This document shows positions 1 to 64,000 of a stretch of DNA of 64,000 bases, one piece after another. A program made the position numbers and the translations under genes. This DNA comes from Escherichia virus TH44. The DNA lies in sequence record MT446415.1; one strand, written 5' to 3'. The notes under the pieces are model-generated. The model was not told the DNA's origin, searched no databases, and worked only from the letters and a program-made list of their open reading frames with translations. The number at the start of each line of letters is the position of its first letter. The stretch's first letter is position 1.

Positions 1-133
1 CTGAAGATGAATGCGAAGACGCTGATGAAGGTCAATTTGAACCCGGTGAATTCCCTTTGACCAAAATCACCATTTCTAATAACTCTGAAGCCTGGACCGT
101 TTACCAGATGTTGAAAGCACACTTTAAGGAATA
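1..133 (+). CDS. 3' end of upstream ORF (partial), hypothetical
   Basis: open frame from window edge to TAA 131-133; acidic C-terminus; no family recognised. Confidence 0.3.
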
Positions 134-135
134 AC

Positions 136-312
136 ATGCCACTTTATGACTACAAATGTCAATCCAATGACTGCGCAAAAGAATACGAAAAAATCAAGAA
201 AATCTCTGAAAGAGATAATGATGTTTGTCCTGATTGCCATCGGCTGGCTGTTCGGTTAGTCTCGGCTCCTAAACATGTTAATGGCGGTTTTTACGACCTG
301 CTCACTAAGTGA
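136..312 (+). CDS. small zinc-ribbon protein (58 aa, C-x4-C ... C-x2-C)
   Basis: ATG 136, stop 310-312; two Cys pairs typical of small Zn-ribbon proteins; not in ORF track (<60 aa). Confidence 0.45.
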   Translation: MPLYDYKCQSNDCAKEYEKIKKISERDNDVCPDCHRLAVRLVSAPKHVNGGFYDLLTK

Positions 313-318
313 GGAATT

Positions 319-579
319 ATGAAATACATTAATCGTTCTATTGCAGCACTGGTACTGGCGGTTTCATTGGCTGGTTGTACTGATGCAGATAATGCCATTC
401 GTGTATTAGATGCAAACGGCTATGAGCAAATCCAAATCACCGGATATAACTGGTTCTCTTGTGGTAAAGATGATTTCCAACATACTGGTTTTACGGCCGT
501 CGGGCCAACTGGTAAGAAAGTTGAAGGAACTGTTTGTTCTGGATTATTGTTCAAGAACAGTACCATCCGATTTGAATAA
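319..579 (+). CDS. predicted lipoprotein (signal peptide with LAGC lipobox)
   Basis: N-terminal hydrophobic segment ending L-A-G-C; SD tgagg 5 nt upstream of ATG. Confidence 0.6.
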   Translation: MKYINRSIAALVLAVSLAGCTDADNAIRVLDANGYEQIQITGYNWFSCGKDDFQHTGFTAVGPTGKKVEGTVCSGLLFKNSTIRFE

Positions 580-598
580 GGCCTTCGGGCCTTTTTGC
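578..598 (+). terminator. intrinsic terminator hairpin ggccttcgggcc + T-run
   Basis: perfect GC hairpin with ttcg loop followed by ttttt directly after stop of lipoprotein ORF. Confidence 0.55.
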
Positions 599-620
599 TT
601 TAAAATATGTGACTTATAAT
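594..620 (+). promoter_or_regulatory. candidate MotA-dependent middle promoter for gene 39
   Basis: ttTGCTTTA (596-602) then 12 nt then TATAAT (615-620); matches T4 middle promoter architecture. Confidence 0.45.
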
Positions 621-642
621 ACCTCCATACACAAGAGGAAAG

Positions 643-2475
643 ATGATGATTAATAATGAAATTAAAGTACTCTCGGACGTCGAGCATATCAAAAAACGCT
701 CCGGGATGTATATTGGTTCCAGTTCAAATGAAGCGCATGAGCGATTCTTGTTTGGTGAATATAAGTCCGTAAGCTATGTTCCTGGTATTGTAAAACTGAT
801 TGATGAAATTATCGATAACTCTGTTGATGAAGCAATTCGCACCAGTTTTAAATTTGCCAATAAAATTGATGTTCAAATTAAAGATAATCAGATTTCGGTT
901 TCTGATAATGGCCGTGGTATTCCACAGGCAATGGTTACAGACCAAAACGGTGAACAAATCCCCGGCCCTGTTGCAGCATGGACTATTCCAAAAGCTGGTG
1001 GCAACTTCGGCGATGATGCTGAACGTAAAACTGGCGGGATGAATGGTGTCGGGTCTTCTCTGACCAATATTTTCTCTGTATTGTTCACCGGGATTACCGC
1101 TGATGGTGCAAATGAAATCACCGTTAACTGCTCCAACGGTATGGAAAACAAAGGTTGGTCGACCAAGAAATCTAAGGGCAAAGGTACAACTGTTATATTT
1201 GTTCCAGATTTTAGTCACTTTGAAGAAAATAGTCTGTCCCAGATTTATCTGGATATTACATTGGACCGTCTGCAAACTCTTGCGGTTGTTTATCCGGATA
1301 TTCAGTTCACCTTTAATGGTAAAAAGGTTGATGGTAATTTCAAAAAGTTTGCCAAGCAATTCGGAACCGAAGTTGTTATCCAGGAAACTGATACAGTATC
1401 GATGGCCTTTACGACTAGTCCGGATGGTTTCCGTCAGCTGACTTATGTCAACAACATTCACACAAAGAATGGCGGACACCACGTTGAATGTGTTATGGAT
1501 GATATCTGTGAACACCTTCAGCCGGCGATTAAGCGCAAATATAAAGGCATCGAGGTGACCAAGGCACGAGTTAAAGAATGCCTCACCATGCTTATGTTCA
1601 TCCGCGATATGAGCAACATGCGATTTGATTCCCAGACCAAGGAGCGATTGACTTCTCCGGCCGGTGAAATCCGAAATCACATTAAGATTGATGCTAAGAA
1701 AATCGCGCAAGCTATTCTGAAAAATGAACCGCTGATTATGCCGATTGTTGAAGCTGCATTAGCCCGTAAATTGGCTGCAGAGAAAGCAGCAGAGACTAAG
1801 GCAAATAAGAAAGCTTCGAAGGCCAAGGTACAAAAGCATATCAAGGCCAACGAATGGGGTAATGATAAGCTGGAAACGACTCTGTTCCTGACCGAAGGGG
1901 ATTCTGCAACTGGTCCATTTATCAAGGTTCGTGACCGTGAATTGCAAGGTGCTTATCCGTTACGTGGTAAGTTTAAAAACACATGGGGTCTGAAAGCTGT
2001 CGAAGTTATGAAGAACGCTGAAGCCTTTGATGTGTGTGCGATTACTGGTTTAACGATTGGACAACCGGCCGAGAATATGAATTACCGAAACATTGCTATC
2101 ATGACAGATGCGGATGTGGATGGTGTCGGTAGTATCTATCCATCATTATTGGCGTTTTTCAGTAACTGGCCAGAGCTATTCCATGAAGGACGAATTCGCT
2201 TTGTGAAAACTCCTGTTATTATTGCGCAGCTCAAAGATAAACAAGAATGGTTCTATTCTCTTCCTGACTATGAAGAAGCTAAGGATAAACTTCCGAAGCA
2301 CACCATCCGATATATTAAGGGACTTGGTTCTCTGGAAGATGCCGAGTACAAACGCGTATTGCTCGAACCAGTATTCGAAGTTGTTCAATTGCCCGACAAC
2401 TGGAAAGAACTGTTCGAAATGCTATTCGGTAAAGATTCCCAGCAGCGTAAAGACTGGATGAATGCGACGCTATAA
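643..2475 (+). CDS. 39: DNA topoisomerase II large subunit (GyrB-like ATPase), fused 39+60 form
   Basis: 610 aa; N-terminus closely matches T4 gp39; length equals 39 plus 60, so no gene 60 bypass element. Confidence 0.95.
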   Translation: MMINNEIKVLSDVEHIKKRSGMYIGSSSNEAHERFLFGEYKSVSYVPGIVKLIDEIIDNSVDEAIRTSFKFANKIDVQIKDNQISVSDNGRGIPQAMVTDQNGEQIPGPVAAWTIPKAGGNFGDDAERKTGGMNGVGSSLTNIFSVLFTGITADGANEITVNCSNGMENKGWSTKKSKGKGTTVIFVPDFSHFEENSLSQIYLDITLDRLQTLAVVYPDIQFTFNGKKVDGNFKKFAKQFGTEVVIQETDTVSMAFTTSPDGFRQLTYVNNIHTKNGGHHVECVMDDICEHLQPAIKRKYKGIEVTKARVKECLTMLMFIRDMSNMRFDSQTKERLTSPAGEIRNHIKIDAKKIAQAILKNEPLIMPIVEAALARKLAAEKAAETKANKKASKAKVQKHIKANEWGNDKLETTLFLTEGDSATGPFIKVRDRELQGAYPLRGKFKNTWGLKAVEVMKNAEAFDVCAITGLTIGQPAENMNYRNIAIMTDADVDGVGSIYPSLLAFFSNWPELFHEGRIRFVKTPVIIAQLKDKQEWFYSLPDYEEAKDKLPKHTIRYIKGLGSLEDAEYKRVLLEPVFEVVQLPDNWKELFEMLFGKDSQQRKDWMNATL

Positions 2476-2517
2476 ATAGATACGGGAGAATATTCTCCCG
2501 TCTTATAGGAGAAGTCC

Positions 2518-2670
2518 ATGAAAAAGTGGTGGGTTACGTTGTCAAATGGCGAATACGGTTATCTGTGGGCCGATACTAAACCCCTGTTTGCATCCTTTGT
2601 CACCATTATGTGCGAGACCTGGGATGGTGAATACTATACTGCATATGGGCAAGTCTATAAAGTTGAGTAG
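2518..2670 (+). CDS. small hypothetical protein (50 aa)
   Basis: ATG 2518 preceded by aggagaag; between two hairpins; below ORF-track cutoff. Confidence 0.3.
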   Translation: MKKWWVTLSNGEYGYLWADTKPLFASFVTIMCETWDGEYYTAYGQVYKVE

Positions 2671-2672
2671 CC

Positions 2673-2698
2673 AAAAGGACCTTCGGGTCCTTTTTTAT
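2673..2698 (+). terminator. intrinsic terminator aaaaggaccttcgggtcc + T6
   Basis: GC hairpin with cttcgg loop followed by tttttt. Confidence 0.6.
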
Positions 2699-2746
2699 TA
2701 TGTACAAGCCATAAAAATTGCGTTAAGATGTCCTTGAGGTGAAAAT

Positions 2747-3031
2747 ATGATTATGTCTGATGGAAGTTTAGTTAATCTACAGAATGTTGCTCGTTGTATT
2801 ATGGAAGCAGGCCTGAGGAAGGTGCAGGAGCTCCCAGATAGTGACAGGAAGCGAAGTTACTTGTTGGCTGTAAGAGCATCAGCCATGAGCATTAAGGCTG
2901 GCCAGAAGGTCCCTGAGGAGCGAATTGAAGCACTCCTTGCATTGATATACCATGACCAAGAACATAAAGCTACCATGCGTAGTATGAGAAAAATATTACA
3001 GGAGATTGGAAATGACGAACTTCAAAGTTAA
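2747..3031 (+). CDS. hypothetical early protein (94 aa)
   Basis: ORF with SD gaggtgaaaat before ATG; position between 39 and rIIA. Confidence 0.5.
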   Translation: MIMSDGSLVNLQNVARCIMEAGLRKVQELPDSDRKRSYLLAVRASAMSIKAGQKVPEERIEALLALIYHDQEHKATMRSMRKILQEIGNDELQS

Positions 3032-3215
3032 TATGGAACTGTTTGATAAGGCTATCCATAAAGAATACCGTGTTATCCAACGATTTTTTGATATAAGAGA
3101 AGCTGAAGAGTTTAAAGAACGCTTCAAAGAAATCCGTATTAAAATAGCTTCAGACACCGCAACAAAGGATGAACTTCTTGAAGTTGCAGAATTAATCAAA
3201 CGTAACATAAAGTGA
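3012..3215 (+). CDS. hypothetical early protein (67 aa)
   Basis: ATG 3012 after ggagattgg SD; track ORF begins at an upstream TTG. Confidence 0.45.
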   Translation: MTNFKVNMELFDKAIHKEYRVIQRFFDIREAEEFKERFKEIRIKIASDTATKDELLEVAELIKRNIK

Positions 3216-3222
3216 GAAAAAC

Positions 3223-5457
3223 ATGATTTTAGAAACTGAAAAGGAAACAATCCTTGGTAATGGCGCCAAGGCATCAGCATTCACAATCCAGGCATCTCCG
3301 AAGGTGTTTAAGATTCTGACCAGCGACCTTTATACAAACAAGGTGCGCGCGGTTGTCCGTGAGCTGATTACCAATATGATTGATGCTCATATGCTCAATG
3401 GCTGTCAGGATAAATTCATTGTGCAAGCTCCTGGTGAACTGGACCCACGTTTTGTATGCCGTGACTTCGGTCCGGGTATGAGTGATTTCCAGATTCGTGG
3501 TGATGAAAATACCCCAGGTCTGTATAACAGTTTCTTTGCATCATCCAAGGCTGAATCCAACGATTTTATTGGTGGCTTTGGTCTGGGTTCTAAATCTCCG
3601 TTTAGTTATACAGAGACGTTTAGCCTGATTTCATATCATGATGGACAAGTTAATGGTTATGTCGCTTATATGGACGGCGATGGTCCACAGATTAAGCCAA
3701 CCTTTAGCGAACCAATGAAACCTGGTGACCGCACAGGGATTGAAGTTGTTGTCCCGGTTGATAGTAATGATTTCGGTAAGTTCCGTTATGAGATTGCATA
3801 TATCATGCGTCCATTTGCTGGGCTGGCTGAAGTGCAAGGCGTGAACGAAATTGAATACTTCCCGGAATTTGATGATTATTATGCTCCAGCGCGTATTAAT
3901 TATAGCAGTCCAGAACGTTATGGACTTTATGCAATTTACGGCGGTATTGTTTATCCGATTGGTGACGGTTATACAAAGAAAACCTGGATGACTGCCAAAA
4001 ATGATGTTGTCTTTATTAAGTTCCCGATGGGTTCGTTGGATATTGCACCTTCTCGCGAAGCATTATCGCTGGACAAACGTACGGTCGCAAATATCGTTGA
4101 ACGTATTGAATCGCTTGATAAGAAGGTCATGGAAGATGATTGTAAGAAATGGCAGGAATCAGAATGTCTCCGCCATACATATCGCGAATTGCAGAGTCTG
4201 AATTATGAAGCTCGTAATTTTCTGAAAGCTCGTAATGCTGAAACGAAATTTACGAAATCACAATTGACCTTTAACCAGATGTACGAAATGTTCGAGCTGG
4301 ACAAAGACCTTATTAATGCCGGGGTTGTCTATGATATCTATAGCACTACTCGTCTGAAACGTCTGCGTAACTCAAGCTCGAACACGAATACTGCAAGCCT
4401 GACAAGCATGTTTGGTATTCATAATGATACCTTGAATATTGTTATTGACGATGCTAAAGGGCGAATTGCGATGATTCGGGGCATCAGTTCAATGCTGTAT
4501 GACACCAGCGCGAAAGCCAAAAAGCTCAAAGCATCTGGTAAAGTCCCGACTGTACAAGGTAGTAGTCTATTGTTCGTTGACCCAACCAGCGAAATTCAAA
4601 CACGGTTGATGGTTCAACTCCAGGAACGATTTAAAGGCGATACGGTTAATATCTATCGTACGTCTGAACTGACTGCCCTTGTAAAAGACTGGATTCCGGT
4701 TGCGGACCCGAAAGAGCGTGTTAAGTCAAAGACTCCATCGGTGATTCGTTGGACTAAAACCAATGGTCGCTGGCAGTCTGTTGAAGAATTTACATGTGCA
4801 GCTGATGCAGAGGAAATCGATGGTTATGCTGTATTCATTAACCGCAGTAGCATTTCCCCTTTGAATCAAGAATATGGCACCACGACCTTCGGTACCCAGA
4901 CATTGTGTAAACTGGCGAATCTATTGGAAATCAATGAATTCTGTGTTATTCGTCCACAGCTTCAGAAAAAGGTTACAAAGCTGGCGCAGTGCGATTGTCT
5001 GATTGAAGCTGCAGTCAATCGTTATGTGGAATTGATTGATGCGGTTGATGCGGACCAGTACATTGCCGCTTCAAGCCGTTCGCGTTATTATATTCCTATC
5101 CTGTCTGAATATGCAGAACTGAATTTTATGTTCAAGTATTTTTATGCGAAAGATGTTCAGAAAGATGTGAATACTGATTATGCCGAACTAATGCAGTTCA
5201 ATAAGTTCTTTGCTTATAACGCATATAACAGTGGAACGGTTGATAAGACCATGCAGGAAACGCTGGTCCTTTGTAATAAGATTTATGACGACCTGACCAA
5301 AAACGCTTCGGTAACAAGCGATAAAATGGTTTTTGAATTTGAAAAGAATCACCCGATTGTTTCACACTTTTTATATAACCGTAACGCTATGTCAACTGAA
5401 CAAGTACAGAACGTTGCTCAAATCATGAAGGCCGTGGAAGCGGCCAATAAGGAATAA
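3223..5457 (+). CDS. rIIA: rIIA membrane-associated protein (lysis inhibition / exclusion-related, HATPase-like N-domain)
   Basis: 744 aa; synteny 39-rIIA-rIIB; length and N-terminal ATPase-like region as in T4 rIIA (725 aa). Confidence 0.9.
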   Translation: MILETEKETILGNGAKASAFTIQASPKVFKILTSDLYTNKVRAVVRELITNMIDAHMLNGCQDKFIVQAPGELDPRFVCRDFGPGMSDFQIRGDENTPGLYNSFFASSKAESNDFIGGFGLGSKSPFSYTETFSLISYHDGQVNGYVAYMDGDGPQIKPTFSEPMKPGDRTGIEVVVPVDSNDFGKFRYEIAYIMRPFAGLAEVQGVNEIEYFPEFDDYYAPARINYSSPERYGLYAIYGGIVYPIGDGYTKKTWMTAKNDVVFIKFPMGSLDIAPSREALSLDKRTVANIVERIESLDKKVMEDDCKKWQESECLRHTYRELQSLNYEARNFLKARNAETKFTKSQLTFNQMYEMFELDKDLINAGVVYDIYSTTRLKRLRNSSSNTNTASLTSMFGIHNDTLNIVIDDAKGRIAMIRGISSMLYDTSAKAKKLKASGKVPTVQGSSLLFVDPTSEIQTRLMVQLQERFKGDTVNIYRTSELTALVKDWIPVADPKERVKSKTPSVIRWTKTNGRWQSVEEFTCAADAEEIDGYAVFINRSSISPLNQEYGTTTFGTQTLCKLANLLEINEFCVIRPQLQKKVTKLAQCDCLIEAAVNRYVELIDAVDADQYIAASSRSRYYIPILSEYAELNFMFKYFYAKDVQKDVNTDYAELMQFNKFFAYNAYNSGTVDKTMQETLVLCNKIYDDLTKNASVTSDKMVFEFEKNHPIVSHFLYNRNAMSTEQVQNVAQIMKAVEAANKE

Positions 5458-5458
5458 T

Positions 5459-6433
5459 ATGTTTAATATCAAATGTATGTCTAAAGCCGAACAAGAACGA
5501 GTTGTCTCTCTTTATGAATCTGGTAACTATACGCAAGACGAACTTGCACTCGGTTTCGGTGTATCGGTTGACACCATTCGCCGCGTTTTGAAAAATGATA
5601 AAGAATCAAAATTAGCTAAAACCATTTCTGCATCATTGAAAGCCGCTGTCGGGGTGGCGATTAATGCTCCAGTGACAGTAACGGTTGAAGTTCCGATTGT
5701 TGAAGATACAATCGGCGGTAGCCGTCCAGAAATCGTATGGAACGCATCAAGCAAATTCGTTTCCATCACTGAAGGTCGTACAGTCTGGAACGCAACAAAA
5801 GACCATAAACACTTTGATGATATTATTCAGGCATTGATTGAATTCCGTTATGAAGATGCTATCGAGTTTATCTCAATCAAAGCTGCAGTACAAAAATATG
5901 TGAAAGGTGATGTGCGTATTGAAGGTGGTAGTCTGTTCTATCAGGGAATTGAACTGCGTTCTGGCCTGGTTACTCGTATCATTGATTCAATGCAAAATGG
6001 CGAAGACTTTGAATTCTATCTGCCGTTCCTTGAGAATCTCCTTGAGAACCCGAGTGAGAAAGCCGTACAGCGTTTGTTTGACTTCCTGGTTGCGAACGAT
6101 ATCGAAATCACCGAAGACGGTCATTTCATCGCATGGAAAATGGTTCGTGCAACTTACAAAGATTGCCACTCAAACACATTCGACAACAGCCCTGGTCAAT
6201 ATGTTAAAATGCCGCGCTCTCGTGTGAATGACAATGACGAACAGACCTGTTCAACCGGGTTGCATGTTTGCTCTAAAGGCTATATCGGAAGTGGTTTTGG
6301 TCATGGTGATGGACGCATCGTATCCTGTAAAGTTCACCCGCGTGATGTTGTAAGTATCCCGGTTGATTATAACGATTCCAAAATGCGGGTCTGTGGTTAC
6401 CTGGTTCTTGATGATGTAACTGAACAATTCTAA
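5459..6433 (+). CDS. rIIB: rIIB protein
   Basis: 324 aa; near-colinear similarity to T4 rIIB (e.g. GNYTQ, VSVDTIRRVLKN, FEFYLPFLENLLENPS). Confidence 0.95.
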   Translation: MFNIKCMSKAEQERVVSLYESGNYTQDELALGFGVSVDTIRRVLKNDKESKLAKTISASLKAAVGVAINAPVTVTVEVPIVEDTIGGSRPEIVWNASSKFVSITEGRTVWNATKDHKHFDDIIQALIEFRYEDAIEFISIKAAVQKYVKGDVRIEGGSLFYQGIELRSGLVTRIIDSMQNGEDFEFYLPFLENLLENPSEKAVQRLFDFLVANDIEITEDGHFIAWKMVRATYKDCHSNTFDNSPGQYVKMPRSRVNDNDEQTCSTGLHVCSKGYIGSGFGHGDGRIVSCKVHPRDVVSIPVDYNDSKMRVCGYLVLDDVTEQF

Positions 6434-6466
6434 ATTAATCGGGGCTTCGGCCCCTAATGAGGCTTT

Positions 6467-6664
6467 ATGTTAGGTTTCCAAGCACGTGTAGTTGAAGAAC
6501 ATGACCAGTTGGTTTTGAAAATTAATGCTCTTGAAGAATTTATTAAAGGCGGTGTTTTTGAAACTCTCGATGCTCGTCAACAAGGTCTTTTGATTGCACA
6601 ACTCGATGCGATGGGTGCTTATGCTCATGTACTGGCAGTCCGTATCTCTTATTTTGGTGAATAA
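6467..6664 (+). CDS. hypothetical protein (65 aa)
   Basis: ORF after hairpin ggggcttcggcccc and SD gagg. Confidence 0.5.
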   Translation: MLGFQARVVEEHDQLVLKINALEEFIKGGVFETLDARQQGLLIAQLDAMGAYAHVLAVRISYFGE

Positions 6665-6667
6665 ATT

Positions 6668-6988
6668 ATGATTAACTATATGAACGTTGGCGATGAATCT
6701 ATTAACGAAATTCGATTGCATGGTAATCATGTTGCGGATATTGTTTATTGTGTTGATTGTCATTATGCTTCTACAAAGTCAACTGGCCGGTTATATGCGA
6801 GAGACATCATTCTTGCAACGAAAGAAGAACTTCGTAGTCTGGACCATTCTACTCTAGCCGAAAGTGTCAGAATTTATTATGGCGTCGTTCATGTAGACAA
6901 AGTTTATATTGGCAGTGATTATCAAGAGCAAGCTGAGCAAAATTCTTTGGATACTGTCGAAAAATCCGATATGTATTTTAAAGGATGA
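6668..6988 (+). CDS. hypothetical protein (106 aa)
   Basis: ORF, tightly packed after previous gene. Confidence 0.5.
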   Translation: MINYMNVGDESINEIRLHGNHVADIVYCVDCHYASTKSTGRLYARDIILATKEELRSLDHSTLAESVRIYYGVVHVDKVYIGSDYQEQAEQNSLDTVEKSDMYFKG

Positions 6989-6992
6989 GCTG

Positions 6993-7586
6993 ATGATTCA
7001 GAAGAGTAAAACATGGGAGCATCTGAAAAAGATGCCCTCCTTCCTTTATACAAAGGAAGACTTAACCCCCGAATCCCTGCAAAAGATTGTAGACACTGCC
7101 AGGTATTCATTGCGTAAAGACCCAGGTCAGGACCGTGAGCAAGTCATGCAAAGATGTATGGTAGCCACAATGGCTGAACAAGCTATTGCTAAATGGACCT
7201 CCGGTTTTTTATGTGGCGGTGATGAAGATTACGATAATCCTTACTCCTTTGCATTTGATGTAGTTTCGAAGGAAGGGGTAAGAATCGAAGTCAAGACTCA
7301 TCAGTCTGGTTCCAAATGGATATCCGTACATACTGGCCACCAGGGCGATTATCCACATGGTTACGGGGTTAATCTTGGTCCCTTTATGCAGCACAAGCTT
7401 GCTGACCTTATGATTATGTTTAATGTAAAAGAGACTCTCAAAGGTTATAGATTTAAACCAAAATTCCTTGCTGGGCCTGGTGCTTTCGTTCCTGAGTCTG
7501 GTCTTGTGCAGAAGTCACAAGGGGATGGTTGGTACCTCCGTTCTTGTTCAGAAGAAAAATTTCCCTATCACCGGTTTACAAGCTGA
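6993..7586 (+). CDS. putative PD-(D/E)xK-type nuclease (T4 denB map position)
   Basis: ATG 6993 after aaaggatgagc SD; motif FAFDVV...RIEVK resembles D...ExK nuclease core; T4 has denB after rIIB; family assignment unverified. Confidence 0.4.
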   Translation: MIQKSKTWEHLKKMPSFLYTKEDLTPESLQKIVDTARYSLRKDPGQDREQVMQRCMVATMAEQAIAKWTSGFLCGGDEDYDNPYSFAFDVVSKEGVRIEVKTHQSGSKWISVHTGHQGDYPHGYGVNLGPFMQHKLADLMIMFNVKETLKGYRFKPKFLAGPGAFVPESGLVQKSQGDGWYLRSCSEEKFPYHRFTS

Positions 7587-7602
7587 ACCAACCATGTAAT
7601 AA
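7574..7602 (+). promoter_or_regulatory. early-type promoter (GTTTAC -35, 17-nt spacer, TAATAA -10)
   Basis: gtttac 7574-7579, taataa 7597-7602; lies just upstream of RBS-sequestering hairpin. Confidence 0.35.
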
Positions 7603-7633
7603 TGTCCTCACACCAACAAATGAGGACATTATC

Positions 7634-7909
7634 ATGGAACACGTTACTACTCACAACATCAAACAAATTCTTATCCAAGCACTCAAAAACAACAACATCA
7701 ATTTTCCAACCCATGAAATTTTTGATGTGGCATTCAACGAAGTCCAGGGTCAAGTTGCATATTATGACGTTATCGTTTATCTTTCAGAATTTGAAGTCTA
7801 CCACCTGACTGAAATTGCTTTCTATCTCTATCGTGGAACAGCAGATTTCACTGGGGTTGTGAATGCAGTTGGTGCATATAAAGAAGTTAAAGAACAAATG
7901 CACAATTAA
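7634..7909 (+). CDS. hypothetical protein (91 aa), RBS inside a 12-bp hairpin
   Basis: ATG 7634; SD gagga 7622-7626 is in the 3' arm of stem 7599-7610/7621-7632. Confidence 0.45.
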   Translation: MEHVTTHNIKQILIQALKNNNINFPTHEIFDVAFNEVQGQVAYYDVIVYLSEFEVYHLTEIAFYLYRGTADFTGVVNAVGAYKEVKEQMHN

Positions 7910-7911
7910 TT

Positions 7912-7987
7912 AAAAAGTAGTGTACATCAGTATGGAGTCTATGTATAATGATTCCATACTGAGTTACCAAACAGACTGGAGAATAAA
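7912..7987 (+). promoter_or_regulatory. early promoter cassette (PeSL-like), type A
   Basis: aaaagtagTGTACA (-35) 17 nt TATAAT 7944-7949, then gattccatactgagttac...ctggagaataaaATG; inverted repeat agtatgga/tccatact flanks -10. Confidence 0.6.
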
Positions 7988-8143
7988 ATGAAACCTGCTC
8001 AATATGCAATGACTTTATACCTTGAAGTTAATGGCGATATTACTGAATTTTTTAAATTAATGCAACAGCGCGGAAAAAGTTTTGCAGTTACTGAGCGTCA
8101 ATTTTACGCTTGCCGTAAAAATACATACAATCGTTATGCGTGA
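7988..8143 (+). CDS. small hypothetical protein (51 aa)
   Basis: ATG at end of cassette, stop 8141-8143. Confidence 0.35.
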   Translation: MKPAQYAMTLYLEVNGDITEFFKLMQQRGKSFAVTERQFYACRKNTYNRYA

Positions 8144-8153
8144 GGAAAACAAA

Positions 8154-8414
8154 ATGGATATCAAATTATATTACGCCAAGCACAAAGTTACAGGTAAAGT
8201 TGTTGCTGCCATGTATGATGCATCGGGTGAAGATGTTATTACGGAATTATCCCTTTCTAATTGTAGATTTCTTCGTCCTTTGATAGCGTCAAAAAAAGAT
8301 TTACAAAAACTTATCGACGGTAAATTAGATAATGTCGATGGTATAGATATCCATTATGAACTCCGCCATGCACTGAATGATGGGTTTATGGAAATAAAAG
8401 AGATAGTATTATGA
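8154..8414 (+). CDS. hypothetical protein (86 aa)
   Basis: ATG 8154 after gaggaaaacaaa SD. Confidence 0.5.
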   Translation: MDIKLYYAKHKVTGKVVAAMYDASGEDVITELSLSNCRFLRPLIASKKDLQKLIDGKLDNVDGIDIHYELRHALNDGFMEIKEIVL

Positions 8415-8501
8415 GCAGCAAAACCTGGTGTCTTATCTGGATATTGTGTATCCCAGTAATTTGCGTTTGTTTTAGTTTATTATTAATGAAACTTGCATAA
8501 A

Positions 8502-8559
8502 AAAGTGTACATCTCCAGTGGTTGTAGTATAATGAACCTATCAACTACTGGAGATGATT
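8502..8559 (+). promoter_or_regulatory. early promoter cassette (PeSL-like), type B
   Basis: aaaagTGTACa, TATAAT 8528-8533, then gaacctatcaactactggag motif. Confidence 0.55.
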
Positions 8560-8676
8560 ATGAAAAAGTTACTTAAAGCTATTTGGAACATGTTTGTGCT
8601 GTTTGTTGTCCTGAGCATTTTCCCAATTGTTTTTATGATTGACCATGTGCGTGTTTACTTTAACTATTTCTTTTGA
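8560..8676 (+). CDS. small hydrophobic membrane peptide (38 aa)
   Basis: ATG 8560 7 nt after ggag; one predicted TM segment. Confidence 0.3.
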   Translation: MKKLLKAIWNMFVLFVVLSIFPIVFMIDHVRVYFNYFF

Positions 8677-8686
8677 GGATAATATT

Positions 8687-8893
8687 ATGAATTACAATTC
8701 ACACTTTCAGAAATCCAATCGTCGCTTTGACTTTATGTTCAAGTTTATTGTAGCAATGATTATCCTGATTTTCATTGGTGCCATTGCAATGATTGGTTTC
8801 CAGGTCTGGATTGCTGCTGAAGTATTCACCCAAATCCAGGATAATGGTTTGAAGTCTGTTGTTGATGTAATTTGGAATGGAGCTAAGCAATGA
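8687..8893 (+). CDS. small membrane protein (68 aa)
   Basis: ATG 8687 after gaggataatatt; central hydrophobic helix. Confidence 0.45.
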   Translation: MNYNSHFQKSNRRFDFMFKFIVAMIILIFIGAIAMIGFQVWIAAEVFTQIQDNGLKSVVDVIWNGAKQ

Positions 8894-9135
8894 AACTTTT
8901 TAAAGACATTGCAGTTGGTGAAAAATTTGTCCTGGGTAATGGTCAACAACTGATTCGCATTTCGCCTTTAATGGATAACAGTGAACGCCCTGTGCGCACT
9001 GAAAACTGTTTGGATTATCCTTTTTATCAGAAGCGTTTTGCAATTGAAAATAATACTGAGTGTTTCACAGTTGATGAACTGATGGAATCATCAGAAGAAG
9101 TTGACTTGTGGGATGGCGCAGTTGATGTAGAATAG
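8890..9135 (+). CDS. hypothetical protein (81 aa)
   Basis: ORF with ATGA start-stop overlap to the previous gene. Confidence 0.5.
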   Translation: MKLFKDIAVGEKFVLGNGQQLIRISPLMDNSERPVRTENCLDYPFYQKRFAIENNTECFTVDELMESSEEVDLWDGAVDVE

Positions 9136-9203
9136 TGTACAAACTCTTGGGAGCAGAGTATAATGCTCCCAGTGGATAATAAAATTTAACTGAGGAAATC
9201 ATT
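9133..9203 (+). promoter_or_regulatory. early promoter cassette (PeSL-like), type C
   Basis: agTGTACAaactcttGGGAGCAgagTATAATgcTCCCagtgg; -10 sits in loop of gggagca/tgctccc inverted repeat. Confidence 0.6.
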
Positions 9204-9548
9204 ATGTCTAAAGTATTTTTTGGTAATCGCAACATTATGTTCTTTAAACAGATTAGCGTATCAGAAGCATTTGATTTAAGTTATTCGGGCGGCACAAAAG
9301 CTGTTAACCTTAAAAATTTGATGTCTGCAGAATTTGCATTCTATCAGGACCCTGAAACTGGTTTCTACAAATTTATTAAGTTCCGCATGACTATGGACCG
9401 CGATTATCGTGATGTTTATTATACAAGTTATGAAAGTGTTGTGAATGCAATTCGTGAAGCTTATGGATTGGATTCGTTATCTCTTGACCGCCTGTATAAT
9501 GCAAGCCTTTACACCAGCGGATTTATTTTAGAACAGCTTCAAAAATAG
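9204..9548 (+). CDS. hypothetical protein (114 aa)
   Basis: ORF after cassette and gaggaaatcatt SD. Confidence 0.5.
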   Translation: MSKVFFGNRNIMFFKQISVSEAFDLSYSGGTKAVNLKNLMSAEFAFYQDPETGFYKFIKFRMTMDRDYRDVYYTSYESVVNAIREAYGLDSLSLDRLYNASLYTSGFILEQLQK

Positions 9549-9621
9549 TGTACAAACTCTTGGGGTCAGAGTATAATGACCCCACTGGAGCACAAAACTT
9601 TAACTTACTGAGGAAATTAAT
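9546..9621 (+). promoter_or_regulatory. early promoter cassette (PeSL-like), type C
   Basis: near-identical to 9133 cassette: agtgtacaaactcttggggtcagagTATAATgacccc. Confidence 0.6.
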
Positions 9622-10071
9622 ATGAATACTTACATGACCCGTCGTGACGTACTGAATGCTGGCGCTACCACTGTTGCTTACATCCATAATGGTAATTATG
9701 TCGCCGGTCGCCCAACTAAAGAAGCTATCACCCAACCGGGTTTTTATTTTGTAGTTAAGGGTGAAGGTGAATCGCGTATTGTTGCGGCACGTTTTTACGT
9801 TGGTAACCAACGTTCACAACAAGGGTTTGACACTGTATTAAGTCACATCCGCAAACAGCGTTCACAACTGTCGCGCACAATGGCGAACAATGGTGTTATC
9901 TATGAAGTTCTGTTTGTTCCGGTTTCTAAAATGAAGCCTCTGACAACTGGTTATGGTAAAGGTCAAATTGCAATGGCGTTCACTCGCTCACATAGTTCTG
10001 ATTGCCAGACCCTTTCAGAAATGAATCGCATGCTTGCTGATAACTTTAAATTCATTCTGCAGAGCTATTAA
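9622..10071 (+). CDS. ndd: nucleoid disruption protein Ndd
   Basis: 149 aa; similarity to T4 Ndd incl. [23 protein letters not shown] and C-terminal [12 protein letters not shown]. Confidence 0.8.
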
Positions 10072-10072
10072 T

Positions 10073-10246
10073 ATGAGACATTTCTTTACAATGGGTTACT
10101 TATTTGTTTTAGCACTATTTGTTATTACAGGAGCCTTTATAGCCTTTGGCGCTCCATTTAATGATAAAGTTGCTGTTACTATGTGCTTTAGTGGCGGATT
10201 TATCTGTTTTGAACGTTTATGTAAAATGTGTGGTATATATGAGTAA
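10073..10246 (+). CDS. small membrane protein (57 aa)
   Basis: ATG 10073 overlapping ndd stop; hydrophobic. Confidence 0.4.
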
Positions 10247-10319
10247 TTTCCATAATGAACATGTGATGCAATGGCATCGCCATAATCTGAAATTAACTGG
10301 CGTCTTTGGACGCCCTTGA
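10239..10319 (+). CDS. stp: Stp peptide (26 aa; anti-restriction peptide that triggers PrrC anticodon nuclease)
   Basis: [26 protein letters not shown] is near-identical to T4 Stp; not in ORF track (<60 aa). Confidence 0.8.
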
Positions 10320-10326
10320 GGAAAAT

Positions 10327-10485
10327 ATGATTATTCTGGCTTTTATCGAACTTATTATTGCCGTGGTTTGTTCAGTCTGCTTCTTTTTAGGAGTCTGGAC
10401 TCCAAGCACATTTTTCATGGGCGCGATGTTTATTGCATGGGTTATTTCTGGAATTGTAAGTCTGGCGCGGTATGCGAAAAAATGA
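10327..10485 (+). CDS. small membrane protein (52 aa), candidate for T4 ac-like gene
   Basis: ATG 10327 after gaggaaaat; two hydrophobic segments. Confidence 0.35.
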   Translation: MIILAFIELIIAVVCSVCFFLGVWTPSTFFMGAMFIAWVISGIVSLARYAKK

Positions 10486-10622
10486 TTAAGAAAATCTTGG
10501 GCTACTCGTTAGCCCTTGCTGCCTTATTGGTAGCGCTGTATTATGGAGTTGTATTTGCATTAGTGCAGGTTGTGCTTTTTATTTCTGATGCTATAATGGC
10601 AGTACATTCGTTAATCTGGTAA
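10482..10622 (+). CDS. small membrane protein (46 aa)
   Basis: ATGA overlap with previous ORF; hydrophobic. Confidence 0.35.
   Translation: MIKKILGYSLALAALLVALYYGVVFALVQVVLFISDAIMAVHSLIW
10572..10598 (+). promoter_or_regulatory. candidate middle promoter for gene 52
   Basis: TGCTTTT 10573-10579, 13-nt spacer, TATAAT 10593-10598. Confidence 0.3.
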
Positions 10623-10630
10623 GGTGATAT

Positions 10631-12010
10631 ATGTCTGACGTTTTAAGTATGATGTCCAAACAGTTCAGTGATTCCATGGGGACCCTTAACCCACGCAGTC
10701 TAAAAGACATTATTGATGTGGAAGCATTATCATATGCTATCTACACTGTGGAAGGTCGCGCAATCCCAAACATGATTGATGGTTTTAAACCAGTTCACAG
10801 ATTTGTTATGGCGAGAGCATTAGACCTGGCACGTGGTGATAAGAATAAATTCCATAAGGTTGCATCCATCGCAGGTGGCGTAGCTGATTATGGTTATCAC
10901 CATGGCGAAGCATCAGCGGAAGAAGCAACTTCTGGTCTGGTCGCAACATATAAAAATGAATACCCCATGTTTGATGGACAAGGCAACTTTGGTTCCAGAA
11001 TGGTGCCAGAAGCATCATCAGCTCGTTATGTATTCGCACGGGTTTCAAAGAACTTTTATAACTTGTTTAAGGATACAGAATATGCTCCGGTCCATCCTGA
11101 TGAAGAACATAAGCCTCCTGCTTTTTATCTTCCTGTTATTCCTACTGTATTACTTAACGCCACTTCTGGGATTGCTGTTGGCTTCGCTACTGATATTCTG
11201 CCTCATTCGTTCCAGGACGTCAAGGAAGCTGTTAAAGCTATCGTGGAAGGTCGGGAGCCGGTTGCTCCGAAAGTAAAATATCCAGAATTCCGCGGTAAAG
11301 TTGTTGAGCTGGAAGAGCCTGGTAAGTATGAGCTTCATGGCACGTACAAAATGACTTCCAGGACCCAAATGGAAATTACTGAAATCCCGGTCCAATGGAA
11401 CCTGGAAAAGTATACAAGTAAAATCCTGGACCCGCTGGAAGAGAAAGGTTTTATCACCTGGAAAGATAACTGCGGCGAGCATGGTTTTGGGTTTAAGATT
11501 AAATTCCGCAAAGAATACAAGCTGGATGGCACCGAAGAAGAAAATCATGAGAAAATCATGAAAGACTTTGGTCTGATTGAGAAGCTCTCCCAGAACTTAA
11601 CAGTGCTTAATCACAAAGGCAAGCTGGCTGAATACACCAACACGCTTGACCTGATTCGTGATTTCGTTGATGTCCGTAAGACTTATGTTCAAGTGCGAAT
11701 TGACAGTAAGATTAAAGAAACTGAAGCGGCATTTAAACTGGCCCGGGCAAAAGTCTTCTTTATTAAAGAAGTGATTGATGGTAAAGTTGTTATCCAGGGG
11801 AAACCTCGTAAGAAGTTGATTGAGGAACTCCAGGCGAGTGAAATATATGGCGATTATGCAGAGAAGTTAGTGGCGATGAACATCTACCATATGACCTCTG
11901 ATGAAGCTAAGAAGCTTGCGGATGAAGCTAAGGCTAAGAAAGCTGAGCATGAGTACTGGAAGACAACTGACGTTAAAACTGAATATCTTAATGATTTGGA
12001 GGCTCTATGA
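10631..12010 (+). CDS. 52: DNA topoisomerase II medium subunit (GyrA-like)
   Basis: 459 aa; N-terminus matches T4 gp52 pattern. Confidence 0.9.
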   Translation: MSDVLSMMSKQFSDSMGTLNPRSLKDIIDVEALSYAIYTVEGRAIPNMIDGFKPVHRFVMARALDLARGDKNKFHKVASIAGGVADYGYHHGEASAEEATSGLVATYKNEYPMFDGQGNFGSRMVPEASSARYVFARVSKNFYNLFKDTEYAPVHPDEEHKPPAFYLPVIPTVLLNATSGIAVGFATDILPHSFQDVKEAVKAIVEGREPVAPKVKYPEFRGKVVELEEPGKYELHGTYKMTSRTQMEITEIPVQWNLEKYTSKILDPLEEKGFITWKDNCGEHGFGFKIKFRKEYKLDGTEEENHEKIMKDFGLIEKLSQNLTVLNHKGKLAEYTNTLDLIRDFVDVRKTYVQVRIDSKIKETEAAFKLARAKVFFIKEVIDGKVVIQGKPRKKLIEELQASEIYGDYAEKLVAMNIYHMTSDEAKKLADEAKAKKAEHEYWKTTDVKTEYLNDLEAL

Positions 12011-12096
12011 GCATAGAAAATGAATACGCAGTGATTTGTGCTGCTGTAGCTGGCCTGTTGATTGCCTGGGTTATTGGCAAAGTGATTGATTCTTAA
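12007..12096 (+). CDS. small hydrophobic peptide (29 aa)
   Basis: ATG overlaps gp52 stop; single TM-like segment; followed by terminator. Confidence 0.3.
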   Translation: MSIENEYAVICAAVAGLLIAWVIGKVIDS

Positions 12097-12101
12097 AAAC
12101 T

Positions 12102-12130
12102 AGGACCCTTCAGGGTCCTTTTTTATTTTA
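12102..12130 (+). terminator. intrinsic terminator aggacccttcagggtcct + T-run
   Basis: GC hairpin followed by ttttttatttt. Confidence 0.6.
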
Positions 12131-12217
12131 AAAAAGTAGTGTACAATCCCCTTGTCTTAGGACATAATGATTCCATACTGAGTTACACAATGAATCACAA
12201 AAACTTTGGAGAATAAA
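12131..12217 (+). promoter_or_regulatory. early promoter cassette (PeSL-like), type A
   Basis: aaaaagtagTGTACAa ... CATAAT 12163-12168, gattccatactgagttacac...ggagaataaaATG. Confidence 0.55.
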
Positions 12218-12433
12218 ATGTTTACTGCACAACAGAATGAAGGTCAAGAATACATCAACGCTAAATTCAAATCTAACAAAGAAGCTTGCTATTACTACTT
12301 TGATATGTTCAAACTGGCGAATTCTAAAGAAGAACGTAAACAAGCGATTGATGTGATTGTTTCTACTTCCCATATGAAACGTACTGTAGTACAATCATAT
12401 GCATCAAATTACATGAAATCTATTAAGGGATAA
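12218..12433 (+). CDS. hypothetical protein (71 aa)
   Basis: ATG 12218 at end of cassette. Confidence 0.5.
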   Translation: MFTAQQNEGQEYINAKFKSNKEACYYYFDMFKLANSKEERKQAIDVIVSTSHMKRTVVQSYASNYMKSIKG

Positions 12434-12435
12434 TT

Positions 12436-13044
12436 GTGAACAAGTTAAATTATATCGTTAAATGCTCCCAGAACGCGCTGCATGAGACTGATGTTAATGC
12501 TCTGGTGTTTGTATACAAAAACAACTTCGTGAGTCCAGAGGTTGTTTTAGACCAGCAGAATACATCAATTGATAGTGTGCAGACATTGTTGAATAACAAC
12601 TATGTTGAAGCTTCTGGTGATGGTTTGATGGTTACAGAAAAGGGTGTTGACCTTATTCTGGATGCAGCTGAACTTTGGGCGAATGAAAATAATCCTGACC
12701 TTCTGGAAGTGAAGAAGACAAGAACAAAACGCGGTGTGACTGATGAAATGGAAGCGACTGCAGAATATATCAAAGAGCAATTGTTGTCTATTGGTATTGA
12801 CTTTAAGAGCATTTCAGAAGACCGCAGCAATCTGATTGTGAAGTTCAAGCGTGTCAAGACATTAAAACAGATTGATGTTCGTCGTGATGGTCAGATTCGC
12901 GTACATGCGTATAATACTGAACAAAAGATAGTAAAACAGTTTACAGACGTGGGATTTAGCGTTAAAGTAGGTGGATTGAATACCTACATTGACAACGTTA
13001 TGTCAACTGAAAACATTCAACATGTTATTAACATCTTAAAGTGA
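12436..13044 (+). CDS. motA: middle transcription activator MotA
   Basis: 202 aa, GTG start; similarity to T4 MotA incl. SGDGL motif; position between 52 and asiA. Confidence 0.8.
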   Translation: MNKLNYIVKCSQNALHETDVNALVFVYKNNFVSPEVVLDQQNTSIDSVQTLLNNNYVEASGDGLMVTEKGVDLILDAAELWANENNPDLLEVKKTRTKRGVTDEMEATAEYIKEQLLSIGIDFKSISEDRSNLIVKFKRVKTLKQIDVRRDGQIRVHAYNTEQKIVKQFTDVGFSVKVGGLNTYIDNVMSTENIQHVINILK

Positions 13045-13051
13045 GGAAATT

Positions 13052-13384
13052 ATGAATAAGCTGAATATTGTTAATGAATTGCGTGCTTGTGTAGAACCTA
13101 CTCAAGAGGGTTGGGATGTTTGGTATCATGGCGCTTACCTTGGAACTATTGTCAAGGTCAAAGCTGGTCAGTATCTTATCCATCGTCAGGATGATGCAGT
13201 AGCTCCGTTTGGTGCACGCAAGAACTTCATGGCAGCGATTGGTGCCTTTGTTCCAGCAGCATATGAAGTATATAAAGCTGACTACAAAGAATATCAGGAA
13301 TCACAACCAGTTATTCGCTCAATTGGTGTTAATAAAGCTCAACAGAAAAGTCTGTGGCAACGTGTTAAAGGTTGGTTCAAATGA
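13052..13384 (+). CDS. hypothetical protein (110 aa)
   Basis: ORF after gaggaaatt SD. Confidence 0.5.
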
Positions 13385-13869
13385 ATCCATTAAAAGGTAA
13401 AGAATTATCCTTTAAAGACCGTATGGCCTTATTGGATAAAGCTCTTTCTCGCGAGACTCCCGAAAGTCTCGCTGCTAAATTACGGGCATATGGTGATTAC
13501 ACCGAATATACTGAAGAAGATGTTCTGGAAGAGGTTCCGGAAATCTGTTGGCAGATTGCTCATTGGAACAACAATGAAAAATATCAGCGCCGGATTGTAT
13601 GCGCTGCCAACCGCTTTAAGTTAAAAGATGGTGGGACTCTGGTTATTCCTGGTGCCAGACATTATTCCAAGGATATGGCAGAAGTGCTTGACCAGGTAAG
13701 TGATAAACTTGTGTCAGACCATGTTTGTGGTGATAACCAAGGGTTTATTGACCAATACAGCAATTACTGGACCCGTGAAGAAGCAATGATTATTGCGACT
13801 TATGCAAATCAGGTGCGTATTGAACGTGGCGGTAGTGAGAAAGAACTTTATTCAGAGGACCTTTATTAA
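13381..13869 (+). CDS. hypothetical protein (162 aa)
   Basis: ATGA overlap with previous gene; no family recognised. Confidence 0.5.
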
Positions 13870-14147
13870 TGAACCTTAAACAACTCCAAATTGATGCAAT
13901 CGAAAACCATATCAATCATATCAAACGTCTGAACACCATGATGGAAGACAACTGGGGAACTTATGTTAACCAGCCGGCTTGGGATGCGTTAGACCATGAA
14001 TATATAAAGGATATTAGTGATAACACGTATAGAGTTAGAGAAGGTCTGAAACCCTTCCTGCGTGATATGTATATTGCAACAAATAAAGCAATTATTAACT
14101 ATCTTGAATACAAATTAAGGGAATTGCATGAACAACCTGGTAGCTAA
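13869..14147 (+). CDS. hypothetical protein (92 aa); sits where T4 has arn, identity not established
   Basis: TAATG overlap with previous gene. Confidence 0.45.
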   Translation: MNLKQLQIDAIENHINHIKRLNTMMEDNWGTYVNQPAWDALDHEYIKDISDNTYRVREGLKPFLRDMYIATNKAIINYLEYKLRELHEQPGS

Positions 14148-14247
14148 GCACGATTTCAATAAGGCGTCTGTCCATAAGGATAAGAAGAAAACTGAAATGC
14201 AGTCCAAACGTAAGCAGAAGCACAAGGGGAATCACTATGAGTCATAA
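14128..14247 (+). CDS. small basic peptide (39 aa)
   Basis: lysine-rich; overlaps previous ORF end in another frame. Confidence 0.25.
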   Translation: MNNLVAKHDFNKASVHKDKKKTEMQSKRKQKHKGNHYES

Positions 14248-14401
14248 CTTAGAGAACACCATCACTGGTCAGCGTACACGCGAGCAGGCTTGCTTTGAGG
14301 AATTCCTTGGAGCTGATTTTAAGTTCCAGGAACCAGTTGAACAGATGTATCAGGAATATGTTGTACAGATGGAAAATCATGTGTACAACCCAGAGGAATA
14401 A
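14237..14401 (+). CDS. small acidic protein (54 aa)
   Basis: ATG 14237; below ORF-track cutoff. Confidence 0.3.
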   Translation: MSHNLENTITGQRTREQACFEEFLGADFKFQEPVEQMYQEYVVQMENHVYNPEE

Positions 14402-14459
14402 TAGTACAATATCCTTACTGAATAATTGAATGTCTTATTGAATACTTGAGTAAATTAAA

Positions 14460-14735
14460 ATGACTAAATTTGAAATCGTTTCTGAAATTGTTACTGTAAC
14501 TTCAATTTTGATTAAAACCGACCGGGAAGATATTACGATGAAGCGTGATGTGTTTATCGCGTTTTTGAATGAGTTGGGATTGAGGAATGAGAATGGTAAT
14601 GAGTTAAACAATGTATCGTTTAACAAGTTGTTTAAAAGTTTATCTGAAGATGAAATTGAACAAATCATTGAACAATTTAACGAAGGATTCGAAGATATAC
14701 ACCGTTATCTTATGATGTATACCTCCGGATTCTAA
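14460..14735 (+). CDS. asiA: anti-sigma-70 factor AsiA
   Basis: 91 aa; similarity to T4 AsiA (ASILIK..REDI, FIAFLNE, EQFNEGFE..YRYL.MYT). Confidence 0.85.
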   Translation: MTKFEIVSEIVTVTSILIKTDREDITMKRDVFIAFLNELGLRNENGNELNNVSFNKLFKSLSEDEIEQIIEQFNEGFEDIHRYLMMYTSGF

Positions 14736-15385
14736 CGTGTACGCCCGAGCGTACGACCTGCTTGTCCACACATAGCAGAAAGCCTATCAAAACTAAGGTT
14801 AGGTTTTTGCTTATACCAGTACAGCGAAACTGTGCCTGCATAAACGTTTTCCAAATTAAAGAATGGGCAGCTAAACATATATGCGAAGCTGCTTTTTTTC
14901 TTTGTTGGTAAGAATACAGATTCCGTACTGGATTCAAAATAATTACCATTAACCCCCGCCAAATATTCCGCCGAAGTTTTATCTATTGGAAACCCACCTA
15001 AATTTTTTTCGTCGACTGTATCAGGCAATATCCCCTCATATCCCACCATATCCACAAAGTAGTTAAGGTTAGTTGGTCTAAAAGAATATATTGCTGTAAA
15101 GTCTGCCCCACTTGACGAGTGGACTATCTGGATTTGCTCGATAGCTGCAATTTTAAATCTGTTATCCTGGTCTTGCCTTATCATTTCAGTGTATGAGGCA
15201 TATGAAGCATCCCTGTACGCATCTAAAAGTGCATCACCTTTATACCAGATTACCGCCATTAAAAATAATAGAACAATAACTAGTACCCGGGAAAAAACAA
15301 CTTTCCCGGTCGCATTATCTTTAAAAATTCTATCAAGAAGTCCAAAAAGTAGGTCGGGTATTGATATTCCTACTTTTGGTTCCAT
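14732..15385 (-). CDS. t: holin T
   Basis: 217 aa; strong similarity to T4 holin (FKDNATGKV, LEQLQIVH, VYSFRP.NLNYFVD, YMYSCP.FNL.N.YAGT). Confidence 0.9.
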   Translation of the reverse strand: MEPKVGISIPDLLFGLLDRIFKDNATGKVVFSRVLVIVLLFLMAVIWYKGDALLDAYRDASYASYTEMIRQDQDNRFKIAAIEQIQIVHSSSGADFTAIYSFRPTNLNYFVDMVGYEGILPDTVDEKNLGGFPIDKTSAEYLAGVNGNYFESSTESVFLPTKKKSSFAYMFSCPFFNLENVYAGTVSLYWYKQKPNLSFDRLSAMCGQAGRTLGRTR

Positions 15386-15403
15386 ACTTTTCTCCTTTAA
15401 AGA

Positions 15404-15411
15404 TATTTATA
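15404..15411 (-). promoter_or_regulatory. late promoter TATAAATA for t
   Basis: minus-strand TATAAATA 19 nt upstream of t start codon. Confidence 0.5.
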
Positions 15412-15422
15412 GCGCTTATGTA

Positions 15423-16205
15423 CTATAGCCAAGACCCATAGATAGTGCCTGTGGCGCCCCATGAAGGGGAACTTCCGAATACCGCGCGTCCGGCTCCGCC
15501 CTGCGAGCCGTATGTAACGCTTCGTCCATAAGCGCCTCCACCAGCCCCGCCCGCGTCGCCACCATTACCACCACCCCACTGTCCGCCAAAGCTACCACCG
15601 CCACCTGGTCCGGTATAACTAGCGTTGCCACCTGGGTTTACGGCACCATTAGTACCACCTAATCCATATGGTCTACCGCCACCGCCACCAGCAGTACCAG
15701 CTTCAAGCCAAGAGTTATTTGAAGCACATCCGGCACCACCGCCGCCACCTGAAGCTATAACACCATAGTTCCAAATACGGAGTCTGCCTCCAATGTCGTT
15801 TTGAATTACATCACCACCATTTGTATCGGCTATCCAAACACGGGTCCCACCATTACCGCCGCGTCCCCACATATGAACACCACCATGAATATTCAAAGTA
15901 ACGTATTCATTAGGAGTATCGCCGTACATAAAGAACAATGGAACATCTTTAGTATAAGATACTAAATCACCTGTGATATTAAACACAATAGGTGCAGCAC
16001 CGGCTTCAAAACAACGGTCTCTAAACCATTGTCCGTTAAAGTTGTGGTCCGCCCCAAGTGTATGAATTACTTCAACAGACCGACCTATCATATTACTCAT
16101 CCAAAACGGAATACCCATTCTCAATCGTTGGGCCGCGCCGCCCATCCAATTTTGTCCGGTATTAACTGCTGCAGACCATCCTACCCACGGTCCTTCAACT
16201 GCCAT
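15423..16205 (-). CDS. 38: gp38 receptor-binding adhesin, T2-type with glycine-rich motifs
   Basis: about 260 aa; C-terminal half made of poly-Gly motifs separated by short variable segments; ATG at 16203-16205 with GGAGG SD. Confidence 0.75.
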
Positions 16206-16236
16206 ATAAACCTCCAAGGGGCCGAAGCCCCTCTTA
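16206..16236 (-). promoter_or_regulatory. intercistronic hairpin GGGGC-UUCG-GCCCC between 37 and 38
   Basis: perfect 5-bp GC stem with UUCG tetraloop on the mRNA strand, directly upstream of gp38 SD; no U-run. Confidence 0.4.
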
Positions 16237-19200
16237 TTATTTTAACAATGATTTAATTAATGCTTTAAGTTCTTCAATCTCTGATTTCAATTCTGCTATT
16301 TCTGCAGTGTGCTCATTGATTGCAGCTGTATTTAAACCAATTACACCGTTATAGTTTAAACGAAGTAAAGCTTCACCATCAGGGTCACCTTCAACCAATT
16401 CAGGTAAAATAGCTTGAACTTCTTGAGCAATTAAACCAGCATTGGGTTCCCATTTCTGATTACCTTCTTCATCCAGCCCACGTTTCTGCATATAAGTGTA
16501 ACCGTTAATTTTAGAAAGCTTCTGAGAAGCATTTTCAAATTTAACAAGGTCTTTTTTAACACGAATATCAGAACGAACATAAACGTCACGAACAAATGTT
16601 GAATAGCTATCGCTCTGTTGGATTAAATGACCGAAAGAAATAATAGCTCTTCCGGTTTCAGTCCAAAGCGCACCATTTGTACCCCATAACCCAGTATGTT
16701 CATGATAAGCAGATGACCATGAAGCAATATGCATTCCATTTGCAACCATATTGATTCGGCCATCACCACCATGTGATAATCCTGTGTCGTTATCACCAAT
16801 AGCAATACTAGGAGAGCCTAATCCATTAACAGTACCAACACCAATTGCAGGAGTCTGGACTAAAGTCGGGGCATAAAATAAACCACTAGAGTGGAATTCG
16901 AAAATACCTACAGGACCATCACCCGTATCGGCATTACCAACACGAATTATGGCTTGTCCCCATGCTTGAGGAGTACGACGCGTACCTAATTCAACAGAAG
17001 TAGTATAACCCTGGCCATTAATTACAGATTTGCCTTTAATAATAGGATAATAACAGTCTTCACCTACGCCACCGAAATCAAGGAAATAAGGTGCTTCTTC
17101 TCGCCATTGGTCACCCCAGCCACCACCGTGACGTGCAATCCAGTTAGCACCGTTCATATGAATACGGTCGCGGTTTATATTGAATATTGAAACACCTTGT
17201 GGAGATAAAATAACCTCACCATTCGGGTTAATATTGATACCGCCTTGGGATTGGAAGCTCCAGAAGGCTAAACCGTTATCAGCGCCGTCATTACCTACAT
17301 ACCAGTTATCAACGCCACCTTTTTTACCCTTAACATAACCTGCTTCATCTGCCGGATAATCAATAACCACAGCGTCTGAGTTGGTTTTAAGAGTTAAGCG
17401 GCCTGTCATCGTGTCGCCTTCTTTAGAAACACGAGTAGCAACAGCATCAAGAAGGTTAGTTATATTACCTGCACCATTAAATCCGTTCCAGATATCAGAG
17501 AAAATGTTACCATTTCGGGCAATAGAAGCTTCGCCACCACCAACCACAACGTTATCCGGGAAATGCGGAATGCAGTTACTATCAAATTTAATAATTTTGT
17601 TTTCATCACCGGCGGCATTAATTCTATGGATTACAAAATCACCAGAATTAAGTTCGGTTCCCATAGACCACATTATACCGCCATTTAAGTATTTCTGTTT
17701 TATAATTGGAATATAAGCAGAAGCGGAATCATTATCAATTTCTTGATAAATAGGTGCCGCTTGTCCGTACTGATTAATATACAGCTCGGTACCATTACCA
17801 TGGCCTGTGAACTTAATAGAACCATTTGCGTTCATATCCAAATTAGTATTATCCATATTAGGAATACTTACTTTACCTGTATCAAGGTCCATACGGAACG
17901 GGCGAAGGGGTCCGATATTTCCAGTTTTACCTTGTCCAAACTCGGTAGGAATAATATGAAGACTGTTTTCTGAGCGACGGAAAATGACACCGTAATCATC
18001 GTTCCAAATTCTAAGAGCATTGACAGCATTACCAGCAATAGTGCCAGAGGCGTTAACTTCTTTACCGACATTTATGCTTTCGTTTACATTCATACCACCA
18101 TTTAAATGGGCTTCAACGTTATTATCAGTCTTACGCTGAATATAATGCATCCAACCAACGTCATCAGATATTTCCATTACGTTTTTGCGGTCACCGGCGA
18201 CATTAGTAAAGGTGTTACCCCAAACGTTAATAGTCATGTTATCAACTGAACTATTTCCTGTAGTATTTCCTCTGAACATCAGAGTAGATGCATTGTTGCG
18301 ACCGTCAATATTAACCGAACCACCAGCCACATCTATATTACCGGGGGTAACTAACAGACCACCTGCAGTGTTAACGTTTGTAGTACCCTTACCACGGAAA
18401 TAGTGATGATAATTACCGCCTTGATAATATCCTAAAAGTGTTTGACCGTCACCATATGCGTTATTATCATGGTAAGTAACAACAGTAGCCAATGCATAGT
18501 TTTCTGACGGAGGTGTGGTCAAATCTGTGCCGTTTACGGAGTAGCCCATGACCATTTTTCTAAGACTGGTTGTTTCTGCAGGGCCGGAAAGGAAAGTTCT
18601 TGTTCCGTTGTTTACATTAAAGAAATATCCGTCTTGGTACCATTGTAAGCCGGTATCATTATCGCCAAGAGCAATTGAAGCCGTTCCTAATTCAGAATAT
18701 CCTTTAGGGCCGTTCGGAAGACCTATAGAAACAGAATGATTGGCTTTCAATCCACCCGACCAAGTAAACGACCAAAGATAAGCGTCTAGGCCATCTCCGG
18801 CATACCAGGTTATCCCGTCATTATCTTTAACTTCGTGGAATATACCTGCTCCTACAGCATTTCGCATAACACGGAGGTGGTTAATAGCTGTTTCACTTTC
18901 TGCCAATGGGCTATTATCGGCCATTGAATAGATATCATAATCGCCAGCCTTCTTCCCGTTTGTAATAACTTTATCGGTCAGAATTTGTGGAGACGAAATA
19001 GATTTCCATGCCGATACTTCAGGTGAAGTGAACAAACCATTACCTGAAAATGCATAAGTGCTTTCACTACCAGCGGCATAATCTTGAACACGGATATTAA
19101 CTACCTGAGTTGTCAAACCTGCGTTATTAGGAGAAAAGATAATGCCACGTTCACGTGATGCACCGTCAAAGAATCTCAAATGAGAAGTTGAAGCACTCTT

Positions 19201-19539
19201 AGAAATAAGTTCTCCGCCTTCAGTCATTATCTGACCTGCAGCAATAATATCACGAGTTACACGAGCAATACCGGTTAAATTAAAATCACCTGTTTGGGTA
19301 AAGGTACCATTTAGGGTGTAATCACCGGTCTGGTTGTAATTTCCTTTATGAATAACGTTACCATCAATATTACCGCCTTTAGCAAAGCCAAGGTCGATGA
19401 TGGCGCCAGTGTCATCTTTAGTAAAAAGTAAGCGGTCTTTCAGGTTGATAGCCAGTTCACCTTCAGCAAGAACTGTTGGCGCCGGGCGAACGCCGGCAAC
19501 CTTACTTCTTTTAAATTGTATTTGTTTTAAAGTAGCCAT
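16237..19539 (-). CDS. 37: long tail fiber distal subunit gp37 with C-terminal intramolecular chaperone domain
   Basis: 1100 aa; N-terminus near-identical to T4 gp37 start; C-terminal about 110 aa show SDIRVKKD auto-cleavage-type motif and coiled-coil tail. Confidence 0.9.
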
Positions 19540-19547
19540 AATGCCTC

Positions 19548-20195
19548 TTAATAATATCCAAAATCTTGTACGGAGTCTTTAAGAACGATTTGGTCAAAAC
19601 GGGGCACGTGAGCCGGGTCTGATGCTGGGTTCCTAGAGAAGAAATTAGGTGCTGACAAGTTACCTGTCATTGTTTGCAATGTACTATTATTTAGTTCTAC
19701 CTGTTGCTGGTTAGTTACATTACCAAGACCAACTTGAGCTTTTGATGGAGTATTTCCTGGAGAAAATACACGACCTGTTTCATCATAAATTTGTCGAGCT
19801 AACGTATCACCCATAACAGTAAGACGTTTTGCTCCTGTTGTAGTGTCAGGGTCAAAAATAACGAATGGTGTTCCCGTTTCAGTCTCAAATCCAAACGGCC
19901 CCTTAATACGGAAAGATGCGGTAAATGGTGTGCCGCCTGTTCTCGCTCCCAACTTAATCCCGTAACCATTTGAATCATTAAATGTCAGGCCTTGTTCGAA
20001 ATATACGTTTGCTTTATAATTACCACCAAGAGCTTTAGAAACGAAATCGTTATCGACTGCTTGTGGCTTGTTATATTCGGAATAAATTTTATAAGTTTTG
20101 AAATATAAGTCATTACTGACTGGTGTTAATGGGAAATTACCTTGGTGCCAGAGGACCGAACCTCCGGCTGTTGAGCCTAGTTTTAAATCTGCCAT
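19548..20195 (-). CDS. 36: long tail fiber distal connector gp36
   Basis: 215 aa; position and size as T4 gp36. Confidence 0.8.
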   Translation of the reverse strand: MADLKLGSTAGGSVLWHQGNFPLTPVSNDLYFKTYKIYSEYNKPQAVDNDFVSKALGGNYKANVYFEQGLTFNDSNGYGIKLGARTGGTPFTASFRIKGPFGFETETGTPFVIFDPDTTTGAKRLTVMGDTLARQIYDETGRVFSPGNTPSKAQVGLGNVTNQQQVELNNSTLQTMTGNLSAPNFFSRNPASDPAHVPRFDQIVLKDSVQDFGYY

Positions 20196-20230
20196 TTATA
20201 AGTCCTCTTCAACCGGCATATGATATTTTG

Positions 20231-20238
20231 TATTTATA
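20231..20238 (-). promoter_or_regulatory. late promoter TATAAATA for 36-37
   Basis: minus-strand TATAAATA 36 nt upstream of gp36 start. Confidence 0.5.
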
Positions 20239-20240
20239 AC

Positions 20241-20265
20241 GAAAAAAGGACTCCGAAGAGTCCTA
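20241..20265 (-). terminator. intrinsic terminator after gene 35
   Basis: minus-strand hairpin ggactcttcggagtcc followed by U6. Confidence 0.5.
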
Positions 20266-21393
20266 TTGTTTTTCCCGTAGTTCGGCTGCATATATCTTGC
20301 CGGCTCTCGGAGCTTGCGCATCTGGTAATGTTACAATTGTATTGCCTGTATTTGCTGCATCGTTTGCGTATGACATCCTTATGCCGTTGACACCAAATTC
20401 AGCTGGTTTGAATGCCGAGTCACCTCTGGTTATCTCACCAATAACAATATTACGTATTGACCCAGTTCCCACAGCTACAGTCCTTGATGTTACTACTGTA
20501 AAGCCATCGGCTCCCGCCGGAATCTCGACATATCTTTCGAAACTCGCCCAAGCACCAGCTGGAACGTTTGTTGCAATATCGATGTTTGTATTTGATATTG
20601 GAGAAGTGCTAGGACTTTTAAAGAATCGAACCGAAGTCCTTACAGTCCCGATGGCTTTCAGTTCAGCGTCAAATGACATCTGAAACTTCAGGTAAAGCAC
20701 ATCCAAAGGTAAAAGGTTATAGGTGCTCATAGGAGTCACCAGGTCCTCTGTGGGGAACCTTCTAATTGCGGTTGATGTTCCATCACCTGTTGATGAATAC
20801 GTGCTCTCGTCTTCCGTTATGCGCACAGGATAGCCTGTTGCTCCTATATCACTAAAGGTATCATAAATTACTTCAAGTGGAGTCGAAACATCCTCAACTA
20901 ACTTCCCGTCATTATACTTAACATGCTCCGAAACAATTACGTTCCGGCCGGTTATGTAAAAAGCCGAGTACGATGTATCAACTTTATCAATCAGCCATTT
21001 CTCGGGGAATGCTCTTGAACCGCATTTACGAAACCAGTCAATTAATGTCTGTGAAGCATTTAATTTCCCAGAAGAAATAAAAGCAATCAATCTTCCGGCT
21101 GGTACAGATTCCACAAAGGTGATTAATGCCTGACTGATTACATCGTGTGTGCTGGTCAATGAATAGTTTTTCGTGTTAACAATTTTATTCGTAGTTGTAT
21201 CAATTTCTAATAGAGTCAAACCATTACCAAAAGTAGTTGGTCCGATTCGTTCATCCTGAAATTTGATATACGATTTCACCGTGGAAAGAGTACAGCTCCC
21301 TGCTATACTCATTTTAAATTTAACGGCATTATTTTCTGATATAACTGGCGTTTGGACGTATCCTTGTCCAAACTCTGCCATAAATTTTTCCAT
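20263..21393 (-). CDS. 35: long tail fiber hinge connector gp35
   Basis: 376 aa; position and size as T4 gp35. Confidence 0.8.
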   Translation of the reverse strand: MEKFMAEFGQGYVQTPVISENNAVKFKMSIAGSCTLSTVKSYIKFQDERIGPTTFGNGLTLLEIDTTTNKIVNTKNYSLTSTHDVISQALITFVESVPAGRLIAFISSGKLNASQTLIDWFRKCGSRAFPEKWLIDKVDTSYSAFYITGRNVIVSEHVKYNDGKLVEDVSTPLEVIYDTFSDIGATGYPVRITEDESTYSSTGDGTSTAIRRFPTEDLVTPMSTYNLLPLDVLYLKFQMSFDAELKAIGTVRTSVRFFKSPSTSPISNTNIDIATNVPAGAWASFERYVEIPAGADGFTVVTSRTVAVGTGSIRNIVIGEITRGDSAFKPAEFGVNGIRMSYANDAANTGNTIVTLPDAQAPRAGKIYAAELREKQ

Positions 21394-21401
21394 ATTACCT
21401 C

Positions 21402-24400
21402 TTATTCAACCCATTCAAACTTAACGGATTTAGTGGTCGGGTCTGGGATGATGCGTACGTTACCAATACGTAACCAATCGAGAATGGTTAAGTTCCCCAT
21501 CGTTGTGTTGTCAGCCGGTAATGCGCCAACATCCTCTGCAGACGGAGGGTTATCCGCGGTGTAAACCATTGCGAAAGTCGTCCATGCAGATTTATTTTTC
21601 TGCCACGTACGAGTATAACGAATAGTACCACCGTTCAATCCAGTTGGATAGCAAACCCAATCTTGATAGCACGAATCCAGCGTATTACCAAACTGAGTTA
21701 ATGTACCAGGATATTTAATTTGTTTATCACGAACCGAATAGTCAAACCAGGTTCCGCGCAGTTTTTGACCAGAGCTGCCTAATACTTCATCACCGAGTGT
21801 ACCATCGTCATTACGATAACGAATAGCAGGCGAGGCGAAAGTTCCATTTTCAGTTAACCAACCAGAAGCATTCCAAACTTCATCAGTTACCCCGACAGGT
21901 TTAGTTTGAACTGTATCAATGTTTACCTGACGTTTTAACTTCATTGTCCAATAACCAGGGAACTGGCTATAAGTCGGTTCATCATTGATATCGACAGACC
22001 AGAAGCCAACAGTATCTGCAGTCGGAGCTTGTGCGATAAGACTTGGTTTCGTACCGAATACACGGACCGGAGCATTCACACGGAGCACACCAGACATTGT
22101 ATCACCGGCTTGGTTAACAAAGTTTCTATCTACAATCTCAACAGCGTTTTTCTCGGTAAGGACTTTAAATGCACCGCCACCATTTGCTATGATATTACCA
22201 GCATCAAGAGTTTTAAGCACTAAATTCTGCGAGTTATCACCCAGAGACAGAGTTGCACCAGAAGTTTCACCCGTTGTGGTTGCGATAGTACGACCATTTA
22301 GAACGTAATTATTTTTGGCTTGAACATCATTTCCGGCGCTAAGGTTGTTCAATACAGCAGCATTACCCGAGGCGGTGTTTAATGTCAATACGTTAGTCGT
22401 ATCGCCAATAGTCATTGTCGTTCCGGTGGAAGGAGCGGTGATTTTCCACTTGTTAGTTCCGTTAACAACATTCACAGTTCCGAACGTCGAAGTGCCAGCC
22501 GTTACATCAGTAAACACTGCAGTGCTCGTCGATACAACCGGAGCAGAGATATTTGTCTGTTTAGTAAGAGTTAACGCACCTTCAACAGTCTGAGCAATAT
22601 CACGACGAATAAACTGGGTCGAATCAAGGCTATCAAGTTTTTCGGCATTAACAGCCATCGCATTTATCGGTAAGAAGTTTTGCAATACGCGGTTTAATTC
22701 GTAAGGCGAAACTGCATATCCAGATTTTGCATAGCTAACCAGTTTACTTGGGTCCGGAGTATACACACCATTTGCATATGTAAATCCTGCGCCTGTCGTT
22801 GTAGTTGCGGCCGAAGTAGCTGCACCAGAAGATAAACGAACAAATCCGCGCAGTGTTTCAGATGCTTCCCAGGTTGTTTCCGTTTGAGCAATATATTTCA
22901 GCGCCGACGGACTGATGGCCAATACTTTTGATGTACCTGCTGTTGCTTCTGCGTTTGTCGCGATTCGAACAATACCTTCGGCATTTTCAGTGGCTTTTTT
23001 CGACATCAATTTAAGCGGGGTAACGATTGTTTTATCGTCAGTGCCGGTATTGACTTCGCCCTGAGTTGCTAATCTTGCCGTGCCGCGTTGAGTCTCATTT
23101 GCTTCAAGAATATTCAGGCTATAATGGTCCCAGAGCGTCCCTGTTTCTACTAAACCACTTAATGCATTAACAGAAGTACGAGCAGTATTATTAAATCTAG
23201 TTTTAATTTTTAATGGAGTTGAGATACGAGTATCATCAGTTCCAGTATCAAATTCTGATTGCGTAGCAATCTCGGCTATGCCGGTTAACGTTTCTGATGC
23301 TTTACGGTCATTTAACGTTTTAGGAGTCACAGCTCTGGTATAATCGGTTCCTGCATCTGTTTCTACTTGAGTTGCAATCTCGATTAAACCGATACGGGAA
23401 TCAAGAGCAGTTTTGCGATGCAACATTTCTGGAGTAACGACTGCGTTTGCCCAGCCGGATTGAGAAGTACCAGCAATTACTTCACTTTCAACCGCAAGAA
23501 TAACTGCACCTTGCTGAGTGTAAGTAGCTTTGTACTGGTCAAGAGCTTTCGGAGAAACAACCAGATTAACCGTATTTTTATTATAAACGTTTGTACCATT
23601 TAATTCACGCGAAGCAGCAGGGGTTGCACCGGTTGTTGAAACGTAAGTTACAATACCAGATAGCGATTCCGAGCCCTGGCGCGCTTGCAGTTTCTTCGGA
23701 GTGATAATTGTGGTATCATCTACACCTGCATCGGTTTCTTGCTGTGTGGCGAGTTCTGCGAGCCCACGTCTCGTTTCTGTTGCTGTACGTTCATTGAGTT
23801 TTTTCGGAGAAATAATTACATCATCAACAAATGCAAAATCACTGTTCTGATTTACTTGAGCAGTCGTTGCGATTCTGGCAATACCTCGTTGGTTCTCTTT
23901 AGCGACACGGTTGGCCAAAGTCTGAGGGGTAATTGCGAGTTCTTTCTCTGGGTTATTTTCATGGTCAACGTTTGCCTGAGTCTGGTTTGCCAGAGCAATA
24001 ACACCAAGGCGTGCACGCGTGGAATCATTTAATGAGTCAACTCGTTCAACAGTAGGAACGTTTTGAGCGACAACCCAATAACTTTTTCCAGATACTTTAT
24101 CTTCCGCATATGACAATTCAATAACCGGAGTATAACTGATATTACCATTAAAGGTCAATGAATCAACCAGCACCCAAGTTGTATCCGGTGGATACTCGGA
24201 ACGTTTAGGGAATTGCAGCAATTTAATGTCAGATGCAATCTTATCACCAACAGCAGCTCTTATATTAACAGTCTGTGATTTACGGAGATAGTTCAGTGCA
24301 ATCTTAACAATGTCGCCTTGCAAAACATCAGTTGGTAAATCGATATTAATCGTTGCCGGAGTTGAATTATCTTCACCGAATACAATGATGCTTTCGTTTG

Positions 24401-25358
24401 GTAAAAGTTTAACACTATCGCGAATAATACGCAGACGAGTTTTATTATCACCGTCCCAAACATGCCAGAGTTTTTCGGCAGCATTATAAACGAAGAAACC
24501 ATCACCTGTAGTACGGAATTCCATTTGATGCTGGCCAGCTTTTCCAAGACTGGAACTGGTGTCAAAAGTTTCAACCATCAGGTGGAACGTTGGTCCCATG
24601 CCATCGATATCAACAGATTTGACAATATCGCCCTGGTTTGCATACTTAGGAAGAATGAAAGTAATCGGTGCACCAGTTGTATAACGACGCATAATAAAGT
24701 CGCCAGCTTGTGCATGGAAACGACCTGTCGATGGTTCTACTCTGATACCACGTTCTTCGTTGCCAGCTTCCCAAAATTGCCACAGGCGGTTTGAAAAGAT
24801 AAGCATGTTATAAGAGAATGGTTTGGTAATTAAAACTTCCGGATACTGATTACCAAAGCGAACAATCTTTTGGTTACCTGCCCCTGGTACGTTGCTTGAC
24901 TGGATTTTAATTTCATTGTAACCAACGTTCCCACCGATATCTTTAATAACGATGGTATCGCCATCAACCGGGTTTGGAGGCAATGTAAATGTGGTAAAGC
25001 TTGCAGCCGAGTCGACGGCGATAAATTCACCCGAGTTAAGCTGACGAGTTGGAGATGCAACAGTTTCCCATTTCGGGTCAGTACGAGTTGCTAACCAATA
25101 CTGAGGGGTAAATGCTCCAGCTGGTGCCGGAATATCACGTTGAGCAACCCAAATACGGTTATCGTTAATAACTGCAAAGTTCTTTTTGTATCCGCGCGTT
25201 GCATCATATTGTTGAACTGTGTTTTCTTCTATAAAGAAATCTACGTTAACGCCGTCTGATAAAACTGAGTAATCAGCTTTTGCGACATTAATGACTTTCT
25301 CACCAGCAGCATCGAGACCGGATGTTGCTCTGAATGCTGGTTTTAAAATATCGGCCAT
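21402..25358 (-). CDS. 34: long tail fiber proximal subunit gp34
   Basis: 1318 aa; repetitive fibre-like sequence; synteny. Confidence 0.9.
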   Translation of the reverse strand: MADILKPAFRATSGLDAAGEKVINVAKADYSVLSDGVNVDFFIEENTVQQYDATRGYKKNFAVINDNRIWVAQRDIPAPAGAFTPQYWLATRTDPKWETVASPTRQLNSGEFIAVDSAASFTTFTLPPNPVDGDTIVIKDIGGNVGYNEIKIQSSNVPGAGNQKIVRFGNQYPEVLITKPFSYNMLIFSNRLWQFWEAGNEERGIRVEPSTGRFHAQAGDFIMRRYTTGAPITFILPKYANQGDIVKSVDIDGMGPTFHLMVETFDTSSSLGKAGQHQMEFRTTGDGFFVYNAAEKLWHVWDGDNKTRLRIIRDSVKLLPNESIIVFGEDNSTPATINIDLPTDVLQGDIVKIALNYLRKSQTVNIRAAVGDKIASDIKLLQFPKRSEYPPDTTWVLVDSLTFNGNISYTPVIELSYAEDKVSGKSYWVVAQNVPTVERVDSLNDSTRARLGVIALANQTQANVDHENNPEKELAITPQTLANRVAKENQRGIARIATTAQVNQNSDFAFVDDVIISPKKLNERTATETRRGLAELATQQETDAGVDDTTIITPKKLQARQGSESLSGIVTYVSTTGATPAASRELNGTNVYNKNTVNLVVSPKALDQYKATYTQQGAVILAVESEVIAGTSQSGWANAVVTPEMLHRKTALDSRIGLIEIATQVETDAGTDYTRAVTPKTLNDRKASETLTGIAEIATQSEFDTGTDDTRISTPLKIKTRFNNTARTSVNALSGLVETGTLWDHYSLNILEANETQRGTARLATQGEVNTGTDDKTIVTPLKLMSKKATENAEGIVRIATNAEATAGTSKVLAISPSALKYIAQTETTWEASETLRGFVRLSSGAATSAATTTTGAGFTYANGVYTPDPSKLVSYAKSGYAVSPYELNRVLQNFLPINAMAVNAEKLDSLDSTQFIRRDIAQTVEGALTLTKQTNISAPVVSTSTAVFTDVTAGTSTFGTVNVVNGTNKWKITAPSTGTTMTIGDTTNVLTLNTASGNAAVLNNLSAGNDVQAKNNYVLNGRTIATTTGETSGATLSLGDNSQNLVLKTLDAGNIIANGGGAFKVLTEKNAVEIVDRNFVNQAGDTMSGVLRVNAPVRVFGTKPSLIAQAPTADTVGFWSVDINDEPTYSQFPGYWTMKLKRQVNIDTVQTKPVGVTDEVWNASGWLTENGTFASPAIRYRNDDGTLGDEVLGSSGQKLRGTWFDYSVRDKQIKYPGTLTQFGNTLDSCYQDWVCYPTGLNGGTIRYTRTWQKNKSAWTTFAMVYTADNPPSAEDVGALPADNTTMGNLTILDWLRIGNVRIIPDPTTKSVKFEWVE

Positions 25359-25388
25359 GTGCTTTATCCTTATTGATTGGTATATGTG

Positions 25389-25396
25389 TATTTATA
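25389..25396 (-). promoter_or_regulatory. late promoter TATAAATA for gene 34
   Basis: minus-strand TATAAATA 31 nt upstream of gp34 start, in divergent 34/rnh intergenic. Confidence 0.55.
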
Positions 25397-25453
25397 TTGC
25401 TTTAAAAATTTTATGCTAATATAATCGAGTCAACTAATTGAACAGAGGTTCAT

Positions 25454-26398
25454 ATGAATTTAGATTTTTTACTCCCTGAAGAAGACCGTCAAAAAGATGG
25501 TTTTCAGTTACTCGATTTTAGTCAGCTCATCATGGCTGCAGCCTTCCAGGAATTCGGCAAAGACGCGGGCTTTCCGAAGGTAACAACTGCAATGACCAGG
25601 CACCTGGTTCTAAACTCCATCCGAAAAAATATTGTACAGTTCAAGAAGCTCGGTTATACGATTCCGATTATTTGTGTTGATAACTCGAAGAACGGTTATT
25701 GGCGCCGGACTAAATCTTATTATTATAAGAAAAACCGTGCGAAAGCTCGTGAAGAGTCTCAATTCGATTGGGAAGGTCTACATGCTGCCATGCACATCAT
25801 CATCGATGAAATGGAAAAACATATGCCTTACATCGTGATGAATATGGATAAAGTCGAGGCTGATGACCATATTGCAGTATTAACGAAGTTGCTCACTGGT
25901 CTAGGACATCCGGTTATGATTGTTTCTTCGGATGGTGACTTTACACAGTTGCATAAATTCCCTGGGGTGAAACAATGGTCCCCGATGCAGAAAAAATATG
26001 TCAAAACTAAATCAGGCGATGCCCTTATGGATTGCGTGACAAAGGTTGTTAAAGGTGACAAAAAAGATAACGTGTCAAGCATCAAGGTTCGTGGTGATTT
26101 TTATTACACTCATGAAGAAGGTGAACGTACTCCATCGACCCGTGCAACCGAGCTTGAACAAATTGCACTCAACTATTACGACCATGACGTGCTGAAAACG
26201 CTTTTAACAGAAGAGCAATATAATAGATTCTGTGAAAACCAATTGTTGATTGATATGGACTTTATCCCAACGGAAATATCCGCTTCAATCTTAGAACGAT
26301 ATAATAACTACGTTATCCCAGCCAAAAGTAAAGTTTATCCTTACTTTGTTAAGTCTGGTCTGTCTAAACTAACTGCAAACATTGCTGAATTTTATTAA
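25454..26398 (+). CDS. rnh: RNase H (5'-3' exonuclease / flap endonuclease)
   Basis: 314 aa; extensive identity to T4 RNase H (GYWRR, YYKKNR.KAREES.WDWEG, SSDGDFTQLHK, KQWSPM). Confidence 0.95.
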   Translation: MNLDFLLPEEDRQKDGFQLLDFSQLIMAAAFQEFGKDAGFPKVTTAMTRHLVLNSIRKNIVQFKKLGYTIPIICVDNSKNGYWRRTKSYYYKKNRAKAREESQFDWEGLHAAMHIIIDEMEKHMPYIVMNMDKVEADDHIAVLTKLLTGLGHPVMIVSSDGDFTQLHKFPGVKQWSPMQKKYVKTKSGDALMDCVTKVVKGDKKDNVSSIKVRGDFYYTHEEGERTPSTRATELEQIALNYYDHDVLKTLLTEEQYNRFCENQLLIDMDFIPTEISASILERYNNYVIPAKSKVYPYFVKSGLSKLTANIAEFY

Positions 26399-26406
26399 GG
26401 TATATT

Positions 26407-26676
26407 ATGAAAGAGAAAAAAGTGAAAGTTGAATTTTGTCCCGATACTCATGGCGCTGAACTGGCCAAGCTGATTAAAGCTGCTTCCGATACCAAATTAA
26501 AAATGGAAGCATATGCAGACGAAATTAAAGACCTTAAAGACAAGGCAAAAACTGAATTAGGCGTTGACGGTAAGATGTTCAATACACAGCTCGGCCTGTA
26601 TCATAAAGGCACTCGTGAGCGTTTTGAAGATGAAAAAACCGAAGCTGTGGAGCTCTATGATGTCCTCTTTAGTTAA
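26407..26676 (+). CDS. dsbA: dsDNA-binding protein DsbA
   Basis: 89 aa; similarity to T4 DsbA (ELGVDGKMFN, LYHK, VELYD.LFS). Confidence 0.85.
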   Translation: MKEKKVKVEFCPDTHGAELAKLIKAASDTKLKMEAYADEIKDLKDKAKTELGVDGKMFNTQLGLYHKGTRERFEDEKTEAVELYDVLFS

Positions 26677-26950
26677 TTTTGATACACAGAAAACTGAATC
26701 GCCTTCCGGGGCGATTAGTAAGCAGCAAAACGGGCTTGATATTGAAGCCATGGTCGAGACAACTGAAATGTCTTATCTGGAAGCTGCGACTGCCTGGTTG
26801 GAAGAACGTGGAATTCCTGAAGGCAATTTTGCTCGATATATCCCTGCGGGAATCGTCGATAAGATTATGAATGAAGCATATGATGATAACTTGCTTCGCC
26901 CGAGTATGTCTCGTACACAGAAAACTAATACGCTGGACTTTTTGTTATGA
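26657..26950 (+). CDS. 33: late transcription accessory protein gp33
   Basis: ATG 26657 overlapping dsbA end; C-terminal TLDFLL; synteny dsbA-33-59. Confidence 0.75.
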   Translation: MMSSLVNFDTQKTESPSGAISKQQNGLDIEAMVETTEMSYLEAATAWLEERGIPEGNFARYIPAGIVDKIMNEAYDDNLLRPSMSRTQKTNTLDFLL

Positions 26951-27615
26951 TTACGATTCGCATGCCTCCAAATAACAACCGATATATAAATGGTAAATCA
27001 GTATATCAACTGTACTTATCCATCAAACAGCATTTTTCGGGTCGTTATGATATTATCAAATATAACTGGACCATGCGAATCTCCGATAGTGCTTATCAAA
27101 AACGTCGCGATAAGTATTTTTTCGAAAAGCTTAGCGATAAGTACACTCTTAAAGAATTAACGTTAATATTCATGTCAAACCTGGTCGCGAACCAGGATGC
27201 ATGGATAGGCGATATAAGTGATGCCGATGCTCTGATATTTTATAGAGAATACATTGGCAGACTTAAAAGAATTAGACAAGTATACGAAGATGATATAAAG
27301 AACATCTATTACTTCAGTAAGAAAGTCGAAGTCAAATCGCTCCAAGAGATTTTCGAGTATAATACTAAAGTGAATACAAGTTATATTTTCAAACTTCTCC
27401 AATCGAATGTTATCTCATTTGAAACGTTTTGTTTGCTTGATTCATTTTTAGGTATTATAAATAAACATGATGAACAGACTAACGACTTGGTTTGGGAAAA
27501 GTATTCAACCAAACTAAATGCCTATAAGAAAATCTTAAATATAGATTCTCTTGAAGCTCGTAAATTGTTCATCGAGACCGTTAAAAACTGTCAAATAACG
27601 CTTCAATCACTTTGA
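26947..27615 (+). CDS. 59: helicase loader gp59
   Basis: 222 aa; very high similarity to T4 gp59 throughout. Confidence 0.95.
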   Translation: MITIRMPPNNNRYINGKSVYQLYLSIKQHFSGRYDIIKYNWTMRISDSAYQKRRDKYFFEKLSDKYTLKELTLIFMSNLVANQDAWIGDISDADALIFYREYIGRLKRIRQVYEDDIKNIYYFSKKVEVKSLQEIFEYNTKVNTSYIFKLLQSNVISFETFCLLDSFLGIINKHDEQTNDLVWEKYSTKLNAYKKILNIDSLEARKLFIETVKNCQITLQSL

Positions 27616-27675
27616 AGTATAATTAATACGTAATCAAAACAACTGCTAAAAATCAAATAATCTAAGGAAAATCAT

Positions 27676-28587
27676 ATGTCTATGTTTAAACGTAAAAACC
27701 CTGCTGACCTGGCTGCTTCCCTTAATGCACTGAAAGGTGGTGCTGGTTTCTCTTCTGACGATAAAAAAGAATGGAAACTGAAAGATACTGATGGCGTCGG
27801 CTCTGCGGTTATTCGTTTCCTGCCTTCTAAGAATGAAGAAAATCCATCTCCATTCATCAAGCTCGTTAACCACGGCTTTAAAAATGCTGGTCAATGGTAT
27901 ATTGAAAACTGTACTTCTACTCACGGCGATTATGAAAACTGCCCTGTGTGTGCGTACATGAATAAGAATGACCTGTACAATACAAACGAATCCGAATATC
28001 GTAAACTGAAGCGTAATACTTCTTACTGGGCTAACATCCTGGTCATTAAAGACCCTGCTGTTCCGTCTAACGAAGGTCAAGTATTCAAATATCGCTTCGG
28101 TAAGAAAATCATGGACAAAATCAACCAGATGGTTGAAGTCGATGTTGACATGGGCGAAGAAGCTGTTGATGTAACTTGTCCGTTTGATGGTGCAAACTTC
28201 GTACTGAAATCTAAACTGGTTTCCGGTTATAAAAACTACGATGATTCCAAATTCATGAACCAGTCTGAAATCGCCGGCATCAATGATGAAGCATTCCAGA
28301 AAAAACTTTGGGACGACATGTCCGACCTGAATGAATTGCTGGTATTTAAATCTCTTGAAGAGAATCAGAAGAAATTCTCTAAAGTAATGGGTACAGCTGC
28401 TCTCGGTGGTGCTGCTTCTAAAGCTGCTGCACAAGCCGATAAACTGGGCGCTGACCTGGACGATTTTGATAAAGATATGGAAGACTTCACTTCCAGCAAA
28501 CCTGCTAAGTCTGAACGCACTGCGACTGCTCCAAGCACTCCAGAGCCTTCTGATGATGGTCTTGACGACCTTCTGGCTGGCCTTTAA
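27676..28587 (+). CDS. 32: ssDNA-binding protein gp32
   Basis: 303 aa; MFKRK...IRFLPSKN...[23 protein letters not shown]; acidic C-terminus. Confidence 0.95.
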
Positions 28588-28592
28588 TATAA

Positions 28593-28620
28593 GGGGACCT
28601 TCGGGTCCCTTTTTTATTTT
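28593..28620 (+). terminator. intrinsic terminator ggggaccttcgggtccc + T-run
   Basis: GC hairpin followed by tttttatttt. Confidence 0.6.
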
Positions 28621-28697
28621 CAAAAAGTAGTGTACAAGCCCCTTGAGCTAAGGCATAATGATTCCATCAACTACTGATAACAACTGAGGAAATAAAA
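28621..28697 (+). promoter_or_regulatory. early promoter cassette (PeSL-like), type B
   Basis: caaaaagtagTGTACAagcccctt ... CATAAT 28654-28659, gattccatcaactactga. Confidence 0.55.
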
Positions 28698-29060
28698 ATG
28701 GAAATCGGCAAAAAATATGAGTTCAATCCGCATCGTATTAAATCTTTCATTGGCATTAGTTCATCGAATGCTAGTATGGTCGACATCATCCAAGAAAATG
28801 GTGGTTGGTTTGAAGTTAAATCAATATCAAGTTTAGACGGCTATGATTATGTAACCGAAATCATTTGTGCTAATGGTGCAATCTATAATGATGATGGCAT
28901 GGGTGATGATTATTTTGAACTTAGTGAAGAAGAGTTTTATTGCTTCCGTGAATACTCCAATTATACAAAAACACCTTCGGGGGCGGTTTCTATTAATTGT
29001 GTTGTAGATGCTAATAACGTCGACCAAATCATTGAACTTCTACAAAAAGCTTTCAAATAG
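28698..29060 (+). CDS. hypothetical protein, paralog family (GK.Y / DYFELSEEEF)
   Basis: 120 aa; alignable with ORF 29410 and N-terminally with ORF 42428. Confidence 0.55.
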   Translation: MEIGKKYEFNPHRIKSFIGISSSNASMVDIIQENGGWFEVKSISSLDGYDYVTEIICANGAIYNDDGMGDDYFELSEEEFYCFREYSNYTKTPSGAVSINCVVDANNVDQIIELLQKAFK

Positions 29061-29061
29061 C

Positions 29062-29122
29062 AGTTTACAATGGGTCTATGGTTGAGATACTATAGACCTA
29101 TCAACTACATGAGGAAAATAAA
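29062..29122 (+). promoter_or_regulatory. early promoter cassette (PeSL-like), type B variant
   Basis: GTTTAC 29063-29068; inverted repeat ggtctat/atagacc around -10; gacctatcaactacatgagg. Confidence 0.5.
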
Positions 29123-29350
29123 ATGGCTAAGGTTAATATTGATATCGTTGATTTTGAATACACTTACGAAGTTATTCGTAATCGGTATCCTTCTTTGTGT
29201 ATGACTTACATTAAAGATACCCAATTCTTTAGTATTCAAATTGAAGTTCAAGGTCCTCTTGAAGACCTTACCCGCTTTATGCAAAATGAATATTGCGAAG
29301 GGATGCACCCGGAAGACGCTAAATTTTATATGAATTTGATTGAAGCTTAA
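29123..29350 (+). CDS. hypothetical protein (75 aa)
   Basis: ORF after cassette. Confidence 0.5.
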
Positions 29351-29409
29351 TATACAAACCAACGGGAACATGATAATATGTTCCCTCAATTGAATATGAG
29401 GAAATTAAA
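29351..29409 (+). promoter_or_regulatory. early promoter with hairpin-embedded -10
   Basis: gggaacat-GATAAT-atgttccc inverted repeat. Confidence 0.45.
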
Positions 29410-29784
29410 ATGATGGAAACTGGTAAATTTTACGTATTAGACCCTGCTGCTAAAAAACAATTCATCGCTGGTAGCCCTGATGATAATTATAATTCATGCA
29501 TGGTCAAGTTGATGGAACAGCATGGCAGTTCCTTCAAAGTCCTGGATATGAGTTATATTGAAGGTGATTATTTTGTTGAAAAAGTTGAAATGAAAGATGG
29601 CACTATCCTGAATAGTATGGGTGGACCTGATGAGTACTTTGAACTCGCTGAATGGGAATTCTGTCACTTCCTGGAAGTTGATGGCGATGCTCCTGATGTT
29701 GATACCCAAACCATTCATGTGCAAGTCAATCACAAAAATGCCGCAGAAGTCATTGCACTGATTAAAGCAACTTTTGGGGTCTAA
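29410..29784 (+). CDS. hypothetical protein, paralog of ORF 28698
   Basis: 124 aa; shared ME.GK.Y, FKV, EYFELAEWEF, C-terminal helix. Confidence 0.55.
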   Translation: MMETGKFYVLDPAAKKQFIAGSPDDNYNSCMVKLMEQHGSSFKVLDMSYIEGDYFVEKVEMKDGTILNSMGGPDEYFELAEWEFCHFLEVDGDAPDVDTQTIHVQVNHKNAAEVIALIKATFGV

Positions 29785-30040
29785 CATGACTAAAGATGAT
29801 TTCCTGGATGCAGTAGAAAAAGCAAGCGAACAATTTGAAGTAATGGGTGTACGAGTTCATAAAGACAGAAATTATGGTCTGGATGTTCAAACATACTCAT
29901 TATGGCTTGTTGGTGAACACAGTCTTGCAACCAATCTTGTTATGGGGGTTGATACTCATCCTTTATTAGTTAAGTTCAGAAGTATGGAAAAAGCCACCAA
30001 GGAAATGATTAAACTTGGCAAATGGCTTGATAAAATTTAA
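29774..30040 (+). CDS. hypothetical protein (88 aa)
   Basis: ORF overlapping previous stop. Confidence 0.5.
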   Translation: MGSNMTKDDFLDAVEKASEQFEVMGVRVHKDRNYGLDVQTYSLWLVGEHSLATNLVMGVDTHPLLVKFRSMEKATKEMIKLGKWLDKI

Positions 30041-30117
30041 AAAGTAGTGTACAACCAAATGGGGCTATGACATAATGGTCCCATACTGAGTTAACAACTA
30101 AAACACTGGAGAATAAA
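30041..30117 (+). promoter_or_regulatory. early promoter cassette (PeSL-like), type A
   Basis: aaaagtagTGTACAa ... CATAAT 30071-30076, ggtcccatactgagttaac...ctggagaataaaATG. Confidence 0.55.
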
Positions 30118-30357
30118 ATGAAATTACAACGTGAGAGCATCAAAGATTCAGAAGTTAAAGGCAAATGGTACTTTACAATCCAGGGTAACAATCCAGAAGC
30201 TCTGGAAAAAGCTGAAGAAACTTTATGTGCGATGGGTTGGAAAGATGAGTGTGATGGTTGTCCTCTTTATGAAGATGGTAGCTCATCTGGTTTCTGGATT
30301 CACCACTCTGATGTTGACCAATTTAAAGCTGACTGGAAAGTCGCTAAGAAAGCGTGA
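30118..30357 (+). CDS. hypothetical protein (79 aa)
   Basis: ORF at end of cassette. Confidence 0.5.
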   Translation: MKLQRESIKDSEVKGKWYFTIQGNNPEALEKAEETLCAMGWKDECDGCPLYEDGSSSGFWIHHSDVDQFKADWKVAKKA

Positions 30358-30367
30358 GGAAAATATA

Positions 30368-30705
30368 ATGCTTACTGAATACACTTGCTTTGCTAAAGAT
30401 GATGTGCATCCTGAACTGATTCTTGAAGTTAAGGTTAATACGCTTGAACAAAAATTTGATTGGAGCCTTTACATCTATCCTAAAAATAATATTGATGGTC
30501 CACAGAAATATACGCTTAATGACAAGTGCATTAGTGGTATCATTGGATATGGTACAAGTGAAAGCAAGTATTCATTAGAAGATATTCGCAATTCTCGTTG
30601 TGCGGTATCATATTTTGATACAGATATAATTAAACATCTTTATAAATTGGTTCTTGATATTCGCAAAGATTTTACTGCCGTTAAAAAGGCAGTTAAGGAA
30701 TTAAA

Positions 30706-30709
<4 letters not shown>
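30368..30709 (+). CDS. hypothetical protein (113 aa)
   Basis: ATG 30368 after gaggaaaatat SD; track ORF 30131 is an upstream extension overlapping previous gene. Confidence 0.5.
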
Positions 30710-32370
<1,661 letters not shown>

Positions 32371-32371
<1 letters not shown>

Positions 32372-32568
32372 TGAATATTCGTATAGTAAACAATAGATAC
32401 GGCACCAATGAGGTGCTGTTTGAAAAAATGAATATAAGTCTCGATGAACTGCCTAAAGAGAAAACAACGATTTTTGTCCAGGGTAAAGAACTTTATGTTA
32501 TGCGTGTTATTAAATCGTATGAACATGATGATTTCAATCGGTCTATCTGGTTTATTGTCGAGGTATAA
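32371..32568 (+). CDS. hypothetical protein (65 aa)
   Basis: ORF with ATG overlapping td stop. Confidence 0.45.
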
Positions 32569-32629
32569 TGAAAATTCAAATTGCCGGTATTTTATTTCTG
32601 ACCGTAATGGTCGGGCTTAACTTCCTATT

Positions 32630-32929
32630 ATGAAAGCCTGTCGGGTTGTTAACAAATATCAATCCGACTTTGATGTGAATATTCAACGGGGTACCATGTG
32701 GGGAAACCCATATAAAGATGGTACCCGAGAAGAAAACATAAAGAACTTTAAAGAATATTTCATAGCAAAGATTAAATCGGGTGAAATCAAAAGAGAACAC
32801 CTTGAAACTCTCCGCGGAATGCGATTAGCCTGCACATGCAAACCGAAGTCATGTCATGGCGATGTTATTGCTCTGGTCGTTAACAAACTTTTCAAAGACA
32901 CCTTTTCGCTCGAGGATTTGGGTACATAA
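32630..32929 (+). CDS. DUF4326-like protein (GNP motif, C.C...CHGD)
   Basis: 99 aa; WGNPY and CTCKPKSCHGDV resemble the DUF4326 family as recalled; function unknown. Confidence 0.45.
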   Translation: MKACRVVNKYQSDFDVNIQRGTMWGNPYKDGTREENIKNFKEYFIAKIKSGEIKREHLETLRGMRLACTCKPKSCHGDVIALVVNKLFKDTFSLEDLGT

Positions 32930-32988
32930 ATACGATTCCGCTTCAGGGCACTGTGATATAATTATTTAAAATTTAATGAGAGGAAATT

Positions 32989-33234
32989 ATGAATTTACGA
33001 TTTAAACGCCAGTCAGGCGAAGTCATTTTTGAAATGCCACAATTTACCGAACAGGATTTACCTGCCCCAAATTCTTATATCACTATTGACGGAATCAAAT
33101 TTCGGGCCAAACGACATGAACGTGTCTACTGTCATGATTCAGCCGGTGATGTCCAGTCATATTTTGACATCACTGTCCAGTCAGAAGAAGAATATAATGA
33201 TGAAATGACTTCGGAACTACCAGAGACAATTTAA
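32989..33234 (+). CDS. hypothetical protein (81 aa)
   Basis: ORF after gagaggaaatt SD. Confidence 0.5.
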   Translation: MNLRFKRQSGEVIFEMPQFTEQDLPAPNSYITIDGIKFRAKRHERVYCHDSAGDVQSYFDITVQSEEEYNDEMTSELPETI

Positions 33235-33267
33235 GGTTCCCAACCCTTTTGAACTATAGAGGAAAAC

Positions 33268-35523
33268 ATGCAAGTACAAAAAAGTAGTGGTGTATCCCAA
33301 GATTTTGATGGCCAGAAAATTATTAAAGTTCTTTCTTGGTCATGTGAAGGAACCAATATCGACCCATACGAATTATACGAAACAATCAAACCACATCTGC
33401 GCGATGGTATGACTACTCGCGATATTCAGACGGTTATCATCAAAGTGTCTGCTGGGCTTATCTCGGTTGAAGAACCAGATTACCAATACGTTGCAGCGAA
33501 GGCTACGATGTTTGCTCTGCGTAAAGATGTTTATGGACAATTTGAGCCGCGTTCTTTTATTGACCAGATTTCTTATTGTGTTAATGAAGGCAAATATGAC
33601 CCGGAGCTGTTGTCAAGCTACTCCGCCGAAGAGATTACTTACCTGGAATCTCGCATCAAACACGAACGTGATTTTGACCTGACTTATGCGGGCGCGATGC
33701 AACTTAAAGAGAAATACCTGGTTAAAGATAAAACCACTGGTAAAATCTACGAGACTCCGCAATTCGCTATCATGGCTATCGGCATGGCACTGCACCAGGA
33801 TGAACCAACGGACCGTCTGAAGCACGTTTGTCGTTTTTATGATGCAGTATCCACCCGACAGGTTTCGTTGCCCACACCTATCATGGCGGGCGCCAGAACA
33901 CCTACCAGGCAGTTCAGTTCCTGTGTGGTTATCGAAGCGGCTGACTCCCTGAAGTCAATTAATAAGACTGCTAATTCAATCATCGAATATATCAGTAAGC
34001 GTGCAGGTATCGGTATCAACGTTGGCATGATTCGTGCCGAAGGTTCGAAAATCGGTATGGGCGAAGTCAAGCATACTGGTGTTATTCCGTTCTGGAAACA
34101 TTTCCAAACGGCTGTTAAATCATGTTCACAAGGTGGAATCCGTGGCGGCGCTGCTACTGCTTATTATCCTATTTGGCATTTGGAAGTTGAAAATTTACTC
34201 GTTCTGAAGAACAACAAGGGCGTTGAAGAAAACCGCATCAGACATATGGACTATGGCGTCCAGCTGAATAACCTGATGATGGAGCGACTGGCTAAGAATG
34301 ATTACATTACTCTGTTTAGTCCGCACGAAGCTGGCGGTGAATTGTATTATTCATATTTTGATAACCCGGATAAATTCCGCGAGTTATATGAAGCTTTAGA
34401 AAAAGACCCGACGGTTCGTAAGAAGCGCATCAAAGCAAAAGATGTATTCGAATTATTCATGACCGAACGTTCCGGGACAGCTAGGGTTTATCCACAGTTC
34501 GTTGATAACGTGAATGACTACACTCCGTTCATCCGTGATAAGGCTCCGATTCGTCAATCAAACCTTTGCTGCGAAATTGCAATCCCGACTACTGATGTGA
34601 ACAGCGAAGATGCTGAAATCGGATTGTGCACATTGTCTGCATTTGTTCTGGATAGTTTTGACTGGCAGGACCAAGATAAAATTAACGAGCTGGCCGAAGT
34701 ACAAGTTCGTGCTCTTGATAATCTGTTGGACTACCAGGGTTATCCGGTTAAAGAAGCTCTGAAAGCCAAAAAACGGCGCAACCTGGGTGTTGGGGTTACT
34801 AACTATGCTGCATGGTTGGCAAGCAATTTCGCTTCCTACGCTGATGCAAACGATTTAACGCATGAACTGTTTGAGAGATTACAATATGGCCTTATCCGTG
34901 CATCAATCAAGCTCGCCAAAGAAAAAGGACCTTGCGAATATTATTCAGACACTCGTTGGGCTCGAGGCGAACTACCTATCGACTGGTACAATAAAAAGAT
35001 TGACCAAATCGCAGCTCCAAACTACGTTTGTGACTGGGCGCAGTTGCGGGAAGACCTGGTTGAATATGGCATCCGTAATAGCACATTATCAGCACTTATG
35101 CCTTGTGAGTCATCTTCCCAAGTTTCTAACAGTACAAACGGTATCGAACCTCCGCGTGGACCAGTCTCTATTAAAGAGTCAAAAGAGGGTTCCTTTAATC
35201 AAGTCGTGCCCAATATTGAGCACAATAAAGGATTGTACGATTACGCATGGGTGCTAGCTAAGCAAGGTAACAAACCTTATCTGACACAAGTCGCGATTAT
35301 GTTGAAATGGATTTGTCAGTCAGCATCAGCCAATACATATTATGACCCGCAGAATTATCCGAAAGGAAAAGTTCCGATGTCAGTTATGCTTGACGACCTG
35401 ATGTACTTCTGGTATTTTGGTGGAAAAAACCTTTATTATCATAACACTAGAGATGGTTCCGGAATAGACGATTACGAAATCGAAGCTCCTAAAGCAGAAG
35501 ACTGCTCCGCCTGTAAACTTTGA
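33268..35523 (+). CDS. nrdA: ribonucleotide reductase large subunit (class Ia)
   Basis: 751 aa; ATP-cone N-terminus; C-terminal CSACKL-type tail; synteny. Confidence 0.95.
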   Translation: MQVQKSSGVSQDFDGQKIIKVLSWSCEGTNIDPYELYETIKPHLRDGMTTRDIQTVIIKVSAGLISVEEPDYQYVAAKATMFALRKDVYGQFEPRSFIDQISYCVNEGKYDPELLSSYSAEEITYLESRIKHERDFDLTYAGAMQLKEKYLVKDKTTGKIYETPQFAIMAIGMALHQDEPTDRLKHVCRFYDAVSTRQVSLPTPIMAGARTPTRQFSSCVVIEAADSLKSINKTANSIIEYISKRAGIGINVGMIRAEGSKIGMGEVKHTGVIPFWKHFQTAVKSCSQGGIRGGAATAYYPIWHLEVENLLVLKNNKGVEENRIRHMDYGVQLNNLMMERLAKNDYITLFSPHEAGGELYYSYFDNPDKFRELYEALEKDPTVRKKRIKAKDVFELFMTERSGTARVYPQFVDNVNDYTPFIRDKAPIRQSNLCCEIAIPTTDVNSEDAEIGLCTLSAFVLDSFDWQDQDKINELAEVQVRALDNLLDYQGYPVKEALKAKKRRNLGVGVTNYAAWLASNFASYADANDLTHELFERLQYGLIRASIKLAKEKGPCEYYSDTRWARGELPIDWYNKKIDQIAAPNYVCDWAQLREDLVEYGIRNSTLSALMPCESSSQVSNSTNGIEPPRGPVSIKESKEGSFNQVVPNIEHNKGLYDYAWVLAKQGNKPYLTQVAIMLKWICQSASANTYYDPQNYPKGKVPMSVMLDDLMYFWYFGGKNLYYHNTRDGSGIDDYEIEAPKAEDCSACKL

Positions 35524-35561
35524 TATAATTATGCTCATGGATGAGCTATTGAGGAAATAAA

Positions 35562-36740
35562 ATGAGTACAGTTTTTAATACCACTCCGGTGGATGTTTTA
35601 GCCGAGCCGATGTTTTTTGGTTCAGGATTGGGCATCGCACGTTATGATATCCAGCGTCATAAAGTTTTCGAAGAATTAACAGAAAAGCAATTATCATTCT
35701 TCTGGCGACCAGAGGAAGTCAACCTGATGATGGATGGGGCCCAATTTAATAAGCTTCCTGAACATCAACAAAATATTTTTACCAACAACCTGAAATACCA
35801 ATCACTCCTGGACAGTATCCAGGGTCGTGCTCCAGCTGCAGCATTAGCCGCATTAGTTTCTGACCCAAGTCTTGATACATGGATTCAGACCTGGACATTC
35901 AGCGAGACAATTCACTCTCGTTCTTATACGCACATCATGCGAAATCTCTATACGGACCCGGCGAAGGTATTCGACGAAATCCTGTTGGATGATGCAATCA
36001 TGAAGCGAGCTGAATCCATCGGTCATTACTATGATGATGTTCTGAATAAAACTCGTCAATGGCAAAACCAGATTGCTTTTGTTGAACTGGCCAAAGAAAC
36101 TCCCGAAGCAGACGAACGTTTGGAACGAGCTATCAAACAAGAAGCTATCGCCAAACGAGCATTGATGAAGTCTCTTTATCTCTGCCTGCATGTTATCAAC
36201 GCCCTGGAAGCTATTCGTTTTTATGTATCTTTTGCATGTACTTTCAACTTCCATAAGAATATGGAAATCATGGAAGGCAATGCGAAGATAATGAAGTTCA
36301 TCGCCCGTGATGAACAACTTCACCTTAAGGGGACCCAATATATTCTTCGTCAGTTGCAGACTGGTACCGACGGTGACGAATGGGTTAAAATTGCTCAAGA
36401 ATGTGAAGCAGAAGCTGCAGCCATTTTCATGGAAGTTAATCGCCAGGAAAAAGAATGGGCCGTGCATCTGTTTAAAGACGGTGGACTCCCTGGGTTGAGC
36501 GTCGAGATTCTTAACCGCTTCATCGATTACCTGACAGTTTCTCGTATGAAGCAATGCGGTCTCCCCTGTGAAATCGTGTTAGAATCTACTAAGCACCCGA
36601 TTCCATGGATTCGTGAATATCTCAACTCTGATAATGTGCAATCTGCCCCACAAGAAGTTGAGTTGTCTGCTTACCTGGTAGCCCAGATTGACAATGACGT
36701 CGATGAGAATGTTCTTGCTGGTTTCCGTAAATATCTATAA
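35562..36740 (+). CDS. nrdB: ribonucleotide reductase small subunit, uninterrupted
   Basis: 392 aa contiguous; diiron/tyrosyl-radical protein length; no intron. Confidence 0.95.
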   Translation: MSTVFNTTPVDVLAEPMFFGSGLGIARYDIQRHKVFEELTEKQLSFFWRPEEVNLMMDGAQFNKLPEHQQNIFTNNLKYQSLLDSIQGRAPAAALAALVSDPSLDTWIQTWTFSETIHSRSYTHIMRNLYTDPAKVFDEILLDDAIMKRAESIGHYYDDVLNKTRQWQNQIAFVELAKETPEADERLERAIKQEAIAKRALMKSLYLCLHVINALEAIRFYVSFACTFNFHKNMEIMEGNAKIMKFIARDEQLHLKGTQYILRQLQTGTDGDEWVKIAQECEAEAAAIFMEVNRQEKEWAVHLFKDGGLPGLSVEILNRFIDYLTVSRMKQCGLPCEIVLESTKHPIPWIREYLNSDNVQSAPQEVELSAYLVAQIDNDVDENVLAGFRKYL

Positions 36741-36743
36741 GGA

Positions 36744-36763
36744 AAGGGCTTCGGCCCTTTTTG
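36744..36763 (+). terminator. hairpin aagggcttcggccctt + T-run
   Basis: GC hairpin then ttttt directly before denA ATG. Confidence 0.5.
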
Positions 36764-36766
36764 CCC

Positions 36767-37177
36767 ATGAAACAAATCGCTGATGAATACAGTTTTATAA
36801 AATACGCGGAGTTGGAGTTAGTCGATGGTAAAATCCCTATCCTTACTCTCGCAAACAAGAAAAATGTTATCTATGCTATTTCAGTTGATGATGAACTAGT
36901 GTATATTGGTAAGACGAACAACCTTAAGAAGCGTATCAACTATTACCGGACTGCAATTAACCGAATCGAACAGACGAGTGATTCAAACAAATCCCGGATG
37001 ATACATGAAGCTTTACAAGAAGGCAAAAAGGTGGTATTCTATGCACGGCAATGTTTCAATCTGTCAATGACCAATGAACTTGGCACAATGTCAGTCGAAA
37101 CGATGTCTCTGGAAGAGCCGATGTTCATCAAGCTTTTTAATCCCCCGTGGAATTACCAACATAAGGTGAAGAAATGA
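36767..37177 (+). CDS. denA: endonuclease II (GIY-YIG family)
   Basis: strong similarity to T4 EndoII (EYSFIKY.ELEL, NVIYAI..DDELVYIGKT.NL.KRINYYRTAINR, FYARQCFNLSMTNELGTM). Confidence 0.85.
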   Translation: MKQIADEYSFIKYAELELVDGKIPILTLANKKNVIYAISVDDELVYIGKTNNLKKRINYYRTAINRIEQTSDSNKSRMIHEALQEGKKVVFYARQCFNLSMTNELGTMSVETMSLEEPMFIKLFNPPWNYQHKVKK

Positions 37178-38310
37178 TTGAATTATATGATAACTTAATG
37201 AAGCTTTGCGCCGAATCCGATAAAGGTAAGTTTTTCTATACGGATTTTGTTTCTCCATTTGAAACTAAGTTCCGCATCTTTAGCTATAACTATGCTTCCT
37301 ATAGTGATTGGCTTCTTGATGATGCGCTGGAGTGTCGTGGTATTATGTTTGAAATGGATGCTAATGGCCCAGTTCGCATTGCCGCCCGTCCTATGGAAAA
37401 ATTCTTTAATCTGGGTGAGAATCCAATGACCATGGACCTTAACCTTGATGAGGTTGTCCTGGTTACTGCAAAAGCTGATGGTAGTTTGGTTTCTACTTAT
37501 ATGGACCAGACTAATATCGCCTTTAAATCCAAAGGGTCAATCAAAAGCTCCCAGGCTGCTGAATCCTTGCAGGTGTTTAAACAAGAGCATCGCAGTGCAT
37601 TCAGGGCTCGCGTAACTGAAATCACTGAAGCTGGTTATACATGCAATATGGAATATGTTGCACCAACCAACCGCATTGTTTTGCCTTACCAGGAACGTGA
37701 CCTGATTTTACTGAACGTTCGTCATAATGAAACGGGCGAATATATTCCTTATCAGGAACTGTTCAAAGATGCTGCACTCCGTCCTTTCCTGGTTGAAGCA
37801 TATGACCCGGCGAGCATTGAGAATGTTCGTGGTATGAAAGAGATTGAAGGCTTCGTCTACGAGTTGGCAAGTGGTCAGAAGTTCAAGATGAAAACAGAAT
37901 GGTATTGTGCTCTGCATCATACTAAAGACTCCATTAATAATAATGAGCGACTGTTTGAAGTTGTTGTTGCTGGCGGGGCAGATGATGTTATTGCCATGTT
38001 TACTGGCGATAATTATGCTCGCGAAAAAGTTAATGCCTTTACTGTAACGCATCTGGATTATCTGTCCAATACGCTGGGATTGTTGCTTGATGCTCAGAAA
38101 CAATTGGCAGGAAAAGACCGTCGCGAGTTTGCGATTAAAGGTCAAGAGTTGTGCAAACCATACCCGGGATTGTTCTCCGTATTAATGAACACCTATCAAC
38201 GCCCACAGGAAACTGAACAAACGATTGCTCAAATCAATAAAGTTTTCCTTAAAAATCATAAACTTTACATTCCGTCGGACTACCAAGCGGAAGTAATCCT
38301 TCCTGAATAA
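37174..38310 (+). CDS. rnlA: RNA ligase 1 (tail fiber attachment catalyst)
   Basis: 378 aa; similarity to T4 gp63 (FRIFSYNYASYSDWLL.DALECRGIMFEMD, KEDGSLVSTY). Confidence 0.9.
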   Translation: MIELYDNLMKLCAESDKGKFFYTDFVSPFETKFRIFSYNYASYSDWLLDDALECRGIMFEMDANGPVRIAARPMEKFFNLGENPMTMDLNLDEVVLVTAKADGSLVSTYMDQTNIAFKSKGSIKSSQAAESLQVFKQEHRSAFRARVTEITEAGYTCNMEYVAPTNRIVLPYQERDLILLNVRHNETGEYIPYQELFKDAALRPFLVEAYDPASIENVRGMKEIEGFVYELASGQKFKMKTEWYCALHHTKDSINNNERLFEVVVAGGADDVIAMFTGDNYAREKVNAFTVTHLDYLSNTLGLLLDAQKQLAGKDRREFAIKGQELCKPYPGLFSVLMNTYQRPQETEQTIAQINKVFLKNHKLYIPSDYQAEVILPE

Positions 38311-38315
38311 TAAAA

Positions 38316-38381
38316 AAGGGGTGTACAAGCCCCTTCTTTCTATACATAATGGTTCCATCAACTACTGATGAGGACCAAAAC
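38316..38381 (+). promoter_or_regulatory. terminator-promoter composite (PeSL-like, type B)
   Basis: hairpin aagggg-tgtacaag-cccctt holds the -35 in its loop; CATAAT 38345-38350; ggttccatcaactactgatgagg. Confidence 0.5.
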
Positions 38382-38615
38382 ATGTTAAACTTAATTACAA
38401 ATGACAGAGTTACACAGGCATATGGTGACAGAAATGATGGAATCTATGTCTACAAGGGAGACCACCGGATTGGTTTCATTACTGACCTGAAGGCCAAATT
38501 GTTAAAAGAACTGAAAGCTCAAACAGGTGATTCTGGGTTTAGAGCAAGAGCCAAAAAGAAAGATGAGCGCCTAGGTGCCAACTCTTTTGGTCCCCGGGGT
38601 TACAACCGCTACTAA
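38382..38615 (+). CDS. Alc N-terminal-domain paralog (77 aa)
   Basis: NLITNDRVTQAYGDRNDGIYVYKGDHRIGFITDLKAKL aligns with Alc residues 3-40. Confidence 0.5.
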   Translation: MLNLITNDRVTQAYGDRNDGIYVYKGDHRIGFITDLKAKLLKELKAQTGDSGFRARAKKKDERLGANSFGPRGYNRY

Positions 38616-38628
38616 TGAGGAAAATATT

Positions 38629-39132
38629 ATGGATATGCAACTGATTTCAAATGAAATGATTGTCAATGAATATGGTGACCGTCATGACGGAATTTATGTC
38701 TATAAAGGGACCAAGAAAATTGGTCTCATGACTGACCTGCGGAAAAAACTCGCCTCCAATAAAAAGTTGAAAGCGAAACAAAAAGAATATCGTGATAAAA
38801 AATCAGAAGAGCGGAAAGAAGCACTGCATGAATCTGTTCCTGAAATGGTTGACTTCTTAAAGAACCATTTGGTTAAATATGATGCAGAAGTGTTCATCAA
38901 TCAGACCCAACCTAATGTGCATATCAATGGATGTGTTTGTTATGTTGTGGTTGAACCCCTGACACTTCAACACCGCCTGGGAATTAAACACCCAGTGTTA
39001 ACCCAGGATGATATGGCGGATGAAGTTGGTAATCAGTTCCGCATTTCAGCATCTGACAGTACAAATCACATCCTCCTGAATGGTTTATCCCAGGATGATA
39101 TTGTTGAGGTAATCATCAAGTTATGCAAATAA
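38629..39132 (+). CDS. alc: Alc (transcription terminator on unmodified C-DNA / host nucleoid unfolding)
   Basis: 167 aa from MDMQLISNEM, same length as T4 Alc; synteny rnlA-alc-spanins-pseT. Confidence 0.8.
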   Translation: MDMQLISNEMIVNEYGDRHDGIYVYKGTKKIGLMTDLRKKLASNKKLKAKQKEYRDKKSEERKEALHESVPEMVDFLKNHLVKYDAEVFINQTQPNVHINGCVCYVVVEPLTLQHRLGIKHPVLTQDDMADEVGNQFRISASDSTNHILLNGLSQDDIVEVIIKLCK

Positions 39133-39476
39133 GTAATCTCACCGCAGGGCTTATGCTCGCCCTGGTAGTAACTGCTGGTAGTGGTTTCTATCTAAAAGCA
39201 AAAGTGGATAATCTCAAGACAGCGGTGGCGGAAGTCACCAAAGTCGCAGAAGATAATGCGAAAAATCTGCAATCAGTAAAAGACCAGGTTAATCAAATTA
39301 ATCTCCTTGACCAACAGCGCCAGGAATATGTTGAACACCTGCAGAAGGAAAATGATAAACTTCGTGCAGATGCAAAACGTACTAAGGTTGTGGCAGCGAA
39401 GCCTAAATTAGTTGAAAAACAGATTAATCAGTCTTTTGATAAGTTCGCCCAGGACTTCCAGGAGCTCACCAAATGA
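39123..39476 (+). CDS. i-spanin (inner membrane spanin subunit)
   Basis: N-terminal TM then coiled-coil; precedes a lipoprotein ORF with 4-nt overlap. Confidence 0.7.
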   Translation: MQISNLTAGLMLALVVTAGSGFYLKAKVDNLKTAVAEVTKVAEDNAKNLQSVKDQVNQINLLDQQRQEYVEHLQKENDKLRADAKRTKVVAAKPKLVEKQINQSFDKFAQDFQELTK

Positions 39477-39763
39477 TGAAATCTATCATGGCAGTATGTT
39501 TGGCTATTGGACTCGTTTCATGCGCCCAGAAGCCCGTTGTGGAGCCCACAATCCAAGTTCATCCTAATTGGCCTGTTGCATTGGCTGATTACAAACAGCA
39601 ATGGGAAGTGAAGGTAATTGAGGGCCAAGCCTGGGTTGGCATGCCTTTTGAAGCATCGCAAGAATTCAGGATTTGGATGAATGATGTAAAAAGGTATGTA
39701 CATGACCAAAAAGGTATGTTATGTTATTATCGTTCTGAACTAAAAGAGGAACGTTGCAAATGA
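39473..39763 (+). CDS. o-spanin (outer membrane lipoprotein spanin subunit)
   Basis: signal peptide with lipobox LVSC; several Cys. Confidence 0.7.
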   Translation: MMKSIMAVCLAIGLVSCAQKPVVEPTIQVHPNWPVALADYKQQWEVKVIEGQAWVGMPFEASQEFRIWMNDVKRYVHDQKGMLCYYRSELKEERCK

Positions 39764-39860
39764 TAGAGACCTGTAGCCTTGGTTGGGATATTGTTAGATT
39801 TGGTGCATTCTGTTTTTGTTTTGGAATTACGGCCACTTTATGTGTTCAAGGTCTTTTTGG

Positions 39861-39929
39861 AAAGTAGTGTACAAACTTATGGGAGCAGAGTATAATGCTC
39901 CACGGATTATAAAATTTGAGGAATTGAAT
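39861..39929 (+). promoter_or_regulatory. early promoter cassette (PeSL-like), type C
   Basis: agtagTGTACAaacttatGGGAGCAgagTATAATgCTCCacgg. Confidence 0.55.
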
Positions 39930-40387
39930 ATGAAAATATTATGGTATGTTGAGAACGCTAATAATATCATGAAGTGTAAAGACGAATTCTTCCAAAAGCT
40001 GGCCCGAATTGGCTCTTGCCGCAAAACACCTTTGGAAGGTAAAGCTCGATTCTTTATTAAAGAATGTAAAGGTGGAGCTATTACAGAAGTCGAATATTAT
40101 GCTCCATGGAATGATTTCCCAAGCCGAGTGTTAGAATTATCCGAGCCTATTCCTTCTGATGTATGGAATTCAATCTTAGATGTTACGGCGTGCTATGAAG
40201 AAAACCAATCACTTCATGAAGAAAAAGAACGTATTCGTGAGCTAGTAAAAAGTTTTGAATACGCGGCTAAACGCCATGGTCAAATGCAATCTGCCGCTGC
40301 ACTTGGTGATGTTTCTGAAAGTGCAGCTTATGAAACTGGTAAAATCCTTAAAACCTGTCGCGAAGAACTTTATAAGGAGCTTGGTGT

Positions 40388-40391
<4 letters not shown>
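39930..40391 (+). CDS. hypothetical protein (153 aa)
   Basis: ATG 39930 after gaggaattgaat SD; track ORF 39816 includes the promoter. Confidence 0.5.
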
Positions 40392-41609
<1,218 letters not shown>

Positions 41610-41610
<1 letters not shown>

Positions 41611-41807
41611 TGAATAATATCGAAAAGATTTTTCGTACAATCGAAGAAATTGAAAAACGTTACGAATACTTTTTCAGCGTATGGCCTTTAACCGATGGAC
41701 GTATTGGCCTGGATGTGATGGACTATAAAGATGAAGACAAGGTCGATGGTGGTATTTTTAAATCCGCTCCTGAACTCCTTGCCTTCTTGGAAGAACATTA
41801 TGTATAA
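41610..41807 (+). CDS. hypothetical protein (65 aa)
   Basis: TAATG overlap with pseT. Confidence 0.45.
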
Positions 41808-42015
41808 CAAACACCATGAAGTTGAAGAAGAAGCTTATAAAGAGCTTCAGAAACTGGTAGGGCAGAATATGTCTCCTGCTCTTATCAACAGCCTGGCTGC
41901 ACTGCGCAATGATATCAACGAACGATACAAGGGCGAATATTATGTTGAATTCGTTCCGCTGACTGAAGTCATTGACCGATTTATCGTTAATGTCAAGGTA
42001 CATACCGTCCATTAA
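41800..42015 (+). CDS. hypothetical protein (71 aa)
   Basis: ATG 41800 overlapping previous stop. Confidence 0.45.
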   Translation: MYNKHHEVEEEAYKELQKLVGQNMSPALINSLAALRNDINERYKGEYYVEFVPLTEVIDRFIVNVKVHTVH

Positions 42016-42029
42016 CGCTTTAAAAATTT

Positions 42030-42088
42030 TATGTTATAATGGGGTCTAGGTCCTTTGGATAACTCCAATAACTAAGCGAGAAAAGAAA
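42030..42088 (+). promoter_or_regulatory. early promoter (TATAAT 42035-42040)
   Basis: atgtTATAATggggtctaggtcc; inverted repeat flanking. Confidence 0.4.
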
Positions 42089-42367
42089 ATGTTTCCTACG
42101 TATTCTGAAATTGTTAAAGTAGTTTTTAGTCAGATTGTATCTGATTATCTATACGAAAGCGTCGACACGTCGACTGAACTAAAGGTGCATGGTCGTTTGT
42201 CTGCTATTCTGGAAATCATGTTCCCGGATGCAGTTGATGCAATCACTGTTCAACTCACGCCTGGCGCAGCATTTGCAATTGTTCCGTTTAAAATTGATAA
42301 CCACATTTTGGCTATTTCATGCAAAATGGACTTCCAGAAACAAACAGTAGTTGTTGAAGCAATTTAA
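42089..42367 (+). CDS. hypothetical protein (92 aa)
   Basis: ORF after gagaaaagaaa SD. Confidence 0.5.
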   Translation: MFPTYSEIVKVVFSQIVSDYLYESVDTSTELKVHGRLSAILEIMFPDAVDAITVQLTPGAAFAIVPFKIDNHILAISCKMDFQKQTVVVEAI

Positions 42368-42427
42368 GTGTTTACTTTCACCACGGATGGTGTATAATGA
42401 ATTTCATCAACACATGAGGAAAACAAA
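42368..42427 (+). promoter_or_regulatory. early promoter (GTTTAC -35, TATAAT -10)
   Basis: gtttac 42370-42375, tataat 42393-42398. Confidence 0.5.
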
Positions 42428-42970
42428 ATGAGCAATTTCTTTGAAGAAGGTAAGTTTTACAAATTCGTATCCGAAAATGCCAAAAAACGCTTTGTCTCCG
42501 GTGGATGGGCAGCTAATTACCAAATTGCTGGATATATCGGTATGACTCCGTTTGAAGTAAAGCTTGAGCCTGATAATATTAGCGGCGGTAAAAAAGTTTG
42601 TGAGATTCGTTTGATTGATGAAAATAATTTTGTGGATTTGGCAAAAATATCTGGTGCACAAAACAGGCATCATGGAGCAATGTTTGTTTCCAATGGTCCG
42701 TTATCAGATGAATTTGAATATTTCATCCAGGTAGAAGTTGGTGTTAAGCCAGAAGTTGAGCCCCCGCCAGCGAAACTTGCATCAGATTGGAAATTGCTTG
42801 TGGTTAAAAATGGCAAGATTGAGATTAACTCTCGTCATGTGTCAAAAGAGCGAGCGGAAGGCGAAGCAGAGCGCCTGTTAAAAAGTGGTACTGCAGAAGA
42901 TTGCTATATTATCAAAGGTGATATCACAAAAGCTTCTATCGTTAAACAAATAAAACAGGAGACAATCTGA
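42428..42970 (+). CDS. hypothetical protein (180 aa), N-terminus related to ORFs 28698/29410
   Basis: EEGKFYKF...KKRFVSG resembles ETGKFYVLDPAAKKQFIAG. Confidence 0.5.
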   Translation: MSNFFEEGKFYKFVSENAKKRFVSGGWAANYQIAGYIGMTPFEVKLEPDNISGGKKVCEIRLIDENNFVDLAKISGAQNRHHGAMFVSNGPLSDEFEYFIQVEVGVKPEVEPPPAKLASDWKLLVVKNGKIEINSRHVSKERAEGEAERLLKSGTAEDCYIIKGDITKASIVKQIKQETI

Positions 42971-43215
42971 TGCTTAGCGAAACCCCAATTACTGTTGAAG
43001 AGTTTCACGAAAAAGTGAAGGCATTTGCTCAAGAGATGATTAACCGTGTATCACAGCGATTCCCTGCTGCGACTTTGCAAGTTATTCAGGAATCTGCACG
43101 CAGTTTTATGATTGTCATTAATCCGAAAATTACTCTAAAAGGTGGTGACCAGCTTACCCAACTGAAATTGGGTTCTGATGGTCTGGTTGAAGCACAGCGA
43201 GTGTATATTCAATGA
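42970..43215 (+). CDS. hypothetical protein (81 aa)
   Basis: ORF. Confidence 0.5.
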   Translation: MLSETPITVEEFHEKVKAFAQEMINRVSQRFPAATLQVIQESARSFMIVINPKITLKGGDQLTQLKLGSDGLVEAQRVYIQ

Positions 43216-43547
43216 TGAATTTAATGGATATTTTCCAGGAAGCACTTAAAAATGATTTGGGTGACCATCGTAAGTTGGACCCGGAGACAGCTGCATTTAT
43301 CAAAGTAACGCTTGCGAATGATGCTCTGTTTAAAAGTATTCACCCAAGTAATTATGATGCGGTTGTTATCACAGAAGCTCCTGTAGAAATTGGTGAGCGA
43401 ATGTTTGGAGTGATTTTTGACGATAAGAAAAAACGCTTCAGTGACGGTGATAGTATAATTACAACACATGTTAAGAGCATTACTAAATTGCGACATGAAT
43501 TATATCGTGTTGAAACTATTAAAACCAATTATCTCGTGGTGATGTAA
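43212..43547 (+). CDS. hypothetical protein (111 aa)
   Basis: ORF. Confidence 0.5.
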   Translation: MMNLMDIFQEALKNDLGDHRKLDPETAAFIKVTLANDALFKSIHPSNYDAVVITEAPVEIGERMFGVIFDDKKKRFSDGDSIITTHVKSITKLRHELYRVETIKTNYLVVM

Positions 43548-44129
43548 ATGAAACCAACTACTGTTCTGCAAATCGCATACCTTGTATCTCAAGAATCCAA
43601 ATGTTGCTCCTGGAAAGTGGGAGCTGTTATTGAAAAGAATGGCCGCATTATTTCTACAGGGTATAATGGTTCCCCTGCAGGTGGGGTTAACTGTTGCGAG
43701 CATGCGGAAGAGCAAGGTTGGTTACTGAATAAACCTAAACCTGTTCTTATCCCTGGTCATAAGCCAGAATGCGTGAGATTCAGTCAGGTTGACCGTTTTG
43801 TATTGGCGAAAGCTCATCGCGAAGCTCATTCGGCCTGGTCAAAGAACAACGAAATTCATGCCGAGCTTAATGCGATTCTGTTCGCAGCCAGAATGGGTTC
43901 GTCAATTGAAGGCGCTACTATGTATGTGACGCTTTCTCCTTGCCCTGATTGTGCAAAGGCAATTTCTCAATCAGGAATCAAGAAATTGGTTTACTGTGAA
44001 ACGTATGATAAGAATATTCCTGGTTGGGATGATATCCTGAAGAATGCGGGAATTGAGGTGTTCAATGTGCCTAAGCGTAGTCTAGACAAATTGAACTGGG
44101 AAAACATTAACGAATTTTGTGGTGAATAA
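43548..44129 (+). CDS. cd: dCMP deaminase
   Basis: 193 aa; zinc-deaminase motifs HAE...PCPDC; same length as T4 Cd. Confidence 0.9.
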   Translation: MKPTTVLQIAYLVSQESKCCSWKVGAVIEKNGRIISTGYNGSPAGGVNCCEHAEEQGWLLNKPKPVLIPGHKPECVRFSQVDRFVLAKAHREAHSAWSKNNEIHAELNAILFAARMGSSIEGATMYVTLSPCPDCAKAISQSGIKKLVYCETYDKNIPGWDDILKNAGIEVFNVPKRSLDKLNWENINEFCGE

Positions 44130-44362
44130 TGAAATTTCGTATGGTTAAAATAACCGGTCTTAGTCCACGAGGGACTGGTATAATCTCTTTTTCGGTGGAA
44201 TACAAAAAGTATTTCTTCTCTCGCTGGAAGTCTTACTATAAATCCGAATGGATTGATGAAAGCATTAAGTATAAAACGGACCCAGTTTTTGAAAAATGCA
44301 AAGACCTGCTGAGTGCTTTACAAAAGCGCGGCACAACTACCATTAAAACTGTTTTGGAATAA
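44129..44362 (+). CDS. hypothetical protein (77 aa)
   Basis: ORF. Confidence 0.5.
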   Translation: MKFRMVKITGLSPRGTGIISFSVEYKKYFFSRWKSYYKSEWIDESIKYKTDPVFEKCKDLLSALQKRGTTTIKTVLE

Positions 44363-44364
44363 TT

Positions 44365-44664
44365 ATGATTTTAACTGAACAAGAAACAATTCGTCTCCGT
44401 GAAAAAGTCAAGACTATTTTGTCTGTTGGTTTTCACGAAGTTCTGTTTGAAAAAGCAGATGGTAGCATCCGTCGTATGACTTGTACTCGTGACCTGGACC
44501 TGCTACCGTATAAAGAAATCCAGGCACCTGGACCAGAAGCCAATAAAGAACCAGTTAGCTATATCCGGGTATTTGATACCAAGCTTAATGAATGGCGTTC
44601 ATTCTGTTTCAATAAATTGATTTCCGTGAATGGACTGCAGACCGAGACTCTGCTTGTCCTTTAA
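44365..44664 (+). CDS. hypothetical protein (99 aa)
   Basis: ORF. Confidence 0.5.
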   Translation: MILTEQETIRLREKVKTILSVGFHEVLFEKADGSIRRMTCTRDLDLLPYKEIQAPGPEANKEPVSYIRVFDTKLNEWRSFCFNKLISVNGLQTETLLVL

Positions 44665-44695
44665 TGCTTCAAACGGTGCGTGTTATTATTAATAC

Positions 44696-45043
44696 ATGAC
44701 CAAACAACATGGATTAAATATGGAATTACCAATTAAAGCAGTAGGTGAATATATTATTTTGGTTTCTGAGCCAAAGCAAGCTGGTGATGAAGAAACTACG
44801 GCATCAGGTATTGTTATCGGAAAACTCCATCAGGGTGAAATCCCGGAGATGTGCGAAGTATTTTCGGTTGGTCCGGATGTTCCTGAAGGTTTCTGTGAAG
44901 TGGGTGATTTGACTCCTCTTCCGGTTGGCAAGATTGCAAACGTTCCGCATCCTCTGGTTGCTCTGGGACTTAAGCAGGCTAAAGAAGTTAAGCAGAAATT
45001 TGTGACCTGTCATTATAAAGCTGTTCCTTGTCTTTATAAGTAA
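44696..45043 (+). CDS. 31: co-chaperonin gp31 (GroES analog for capsid folding)
   Basis: very high similarity to T4 gp31 ([54 protein letters not shown]). Confidence 0.9.
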
Positions 45044-45052
45044 AATTAGCGT

Positions 45053-45060
45053 TATAAATA
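45053..45060 (+). promoter_or_regulatory. candidate late promoter TATAAATA upstream of rIII
   Basis: exact TATAAATA 10 nt after gp31 stop; 155-nt leader with 7-bp long-range inverted repeat ggtggac/gtccacc. Confidence 0.4.
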
Positions 45061-45214
45061 ATAATATGGATTGGTTGATGTCATACAGAGCTTTGCTGGT
45101 GTATGGGGTTAGCCAATCCTAAACGGTGGACTACAACTGAGAGACTTGCCGAAAGGAAGTGAAATTCAGAAGAACGTGTCCACCAAATATTCACCTCATA
45201 TTGAGGCTTCTAAA

Positions 45215-45469
45215 ATGTCTTTAAACAAACAATTACAACACGCTCTTGAACTGCAACGCACTGCATGGAATAACGGTCACGAAAACTACGGCGCATCTAT
45301 TGATGTTGAAGCCGAAGCACTGGAAATTCTGCAGTATTTCAAACATCTTAACCCGGTTCAAACCGACCTTCGCGCAGTGCTCGAAGCAAAAGATGAACTG
45401 AAATTTGCTAAGCCGCTGGCATCTGCTGCCCGCAAAGCTGTTCGCCATTTTGTCGTAACCCTGAAGTAA
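45215..45469 (+). CDS. rIII: rIII lysis inhibition accessory protein
   Basis: 84 aa from MSLNKQLQ; size and position as T4 rIII (82 aa). Confidence 0.7.
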   Translation: MSLNKQLQHALELQRTAWNNGHENYGASIDVEAEALEILQYFKHLNPVQTDLRAVLEAKDELKFAKPLASAARKAVRHFVVTLK

Positions 45470-45866
45470 GTTTTAGGTGATTCGCTACCTTAGTGCGGCT
45501 AGAAAATCGAGGAGCCACCGAATTATCTGATTAATGATTTGCGAATCATTATAGTTTTAGACCCCGATAATTTTGTGGTGTACCTCTTGAATGTTATTCT
45601 TATAGCGGCAAGTGCATGCTACCCCGAGGTGATGGCCAATCGGGAGTACGCCTCAAGGCCTATATATCCATCAGTATATATCTTATCCTCGAGAAATCGA
45701 ACCCGGAACCTTTAAGCTAACGGTGTGCAACAGATAAGAGCTATAAGGTATGATGACGAGGTTTATGGTTATCCTGTCGTTAAATATCCGAAACCTAATG
45801 TTCCCTTCGAGGGCTTGCGCAGGCAATGTCAATAAGTCCTGCATTCTATTTTAAAGAGAATTTAAT
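45470..45866 (+). other. non-coding structured island (no ORF of 60 aa or more in six frames)
   Basis: 397 nt without coding capacity; GC-richer; hairpin 45532-45551; CGAGG at 45508, 45625, 45757, 45808. Confidence 0.5.
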
Positions 45867-46028
45867 ATGGCTAAGAAAGAAGTTAAAGTTGTTGATGGCT
45901 CCTCCAAACGCGCTGGTTACAAGCGTGGGTCCAACAAGCGAATCAATCAGGTAACTGATAAACTTCAGGCTCGTGCTCGTGCGGTATTGCGTGCCGATGC
46001 AGCTTGCTTTGGTAAGCCGAAAGCATAA
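45867..46028 (+). CDS. small basic protein (53 aa, K/R-rich)
   Basis: ATG 45867 after aaagagaattta; followed by strong terminator. Confidence 0.4.
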   Translation: MAKKEVKVVDGSSKRAGYKRGSNKRINQVTDKLQARARAVLRADAACFGKPKA

Positions 46029-46032
46029 GTTC

Positions 46033-46060
46033 AGGGACTCTTCGGAGTCCCTTTTTATTT
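46033..46060 (+). terminator. intrinsic terminator gggactcttcggagtccc + T-run
   Basis: GC hairpin followed by tttttatttt. Confidence 0.6.
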
Positions 46061-46142
46061 TCCATAAAGGGGTTTACAACAGGGTTGGTCCAGTGCATAA
46101 TGATTCCATACTGAGTTACACAATAAAACACTGGAGAATAAA
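46061..46142 (+). promoter_or_regulatory. early promoter cassette (PeSL-like), type A
   Basis: ggGTTTACaac ... CATAAT 46096-46101, gattccatactgagttacac...ctggagaataaaATG. Confidence 0.55.
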
Positions 46143-46511
46143 ATGAAAATCAATCTTAACTCATACATCAAAGGTAAAGACCACGACGGCTACAAAGCAA
46201 TCGAAACTAAAGAGATGCAATGGCACTTGTATAAAGAACAATTTGAATTCGTTTCTTGCATGACTCCAGAAGGTCCTTCTGATGACTTCTCCTGGAAAAT
46301 TATGGTAACAAACTTTTTTACTGGCGACACATATGAATTGAAAACTTTGATTCTTGGTAAGATTCGTTGTAAGACCTATGAAGATGAAGAAACTGGTTAT
46401 TCTGAAGATGTTACATGGTATCAAAATGGTCGCACTACTGCTGATGATTTGATTGAAAAAATGAAAGCTAAGGGTGAATTAAATTTAGATAATTGGATTA
46501 AAGTCGCATAA
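46143..46511 (+). CDS. hypothetical protein (122 aa)
   Basis: ORF at end of cassette. Confidence 0.5.
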   Translation: MKINLNSYIKGKDHDGYKAIETKEMQWHLYKEQFEFVSCMTPEGPSDDFSWKIMVTNFFTGDTYELKTLILGKIRCKTYEDEETGYSEDVTWYQNGRTTADDLIEKMKAKGELNLDNWIKVA

Positions 46512-46582
46512 AACAGTTTACTTTGGTACAGGTTATGATATTATAAACCTGTACCAACAAATGAAAACAACTGGAGAATAAA
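46511..46582 (+). promoter_or_regulatory. early promoter with hairpin-embedded -10
   Basis: GTTTAC 46516-46521; 8-bp inverted repeat ggtacagg/cctgtacc around ttatgatattataaa; ctggagaataaaATG. Confidence 0.5.
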
Positions 46583-46948
46583 ATGAACTATATCAACTTT
46601 GAACGCAAATATGTTTCTATCGGTGCAGTTGGTTCTAACGAGTATATGAGCTTATGGGAACATAAAAATGGTTCAGTATGTGAAATTGACCATTGGGTTT
46701 CTCCTGACTACGTTTATATGCGATTTGAAAATGGTATCACTCTTTCAATCACTAAAGAAGGTTCTAATTTTAAAATTGCTTTAGATGATGATTTCCGTCA
46801 ACGTGATTTGGGTACTCATCCTTGCTGGAATGGTGTTAATCGCAAGCTTCTGGTTAAAACTTGGATTCGTCATATCCTGAGCAACAAAGCAAAACCTGAA
46901 CACCTGGAAGCAATCTTTGATGTAGTTCTTAATGAATTTGATATCTAA
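46583..46948 (+). CDS. hypothetical protein (121 aa)
   Basis: ORF. Confidence 0.5.
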   Translation: MNYINFERKYVSIGAVGSNEYMSLWEHKNGSVCEIDHWVSPDYVYMRFENGITLSITKEGSNFKIALDDDFRQRDLGTHPCWNGVNRKLLVKTWIRHILSNKAKPEHLEAIFDVVLNEFDI

Positions 46949-46984
46949 TCTTAAATGGGGCGAAAGCCCCTTGAGGAAAATACT

Positions 46985-47272
46985 ATGTTTATGACTACTT
47001 ACTTTGATACACGTAAAAATTTCTGTGAAGTTGTTTTCTCTAAAAAAGGCCCTAATGTTCCTGCCGGGTGTGAACCAACTAAAGAATCCATTAAAAACTA
47101 TGTGGATGTAGTTTGCCCAGTTGAATTCAGGACTGTTAATGGACGTGATACGCTGGCAATCACCAAGCTTAGACGCGACATTGATATTGACCCAATTGCA
47201 GCACGTGAAGTCAATTCGTCTGATATTAATGGCGGTAATGTTAAATCACACGGTTTCCGGATGAGGTTCTAA
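46985..47272 (+). CDS. hypothetical protein (95 aa)
   Basis: ATG 46985 after gaggaaaatact; upstream hairpin ggggcgaaagcccc. Confidence 0.5.
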   Translation: MFMTTYFDTRKNFCEVVFSKKGPNVPAGCEPTKESIKNYVDVVCPVEFRTVNGRDTLAITKLRRDIDIDPIAAREVNSSDINGGNVKSHGFRMRF

Positions 47273-47466
47273 TGCAACTATTCTTATCACAAACTGTCCA
47301 GTTAAAAGGCATAGGTATTCCTGGAATGATTTCTAAGGTCTTGCCTGCTTTTCAATTAGGCAATATTTCCATTAAAGAAGCATATGCAGTCCTGTGGGTT
47401 GACGGAACAGAAGACGTTCGCATGGGTGGTGAGTTGTCTGTAATCAAATGTTTAAAGCGAGGATAA
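47272..47466 (+). CDS. hypothetical protein (64 aa)
   Basis: ORF. Confidence 0.45.
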   Translation: MQLFLSQTVQLKGIGIPGMISKVLPAFQLGNISIKEAYAVLWVDGTEDVRMGGELSVIKCLKRG

Positions 47467-47467
47467 T

Positions 47468-47680
47468 ATGTTTAAGAAACTGATTCAGAAAATTTTGGGA
47501 ACAGAAATGGTTGAAGTTACTTATCGTGTAACAGACGTGAGCCCATGGGCCCGAAATATTGAACCATATACTAAAACAATTAAAATGCTGAAATCTGACG
47601 GTGGATTGTCTATTAAAGACCGTCTACCTGGTTATGGTCATTGGGCTGATGTAGAGATTATCAGCGTCAAAGATATTTAA
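47468..47680 (+). CDS. hypothetical protein, tandem paralog 1 (70 aa)
   Basis: about 45-50 percent identical to next ORF (EMVEVTYRV, SIK.RLP, IISVKD). Confidence 0.55.
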   Translation: MFKKLIQKILGTEMVEVTYRVTDVSPWARNIEPYTKTIKMLKSDGGLSIKDRLPGYGHWADVEIISVKDI

Positions 47681-47689
47681 GGAATCTTC

Positions 47690-47902
47690 ATGATTAAGAA
47701 ATTATTTAAAAAGCTGTTTGGCTTGGAAATGGTTGAAGTGACTTATCGTGTTATTGATTTATCACCGCCATATGCTTGCGATGAAGATGCTATTAAAACT
47801 GTTGTTATGCGAAAAACATATCGCGGGCGGTCAATTAAAGAAAGATTGCCAGACCATGGCATGTGGTATGCAACCAAGATTATCAGTGTCAAAGATGTCT
47901 GA
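47690..47902 (+). CDS. hypothetical protein, tandem paralog 2 (70 aa)
   Basis: see paralog 1. Confidence 0.55.
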   Translation: MIKKLFKKLFGLEMVEVTYRVIDLSPPYACDEDAIKTVVMRKTYRGRSIKERLPDHGMWYATKIISVKDV

Positions 47903-48353
47903 GTTAGAAATCAGAAGCAATTTCCCATGGCCGTCATGTGCATTAAGTAACTTTGCTAAATGGCCTTTTGTTATGGATGGCATCCAGTTTGGAGGTCTTG
48001 AAGGCTTCCTCCAAGGGTGCAAGGTGAGAAATAATGAACAACAAAAACGTATATTTGGGATGTCCGGATTGGCCGCCCAGCAAAGTGGAAGAGCTTATGC
48101 AAGAGCTGCGGACCGTGGGACGCTTTTCTGGCTTGGAATTCCCTTTTCAAGATACTCTACATCATGGAAAGAGTTGTATACAAATGCATATTTTGAAGCA
48201 GCGCTCCAAAACAAAGGATTCCGCGACGCATTACAAGCCACAAAGGGCAAAGTTTTAAAGCATTCGATGGCGAGCCACCTTACTGTTCATGATACAATAT
48301 TGACTGAACAAGAATTTATTGACATACTTAACCAATTGAGAGATGCATTATGA
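47895..48353 (+). CDS. NADAR/YbiA-like domain protein (putative ADP-ribose or N-glycoside hydrolase)
   Basis: LSNFAKWPF..DG..F...EGFLQGCK resembles NADAR core motif (SNFA.WP...DG....SEHYFQA.K); ATG 47895 overlaps previous stop. Confidence 0.5.
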   Translation: MSELEIRSNFPWPSCALSNFAKWPFVMDGIQFGGLEGFLQGCKVRNNEQQKRIFGMSGLAAQQSGRAYARAADRGTLFWLGIPFSRYSTSWKELYTNAYFEAALQNKGFRDALQATKGKVLKHSMASHLTVHDTILTEQEFIDILNQLRDAL

Positions 48354-49174
48354 AACCCGTTATTTTAACAGATATTGATGGCGTATGTTTGTCATGGCAG
48401 TCTGGCTTGCCTTATTTCGCCCAAAAATATAATTTACCCCTGGAACATATCCTTAAGATGATTCAGGATGAAAAATTTGTGACCCCTGGTAAACTGTTCA
48501 ATTGTGATGAAGAGTTGGGAGCACAGTTGATTGAGAAATATAACTGTTCAGATTTTATTCGCTATTTGTCTCCTTACGCGGATGCGTTAAGGGTTATTAA
48601 TAACCTCAAAGAGCAATATGATTTTGTGGCTGTTACGGCTCTGGGTGATTCCATTGATGCCCGTCTGAATCGTCAATTCAACCTGAATGCTTTGTTCCCT
48701 GGTGCATTTAAAGAAGTGATGATGTGTGGTCATACAGCCTCTAAAGAAGAGTTATTTCAGAAAGCGAAGACCAAATATAATGTCGTTTGTTATATTGATG
48801 ACCTTGCACACCATTGCGACCATGCGAGTGAAATCCTTGAAGTCCCGGTTTATTGGATGGCCCGTGGTGAACGTGATGCTATTCCTAAAACAGCTTCCAA
48901 AGTTTTTAATTGGGACGATGTAGCCGGACAGCTTAAACTGAAACACAAAGATGAACCAGTCAAACCAGAATTCACCCCTGATGAACTCCGTAAACTGGAA
49001 GAGCTGTTTCGTGAAACTCGCCGTCTTCAACAACAAATGCAGCAAGGCTGGCAGCCAGGTCAACCATGGACCCCTGGATATAATCCAGCATATCCATATC
49101 AATATGGCCCACGCGTAGGTACCGGCATTGAATATTGGTACAATCAACCGACCGGTGGCCAAGGGGGTAATTGA
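48350..49174 (+). CDS. HAD-superfamily hydrolase, likely 5'(3')-deoxyribonucleotidase-like, with Q/P/Y/G-rich C-terminal tail
   Basis: N-terminal ILTDIDGV (DxDGV HAD motif I); C-terminal 60 aa low complexity. Confidence 0.5.
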   Translation: MKPVILTDIDGVCLSWQSGLPYFAQKYNLPLEHILKMIQDEKFVTPGKLFNCDEELGAQLIEKYNCSDFIRYLSPYADALRVINNLKEQYDFVAVTALGDSIDARLNRQFNLNALFPGAFKEVMMCGHTASKEELFQKAKTKYNVVCYIDDLAHHCDHASEILEVPVYWMARGERDAIPKTASKVFNWDDVAGQLKLKHKDEPVKPEFTPDELRKLEELFRETRRLQQQMQQGWQPGQPWTPGYNPAYPYQYGPRVGTGIEYWYNQPTGGQGGN

Positions 49175-49452
49175 TGTTTGTCGTTCATACTATTTCAGAC
49201 CGTGGTCCAGTTACCACGATGGATTACGGTCATGTTAACCAGTTTATTCGTCATGTGAATCATAATTACTCGTTTGATATTAATCCGGCTAAAGATAATC
49301 CTGTTTGGCGTGAATGTGTTGAGCAAGGATTTATCTATGTTCACTTCATGACTAAAATGAAACCGGATGGGGCGACTAAATTTGTGTTCACTTATCACAA
49401 ACGCCTGGATTTGCTTTTGGAAGATGTGGCATATAATAGAGCCAACGACTAA
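49171..49452 (+). CDS. hypothetical protein (93 aa)
   Basis: ORF. Confidence 0.5.
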   Translation: MMFVVHTISDRGPVTTMDYGHVNQFIRHVNHNYSFDINPAKDNPVWRECVEQGFIYVHFMTKMKPDGATKFVFTYHKRLDLLLEDVAYNRAND

Positions 49453-49455
49453 GAG

Positions 49456-50994
49456 GTGATTATGATTTTAGATATTTTAAATGAAATTGCTGCAACCGAT
49501 TCCACTAAAGAGAAACAAGCTATTCTGGAATCGTATTCTGACAATGAAACCCTCAAACGTGTGTATCGTTTGACATATTCCAAAGGCATCCAGTTCTATA
49601 TTAAGAAATGGCCTAAACCTGGTACAACGTCTCAAAGCTTTGGCATGTTGAATATCGATGATATGCTTGACTTTATCGAATTTACATTAGCCTCTCGTAA
49701 ATTAACAGGTAATGCTGCAATCGAGGAATTATCTGGCTATATTGCTGATGGTAAAAAAGCAGATGTTGAAGTCCTGCGGCGTGTTATGATGCGTGACCTG
49801 GAATGCGGGGCATCCGTATCCATTGCAAATAAGGTTTGGAAAGGTTTAATTCCTGAACAACCGCAGATGCTCGCTTCTTCCTATGATGAAGCCGGTATTG
49901 CCAAGAACATTAAGTTCCCGGCCTTTGCACAATTGAAAGCCGACGGCGCTCGGTGTTTTGCTGAAGTTCGTGGCGATGAGTTAGATGATGTTCGATTGTT
50001 ATCCCGAGCTGGCAACGAATACCTCAAGCTTGACCTCCTTAAAAAGGAATTGATTGAAGCTACCCGTGAAGCGCGTGAGAGACATCCTGAGGGCGTTTTG
50101 ATTGACGGCGAGTTAGTATATCATGAACAGAAAGTAGCTCCCCAGAATGACGGTTTGGGCTTCCTTTTTGACGATTCAGATGAGATTGCCCCTGCACAAG
50201 AAACTGCGGAATCAAGAACCTTTTCAAATGGTCTGGCCAACAAATCATTGAAAGGAACTATTTCTGCAACAGAAGCTGCTTGTATGAAATTCCAGGTTTG
50301 GGATTATGTTCCACTAATTGAAGTCTATTCTGATGTTAAGATTCTCAATCCATTGAAATACGATGTGCGTTTTGCTGTTCTGGAAAAGATGATTGCAGAT
50401 AACGTGGTGCTGCATGGTTTCGACCGCATGATTCTGATTGAAAACCATGTTGTTAACAATCTTGATGAAGCGAAAGTTATCTATAAGAAATATGTTGATG
50501 AAGGTCTTGAGGGTATTATCCTTAAGAATATGGCATCGATTTGGGAAAACAAGCGCTCAAAGAACTTGTATAAGTTCAAAGAAGTAATTGACATTGCAAT
50601 GGAAATCATTGGATATTACGAGCACGATAAAGACCCGAATAAGATTGGTGGTGTTGTGCTTCGTTCTTCTTGTGGTAAGATTACAAATAACTGTGGTTCT
50701 GGTTTTAAAGACACAACTCAAGTTAAAGATAAGAAAACCAAAAAATGGGTTACTATTCCGATTGAGGAGCGTCATGAAATGGACCGTGAAGCCTTGATGG
50801 TTAAAGCTCGTAAAGGTGAATTGGTTGGAATGATTGCCGACTGTGAATGTAATGGTTGGTTGACTTCCGAGACTCGTAAAGATAATACGGTTGCATTGTT
50901 CCTGCCGATTATCAAAGGGTTCCGTTTCGATAAAGACCATGCAGACACATTCGAAGATGTATTTGGCGACTGGTCAAAGACCGGGTTAAAATAA
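49456..50994 (+). CDS. 30: ATP-dependent DNA ligase
   Basis: 512 aa; high similarity to T4 ligase (LKADGARCFAEVRGDELDDVRLLSRAGNEY, KFQVWDYVPL). Confidence 0.95.
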   Translation: MIMILDILNEIAATDSTKEKQAILESYSDNETLKRVYRLTYSKGIQFYIKKWPKPGTTSQSFGMLNIDDMLDFIEFTLASRKLTGNAAIEELSGYIADGKKADVEVLRRVMMRDLECGASVSIANKVWKGLIPEQPQMLASSYDEAGIAKNIKFPAFAQLKADGARCFAEVRGDELDDVRLLSRAGNEYLKLDLLKKELIEATREARERHPEGVLIDGELVYHEQKVAPQNDGLGFLFDDSDEIAPAQETAESRTFSNGLANKSLKGTISATEAACMKFQVWDYVPLIEVYSDVKILNPLKYDVRFAVLEKMIADNVVLHGFDRMILIENHVVNNLDEAKVIYKKYVDEGLEGIILKNMASIWENKRSKNLYKFKEVIDIAMEIIGYYEHDKDPNKIGGVVLRSSCGKITNNCGSGFKDTTQVKDKKTKKWVTIPIEERHEMDREALMVKARKGELVGMIADCECNGWLTSETRKDNTVALFLPIIKGFRFDKDHADTFEDVFGDWSKTGLK

Positions 50995-50997
50995 CAA

Positions 50998-51018
50998 AAG
51001 GGCTTCGGCCCTTTTTTA
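50998..51018 (+). terminator. intrinsic terminator gggcttcggccc + T6
   Basis: GC hairpin followed by tttttt. Confidence 0.6.
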
Positions 51019-51019
51019 G

Positions 51020-51027
51020 TATAAATA
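51020..51027 (+). promoter_or_regulatory. late promoter TATAAATA for alt
   Basis: exact TATAAATA 25 nt upstream of alt ATG; consistent with Alt as a late, virion-packaged protein. Confidence 0.55.
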
Positions 51028-51052
51028 CATCATATTTTATAAGGAACCTATT

Positions 51053-53113
51053 ATGTCTGAACAATTAAATGAACTCTTTGACAAATATATCGAAGCCTTC
51101 GGTTATCCTGTCATTAATATGAATCCAAAATACAAGGTCCCACAGGTTTGGCAATTCGGTGTTCCTGGGACCAATTCTCTTATGGCCCGTTTGATGCAAT
51201 TCACGGGCAAAGAAACAGTTAAACAATATAAACGTGGTGATGCAATTGCCGAGGTATTCCTGCTCTCCGGGACTTCACATGGCCATGCTGTTCCTCTGAA
51301 GGGTGGTCTAGGTGAAAAACCTCTTGATGCGATTAACCTGATTTTTGTTACAGTCTGGGAAAGCATTAAACTAGGCAAACCTGATGTAGTCTTGTTCCGT
51401 TTCCCATCCAAAAAGATGAAAGGACAAGACCAAGCTGTTATTCGTATTATGAATCGACTGATTCAAATGAAAACTAGCGGACGTTATCATGTTCTTCCGA
51501 ATGCTTCTGGCCTCGGTAAAAAGAACGCTTATGTAATTATGTACAAAAAGGGTGTTGACCTGCTTTCGGTTGATGGTATGCCACCGGTCCCTGAGAAATA
51601 TCAAAAAGTTGAAACTAAAGTTGGCGATGTATTCACCAATAAAGATACAGGTGCACAAGTCTCCAAACAAGAAATCGCAGCCGAAGTTCTGATTGATGCA
51701 GCAAACAAAAAGACCGATGCTGCTGTTGCCCAGAAAACTAAAATCAGTCGCCGAGCTATTGCACAAGCCCAGTATGCTCCAAGTGATTCCGTGCCAGACG
51801 GTTGGGACGAAATTGATGCAGAAGCTGCTAAGTTTAGTCGACCGGCTACGGCAGAACTTATCGATGATTATGAAGAACTGGAAATTTTTGTTCGACCTTC
51901 CGAAACGAATACTATGGCTCGTATGCGCGCAGCAGATGAGGCTATGCGAGCAAATGGTGTTTGGAAAGAAGAAATTCGTGTTGAAGACTCTGACCCAATT
52001 TTTAACCGTATGCATCGTGAACTTAAACGTGCCCCTGTTGGCAGTATGAAGCAGATGCAGATTTTTGCCGAATCATGTGCAGAGATTCTTAACCTTCGCA
52101 AAGCTGCATTTATCGAAAGAAAAATGAATGATGCACCTCCTAACCTGGATGCAGCCACTTATGCAGCCTCGCTCTGGGAAAAAGAATACACAAGCGCCAT
52201 TCGTGTTGCAGTTAAAGACTTTGCCGAAGAAGCATCAGAAAATACTCTTAATTTCACAGCAGGGTATACTGACAACCGTTTCCATTATGGCCAGCGAGAA
52301 GCAATCGCAGATTATTGTGGAGCAAACTATGCCGATATTAATAATTATTTGATGGGCAAATATTATGAAGAAGAAGCTGAATTCCTAAATCTAGACAGAG
52401 TTGTCGAAACAATTAAGGAATTGGATTCGGCCTTTGAAATTGGACATAAGTTGCCGCCGAATACAACTCTTTGGCGTGGTCAATATTTAAACGTTCCTAC
52501 ATTTGATAAAATTAAGAAATCTAAATTATTTTATTTCAGGAACTATGTATCAACGTCGTTTAAACCGATTATCTTTGGTGGCTGGGTGGCGAACGTTGCT
52601 ATGGCTGCAGTTCATCAGGACTATCGTGATGGGACATCTTTCCAGGCTGATGACGAAATTGTTTTACCAGATATGCCGGATGCACGCCGCGACCACGTAA
52701 TGATGCATGTTGGTTGGAAAATTTCCGGGGCGGACTTAATTAACGTAATTGTTCCTGGGGAATTGTCGAGCAACCCGTCCGAGCAGGAAGTTATTCTTCC
52801 TCGTGGGACCGTAGTTAAGATTACCAAAATTACTGATGCTTCGTATCAAGGAAACGCGAACGTCAAAATGCTGGAAGCTGATATCCAGACTACGGACCAA
52901 CTGGATGAAAATGCAGTTATCTATGATGGCGATGTGTTGATGGAAACTGGTGAGCTTGTCGTTTATCAGGGCGAGGAACCAGAAGAGCCAGTAGAATCTG
53001 TTGACTTTGCATCGTTTGCATCCTCTGGGGTAACGAAGAAAGTCAATCAAGGTCTTGGTATTCTTGCTAGTTGTATTAATTTGGAAGCTATTCCTCCTAA
53101 ATTCCTTTCGTAG
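51053..53113 (+). CDS. alt: Alt ADP-ribosyltransferase (packaged; modifies host RNA polymerase)
   Basis: 686 aa; size and position as T4 Alt (682 aa). Confidence 0.85.
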   Translation: MSEQLNELFDKYIEAFGYPVINMNPKYKVPQVWQFGVPGTNSLMARLMQFTGKETVKQYKRGDAIAEVFLLSGTSHGHAVPLKGGLGEKPLDAINLIFVTVWESIKLGKPDVVLFRFPSKKMKGQDQAVIRIMNRLIQMKTSGRYHVLPNASGLGKKNAYVIMYKKGVDLLSVDGMPPVPEKYQKVETKVGDVFTNKDTGAQVSKQEIAAEVLIDAANKKTDAAVAQKTKISRRAIAQAQYAPSDSVPDGWDEIDAEAAKFSRPATAELIDDYEELEIFVRPSETNTMARMRAADEAMRANGVWKEEIRVEDSDPIFNRMHRELKRAPVGSMKQMQIFAESCAEILNLRKAAFIERKMNDAPPNLDAATYAASLWEKEYTSAIRVAVKDFAEEASENTLNFTAGYTDNRFHYGQREAIADYCGANYADINNYLMGKYYEEEAEFLNLDRVVETIKELDSAFEIGHKLPPNTTLWRGQYLNVPTFDKIKKSKLFYFRNYVSTSFKPIIFGGWVANVAMAAVHQDYRDGTSFQADDEIVLPDMPDARRDHVMMHVGWKISGADLINVIVPGELSSNPSEQEVILPRGTVVKITKITDASYQGNANVKMLEADIQTTDQLDENAVIYDGDVLMETGELVVYQGEEPEEPVESVDFASFASSGVTKKVNQGLGILASCINLEAIPPKFLS

Positions 53114-53176
53114 GGGTTTACAAGCACAAGGAAGTGCGATACAATGTTCATATCAATTGCACATGAGGAAAACAAA
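53114..53176 (+). promoter_or_regulatory. early promoter (GTTTAC -35)
   Basis: ggGTTTACaagcacaaggaagtgcGATACAATg then gaggaaaacaaaATG. Confidence 0.45.
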
Positions 53177-53467
53177 ATGAAATCATCTTTTCGCTTTAAT
53201 GGTCAGGAACTGGTAGTTGAGAATGTTATCCCGGCTTCAGAAGAGTTTGACAGCGCGGTGGGTAATGAACTGCGGCGCGTGTTTGGTGAAGATAAGAAGT
53301 TTGACCTTCGCCCTGTTGAAAACTTTGTAAATTCTGAACAAACAGAAAATATTTTTAATGGTGTGGTAACTGGGCAACTTGAATCTGAAGCACCAATTGC
53401 AATTACAGTCTTTGCTAAGAAAGAAGTTGTAATGACTGCAGCAGGTTTCATTTCATTCCGCAAATAA
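53177..53467 (+). CDS. hypothetical protein (96 aa)
   Basis: ATG 53177; track ORF 53144 is an upstream extension. Confidence 0.5.
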   Translation: MKSSFRFNGQELVVENVIPASEEFDSAVGNELRRVFGEDKKFDLRPVENFVNSEQTENIFNGVVTGQLESEAPIAITVFAKKEVVMTAAGFISFRK

Positions 53468-53497
53468 AAAAGGGACCTTCGGGTCCCTTTCTTTTTA
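53461..53497. terminator. bidirectional intrinsic terminator at early/late convergence
   Basis: hairpin agggaccttcgggtccct flanked by A-run upstream and T-run downstream; serves plus ORF 53177 and minus gene 54. Confidence 0.6.
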
Positions 53498-54454
53498 TAA
53501 TATACGTTGACTTCCACCAGAGACTGTTCTCCCAGAACCAGTGAACGTATTGTATAGACTTGTTAATCCAGATTGAGCACCAGACAAGCGACTCAATTTA
53601 GCAACTTCTGCGTTCAAGTTGTTATCTGAACTAATACCAGATACACCCTTAATAACCTTATCTTCCAACCATTCCAGTGCAGCAGCTCTTCCCACCGCCC
53701 CAGTTGACATAACGCGATAAGCAAAAGTTACATCAAATGTAGCTATCTGATTATCCCCTTCATAACTCAATTCAGGCGCTGATACACTTACAGGAACACA
53801 ACCAGTTAACATAACAACCGTGTGCGGTAACCCATTACGTGAGTGAAGGTTAACCTGAATATCAGCTTCAACGTCTTCAGGCAAGGCCCTTAGCTGGGTA
53901 ACTGGGTCCTGTACAGAGTTGACCCAATCGTTAAATGCTCTAAAGTTCCCTGCCTCTGAATCCATTCTAAAGCTCAATACCAATGGAGAATATTCTCTCC
54001 CGGTTATCTTGATATTTGGTGCATTATGGTTAAGGTCCATTTCGTAGTTCAATGTGTTATCCGGAAGCTTAACAGAGTGAACTAATAGACCAGCCGTTGG
54101 ATAAGCCATATTAAAGAAATCAAGCAGGTAAGTACCAACCTCAAATTCCCCTAATAACGATTGCACAACACGGTTACTCATTGCCCCGATAAGATATTTG
54201 CTTATCCCTGATTTGCGAATAAGCTTTTGTGTCCCGGCAGTAACAAGAGTTGTTATCCCCTGAGTTAAGTCACCTTGTGTTAATCCGAACCAATCTGAGT
54301 TAACAGGAAGGTTGCTGAATAATGCGCCACCGAACTGGTCCAGAAGATTCTGAGATTTGGAGGAAGGTGTGGTCGCGAAGACCACACTAAAAAGGTTATT
54401 CCTCTGTAAGTCGATATTAATCGCTTGTGTTTGAAATTCTTGTAAAGTAAACAT
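53495..54454 (-). CDS. 54: baseplate tail tube initiator gp54
   Basis: 319 aa; strong similarity to T4 gp54 (QAIN.D.QRNN.FS.VFATTPS, ITTL.TAGTQKLIRKSG.SKYLIGAMS). Confidence 0.9.
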   Translation of the reverse strand: MFTLQEFQTQAINIDLQRNNLFSVVFATTPSSKSQNLLDQFGGALFSNLPVNSDWFGLTQGDLTQGITTLVTAGTQKLIRKSGISKYLIGAMSNRVVQSLLGEFEVGTYLLDFFNMAYPTAGLLVHSVKLPDNTLNYEMDLNHNAPNIKITGREYSPLVLSFRMDSEAGNFRAFNDWVNSVQDPVTQLRALPEDVEADIQVNLHSRNGLPHTVVMLTGCVPVSVSAPELSYEGDNQIATFDVTFAYRVMSTGAVGRAAALEWLEDKVIKGVSGISSDNNLNAEVAKLSRLSGAQSGLTSLYNTFTGSGRTVSGGSQRIL

Positions 54455-55548
54455 TAGAAACCTTCCGCATATAGTGAGCCACGGTTAAGCGTAATGATTT
54501 CACGGAAAGTGATTTCAAGTACAAAAGTCGATGGCAGGTTAGGAGCAATAGCTAATCCACCGAAATGACCATCCGGAGATTTATCAAATCTTATGCTCTG
54601 AATCTGACATGGCCCAAATAGCTCCCCACGGCCATCGTATGAGCTTGTATCACCGAAGTTGCGGATATACCAGATGGTAGGGTTAGAGACCACCAGAACG
54701 TTCGTTAGGAAGCTTGTTATCTCTTCACCGAGCAACTTGCCGTCAAAGTTATCGATTGCTTCTTTTTTGAAGGTGGATTTATACCATGTATCGATTTTTT
54801 CTTTCAGCTCGGAAGCAAACGAACTTTTACCAGTTTCCCCATAAGAGTAATAGTTAAAAATCTCATATATCTTCACTATCTGGATTAAGTCTTGTGCCGA
54901 GCGTGGAGTCATTTCCCAGGTATAAACTTTTGTCCTGTTATCCGGGCCAGCATACATACTTCGTGCGGTTGTGTAAATCTGTTCGCCATGGTCAGCCATT
55001 ACACCGTTTGTAACTGATTCGAGTGCGCCGAAAACTGCAGTCGATGCGATGTTACTAAGAATACCTGTAGCTGAGCCGCCACCTTTCGTAATAAGAGATT
55101 CACCAACATCGTTGAATCGGTGCGATACAGATTCTACATCAGACTTCGAACGAGGCAACAGGATATTTGCAACAGCGTTTGAATCAAAACTTTTACCTGT
55201 TGAGCCAGCGCCGGTTAATTTCGATTTAGCAAAAGATGTTAAACTTTTAACCGGGTTAAATGAAGCACCATTGGAAACTTTCTTTAATGAAGTCAATTGG
55301 CTTGACCTGTCTGAGCGTAATTCCGGAGATGTTCTTGAACTGAAATTGTATGCCGTGAATAACAGACCATTTTTATAAAGGTCATTAACTCGCATATCAT
55401 CTGAAGAATCATTACCGGAAGCTCGTTCTGCTGGATATTGCGCCACAATAGTAGCTTGAGTCTGGGCAGCTTTTGACTGCCCAGCGGAGGTCTTAGAACC
55501 TCCGTTAAATAAACCCGCAATATCAATATCGAGTTCTTTTACTTTCAT
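54454..55548 (-). CDS. 48: baseplate tail tube cap gp48
   Basis: 364 aa, same as T4 gp48; synteny 29-48-54. Confidence 0.85.
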   Translation of the reverse strand: MKVKELDIDIAGLFNGGSKTSAGQSKAAQTQATIVAQYPAERASGNDSSDDMRVNDLYKNGLLFTAYNFSSRTSPELRSDRSSQLTSLKKVSNGASFNPVKSLTSFAKSKLTGAGSTGKSFDSNAVANILLPRSKSDVESVSHRFNDVGESLITKGGGSATGILSNIASTAVFGALESVTNGVMADHGEQIYTTARSMYAGPDNRTKVYTWEMTPRSAQDLIQIVKIYEIFNYYSYGETGKSSFASELKEKIDTWYKSTFKKEAIDNFDGKLLGEEITSFLTNVLVVSNPTIWYIRNFGDTSSYDGRGELFGPCQIQSIRFDKSPDGHFGGLAIAPNLPSTFVLEITFREIITLNRGSLYAEGF

Positions 55549-55556
55549 GTTATTCC

Positions 55557-57302
55557 TTAGTTAATTCTCGTGGCCTGTCTCATGCCAGGGGCAGGGGTTG
55601 AACTTTGAGGAGGCATATTGTATTGCGTCCTGGAAGTCTTCTGAATATTATTGACCGTGTTAATTTGTGCCTGAGTTGGTGCATCCTTGTATTTATTTTC
55701 TTTGGCCTTCATGCCTTCGTCAACCTTCGCGGCTTGTTGTGCATCCGGAGAAGTCTTAACATCCGGCGGTTTAACTTTCGGTTCGTCTTTGAACTTCTCG
55801 AGAGACTTATCAAGTTTTTCCAACAGGGCGCGCATATTCAGGTCTTTCGGAGCTCCACCTTTTGCCATAGCTGGGTCAGCTAATTGTTTTTCAATGTTAG
55901 CTCTCATTTCCATCGCATTCTTTTTATCGGTTGCGTCTGGCTTCATTAGGTTGTCAGCAGTTTGGGTCAAACGAATAATATCAGCCTGTGCTTTGTCACG
56001 CTTCTTGAAATAGTCCAGACGTTCTTCTTCCGGAAGGTCTCTGAAGCTTGTGTCAATACCGCCCGCGCGAAGCTGGTCAGCTTGTTCCTTGGTAAGGTTA
56101 CCATATTTTTCGGCTTGATTAATTAGTTCAGGTTTATCCTTATACTTCTTATTCATCTTCTCCGCAGCTTCCAATGCTTCGGCCGAACGTTTGTCATGAT
56201 ATTTTGCTATCTTGGTTTGGTCTTCATCATCCAGAGTTGCCCCTGTATTTTGCTGATAAGACATCAAAGCTGAGGCTTCCACATTATCGGCTAAATCGCC
56301 CATCCCGGGGATTTTGCTTAAGATAGCTGAAATCAGTTTCGAAATCCCAAGCATAAGAAGTTGAGCCATGTTCTTCGTTAAGTTGACCATCCCGCGGATA
56401 ATAGCTTCAGCTAATCCCAACCAGTTCCTTTCACTAAACATCGCTTCGGCGTTCTTAGCCCAGGTCATTAGTCCTTCAAGCAACGGTCCCCATTCTTTGA
56501 ACTTATCATTAAATTCGGCCCATCCTTTTTCGAATTGCTTCATGAAATATTGGAAGTAAACTCGTATCGCATCGATACCGAATACCAACAACAATAATCC
56601 ACCAATAAGCTTGGCTGCTTCGGCTGCTGCCGTAATTGTATATTTGAACAACATTCCGGAGATTCGGTCAGCAACAGAAACCGATGCCTTAAATCCTTTT
56701 TCGGTTATCTTCGAAAGGGTATCAAGCTTATCGCCAAGTGACCAGGTATTAGTCTCTTTACCTTCTGCATCGGTTTTTGGCTGTTCTGGTTCTGGAATGA
56801 AGTCAGCGTCGGGTTTTTGTTCTTCAGGCGGTATGAGCTCTGGAACGCTCGCTGTGGGCTTATTCTCTTCAGGCTCTGGTAGTGCATCCTCCACGGGTTT
56901 AAGGCTTTCAGAACCAGCCACAGGAGACGTGACGCCTAGTTTACCGCTTATCATTGCACTGAGTTTGTCGAGCTTATCCGAGAGAATATCCGTGAGGTTT
57001 TTAATCCCTTGTTGAGTCTTCTCGGTGGCTTCGGCCGTCAGTTCAACCCCAGCACTGATATCCTGGAGGACTCCATTGTTGGTCTGGATATTCTCAATAA
57101 TCTGATTGCCCTTATCCTCAATAGCTTCGGACACAAGTTCGGTTGCAGCTTGAGTATTTGTAAGAGTCGTATTCAGATTCGATAGTTCGTCATTCTGTTC
57201 AGCAGAGAGGGCTTCTGCCCTCCTTTGTGGTGCTAATTCTTCGATAAGCTTTTTATTAGGTCCACCGCGTCTGAAGCTTGTTTGTTCGGAGTTCTTATTC
57301 AT
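55557..57302 (-). CDS. 29: baseplate hub / tail length tape measure gp29
   Basis: 581 aa; size and position as T4 gp29. Confidence 0.8.
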   Translation of the reverse strand: MNKNSEQTSFRRGGPNKKLIEELAPQRRAEALSAEQNDELSNLNTTLTNTQAATELVSEAIEDKGNQIIENIQTNNGVLQDISAGVELTAEATEKTQQGIKNLTDILSDKLDKLSAMISGKLGVTSPVAGSESLKPVEDALPEPEENKPTASVPELIPPEEQKPDADFIPEPEQPKTDAEGKETNTWSLGDKLDTLSKITEKGFKASVSVADRISGMLFKYTITAAAEAAKLIGGLLLLVFGIDAIRVYFQYFMKQFEKGWAEFNDKFKEWGPLLEGLMTWAKNAEAMFSERNWLGLAEAIIRGMVNLTKNMAQLLMLGISKLISAILSKIPGMGDLADNVEASALMSYQQNTGATLDDEDQTKIAKYHDKRSAEALEAAEKMNKKYKDKPELINQAEKYGNLTKEQADQLRAGGIDTSFRDLPEEERLDYFKKRDKAQADIIRLTQTADNLMKPDATDKKNAMEMRANIEKQLADPAMAKGGAPKDLNMRALLEKLDKSLEKFKDEPKVKPPDVKTSPDAQQAAKVDEGMKAKENKYKDAPTQAQINTVNNIQKTSRTQYNMPPQSSTPAPGMRQATRIN

Positions 57303-57813
57303 TTAGGAGTTCCATTATTTTCAGTAACCCCTTAACAGGACCATTTGGACCCGGGATTGCTAATGTGCTTGTGATATCGTCTGCCCACTTAGCAACAAAA
57401 GCAGGCATATCCAGAAAGTCTGGAACATCTTCCCCGAGATAAAGGGTCTCCAGGAGATTGTCAACTGGTCCGAATTCTTCATACGGTTTATTGGAGCGGA
57501 ATTTAAATGTCTTTCCTTGATAAGAGAATTCAAGGCGCTGACAGATATAAACATCATCCAGCTTATATGTAAATCCATTAATCTCGCGTTTGTCTTTTAG
57601 CTTACCATTGAATTCCAGAAGATGTAAAGATACAAAGTCGGATTCGGCTGCTGTAAGATTAGGGAATATCGATTGCATAATCTTTCTTAATGCCGCATAA
57701 GGGTTAGCTTCGTTTTTAATCAGATTGTGGTGCTTAAGTCCAAGCTTAGGAACGTGAATCTCTTTATCACCCAGCTGTATTTTCTTCGTCGGCAGAATCA
57801 GTTTTAAGTTCAT
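57295..57813 (-). CDS. 28: baseplate distal hub subunit gp28
   Basis: start MNLKLIL as in T4 gp28 MKLIL; overlaps gp27 3' end by about 47 nt. Confidence 0.75.
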
Positions 57814-58936
57814 TTTTAACCTTCGGTGGTTCTTCAACTTCGATAGGCTTACCATTGGTAAACATATAGAGGTTTGTAATTGATGTATTGTTACTCACTT
57901 CATGAATAACTTCGTCTACGTAAAAATCATATTTGAATTGGTTCTTAGGGTCAAAGAAATTTATCTTATCACCCGGGGTCAGTTCAAAGTTCCCGTATGT
58001 TTTGCAATGCGCGTAACCGTCATATTGTGACATGGTTATCAATCGTTGTGCTTCCTCGAAACCATTTCGGTATGTATAATCTGCATAGCCACCGGAACGA
58101 GATACCAGAATACTGTTTTGACCTTCCCCAAAAGTTATTCTGGTTGCGTTCTTATCAAGGAATGAATGCGCATACACGGTTGCGTTTTCGTATGGTTTTC
58201 TTGTGTGTTGGTTTGCCTTTGTTAACCATTCAAAATCGAAGGCTAAAGGAGTAGTCAGGTTTTGTACAAATTGACCAACCAATCGAGGTTCCCCCACCAC
58301 AAAATTAATTGGCTCTTGTGATGTTAACCATTCATAATCCTGGATACTTATCCCATCAATATCTTCCCATACAAAAACAAATTTATCAGTTTCTACCGAC
58401 AGGCCAACTTCCCTTATGAATTCCATATATTGGTTCATCGAATCACACCATGGAACGTTAGGAGCATAAACGTTTATGCCGTTTATTGGTGGGGAAAGTA
58501 ATGGTCTATCTTGATAAATTACCCCGGTCATTTCGACTAATGTTTCCTGTACGCTCGGGTAAAACATACGACTAAATTTCAAGTCTTCAATTTCGTGAAT
58601 AGGAGCCAACTGAATTGTAATTATGTTATCACCCTTTGAATCCACGGAAACAGCAAAGTGCTTACTTCCATATATTCTGGATTGGGTTCGGTCAGAGTTG
58701 GCATTCTTAACGGAAATCTGAATAACCTGTTCACCATTCATTTTTGTATGCAGGTTTTTCGTATCATAGAATTGCAAGAGCCCCTCGTTTCTTCCATAAA
58801 GGGAATCACGCATGGTTAACGTTGTAAAGGTAGCAGCTAGTTCCACAAAACGGTGCTCAAGCCATGCATCATAATCTTCGTAAAGGCGGATGCTGATATT
58901 AGGAAAGCCTTCGCGCTGCATAGATTTAACTGTCAT
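57767..58936 (-). CDS. 27: baseplate hub subunit gp27
   Basis: 389 aa vs T4 391 aa; synteny. Confidence 0.85.
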
Positions 58937-59685
58937 TTTTTCAAGTCCTTCTCAACTAGTGATAAAGCAATACCCCGTTCAATAGGAATCATATGCATGA
59001 TGCTATCCAGCGAATATTGATTCTTTACCAGCAAGTGGTTAATTTGATAAAATACAAAGACTTCATCCGGGTTAAGGATAAGCTTAAAGACGTCAAGCAG
59101 GTCAGTATATTCGGTTTTGTGCTTTTCACAACAGCCATATGTAAATGGAATATAAACTGAATGCATTTTCTTAAGGAGCTCTTCGAGGCTCTCTATATCA
59201 ATTGCATCAATAACCTGCATCTTCGTTTCTTCAGGAAGGTCTTCCCAATTGTATTTTTGTTCCGAGTCTTCGACAGTCTGGATGGTGTTTAGAACAAGCT
59301 CCGACTTATCTTTATATTCCACTTCGGGGAACTTAAATTGTATTTTTATCCCGGCGGTTTCCATTGTCGGATTTATCAATGGACCTTGACTCATATTAAA
59401 CAAAGTCTGCTTTGTCTTTTTACATTTTTGACATTCGAACGCTACCGGGACTTTTGTCTTACCTATAGAGGAAGTGAATACCTTCAGGAATATGTAAGGC
59501 CTCCATGCTTTTGGATACTCTCCAAAATAATCTTCCAACAGTTCGTCTAATAATTGTTTTTGTTCTTCGACGGGTTTGTTGTTCATGTCGTTTCGCACAA
59601 GCAGTAAATCACGGTAATCAGCGACTGTAAACGGTTTGAAACGATGAACTCCGTCTGGCATTTCACATCTTACGATATTGGCCAT
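58933..59685 (-). CDS. 51: baseplate hub assembly catalyst gp51
   Basis: 250 aa; strong similarity to T4 gp51 ([40 protein letters not shown]). Confidence 0.9.
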
Positions 59686-59709
59686 AGAATCCCCTTTTAT
59701 CTTTATTGA

Positions 59710-59717
59710 TATTTATA
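59710..59717 (-). promoter_or_regulatory. late promoter TATAAATA for gene 51 operon
   Basis: minus-strand TATAAATA 25 nt upstream of gp51 start; overlaps plus-strand late promoter. Confidence 0.55.
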
Positions 59718-59721
59718 AATA
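59714..59721 (+). promoter_or_regulatory. late promoter TATAAATA for genes 26-25
   Basis: exact TATAAATA 17 nt upstream of gp26 ATG. Confidence 0.55.
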
Positions 59722-59738
59722 CAGTAAAGGAGCAAATT

Positions 59739-60362
59739 ATGACTTATGAATTTATTGTCCAAATTAAAAATAAAACTATAAATTGTAGGGCTTTTACCTT
59801 GCGCGAATATAAAGATTTGCTTCAGGCAAAATTAGAAAAGCGCATGGAACCTGCAATAATTGAACTGCTTAATAAATGCACTGATGCTAAAGGGTTAAAC
59901 AAACAGGAAGCTGAACTGCTTCTTATTAATCTCTGGGCAAATAGTCTCGGAGCTGTTAATGTCGAGCATACATGGGTATGCGAGTGTGGAAAGGAACAAG
60001 ATATTCCTGTGACTATAAGTCGTGCAAGCATCGTGGATGAGTCTGAAGTTATTCGCGATTTCGGAGCATTTAAAATTAAATTCCGTTATCCTGGACTATT
60101 TGAAGACGGTGATAAAGGAAAAATGATTGCTTGTTGTATCGAATATATTATCACGGAAGGTGGTGAGCGCATCGTTGTTGATGACTTAAATGAAGCTGAA
60201 ATCGAGGACCTGTACAATGCAATTACCCTCGATGATATAAATGCACTAACAGAAGAACTTCTCAAGCCACAGGTCCAAATGGCTATTCCTATCTCTTGCG
60301 AGTGTGGAGCACATTCTGTCCATGTAATTAAGGGGCTTAAAGAATTCTTTAAGTTTATGTAA
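59739..60362 (+). CDS. 26: baseplate hub subunit gp26
   Basis: 207 aa from MTYEF; position between 51 and 25; ATG follows aaaggagcaaatt SD. Confidence 0.8.
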   Translation: MTYEFIVQIKNKTINCRAFTLREYKDLLQAKLEKRMEPAIIELLNKCTDAKGLNKQEAELLLINLWANSLGAVNVEHTWVCECGKEQDIPVTISRASIVDESEVIRDFGAFKIKFRYPGLFEDGDKGKMIACCIEYIITEGGERIVVDDLNEAEIEDLYNAITLDDINALTEELLKPQVQMAIPISCECGAHSVHVIKGLKEFFKFM

Positions 60363-60752
60363 ATGAATATAAACAAAATGTATAGCGATGTGTCTCCCGA
60401 CTTATCTACAAGTTGGGATAAAGACGTTGCTAAAGTAACCGGTGCAAGGTCTGTTAAGAACAGCCTTCTGGGAATAATCACCACAAGAAAAGGGTCAAGA
60501 CCTTTTATGCCTGAATTTGGATGTGATATAAGTAATCAGCTTTTTGAGAATATCACTCCATTAATCACAGATACCATTAAACGCAACATCGTCTCCGCGG
60601 TGCGGAACTTTGAACCAAGGATAAGCAATCTACAAGTTGCAGTTGTCCCTATGTATGATGATAACTCCATTATCGTAACAGTTCAGTTCAGCATTGTTGA
60701 TGACCCTGATACCCTCGAACAAATCAGGATTCAGCTAAGTCAAAACGGTTAA
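60363..60752 (+). CDS. 25: baseplate wedge protein gp25
   Basis: 129 aa; size and position as T4 gp25 (132 aa). Confidence 0.85.
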   Translation: MNINKMYSDVSPDLSTSWDKDVAKVTGARSVKNSLLGIITTRKGSRPFMPEFGCDISNQLFENITPLITDTIKRNIVSAVRNFEPRISNLQVAVVPMYDDNSIIVTVQFSIVDDPDTLEQIRIQLSQNG

Positions 60753-60778
60753 TGCTTTAATTTTATGGCTGTATAATG
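60752..60778 (+). promoter_or_regulatory. MotA-dependent middle promoter for uvsY
   Basis: aaTGCTTTA (MotA box 60752-60760), 12-nt spacer, TATAAT 60773-60778. Confidence 0.6.
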
Positions 60779-60805
60779 GTTCTAGACCCTTACATTGGAT
60801 ACATT

Positions 60806-61240
60806 ATGAAAACAGAGATTGAATATAAGTTAGAAGTCTTTCAGGATGAGTTGGATGCAGATTTAAAAATTGATGGTACACAACTCCAATATGAAACACA
60901 AAACAACGTTTTGTTGCATAGCAAATGGTTGAGATTGTATACTAACTGCAAGAAAGAAATAATGCGTCTTGAGATTCAGAAGAAAACTGCACTGAAAAAA
61001 CGACTAGACCATTATACAGGAAGGGGAGACCCGGGGGAAGAAGTATGCATGGATGTATACGAGAAGTCAGAATTGAAAACAGTCATGGCCGCGGATTCAA
61101 GTGTATTGAAGATTGATACTTCAATTCAGTATTGGGCATTGCTCCAGGACTTCTGTAGCGCTGCATTAGATGGTGTTAAGTCACGAAGTTTCGCACTTAA
61201 ACATATGTTAGAAATAAGACAATTCGAGGCGGGCAAGTAA
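60806..61240 (+). CDS. uvsY: recombination mediator UvsY
   Basis: strong similarity to T4 UvsY (QLQYE..NNV.L.SKWL, L.I..QKK.ALK.RLD.Y.GRGD, YEKSE.KTV, LQDFCS.ALD..KSR.FA.KH). Confidence 0.9.
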   Translation: MKTEIEYKLEVFQDELDADLKIDGTQLQYETQNNVLLHSKWLRLYTNCKKEIMRLEIQKKTALKKRLDHYTGRGDPGEEVCMDVYEKSELKTVMAADSSVLKIDTSIQYWALLQDFCSAALDGVKSRSFALKHMLEIRQFEAGK

Positions 61241-61473
61241 TGCGATATTCTATCGACGATGCGTTTAACCAAGACGAAGAGTTCGAAGAAGAAATTAAGT
61301 ATATGATGAAGGAATGGAAATTGAATCGTGCAGATATTCGTATCTGCGCTGACCACCCTTGTGGTGAAGATGTTATCTATGTTAAAGGTAAATTTGCAGG
61401 ATACATCGATGATGCGTTCTATTCTCACAATATGGGAATAGATACCGGTATGAGATACTTTAAGGAAAATTAA
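61240..61473 (+). CDS. hypothetical protein (77 aa)
   Basis: ORF overlapping uvsY stop. Confidence 0.5.
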   Translation: MRYSIDDAFNQDEEFEEEIKYMMKEWKLNRADIRICADHPCGEDVIYVKGKFAGYIDDAFYSHNMGIDTGMRYFKEN

Positions 61474-61584
61474 ATGAAAAATATTAGTAAGATTCTCGAC
61501 GAGATGGTTATCTCTGCAAACCGAATAACTGAAATTGTTAATGAGATGAAAGCTCGTGCTGCTATTATGAAGAGCACTAAATAG
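61474..61584 (+). CDS. small hypothetical protein (36 aa)
   Basis: ATG directly after previous stop. Confidence 0.3.
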   Translation: MKNISKILDEMVISANRITEIVNEMKARAAIMKSTK

Positions 61585-61612
61585 ATATGTAAGTTTAACT
61601 GAGGAGACAATC

Positions 61613-61780
61613 ATGTCAGATAAGATTTGTGTTGTCTGTAAAACTCCAATCGATTCTGCATTGGTTGTGGATACAGACCAAGGTCCGGTGCATCCGGGCG
61701 CATGTTATAATTATGTTCAGAGTTTGCCAGTTACGGAAAATACAGAAGAGCAACTGAACGAGACCCAACTTTTAATTTAG
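61613..61780 (+). CDS. small Cys-containing protein (55 aa)
   Basis: ATG after gaggagacaatc SD; CVVC ... GAC motif. Confidence 0.35.
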   Translation: MSDKICVVCKTPIDSALVVDTDQGPVHPGACYNYVQSLPVTENTEEQLNETQLLI

Positions 61781-61805
61781 CTAGTGTTGTTAACCATTTT
61801 TGGTT

Positions 61806-61838
61806 TTGCCCCTTCCTTTTGGTTGGGGCCTTTTTATT
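61806..61838 (+). terminator. terminator-like hairpin gcccc...ggggcc + T-run
   Basis: GC inverted repeat followed by tttttattt between convergent plus ORFs and uvsW.1. Confidence 0.4.
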
Positions 61839-62065
61839 TAGAAATCTTCGTCTTCTTCGTCGTCCATATCCTCAAGCTCGGCGCGTTTACCGGCAAGAGC
61901 ATCGCGAACACTGATATCATCGGAATCTTTCAGTTCAGCTTCTTTGCTGCGTTTCTTATAATAGCCTTCCAACTCCTTCAGACCGTCCATGGTCTGACAG
62001 GAACCAATCTTAGCCATAAAGCCTTCAATTGATGCTTCGTACATAATTTCTTCGAAGGATTTCAT
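61838..62065 (-). CDS. uvsW.1: UvsW.1 helicase accessory protein
   Basis: 75 aa acidic protein directly downstream of uvsW, as T4 UvsW.1 (76 aa). Confidence 0.75.
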   Translation of the reverse strand: MKSFEEIMYEASIEGFMAKIGSCQTMDGLKELEGYYKKRSKEAELKDSDDISVRDALAGKRAELEDMDDEEDEDF

Positions 62066-63564
62066 TATATTTCCACCTGTTTAATTACATAATTGAATTT
62101 TTCGTCTGCATACCGCTGGATACGTTCTAATGCATGTTTAAGCGCAAAGTTAATATGAACATATTTCTTTTTAGCGTTTGCTGATTTGGGTTTGACCCCC
62201 ATATCATCCACAATGTCCCACACGTTTGCGGTCGATTTGGATTCATGTTTTCGAAGCACACGACCAATTGTCTGGAGTACAATTACCTTTGACTTGACCG
62301 GGTGAGCGAAAATAATATGATGGAGGTTTTTAACGGAAATTCCCGTCGAGAATACACCATATGAAGCTACAACAATAATCCCCTTTCCATTCTCTGCCAT
62401 GACCTTCAGAGCATTACGGGTTTCGGTATCAACTTCCCCGGAAACATAATACACTTTCTCATGGCCAGCTTCTTTAATCATTTCAAACATCGATTTACCG
62501 TGCTCGATATTCTTAAACATCAAAAAGACGTTTTCATCTTTTTTAGAAAGCTTGAGGGCAAGGTTTGTTACCCATTTATTTCTGCGTGTAGCTTTTGTAA
62601 TTACCTTGATTTCATCCTGATAAGTTTTACCTTTCATTTTAACGGTGAATTCATCAGGGTAACGAAGGAAAATACTATTTATTTTAAGGTCAGTAACCTG
62701 ACCATCTTCCATTAATTTAGATGTTGATACTGGTTTAAAGATATCACCAAACAGACCCATATATTGCATAAGGTTGGCTTTGCCATCACGGAGTGAACCT
62801 GACAAACCAAATTTAAACATGCAATTCGTAAGGCCTTCGATAACCGTCGAAATCGATTTACCGGTCGCCATATGACATTCGTCATTCATAAACTGGCCAA
62901 ACTGTTCAAACCATTCTTTAGGTTGTTTTACAGCCGTCTGATAAGTCGATACATAAATCATCGCATCAGAATCGCGTTTAGTCCCGGAACGAATACCCAG
63001 ACAAGCTGCACGAGGGAAAAGCCGATAATCAACAAAGTCATTAATCATCTGGTCAACAAGGGCAGTTGTAGGAACAAGGATAAGCACCTTGCCTTCATAG
63101 TTCTCGAGATAATATCGCGCCAGAAGCGCCTGGATGAGGCTTTTACCTGCAGACGTAGGTAAGTTCAGAATCTTTCTTCTGTTGACCAGACCATCATATA
63201 CGGCGTCAGATTGATACCAATGGGGCGTTATCTTGGTATTGCCTGAATAGATTTCTTTTGACTCGACCCATTTGTCGAATTCTTCGCGAGAGATTTCTTC
63301 TTTCTCGGTGATTTGTGGGTCAATCCAGAATGAATAACCAAACTGGTCAGCGAACTTTTTAATTTGATTAACCAAACCGTATGGTAATTTACGATTGTAA
63401 TCCAGGAGGCGGATTCGTCCGTCCCAAACTCCCTGCTTGAACTTTGGATTGAAGCGATAGTTTTCAGCTTCGAAGCTGAAGTAATCACGGAGTTCGTAGA
63501 AGATTCCATCTTCACATTCAACATGCACGTGACTAAAATTTAGAAAGTTGATTTTAATATCCAT
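62065..63564 (-). CDS. uvsW: UvsW DNA helicase (SF2)
   Basis: about 500 aa from MDIKINF; helicase motifs LPTSAGKS, DECH; track ORF start at 63603 would overlap its own late promoter. Confidence 0.9.
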   Translation of the reverse strand: MDIKINFLNFSHVHVECEDGIFYELRDYFSFEAENYRFNPKFKQGVWDGRIRLLDYNRKLPYGLVNQIKKFADQFGYSFWIDPQITEKEEISREEFDKWVESKEIYSGNTKITPHWYQSDAVYDGLVNRRKILNLPTSAGKSLIQALLARYYLENYEGKVLILVPTTALVDQMINDFVDYRLFPRAACLGIRSGTKRDSDAMIYVSTYQTAVKQPKEWFEQFGQFMNDECHMATGKSISTVIEGLTNCMFKFGLSGSLRDGKANLMQYMGLFGDIFKPVSTSKLMEDGQVTDLKINSIFLRYPDEFTVKMKGKTYQDEIKVITKATRRNKWVTNLALKLSKKDENVFLMFKNIEHGKSMFEMIKEAGHEKVYYVSGEVDTETRNALKVMAENGKGIIVVASYGVFSTGISVKNLHHIIFAHPVKSKVIVLQTIGRVLRKHESKSTANVWDIVDDMGVKPKSANAKKKYVHINFALKHALERIQRYADEKFNYVIKQVEI

Positions 63565-63592
63565 GATGATTCCAAGGTAATAAATATATCTA

Positions 63593-63600
63593 TATTTATA
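63593..63600 (-). promoter_or_regulatory. late promoter TATAAATA for uvsW
   Basis: minus-strand TATAAATA 29 nt upstream of uvsW ATG. Confidence 0.5.
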
Positions 63601-63618
63601 CACTAACCGAGGTTCATC

Positions 63619-64000
63619 ATGATTGACAAGAACTACATTGAGGAAATTCGTGTCCTCGAGAAAAAAGAAGCCAAAGAAAAATTAGCTGAATATGCAGCAT
63701 CACTTGGTGTTGATGTTAAGAAAACAAAAACCTTTGATAATATGTTGGCTGACCTGGAAGCAGGACTTAAAGCATTTGCTGACATGCCTATGCCTGATGA
63801 TAATGAAGGCCTGAGCATCACTGACCTTATCGATGCCGATGATGAATTGTCAGGTGCTAAATTTGATGGCGATGAGTCAGCTAAAGAAGAAGCTAAGCTC
63901 TTATTTGATGCTCCAACCGAAGCAAAGGTTGAAGTTGTTGAAATCGAAGAACCAGTTGTTTTGGTCGAAGAAGATGTTCCTTTTGTCGAAGAAAAGTTCG
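63619..64000 (+). CDS. acidic hypothetical protein, 5' partial (runs off window)
   Basis: ATG 63619 after gagg SD; open to window end; D/E-rich; no confident family. Confidence 0.45.
   Translation, partial: MIDKNYIEEIRVLEKKEAKEKLAEYAASLGVDVKKTKTFDNMLADLEAGLKAFADMPMPDDNEGLSITDLIDADDELSGAKFDGDESAKEEAKLLFDAPTEAKVEVVEIEEPVVLVEEDVPFVEEKF

Follow-up and report, generated by a model that had tools for sequence, protein, structure and literature searches.

The closest described counterpart to part of the locus reported here is the pseudo-ToxI of Pectobacterium phage phiTE, a phage-encoded, non-coding and intergenic ToxI repeat. It is transcribed and, when expanded, suppresses ToxN (PMC3475682). Wild-type phiTE, with 1.5 repeats, is aborted; escape mutants have 4.5-5.5 repeats or have recombined with toxI (PMC3475682). 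In ToxI, the changes C27G and U28A are knock-outs, while shortening of UUU to UU or an additional A at the 3' end does no harm (PMC3475682, Blower et al. 2012). Phage T4 is still blocked by toxIN, the counter being the protein TifA (PMC10853763). No pseudo-ToxI outside phiTE was found described in the literature searched. On plasmids, toxI forms arrays of 2-13 tandem units followed by a terminator and toxN.

Other described elements resemble a second part of the locus, module B. Purine and lysine riboswitches have adjacent hairpins joined by kissing loops. Their aptamers share with B a closing helix, paired neighbouring loops, invariant junctions and covarying stems, but helix order and junction topology differ, and B has no Rfam match and no conserved platform or gene association. 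The T4 species 1 and 2 (rnaC and rnaD) are T4-type stable RNAs of ~120-140 nt that are co-transcribed with other RNAs; however, they lie in the tRNA cluster and not 3' of rIII, and B is absent from T4. A relationship of B to rnaC or rnaD was discarded after a search of the T4 tRNA region with the B covariance model R1, filters off, gave at best 6 bits, and not at either gene. Mobile terminator-plus-early-promoter cassettes (PeSLs), which Arbiol et al. 2010 are said to have described in T4-type genomes, are also short non-coding modules shuffled among these genomes, and one copy lies directly 3' of gene 30.9. A PeSL is a simple hairpin plus promoter with many copies per genome, whereas the modules B, A1 and A2 of the present locus are single-copy and B has a complex covarying fold.

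Set against these systems, the gap between genes rIII and 30.9 takes RNA mimicry of a type III antitoxin into a new group of phages, in a new architecture that also includes an RNA family without known relatives.

The rIII–30.9 gap

The window analysed is a stretch of 64,000 nt from Escherichia virus TH44 (MT446415.1), a Gaprivervirus (SP18/VR7-like T4-type). The queried region is 96-99% identical to Escherichia phages TH41 and UPEC01 and Shigella phage SP18. The plus-strand gene order is cd, 31.2, 31.1, 31, rIII, gap, 30.9, terminator, 30.8, and the island starts at the stop codon of rIII (Table 1). An initial annotation of this DNA had reported that 45470-45866 holds no ORF of 60 aa or more; this is correct on both strands and extends across 45470-45942, a span that runs past the start of 30.9 because that gene is shorter than 60 aa. 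Except at the window edge, no longer stretch of this kind occurs in the window. Gaps elsewhere had been put at 0-90 nt, which is too low, since ORF-free stretches of 169-287 nt lie at 7910, 8415, 14148 and 61615. Nor is the island GC-richer than its surroundings, as had been thought: its GC is 0.416, the mean of the window being 0.407, and 44% of windows of its size equal or exceed it; the sole part that stands out is module B, at 0.47. Four copies of the pentamer CGAGG had been placed at 45508, 45625, 45757 and 45808, and all four are there. They are 4 of the 23 plus-strand copies in the 64 kb and fall within 397 nt, a ~30-fold local excess by our own arithmetic; genome-wide, the pentamer is under-represented (34 found vs 57 expected).

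By blastn the island is matched in 995 phage records. Among 35 viral contigs fetched via the rIII protein, the gap measures 139-462 nt in the 32 that have 30.9. The T4 group is among the best-studied viruses, yet this gap of 140-460 nt is without annotation even in the T4 reference record, where it is 244 nt long, and no description of an RNA at the locus was found in the literature searched. Alignments resolve the island into blocks A1, A2, B, C and D, with X as a short alternative to B in VR7-type phages. The blocks are present, absent or reordered by lineage: the order is A1-A2-C-D in T4 and C-A1-B-D in Klebsiella phages, and the shortest versions consist of D1, C, a single hairpin and the start region. 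The island had been pictured as a self-contained single unit, which does not agree with modules that are shuffled, gained and lost between relatives. A tRNA cluster is inserted at the A1 junction in two contigs.

No promoter-like site was found inside the island, and the sole terminator-like site in 44900-46300 is the one 3' of 30.9. By eye, GTTAAATAT and GGGCTTGCG could be read as late or middle promoters; these readings were dropped because the sites are not conserved in Klebsiella-type loci. ARAGORN found no tRNA gene in the window. Of the checks proposed at the outset, Rfam 15 gave no match at gathering score over the whole 64 kb and, across 44900-46200 with E allowed up to 10, noise only; look-alikes of the hammerhead and the C/D box (CUGAUUA, UGAUGA) were dropped, their core positions being wrong and Rfam silent. 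Single-sequence folding energy was unremarkable (z = -0.7 for the island, -1.7 for module B). These z-scores are weak and were therefore not used as evidence, and the case for structure rests on covariation. In related T4-like phages, compensatory pairs are found in A2, B and C, and all three modules pass the covariation tests, with 0/500 shuffles on four of the five measures (all five for B) and ~25-60% pairing in slid controls. A2, B and C are structured RNAs whose pairing is preserved by compensatory substitutions, and the region is a non-coding mosaic of independently folded plus-strand RNA modules.

A structured non-coding RNA had been among the options listed in the initial annotation, and the covariation supports it. 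The conclusion is carried by this covariation and not by the evidence first cited; the 8-bp hairpin is only the inner arm of A2. The two most informative parts of the region, the ToxI-like unit and the 151-nt domain B, had been missed.

Table 1. Positions of the genes, RNA modules and helices of the rIII–30.9 region in the window
Feature	Position	Strand	Basis or remark
rIII CDS, 5' neighbour	45215..45469	+	ORF list; annotated rIII at the same place in SP18, VR7 and UPEC01
A1, solo ToxI-like unit (pseudo-ToxI)	45475..45508	+	phiTE pseudo-ToxI match, plasmid toxI arrays, alignment A6
A2, branched hairpin	45509..45586	+	covariation; outer stem GAGG/CCUC + 13 pairs; inner hairpin 45532-45551
B, closed 151-nt structured RNA	45598..45748	+	covariation, covariance model
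B P0, closing helix	45598-606/45740-48	+	sequence differs in every lineage
B junction GGCAAGUGCAU, 11 nt, invariant	45607-17	+	
B P1	45618-27/45640-51	+	
B kissing loops (P1 + P2 loops)	45630-35 with 45668-73	+	YGAUGG with CCAUCR
B P2	45661-66/45675-80	+	
B P3	45681-87/45733-39	+	encloses P4 and P5
B P4, GNRA hairpin	45689-92/45697-700	+	
B P5	45701-05/45721-26	+	
C, hairpin 45753-61/45773-80	45753..45795	+	11-nt loop UUUAUGGUUAU, conserved tail GUUAAAUAUCCRAAAC
D + 30.9 translation start region	45803..45866	+	hairpins from alignments
D hairpins	CCCUUCGAGGG (45803-13); GCAGG/CCUGC (45819-23/45838-42)	+	
Gene 30.9, 53 aa, lysine/arginine-rich	45867..46028	+	gp30.9 annotated in SP18, VR7 and T4
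Intrinsic terminator, ends rIII-island-30.9 unit	46033..46060	+	repeat families D1/D2

The ToxI-like unit A1

Module A1 matches the phiTE ncRNA that is annotated 'pseudo-ToxI, weak antitoxin to ToxN' at 25/25 nt. A 33-nt query taken from the A1 copy of a Grimontviridae phage found matches in 108 phage records, the phiTE pseudo-ToxI among them. A1 also matches 36-nt tandem arrays on seven plasmids (2-13 units, counted as matched places per plasmid). Two of the seven plasmids were checked (Pectobacterium, E. coli), and in both the array lies directly 5' of an annotated type III ToxN/AbiQ gene; the remaining array plasmids are from Lelliottia, Hafnia and further Escherichia. Against the plasmid toxI unit AGGUGAUUCGCUACCUU(U)AAGUGCGG...GAAAAUC, identity is ~86% (31/36 positions) and includes the AAAAU cleavage context. 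By these matches A1 is homologous to the 36-nt repeat of ToxI, the antitoxin of type III ToxIN systems, and consists of one unit only. Since Rfam also misses genuine toxI arrays, its silence is uninformative for this class.

The AAAAU motif, of the type cleaved by ToxN, is at 45503-45507 within the 3' border GAAAAUC (45502-45508); the 5' border is UAAGUUUUAGG, without AAAU. The A1 of the window and that of VR7 have CUA at ToxI positions 27-29 (alignment A6), as does the ToxI of pECA1039. The residues required for antitoxicity against P. atrosepticum ToxN, C27 and U28, are kept. The loop is 2 nt shorter than that of ToxI. The phiTE pseudo-ToxI differs in having 1.5 repeats and GAC at positions 27-29, whereas the window has one unit with CUA, the shorter loop and no 5' cleavage motif. 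The setting differs as well, A1 being in a T4-type phage directly 3' of rIII and joined to other structured modules. Unlike the plasmid arrays, the phage unit is solo and has no toxN. It occurs once in the window and once per locus in the relatives read, and tandem repetition of the host kind was found in neither. In T4 the A1 copy is diverged, and a UGC/GCA helix is retained through paired changes. Units of the A1 type are spread over T4-type, Grimontviridae/7-11-like and other lytic phages; the JS98, PG7 and Cronus types are without one.

Some observations tell against an anti-ToxN role of A1, namely the solo unit, the missing 5' ToxN-type site, the shorter loop, the abortion of phiTE when it has only 1.5 repeats, and the fact that T4, with its diverged A1, is blocked.

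The branched hairpin A2

In 17 sequences of A2, 99.1% of the cells of its 25 pairs are paired and seven pairs have changed on both sides, against 25-62% pairing in slid controls. The perfect hairpin taatgatt-tgcg-aatcatta reported in the initial annotation is exactly where it was placed and forms the inner arm, which has two compensatory pairs in a divergent lineage. It had been proposed that the 3' arm could switch to gattcgc at 45479-45485. The complement does exist there, but the alternative pairing is not conserved: JS98-type phages without the upstream segment keep the hairpin, and the loop mutations TGAG, TGTG and TACG are uncompensated. A2 has invariant G-U pairs (G12-U83, G18-U77, U24-G71); read from the opposite strand these would be A-C mismatches, which marks plus as the functional strand. 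No host or plasmid match was found for A2, X, C or D.

Fold and conservation of module B

In B, helix P3 is stacked end-to-end on the closing helix P0 in a four-way junction. The arms and loops do not fit a tRNA, and a tRNA-like assignment was dropped. Among 16 distinct sequences the 47 pairs are 94.7% paired, and 27 pairs have changes on both sides (0/500 shuffles; slid controls 30-43%), counts that may partly reflect few inherited events because the diversity is modest and most copies are >85% identical. The loop-loop pairing is 100% maintained, with three covarying pairs. Between genera B is 78-91% identical, compared with 65-77% for gp31, rIII, 30.9 and 30.8. Rfam 15 returned only noise for B at E up to 10. 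The words GAUGG/CCAUCGG and GAGUAYGCCU of B also occur in the B. subtilis lysC leader; identification of B as a lysine riboswitch from this word similarity found no support in the model search. B is a new, complex and mobile RNA domain with strong support for its structure, tertiary pairing included, and it matches no described family.

These patterns bear on the proposal that the island is a decayed protein gene, an option raised in the initial annotation, or a set of micro-proteins. Small ORFs do exist (58 aa at 45539-45715; 34-36 aa at 45616, 45725 and 45750), some of them annotated in GenBank, and a peptide tail ...VVKYPK..EGLRRQCQ is common to T4 and the window in one frame. In the relatives L028, L029 and L018, however, indels of 1, 2 and 7 nt break the small ORFs in B while the base pairs are kept, the C/D stretch of the JS98-like L066 is frame-shifted relative to T4, and substitutions come as compensating pairs. 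A coding origin is hardly credible, and the decayed gene is rejected.

A role at the level of DNA, as a replication origin, protein-binding site or recombination hotspot, is very improbable. Modules that are shuffled and exchanged, the tRNA cluster at the A1 junction and the neighbouring terminator-plus-promoter cassettes, which are themselves associated with shuffling, would fit such an element. The G-U pairs speak for RNA, since a duplex cruciform or the complementary strand would have A-C mismatches in their place (~15 G-U cells in B would be such mismatches on the opposite strand), as do the loop-loop pairing and the GNRA loop, and no direct-repeat iterons were found.

The modules could also be elements of mRNA processing or stability, RNase III-type sites or barriers to 3' exonucleases that have no specific partner. 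Each is a closed stable stem directly 3' of a stop codon, and the ~25 stacked pairs of A2 resemble the RNase III sites of phage T7. The motif GGAG, the target of the RegB nuclease, occurs in A2 and in P1 of B. A simple barrier, though, needs no invariant junctions, loop-loop pairing or 78-91% identity across genera, the minimum free energy of B is not unusually low (z = -1.7), and the homology of A1 to ToxI is left unexplained. This account is unlikely.

Distribution and transfer of module B

Copies of B are present in 407 phage records of Gapriver-, Tequatro-, Dhaka-, Karam-, Kanagawa-, Roskilde- and Marfavirus type, and it is absent, with clean boundaries, from T4 and VR7. The covariance model R1 has one match in the window and scores 148-179 bits 3' of rIII in 15/35 rIII-bearing loci. 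A1, A2 and B are each single-copy in the window, and B is not always adjacent to A1, as seen in JS98, PG7 and Cronus types. Accessory and horizontally mobile, B is carried by ~400 sequenced therapeutic-type phages, whose hosts include Escherichia, Klebsiella, Enterobacter and Yersinia.

B is also found in the 76-kb Grimontviridae phage PKM.Lu.22.1, where an SSB-like gene precedes it and a gene for an ECF-type sigma factor follows. In this unrelated family it is inserted directly beside a native A1, with the stop codon of the SSB-like gene on its 5' side, and a terminator comes after A1. In the sibling PKM.Hi.22.6 the flanks are 97% identical and exactly the B segment is missing, A1 and the terminator being already in place. 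Since the sibling site has A1 without B, the ToxI-like unit is native to both phage families. B is gained or lost as a discrete cassette closed by P0, also between close relatives. Its position beside A1 in Grimontviridae argues that it works alone, independently of rIII or 30.9.

Searches for B in 5,426 E. coli genomes and 72,556 plasmids gave no match. A scan of 185,579 species genomes (one per species) with a 17-base motif gave 10 hits, which are chance hits by model R1, and degenerate motif scans of viral and metagenome collections returned T4-type copies and chance hits in portal-like genes only. A copy of a host RNA was rejected as the source of B, there being no E. coli, plasmid or bacterial match.

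If B were a riboswitch-type aptamer, a small molecule in the junction would control termination or translation. Its architecture is suited to this, with covarying helices around an invariant junction, a closing helix and kissing-loop hairpins, and in the Grimontviridae phage it lies ~50 nt 5' of an intrinsic terminator and a gene. No consistent expression platform accompanies it, however: B is followed by C, by D', or by A1 and a terminator, and its 5' side varies. The Grimontviridae terminator and A1 exist in the sibling without it, the genes that follow are unrelated and non-metabolic, B is missing from relatives whose 30.9 start regions are identical, and no Rfam riboswitch matches. Control of this kind is quite improbable.

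Modules C and D and gene 30.9

Module C is present in nearly all T4-type loci examined and lies 5' of B in Klebsiella phages. Its six core pairs form in all nine sequences compared, with covariation at three. In D, a small hairpin AUUCU/AGAAU overlaps the purine-rich ribosome-binding site of 30.9. The compensatory differences of D across T4, Klebsiella, Cronus and JS98-type loci come from alignment reading and not from formal counts.

The 53-aa basic ORF and the terminator of the initial annotation are both present. The ORF is no orphan, however, being gene 30.9, known from SP18, VR7 and T4. Its product belongs to PHROG 1427, which holds no informative function, and gave no match in Pfam or the PDB. 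Homologues fall into 32 clusters, mostly from metagenomes; every named one is from a phage, mostly of known T4 type. Together with an early promoter, the terminator makes up a repeated cassette, of which it is the first half.

The whole island could be a long cis-acting 5' leader of 30.9, gp30.9 binding its own leader and repressing translation in the manner of ribosomal proteins or of autorepression by T4 gp32, gp43 and RegA. In every 30.9-containing T4-type locus fetched (32/35) the gap is long (139-462 nt), and C, D and the ribosome-binding-site hairpin are found in almost all 30.9 loci. The lysine/arginine-rich gp30.9 is always encoded immediately 3', and neither promoter nor terminator intervenes. 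The other modules do not fit. A1, A2 and B are dispensable, since T4, VR7, JS98 and the minimal 139-nt versions are without one or more of them; B is closed by its own helix 120 nt from the start of 30.9; and in Grimontviridae B and A1 stand 5' of a sigma-factor gene with no 30.9 homologue nearby. As an account of the entire gap the leader is possible and on balance doubtful; it can hold for C and D and not for the accessory modules. A leader for the basic peptide, as first suggested, may therefore be retained for C and D, which probably serve 30.9 in cis in this way, and is given up for A1, A2 and B.

Proposed model

The reading that we prefer, with a probability of about 0.6, is that the gap encodes a plus-strand string of closed RNA domains within the rIII/30.9 message, in which A1 would bind ToxN, B would be a trans-acting decoy or anti-defence RNA, and C and D would form the leader. 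The gap would be transcribed on the plus strand as part of the predicted rIII/30.9 message; it holds no consensus for a promoter or a terminator. Once a cell is infected, the A1 RNA would bind endoribonucleases of the ToxN family, as the phiTE pseudo-ToxI does. ToxN would cut A1 at the 3' AAAAU and then remain bound to the pseudoknot. A1 could in this way buffer the toxin, or it could seed repeat expansion or recombination with a host toxI; we infer that it acts as a weak ToxN inhibitor or as such a seed.

For B, action in trans is most likely. The kissing loops and the GNRA hairpin would hold its invariant junction and loop nucleotides in place, and a host or phage factor would bind there. 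Our best guess, and the role that we favour, is that of a decoy or anti-defence RNA, because B is associated with A1 and behaves as an accessory, horizontally mobile element. What ties B to defence is this neighbourhood and mobility; a counterpart that it would mimic was not detected in the bacteria searched.

A bolder view, speculative at this stage, takes the rIII–30.9 gap as an RNA-only anti-defence island, a polymorphic array of structured decoys swapped between unrelated lytic families. A1 would then be the ToxI mimic, B, A2 and X might be inhibitors or sponges of other immune proteins or signals, and B might constitute a new class of complex-folded RNA that would disarm a defence system through binding of a protein or a signalling nucleotide.

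Under the preferred string of RNA domains, A1 extends RNA mimicry of type III antitoxins well beyond phiTE, the sole described case, and is a testable candidate for how phages may sample or seed ToxIN resistance. Should B prove to act as a decoy or sponge, RNA counter-defence would gain a new kind; should it instead be a ribozyme or aptamer, its class would be a new one.

Several GenBank records annotate a short hypothetical CDS over the island, and in some records a gp30.9 homologue bears the spurious name '1,4-alpha-glucan branching enzyme'; both annotations could be corrected.

Variation at the rIII-30.9 locus

In several related phages the slot of module B, the 151-nt structured RNA of the island between rIII and 30.9, is occupied by the short module X. 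This replacement is found in VR7 (locus L003) and at the compared loci L063, L066, L071 and L080. The inner stem of X carries a compensatory change, CAGA/UCUG to CAGC/GCUG, and its loop has GGUUA in common with the loop of module C, one of the hairpins preceding 30.9.

Two IMG/VR contigs, 3300045988_074297 and 2974717474 (L095 and L096), have a different order in the region read (~1324-2200): the branched hairpin A2 is followed by C and D, then by the 3' half of rIII in truncated form, and then by a tRNA gene cluster. The cluster starts exactly at the junction of A1, TTTATTGGAGAT. It looks as if a rearrangement brought tRNA genes to the rIII-30.9 locus.

ToxI-like units and ToxI words

Solo ToxI-like units such as A1 are scattered over many unrelated lytic phages, mostly in unannotated intergenic DNA; in the 7-11-like phages the unit has an SSB-like gene on one side and a gene for an ECF sigma factor on the other. 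On the genuine 13-unit toxI array of plasmid pPA21A (L102), Rfam 15 gave no match even at E up to 1, so the standard RNA-family scan cannot see type III antitoxin RNAs. The ToxI core words GCUACC and AAGUGCA both occur in the 5' junction of B (AAGUGCA-U-GCUACC), in swapped order, and this junction adjoins the locus carrying ToxI-like units. The words could be there by chance or be a trace of the origin of B.

Coordinates of the features described (window, unless another record is named)
Feature	Record	Position	Detail
Module X	L003 (VR7)	~1700-1745	45 nt, ACTATCACGCGTCAGAAAAAGGTTATCTGTCTAAGTCGTGGTTG
ToxI-like unit	Salmonella phage 7-11	37668-37698	
ToxI-like unit	Klebsiella phage pzk-kv23		
ToxI-like unit	Vibrio phage RYC		
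ToxI-like unit	Erwinia phage IT22		
ToxI-like unit	Acinetobacter phage Apostate		
toxI array	pPA21A (L102)	440-990	13 units
ToxI words in B		45610-45623	
Cassette copies		7914-7996, 12107-12215, 28598-28667, 30015-30123, 38289-38358, 46040-46148	
Small-gene starts		47468-47529	ATGTTTAAGAAACTG...
		47690-47751	ATGATTAAGAAATTA...
ORF-free stretches		14148-14434, 8415-8638, 7910-8081, 61615-61783	169-287 nt each
Gene 31-rIII gap		45060-45214	~170 nt
Promoter-like match		45033-45062	

Other features of the window

Promoter-early stem-loop cassettes are mobile elements of T4-type genomes, and the repeated cassettes of the window resemble them. Each couples a terminator hairpin to an early-promoter-like sequence, GTGTACAA...CATAATG, and to a common leader with the 3' end ACTGGAGAATAAAATG; one copy lies immediately downstream of 30.9. 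Further along, within the 30.x block, two adjoining small genes are 76% identical at their starts, which indicates a tandem duplication.

Four further stretches hold no ORF of at least 60 aa on either strand. Upstream of the rIII ATG (45215), a gap separates the gene from gene 31, with a sole promoter-like match nearby. The start of rIII differs between records, the CDS being 390 nt in SP18 and UPEC01 versus 255 nt in VR7.

Among the GenBank records under matches H3, H52, H54 and H83, several name the 68-aa gp30.9 homologue P0013 '1,4-alpha-glucan branching enzyme', a spurious designation. In others the non-coding modules are overlaid with short CDS annotated as hypothetical.

Follow-up and report, generated by a model that had tools for sequence, protein, structure and literature searches.

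The two overlapping genes at 47895-49174 of the window, that is, the whole stretch of 64,000 nucleotides from Escherichia virus TH44 (MT446415.1) analyzed here, are best explained, with good probability, as AdfN and an independent haloacid dehalogenase (HAD)-type phosphatase which lie together in a conserved T4-like gene block. The first open reading frame (ORF 1) is in all likelihood the counterpart of T4 gene 30.3, adfN, and from its sequence the product is predicted to be a DNA guanine-ADP-ribose glycohydrolase countering DarTG1. The anti-DarT role of AdfN is already known, having been demonstrated earlier for T4.

The region corresponds to the conserved block 30.4 - 30.3 - 30.2 - 30.1 - 30 - alt of T4-like phages, the phage here being a Gaprivervirus with a DNA identity of 96% to phage CJ20. 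The genes of the block are co-directional on the plus strand and their stop and start codons overlap. Two tandem 70-amino acid (aa) paralogs of T4 gene 30.4 come first (47468-47680 and 47690-47902; phrog_2042, E 2e-35 and 2e-27, respectively); they share 54% identity with each other, and most relatives have a single copy. The second paralog is translationally overlapped with adfN, whose start overlaps its stop by 8 nt. adfN itself runs from ATG 47895 to TGA 48351-48353 and codes for 152 aa, and the ortholog of gene 30.2 (ORF 2) runs from ATG 48350 to TGA 49172-49174 and codes for 274 aa beginning with MKPVILTDIDGV, its ATG overlapping the ORF 1 stop in the sequence ATGA. The product of ORF 2 consists of a HAD phosphatase domain (aa 1-200, 48350-48949), supported by phrog_420, identity to T4 and the AlphaFold2 (AF2) model, and a C-terminal extension (aa 201-274, 48950-49174), which is low in pLDDT past aa 230 and is absent or variable in many homologs. 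Further downstream on the same strand are the gene 30.1 ortholog (DUF3045; 49171/49174-49452; PF11243, E 4.5e-18; phrog_2054, E 1.9e-35), which probably starts with the ATG at 49174, overlapping the stop codon of 30.2, gene 30 for the ATP-dependent DNA ligase (49456-50994; PF01068, E 3.5e-28; phrog_114, E 4e-157) and alt for an Alt-like ADP-ribosyltransferase (51053-53113; PF03496, E 2.3e-19; phrog_802, E 3e-225). An earlier note on this DNA had placed both reading frames at these positions of the plus strand, just upstream of ligase and Alt, and this is correct, with one small gene, 30.1, intervening. Judged by homology, both ORFs are genuine genes and not chance frames, because ORF 1 matches PF08010 and phrog_652, ORF 2 matches phrog_420, and the identities to the T4 proteins are 86% and 66%, respectively. 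Both genes are annotated as 'hypothetical protein' in the closest GenBank relatives, an NCBIfam search gave no match for ORF 1, ORF 2 or gp30.1, and a scan for promoters and terminators gave counts not above those of shuffled sequence.

The placement of ORF 1 in the NADAR superfamily and of ORF 2 in the HAD superfamily rested on profiles and structure models. ORF 1 matches PF08010 over 138/138 model positions (E 2.1e-64; 215.9 bits, the cut-off being 36) and phrog_652 (E 3e-50), and aligns without gaps to T4 gp30.3 of equal length, 22 of the 152 residues being different. The NADAR-type core which had been read from the sequence, LSNFAKWPF...DG...EGFLQGCK, is found as quoted, and the alignment confirmed that the predicted catalytic residues E36 and K43 (T4 numbering), within the motif E-G-F-L-Q-x-x-K, are kept; they align with E48 and K55 of YbiA. 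Among 48 aligned AdfN homologs, E36, H123 and L/S/N/F at 17-20 are invariant and K43 is conserved in at least 90%. The HMM search proposed in the earlier note gave a divided answer: ORF 1 belongs to the phage NADAR clade PF08010, but it does not itself match the Pfam NADAR model (PF08719) at E<=1, although 16 of the 48 AdfN family members do match that model (best E 1.5e-7). The AdfN family profile reaches the YbiA structure 2b3w with E 0.0044, and hhalign against E. coli YbiA gives a probability of 93.7% (E 2e-7). In addition, the AF2 model of ORF 1 (pLDDT 93.7, pTM 0.89) finds 2b3w (E 6e-5), 8bau and 8bat as its top three Foldseek matches with probabilities of at least 0.99, all others being at 0.06 or below, and these are exactly the three solved NADAR structures. 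H123 falls in the predicted strand 120-122/123 of the model, and the predicted helix at 138-151 is intact in ORF 1, which ends in LNQLRDAL.

The counter-defence role which the earlier note had proposed for a phage NADAR against DarT is established experimentally for the T4 ortholog. T4 AdfN (gp30.3) is a DNA guanine ADP-ribosylglycohydrolase which is both required and sufficient to overcome DarTG1 (Johannesman et al. 2025, PMC11825919); without adfN, neither T4 nor T2 forms plaques on DarTG1 cells, and the purified enzyme strips ADP-ribose (ADPr) from DarT1-modified DNA (PMC11825919). RB69 is rescued by ectopic AdfN and only partially by the E36A and K43A variants, the inactive RB69 allele being without the C-terminal helix, and C-terminal truncation lowers the activity (PMC11825919). 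All NADARs assayed in vitro, the T4 protein included, hydrolyzed guanosine-ADPr and not thymidine-ADPr (PMC11125620). The statement that NADARs undo the guanine mark of DarT toxins holds for DarT1, which is the only maker of the NADAR-removable mark, but not for DarT2, which modifies thymidine and is not countered by AdfN (PMC11825919). Full activity of AdfN-T4 is reported to need a Tevenvirinae factor and to occur only during Tevenvirinae infection (PMC11825919), and in uninfected cells AdfN-T4 gives no relief from DarT1 toxicity (PMC11825919, PMC11125620). In a T4 transposon screen on DarTG1 (HIDEN-SEQ), gene 30.3 has a log2FC of -7.25 (adjusted p 0), and gene 30.4 is the only other significant gene.

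The window resembles T4 in E36, K43, H123, the C-terminal helix, the gene order 30.4-30.3-30.2-30.1-30 and the overlapping codons, while it differs in the 22 substitutions, for example 'TVH' versus 'TKD' at 129-131, and in the additional 30.4-like paralog directly upstream. The DarG1/DarT1-associated NADARs (BC4488 family; 8bat) and YbiA (2b3w) share with ORF 1 the fold (Foldseek probability 0.99-1.00, TM 0.56-0.68), the Glu/Lys catalytic pair and, as predicted for ORF 1, the release of ADP-ribose from guanine bases of DNA, whereas the identity is only 15-19%. The acidic residue of the last strand, Asp in BC4488 and Glu in YbiA, is replaced by His (H123) in the phage clade, and AdfN, unlike DarG1, has no N-terminal extension and no linked DarT gene. 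The AdfN of the window phage is a stand-alone NADAR of the phage clade with a histidine in the last strand. In the proposed mechanism, the host toxin DarT1 would ADP-ribosylate guanines of the phage DNA and so block its replication, and AdfN would hydrolyze the N-glycosidic bond, by which ADP-ribose is released and the DNA is restored. This mechanism, demonstrated with the orthologs of T4 and T2, is carried over to the window phage because of the 86% identity, the equal length and the intact catalytic residues.

The product of the second gene is a HAD protein, as had been read from its N-terminal motif, and it is highly probable that it is a phosphatase. It matches phrog_420 (E 8e-79) and is 66% identical to T4 gp30.2 overall and 85% over the HAD domain, whereas the match to Pfam HAD_2 stays below the gathering score (E 0.049, with 14.2 bits where 23.8 are required). 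All four HAD motifs are present: motif I D8-I-D10-G-V, motif II T96, motif III K132 and motif IV D150-D151. D8, D10, K132, D150 and D151 are invariant and T96 is conserved in at least 90% in sets of 41 and of 27 homologs; in the distant members both Asp residues of motif I and the Lys of motif III are invariant, and at least one Asp of motif IV is invariant or nearly so. The second Asp of motif I (DxD) indicates phosphoryl transfer and not dehalogenation. W16, R108 and N111 are specific to the gp30.2 family, which is conserved across T4-like phages, comprises 1435 cluster representatives and, by its profile matches, forms a divergent branch of the HADs that has no Pfam model of its own. The AF2 model has a pLDDT above 90 over aa 1-190 with a Rossmannoid HAD fold, and a four-helix C1 cap (about aa 14-68) is inserted between motifs I and II. 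The tail has one predicted helix (210-232), followed by a Q/P/G/Y/W-rich stretch which ends in IEYWYNQPT, with a pLDDT of 49-72 past aa 230; many homologs of 197-220 aa are without this extension. In T4, gp30.2 occupies the same position between 30.3 and 30.1, but its C-terminal tail has diverged (274 versus 278 aa in a gapped alignment), only IEYxxNxPT being shared. A literature search for 'gp30.2' gave no paper, and the NARP3 paper contains no link to HAD or NADAR.

It had also been suggested that ORF 2 is of the 5'(3')-nucleotidase type, and this stands in part: the nearest characterized relatives of the family are the 5'(3')-deoxyribonucleotidases (NT5C), but ORF 2 itself does not match the NT5C model PF06941, and the assignment to a subfamily is not firm. 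PF06941 has matches at E<=1 to 6 of the 41 close homologs (best E 0.0029) and at E<=0.01 to 41 of the 91 distant members (best E 4.2e-10), no other model matching as many of the latter; 5 of the 91 also match phrog_2643 'deoxyribonucleotidase', and the best Foldseek match of the ORF 2 model is from the NT5C family. Compared with these enzymes (cdN/mdN; 2jao, 2i7d, 1mh9 and 3bwv), gp30.2 has in common the HAD core with a four-helix cap and the sequence DxDGV with an aromatic residue and SGL after it ('DGVLADFESGL' versus 'DGVCLSWQSGL'), while the identity is 16-21% and gp30.2 has an extra 75-aa C-terminal extension. Judged by its helical cap, the enzyme would act on a small phosphomonoester, for which a (deoxy)nucleoside monophosphate, the NT5C type of substrate, is the best candidate; a nucleotide substrate for gp30.2 is put forward tentatively, at somewhat less than even chances. 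The protein is probably a HAD phosphatase which depends on Mg2+ and has a closed helical cap, and it would be co-transcribed with adfN but separate in function, with no part in the anti-DarT mechanism.

Of the 69 viral loci with a gp30.2 homolog, down to 37-45% identity, 68 have the ligase gene downstream in the same orientation. This adjacency, together with weak matches to the polynucleotide-kinase family PHROG 415 (E 0.001 for ORF 2, and 3 of the 91 distant members), favors a gp30.2 which serves the DNA ligase as a DNA 3'-phosphatase or nick-healing enzyme and readies ends for gp30. Such a role is unlikely, however, because a closed four-helix C1 cap, as predicted for gp30.2, typically belongs to HADs acting on small molecules, whereas T4 Pnkp, a DNA/RNA 3'-phosphatase, is capless, and because 30.2 is dispensable in T4 and the ligase is essential. 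Moreover, when distant loci were searched with a closer subset of the 91-sequence distant alignment, only 12 of the 80 loci showed the ligase link, and several of these were marginal. HAD-ligase adjacency is thus possibly inherited synteny, and a functional coupling was set aside. The neighbors enriched around the distant members, namely PhoH, DUF6433, clamp loader and carbamoyltransferase, are uninformative on the substrate.

A nucleotidase of phage can also act in counter-defence, for which phage T5 provides a precedent: the Kongming system, which uses dITP as a signal and is triggered by phage dNMP kinases, is blocked by T5 Dmp, a dNMP 5'-phosphatase. gp30.2 might similarly deplete a nucleotide precursor or signal, e.g., dAMP for the dITP signal of Kongming. 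T5 Dmp, too, is a capped HAD phosphatase encoded by a phage, its motifs (WDLDGT, ICTAR, SK and MIDD) come in the same order as those of gp30.2, the gp30.2 family is nearest to the NT5C deoxyribonucleotidases, and T4 has a dNMP kinase, gp1. Nevertheless, this role too is improbable. A general dNMPase would work against the salvage of host dNMPs by T4, and the gp30.2 profile is not significantly similar to T5 Dmp, with an hhalign probability of only 2.9%, so the two belong to different HAD families and homology between them was rejected, the likeness being limited to generic HAD motifs. T5 Dmp has no Pfam match, and its gene, unlike 30.2, is located in the first-step-transfer region. The main text of the Kongming preprint, searched for 'phage T4', T-even and Tevenvirinae, mentions none of these. 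There is only a small chance that gp30.2 is a counter-defence or pool-editing nucleotidase by analogy with T5 Dmp and Kongming, or that the duplicated 30.4-like gene is a Tevenvirinae-specific AdfN helper.

Whether the adjacent genes form a pair is a separate matter. The earlier note had named the NADAR and HAD genes as a pair, and a functional module of the two would have gp30.2 act as the Tevenvirinae factor which potentiates AdfN, or as a processor of the released ADP-ribose or a phosphorylated derivative. The ATGA overlap of the adfN stop and the 30.2 start, present in the window, in T4 and in all loci with an AdfN identity of at least 85%, is in its favor, as is the restriction of full AdfN-T4 activity to Tevenvirinae infection (PMC11825919). 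Against this, T4 30.2 insertions at 71 sites are neutral on DarTG1 in HIDEN-SEQ (log2FC -0.12, p 0.61, versus -7.25 for 30.3). In LB versus M9 the log2FC of 30.2 is -0.10, the gene being non-essential, and it is dispensable in each of the T4 conditions covered. Across loci, only 22 of the 80 with AdfN have a HAD gene within 5 kb, leaving 58 with no gp30.2 homolog at this distance, and only 33 of the 69 with gp30.2 have AdfN within 5 kb, the other 36 being without AdfN nearby; adjacency is thus limited to a part of the T4-like phages. The module is therefore very unlikely, and gp30.2 as an AdfN helper, rejected on the DarTG1 data and the co-occurrence counts, is largely refuted for T4. Since T4 30.2 has no effect on DarTG1 and the two genes co-occur only partially, it is probable that they are functionally independent. 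A redundant helper role of 30.2 may be masked in the T4 screen, and the tight translational coupling of adfN and 30.2, seen in all close relatives, could reflect co-regulation toward a shared purpose.

The earlier note had also proposed that the NADAR enzyme could process the phage's own ADP-ribosylation chemistry. A role of this kind, in which AdfN would control or undo modification by Alt, ModA or ModB, is the least likely reading. In its favor, alt is close by, about 2.7 kb downstream of adfN. Against it, T4 alt insertions are null on DarTG1 (log2FC -0.01), the activity shown for the NADARs tested, the T4 protein included, is on guanosine-ADPr in DNA and not on thymidine-ADPr (PMC11825919, PMC11125620), many T4-like genomes have adfN some 60 kb away from the HAD-ligase-alt block (for example, locus L050 versus L100 of IMG/VR contig 2974718797), and the retention of adfN is fully accounted for by the DarTG1 phenotype (PMC11825919). 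alt is context and stands outside the AdfN mechanism.

The value of the preferred reading, AdfN beside an independent HAD phosphatase, is mainly one of annotation, in that ORF 1 can be named adfN, with a role demonstrated in T4. Because adfN is intact, the window phage is predicted to resist E. coli carrying DarTG1, and this prediction bears on host range and on the choice of phages for therapy. As for gp30.2, it represents a large and conserved phosphatase family with intact catalytic motifs which is dispensable under the T4 conditions covered.

ORF 1 (47895-48353, + strand, 152 aa) and ORF 2 (48350-49174, + strand, 274 aa) are found exactly at the coordinates of the earlier note, together with the motifs LSNFAKWPF...EGFLQGCK and ILTDIDGV as quoted there. 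The source phage is T4-like and infects E. coli, and the 2.1 kb around the two ORFs has 265 phage matches and shares 96% identity with Escherichia phage CJ20 (Straboviridae, Tevenvirinae, Gaprivervirus). The order of the genes, cd - 31.2 - 31.1 - 31 - rIII - ... - 30.4 (x2) - 30.3 - 30.2 - 30.1 - 30 (ligase) - alt, is that of T4 gene for gene, and the sole departure at this locus is an additional 30.4-like paralog upstream. While most relatives such as VR20 have a single 30.4 copy, the window has two in tandem (47468-47680 and 47690-47902, + strand), which encode 70 aa each and are 54% identical to each other; the second overlaps the start of ORF 1, which lies 8 nt ahead of the stop of this upstream gene. 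The ATG of ORF 2 overlaps the stop of ORF 1 (ATGA), and the stop of ORF 2 is in turn overlapped by the next gene. The small T4 gene alt.1 of the ligase-alt interval is missing in the window, where this gap is 58 bp. Terminator-like, GC-rich strong hairpins with T-runs are seen at 46033-46052, upstream of the gene string 46143-50994, at 50996-51015, directly after ligase, and at 53469-53490, past the ORF downstream of alt.

ORF 1 is AdfN, the ortholog of T4 gp30.3, with which it has 86% identity in a gap-free alignment of the full 152 aa; in Pfam it scores E 2.1e-64 against PF08010, "Bacteriophage protein GP30.3". The ORF 1 protein itself does not reach the Pfam NADAR model, but the placement of its family with NADAR is solid. 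PF08719 is matched by 16 of 48 homologs (best E 1.5e-7), a profile of these 48 has a single meaningful match among PDB sequences, E. coli YbiA (E 0.0044), and hhalign against YbiA gives a probability of 93.7% (E 2e-7). Furthermore, the AlphaFold model (pLDDT 93.7) matches the three solved NADAR structures at a probability of at least 0.99, that is, YbiA (2b3w), a Phytophthora NADAR (8bau) and a Geobacter DarG1-type NADAR (8bat), all remaining PDB matches having a probability of 0.06 or less. E36 and K43, the positions mutated in T4 AdfN, are present, and so is H123, the histidine defining the phage clade, in place of which YbiA has Glu and DarT1-linked NADARs have Asp; across the 48 aligned sequences E36 and H123 never vary, while K43 is conserved in at least 90%. 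ORF 1 also keeps the C-terminal helix, the loss of which cripples the RB69 AdfN allele.

The mechanically called ORF around adfN begins at an upstream GTG (47748-48353, + strand, 201 aa) and overlaps a 30.4-like gene, whereas the alignment of the 48 homologs favours the ATG at 47895 as the start; one published in vitro study used a T4 gp30.3 construct listed as "residues 1-208", although the annotated protein has 152 aa. Within adfN, 48034-48258 (+ strand, +1 frame) is the counterpart of the annotated internal T4 ORF 30.3' (74 aa). Of 14 homologs (85-99% identity), 13 retain a stop-free stretch of 76 codons in this frame, although not always the ATG upstream of it; the counterpart may be a genuine overlapping gene or a side effect of codon usage.

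T4 30.3 was renamed adfN by Johannesman et al., Nat Commun 2025 (PMC11825919), who reported that T4 and T2 without adfN are unable to plaque on cells carrying the DarTG1 defence, that ectopic AdfN-T4 restores RB69, that the E36A and K43A mutants rescue only in part, that C-terminal truncation reduces activity, and that purified AdfN removes ADP-ribose from DarT1-modified DNA; DarTG2 is not countered. In an independent in vitro study, all the NADARs tested, including the T4 protein, hydrolysed guanosine-ADPr and not thymidine-ADPr (PMC11125620). In addition, 30.3 insertions were lost in a T4 transposon screen on DarTG1 hosts (log2FC -7.25; bioRxiv 10.1101/2025.11.20.689424, supplementary table), and the NADAR phage clade had been delineated bioinformatically in prior work. 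The counter-defence role proposed for the NADAR ORF, shown for the T4 and T2 orthologs and predicted for ORF 1, is therefore correct but not new, since the function of T4 AdfN is already published. The only other significant gene in the DarTG1 table is 30.4 (log2FC -1.79, adjusted p 0.014), which could reflect a polar effect on adfN or could make 30.4 a candidate for the Tevenvirinae helper factor that is reported to potentiate AdfN.

The evidence speaks against adfN and 30.2, called a pair in the earlier note, as a functional pair. In the T4 transposon data 30.2 is neutral on DarTG1 (log2FC -0.12, 71 sites, p 0.61), as is 30.1 (-0.01), and 30.2 is neutral also on K-12 and for LB vs M9. The two genes are often apart in IMG/VR: a gp30.2 homolog lies within 5 kb in just 22 of 80 AdfN loci, which are the close relatives and a few others with 42-45% identity, and AdfN lies within 5 kb in only 33 of 69 gp30.2 loci, directly adjacent in 15. 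In several complete T4-like genomes adfN is about 60 kb from the HAD-ligase-alt block. ATP-dependent ligase follows just downstream in 68 of the 69 gp30.2 loci. This adjacency is regarded as inherited synteny and not as proof of a shared pathway, because it does not hold among more distant members of the family, whose neighbours are uninformative. In environmental viral contigs from IMG/VR these distant HAD genes frequently adjoin PhoH (15 of 105 flanking ORFs), DUF6433 and clamp-loader genes, not ligase. A NADAR enzyme servicing the ADP-ribosylation made by Alt itself finds no support, alt having a log2FC of -0.01 on DarTG1 in T4 and the tested NADARs acting on guanosine-ADPr and not thymidine-ADPr.

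ORF 2, judged from sequence and model, is a predicted capped HAD phosphatase, the gp30.2 ortholog. It matches phrog_420 (annotated as of unknown function) at E 8e-79, and T4 gp30.2 with 66% identity overall and 85% in the first ~200 residues; Pfam gives only a sub-threshold HAD_2 match and NCBIfam none. The four HAD motifs, D8-x-D10, T96, K132 and D150-D151, are conserved in 41 homologs (T96 in at least 90%, the others invariant). The AlphaFold model, confident for residues 1-190, has a Rossmann-like core with four helices inserted between motifs I and II as a C1 cap, and Foldseek matched it to 107 HAD structures at E<=0.001, led by the cytosolic 5'(3')-deoxyribonucleotidases of mouse and human, together with a deoxyribonucleotidase-like protein of staphylococcal origin. 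An exhaustive profile search found 1,435 cluster representatives of the family at E<=0.001, and Pfam NT5C, exceeding every other model, is matched by 41 of 91 more distant members (best E 4e-10). Motif I has a second Asp, which suggests phosphoryl transfer. In HAD enzymes a closed cap goes with a small substrate, and the modelled cap would point to one here. Taken with the Foldseek and NT5C matches, these features make a (deoxy)nucleoside monophosphate the best, still tentative, guess for the substrate. The final ~75 residues (201-274; 48950-49174, + strand) form a variable, mostly low-confidence extension which is missing from many homologs and in which Q, P, G, Y and W abound; its end motif G-I-E-Y-x-x-N-x-P-T, which recurs in T4 and in some homologs at 50-55% identity, may serve as a docking peptide. 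T5 Dmp, a dNMP 5'-phosphatase reported to block Kongming defence, is also HAD but distinct from gp30.2; its gene (124-858, - strand, of the T5 locus L152) has clear HAD motifs (WDLDGT, ICTAR, SK, MIDD) but the protein has no Pfam match.

ORF 1 carries every defining feature that can be tested on sequence and belongs to a characterised family. ORF 2 belongs to a phage family inside the HAD superfamily that is known but uncharacterised and probably nearest to NT5C.
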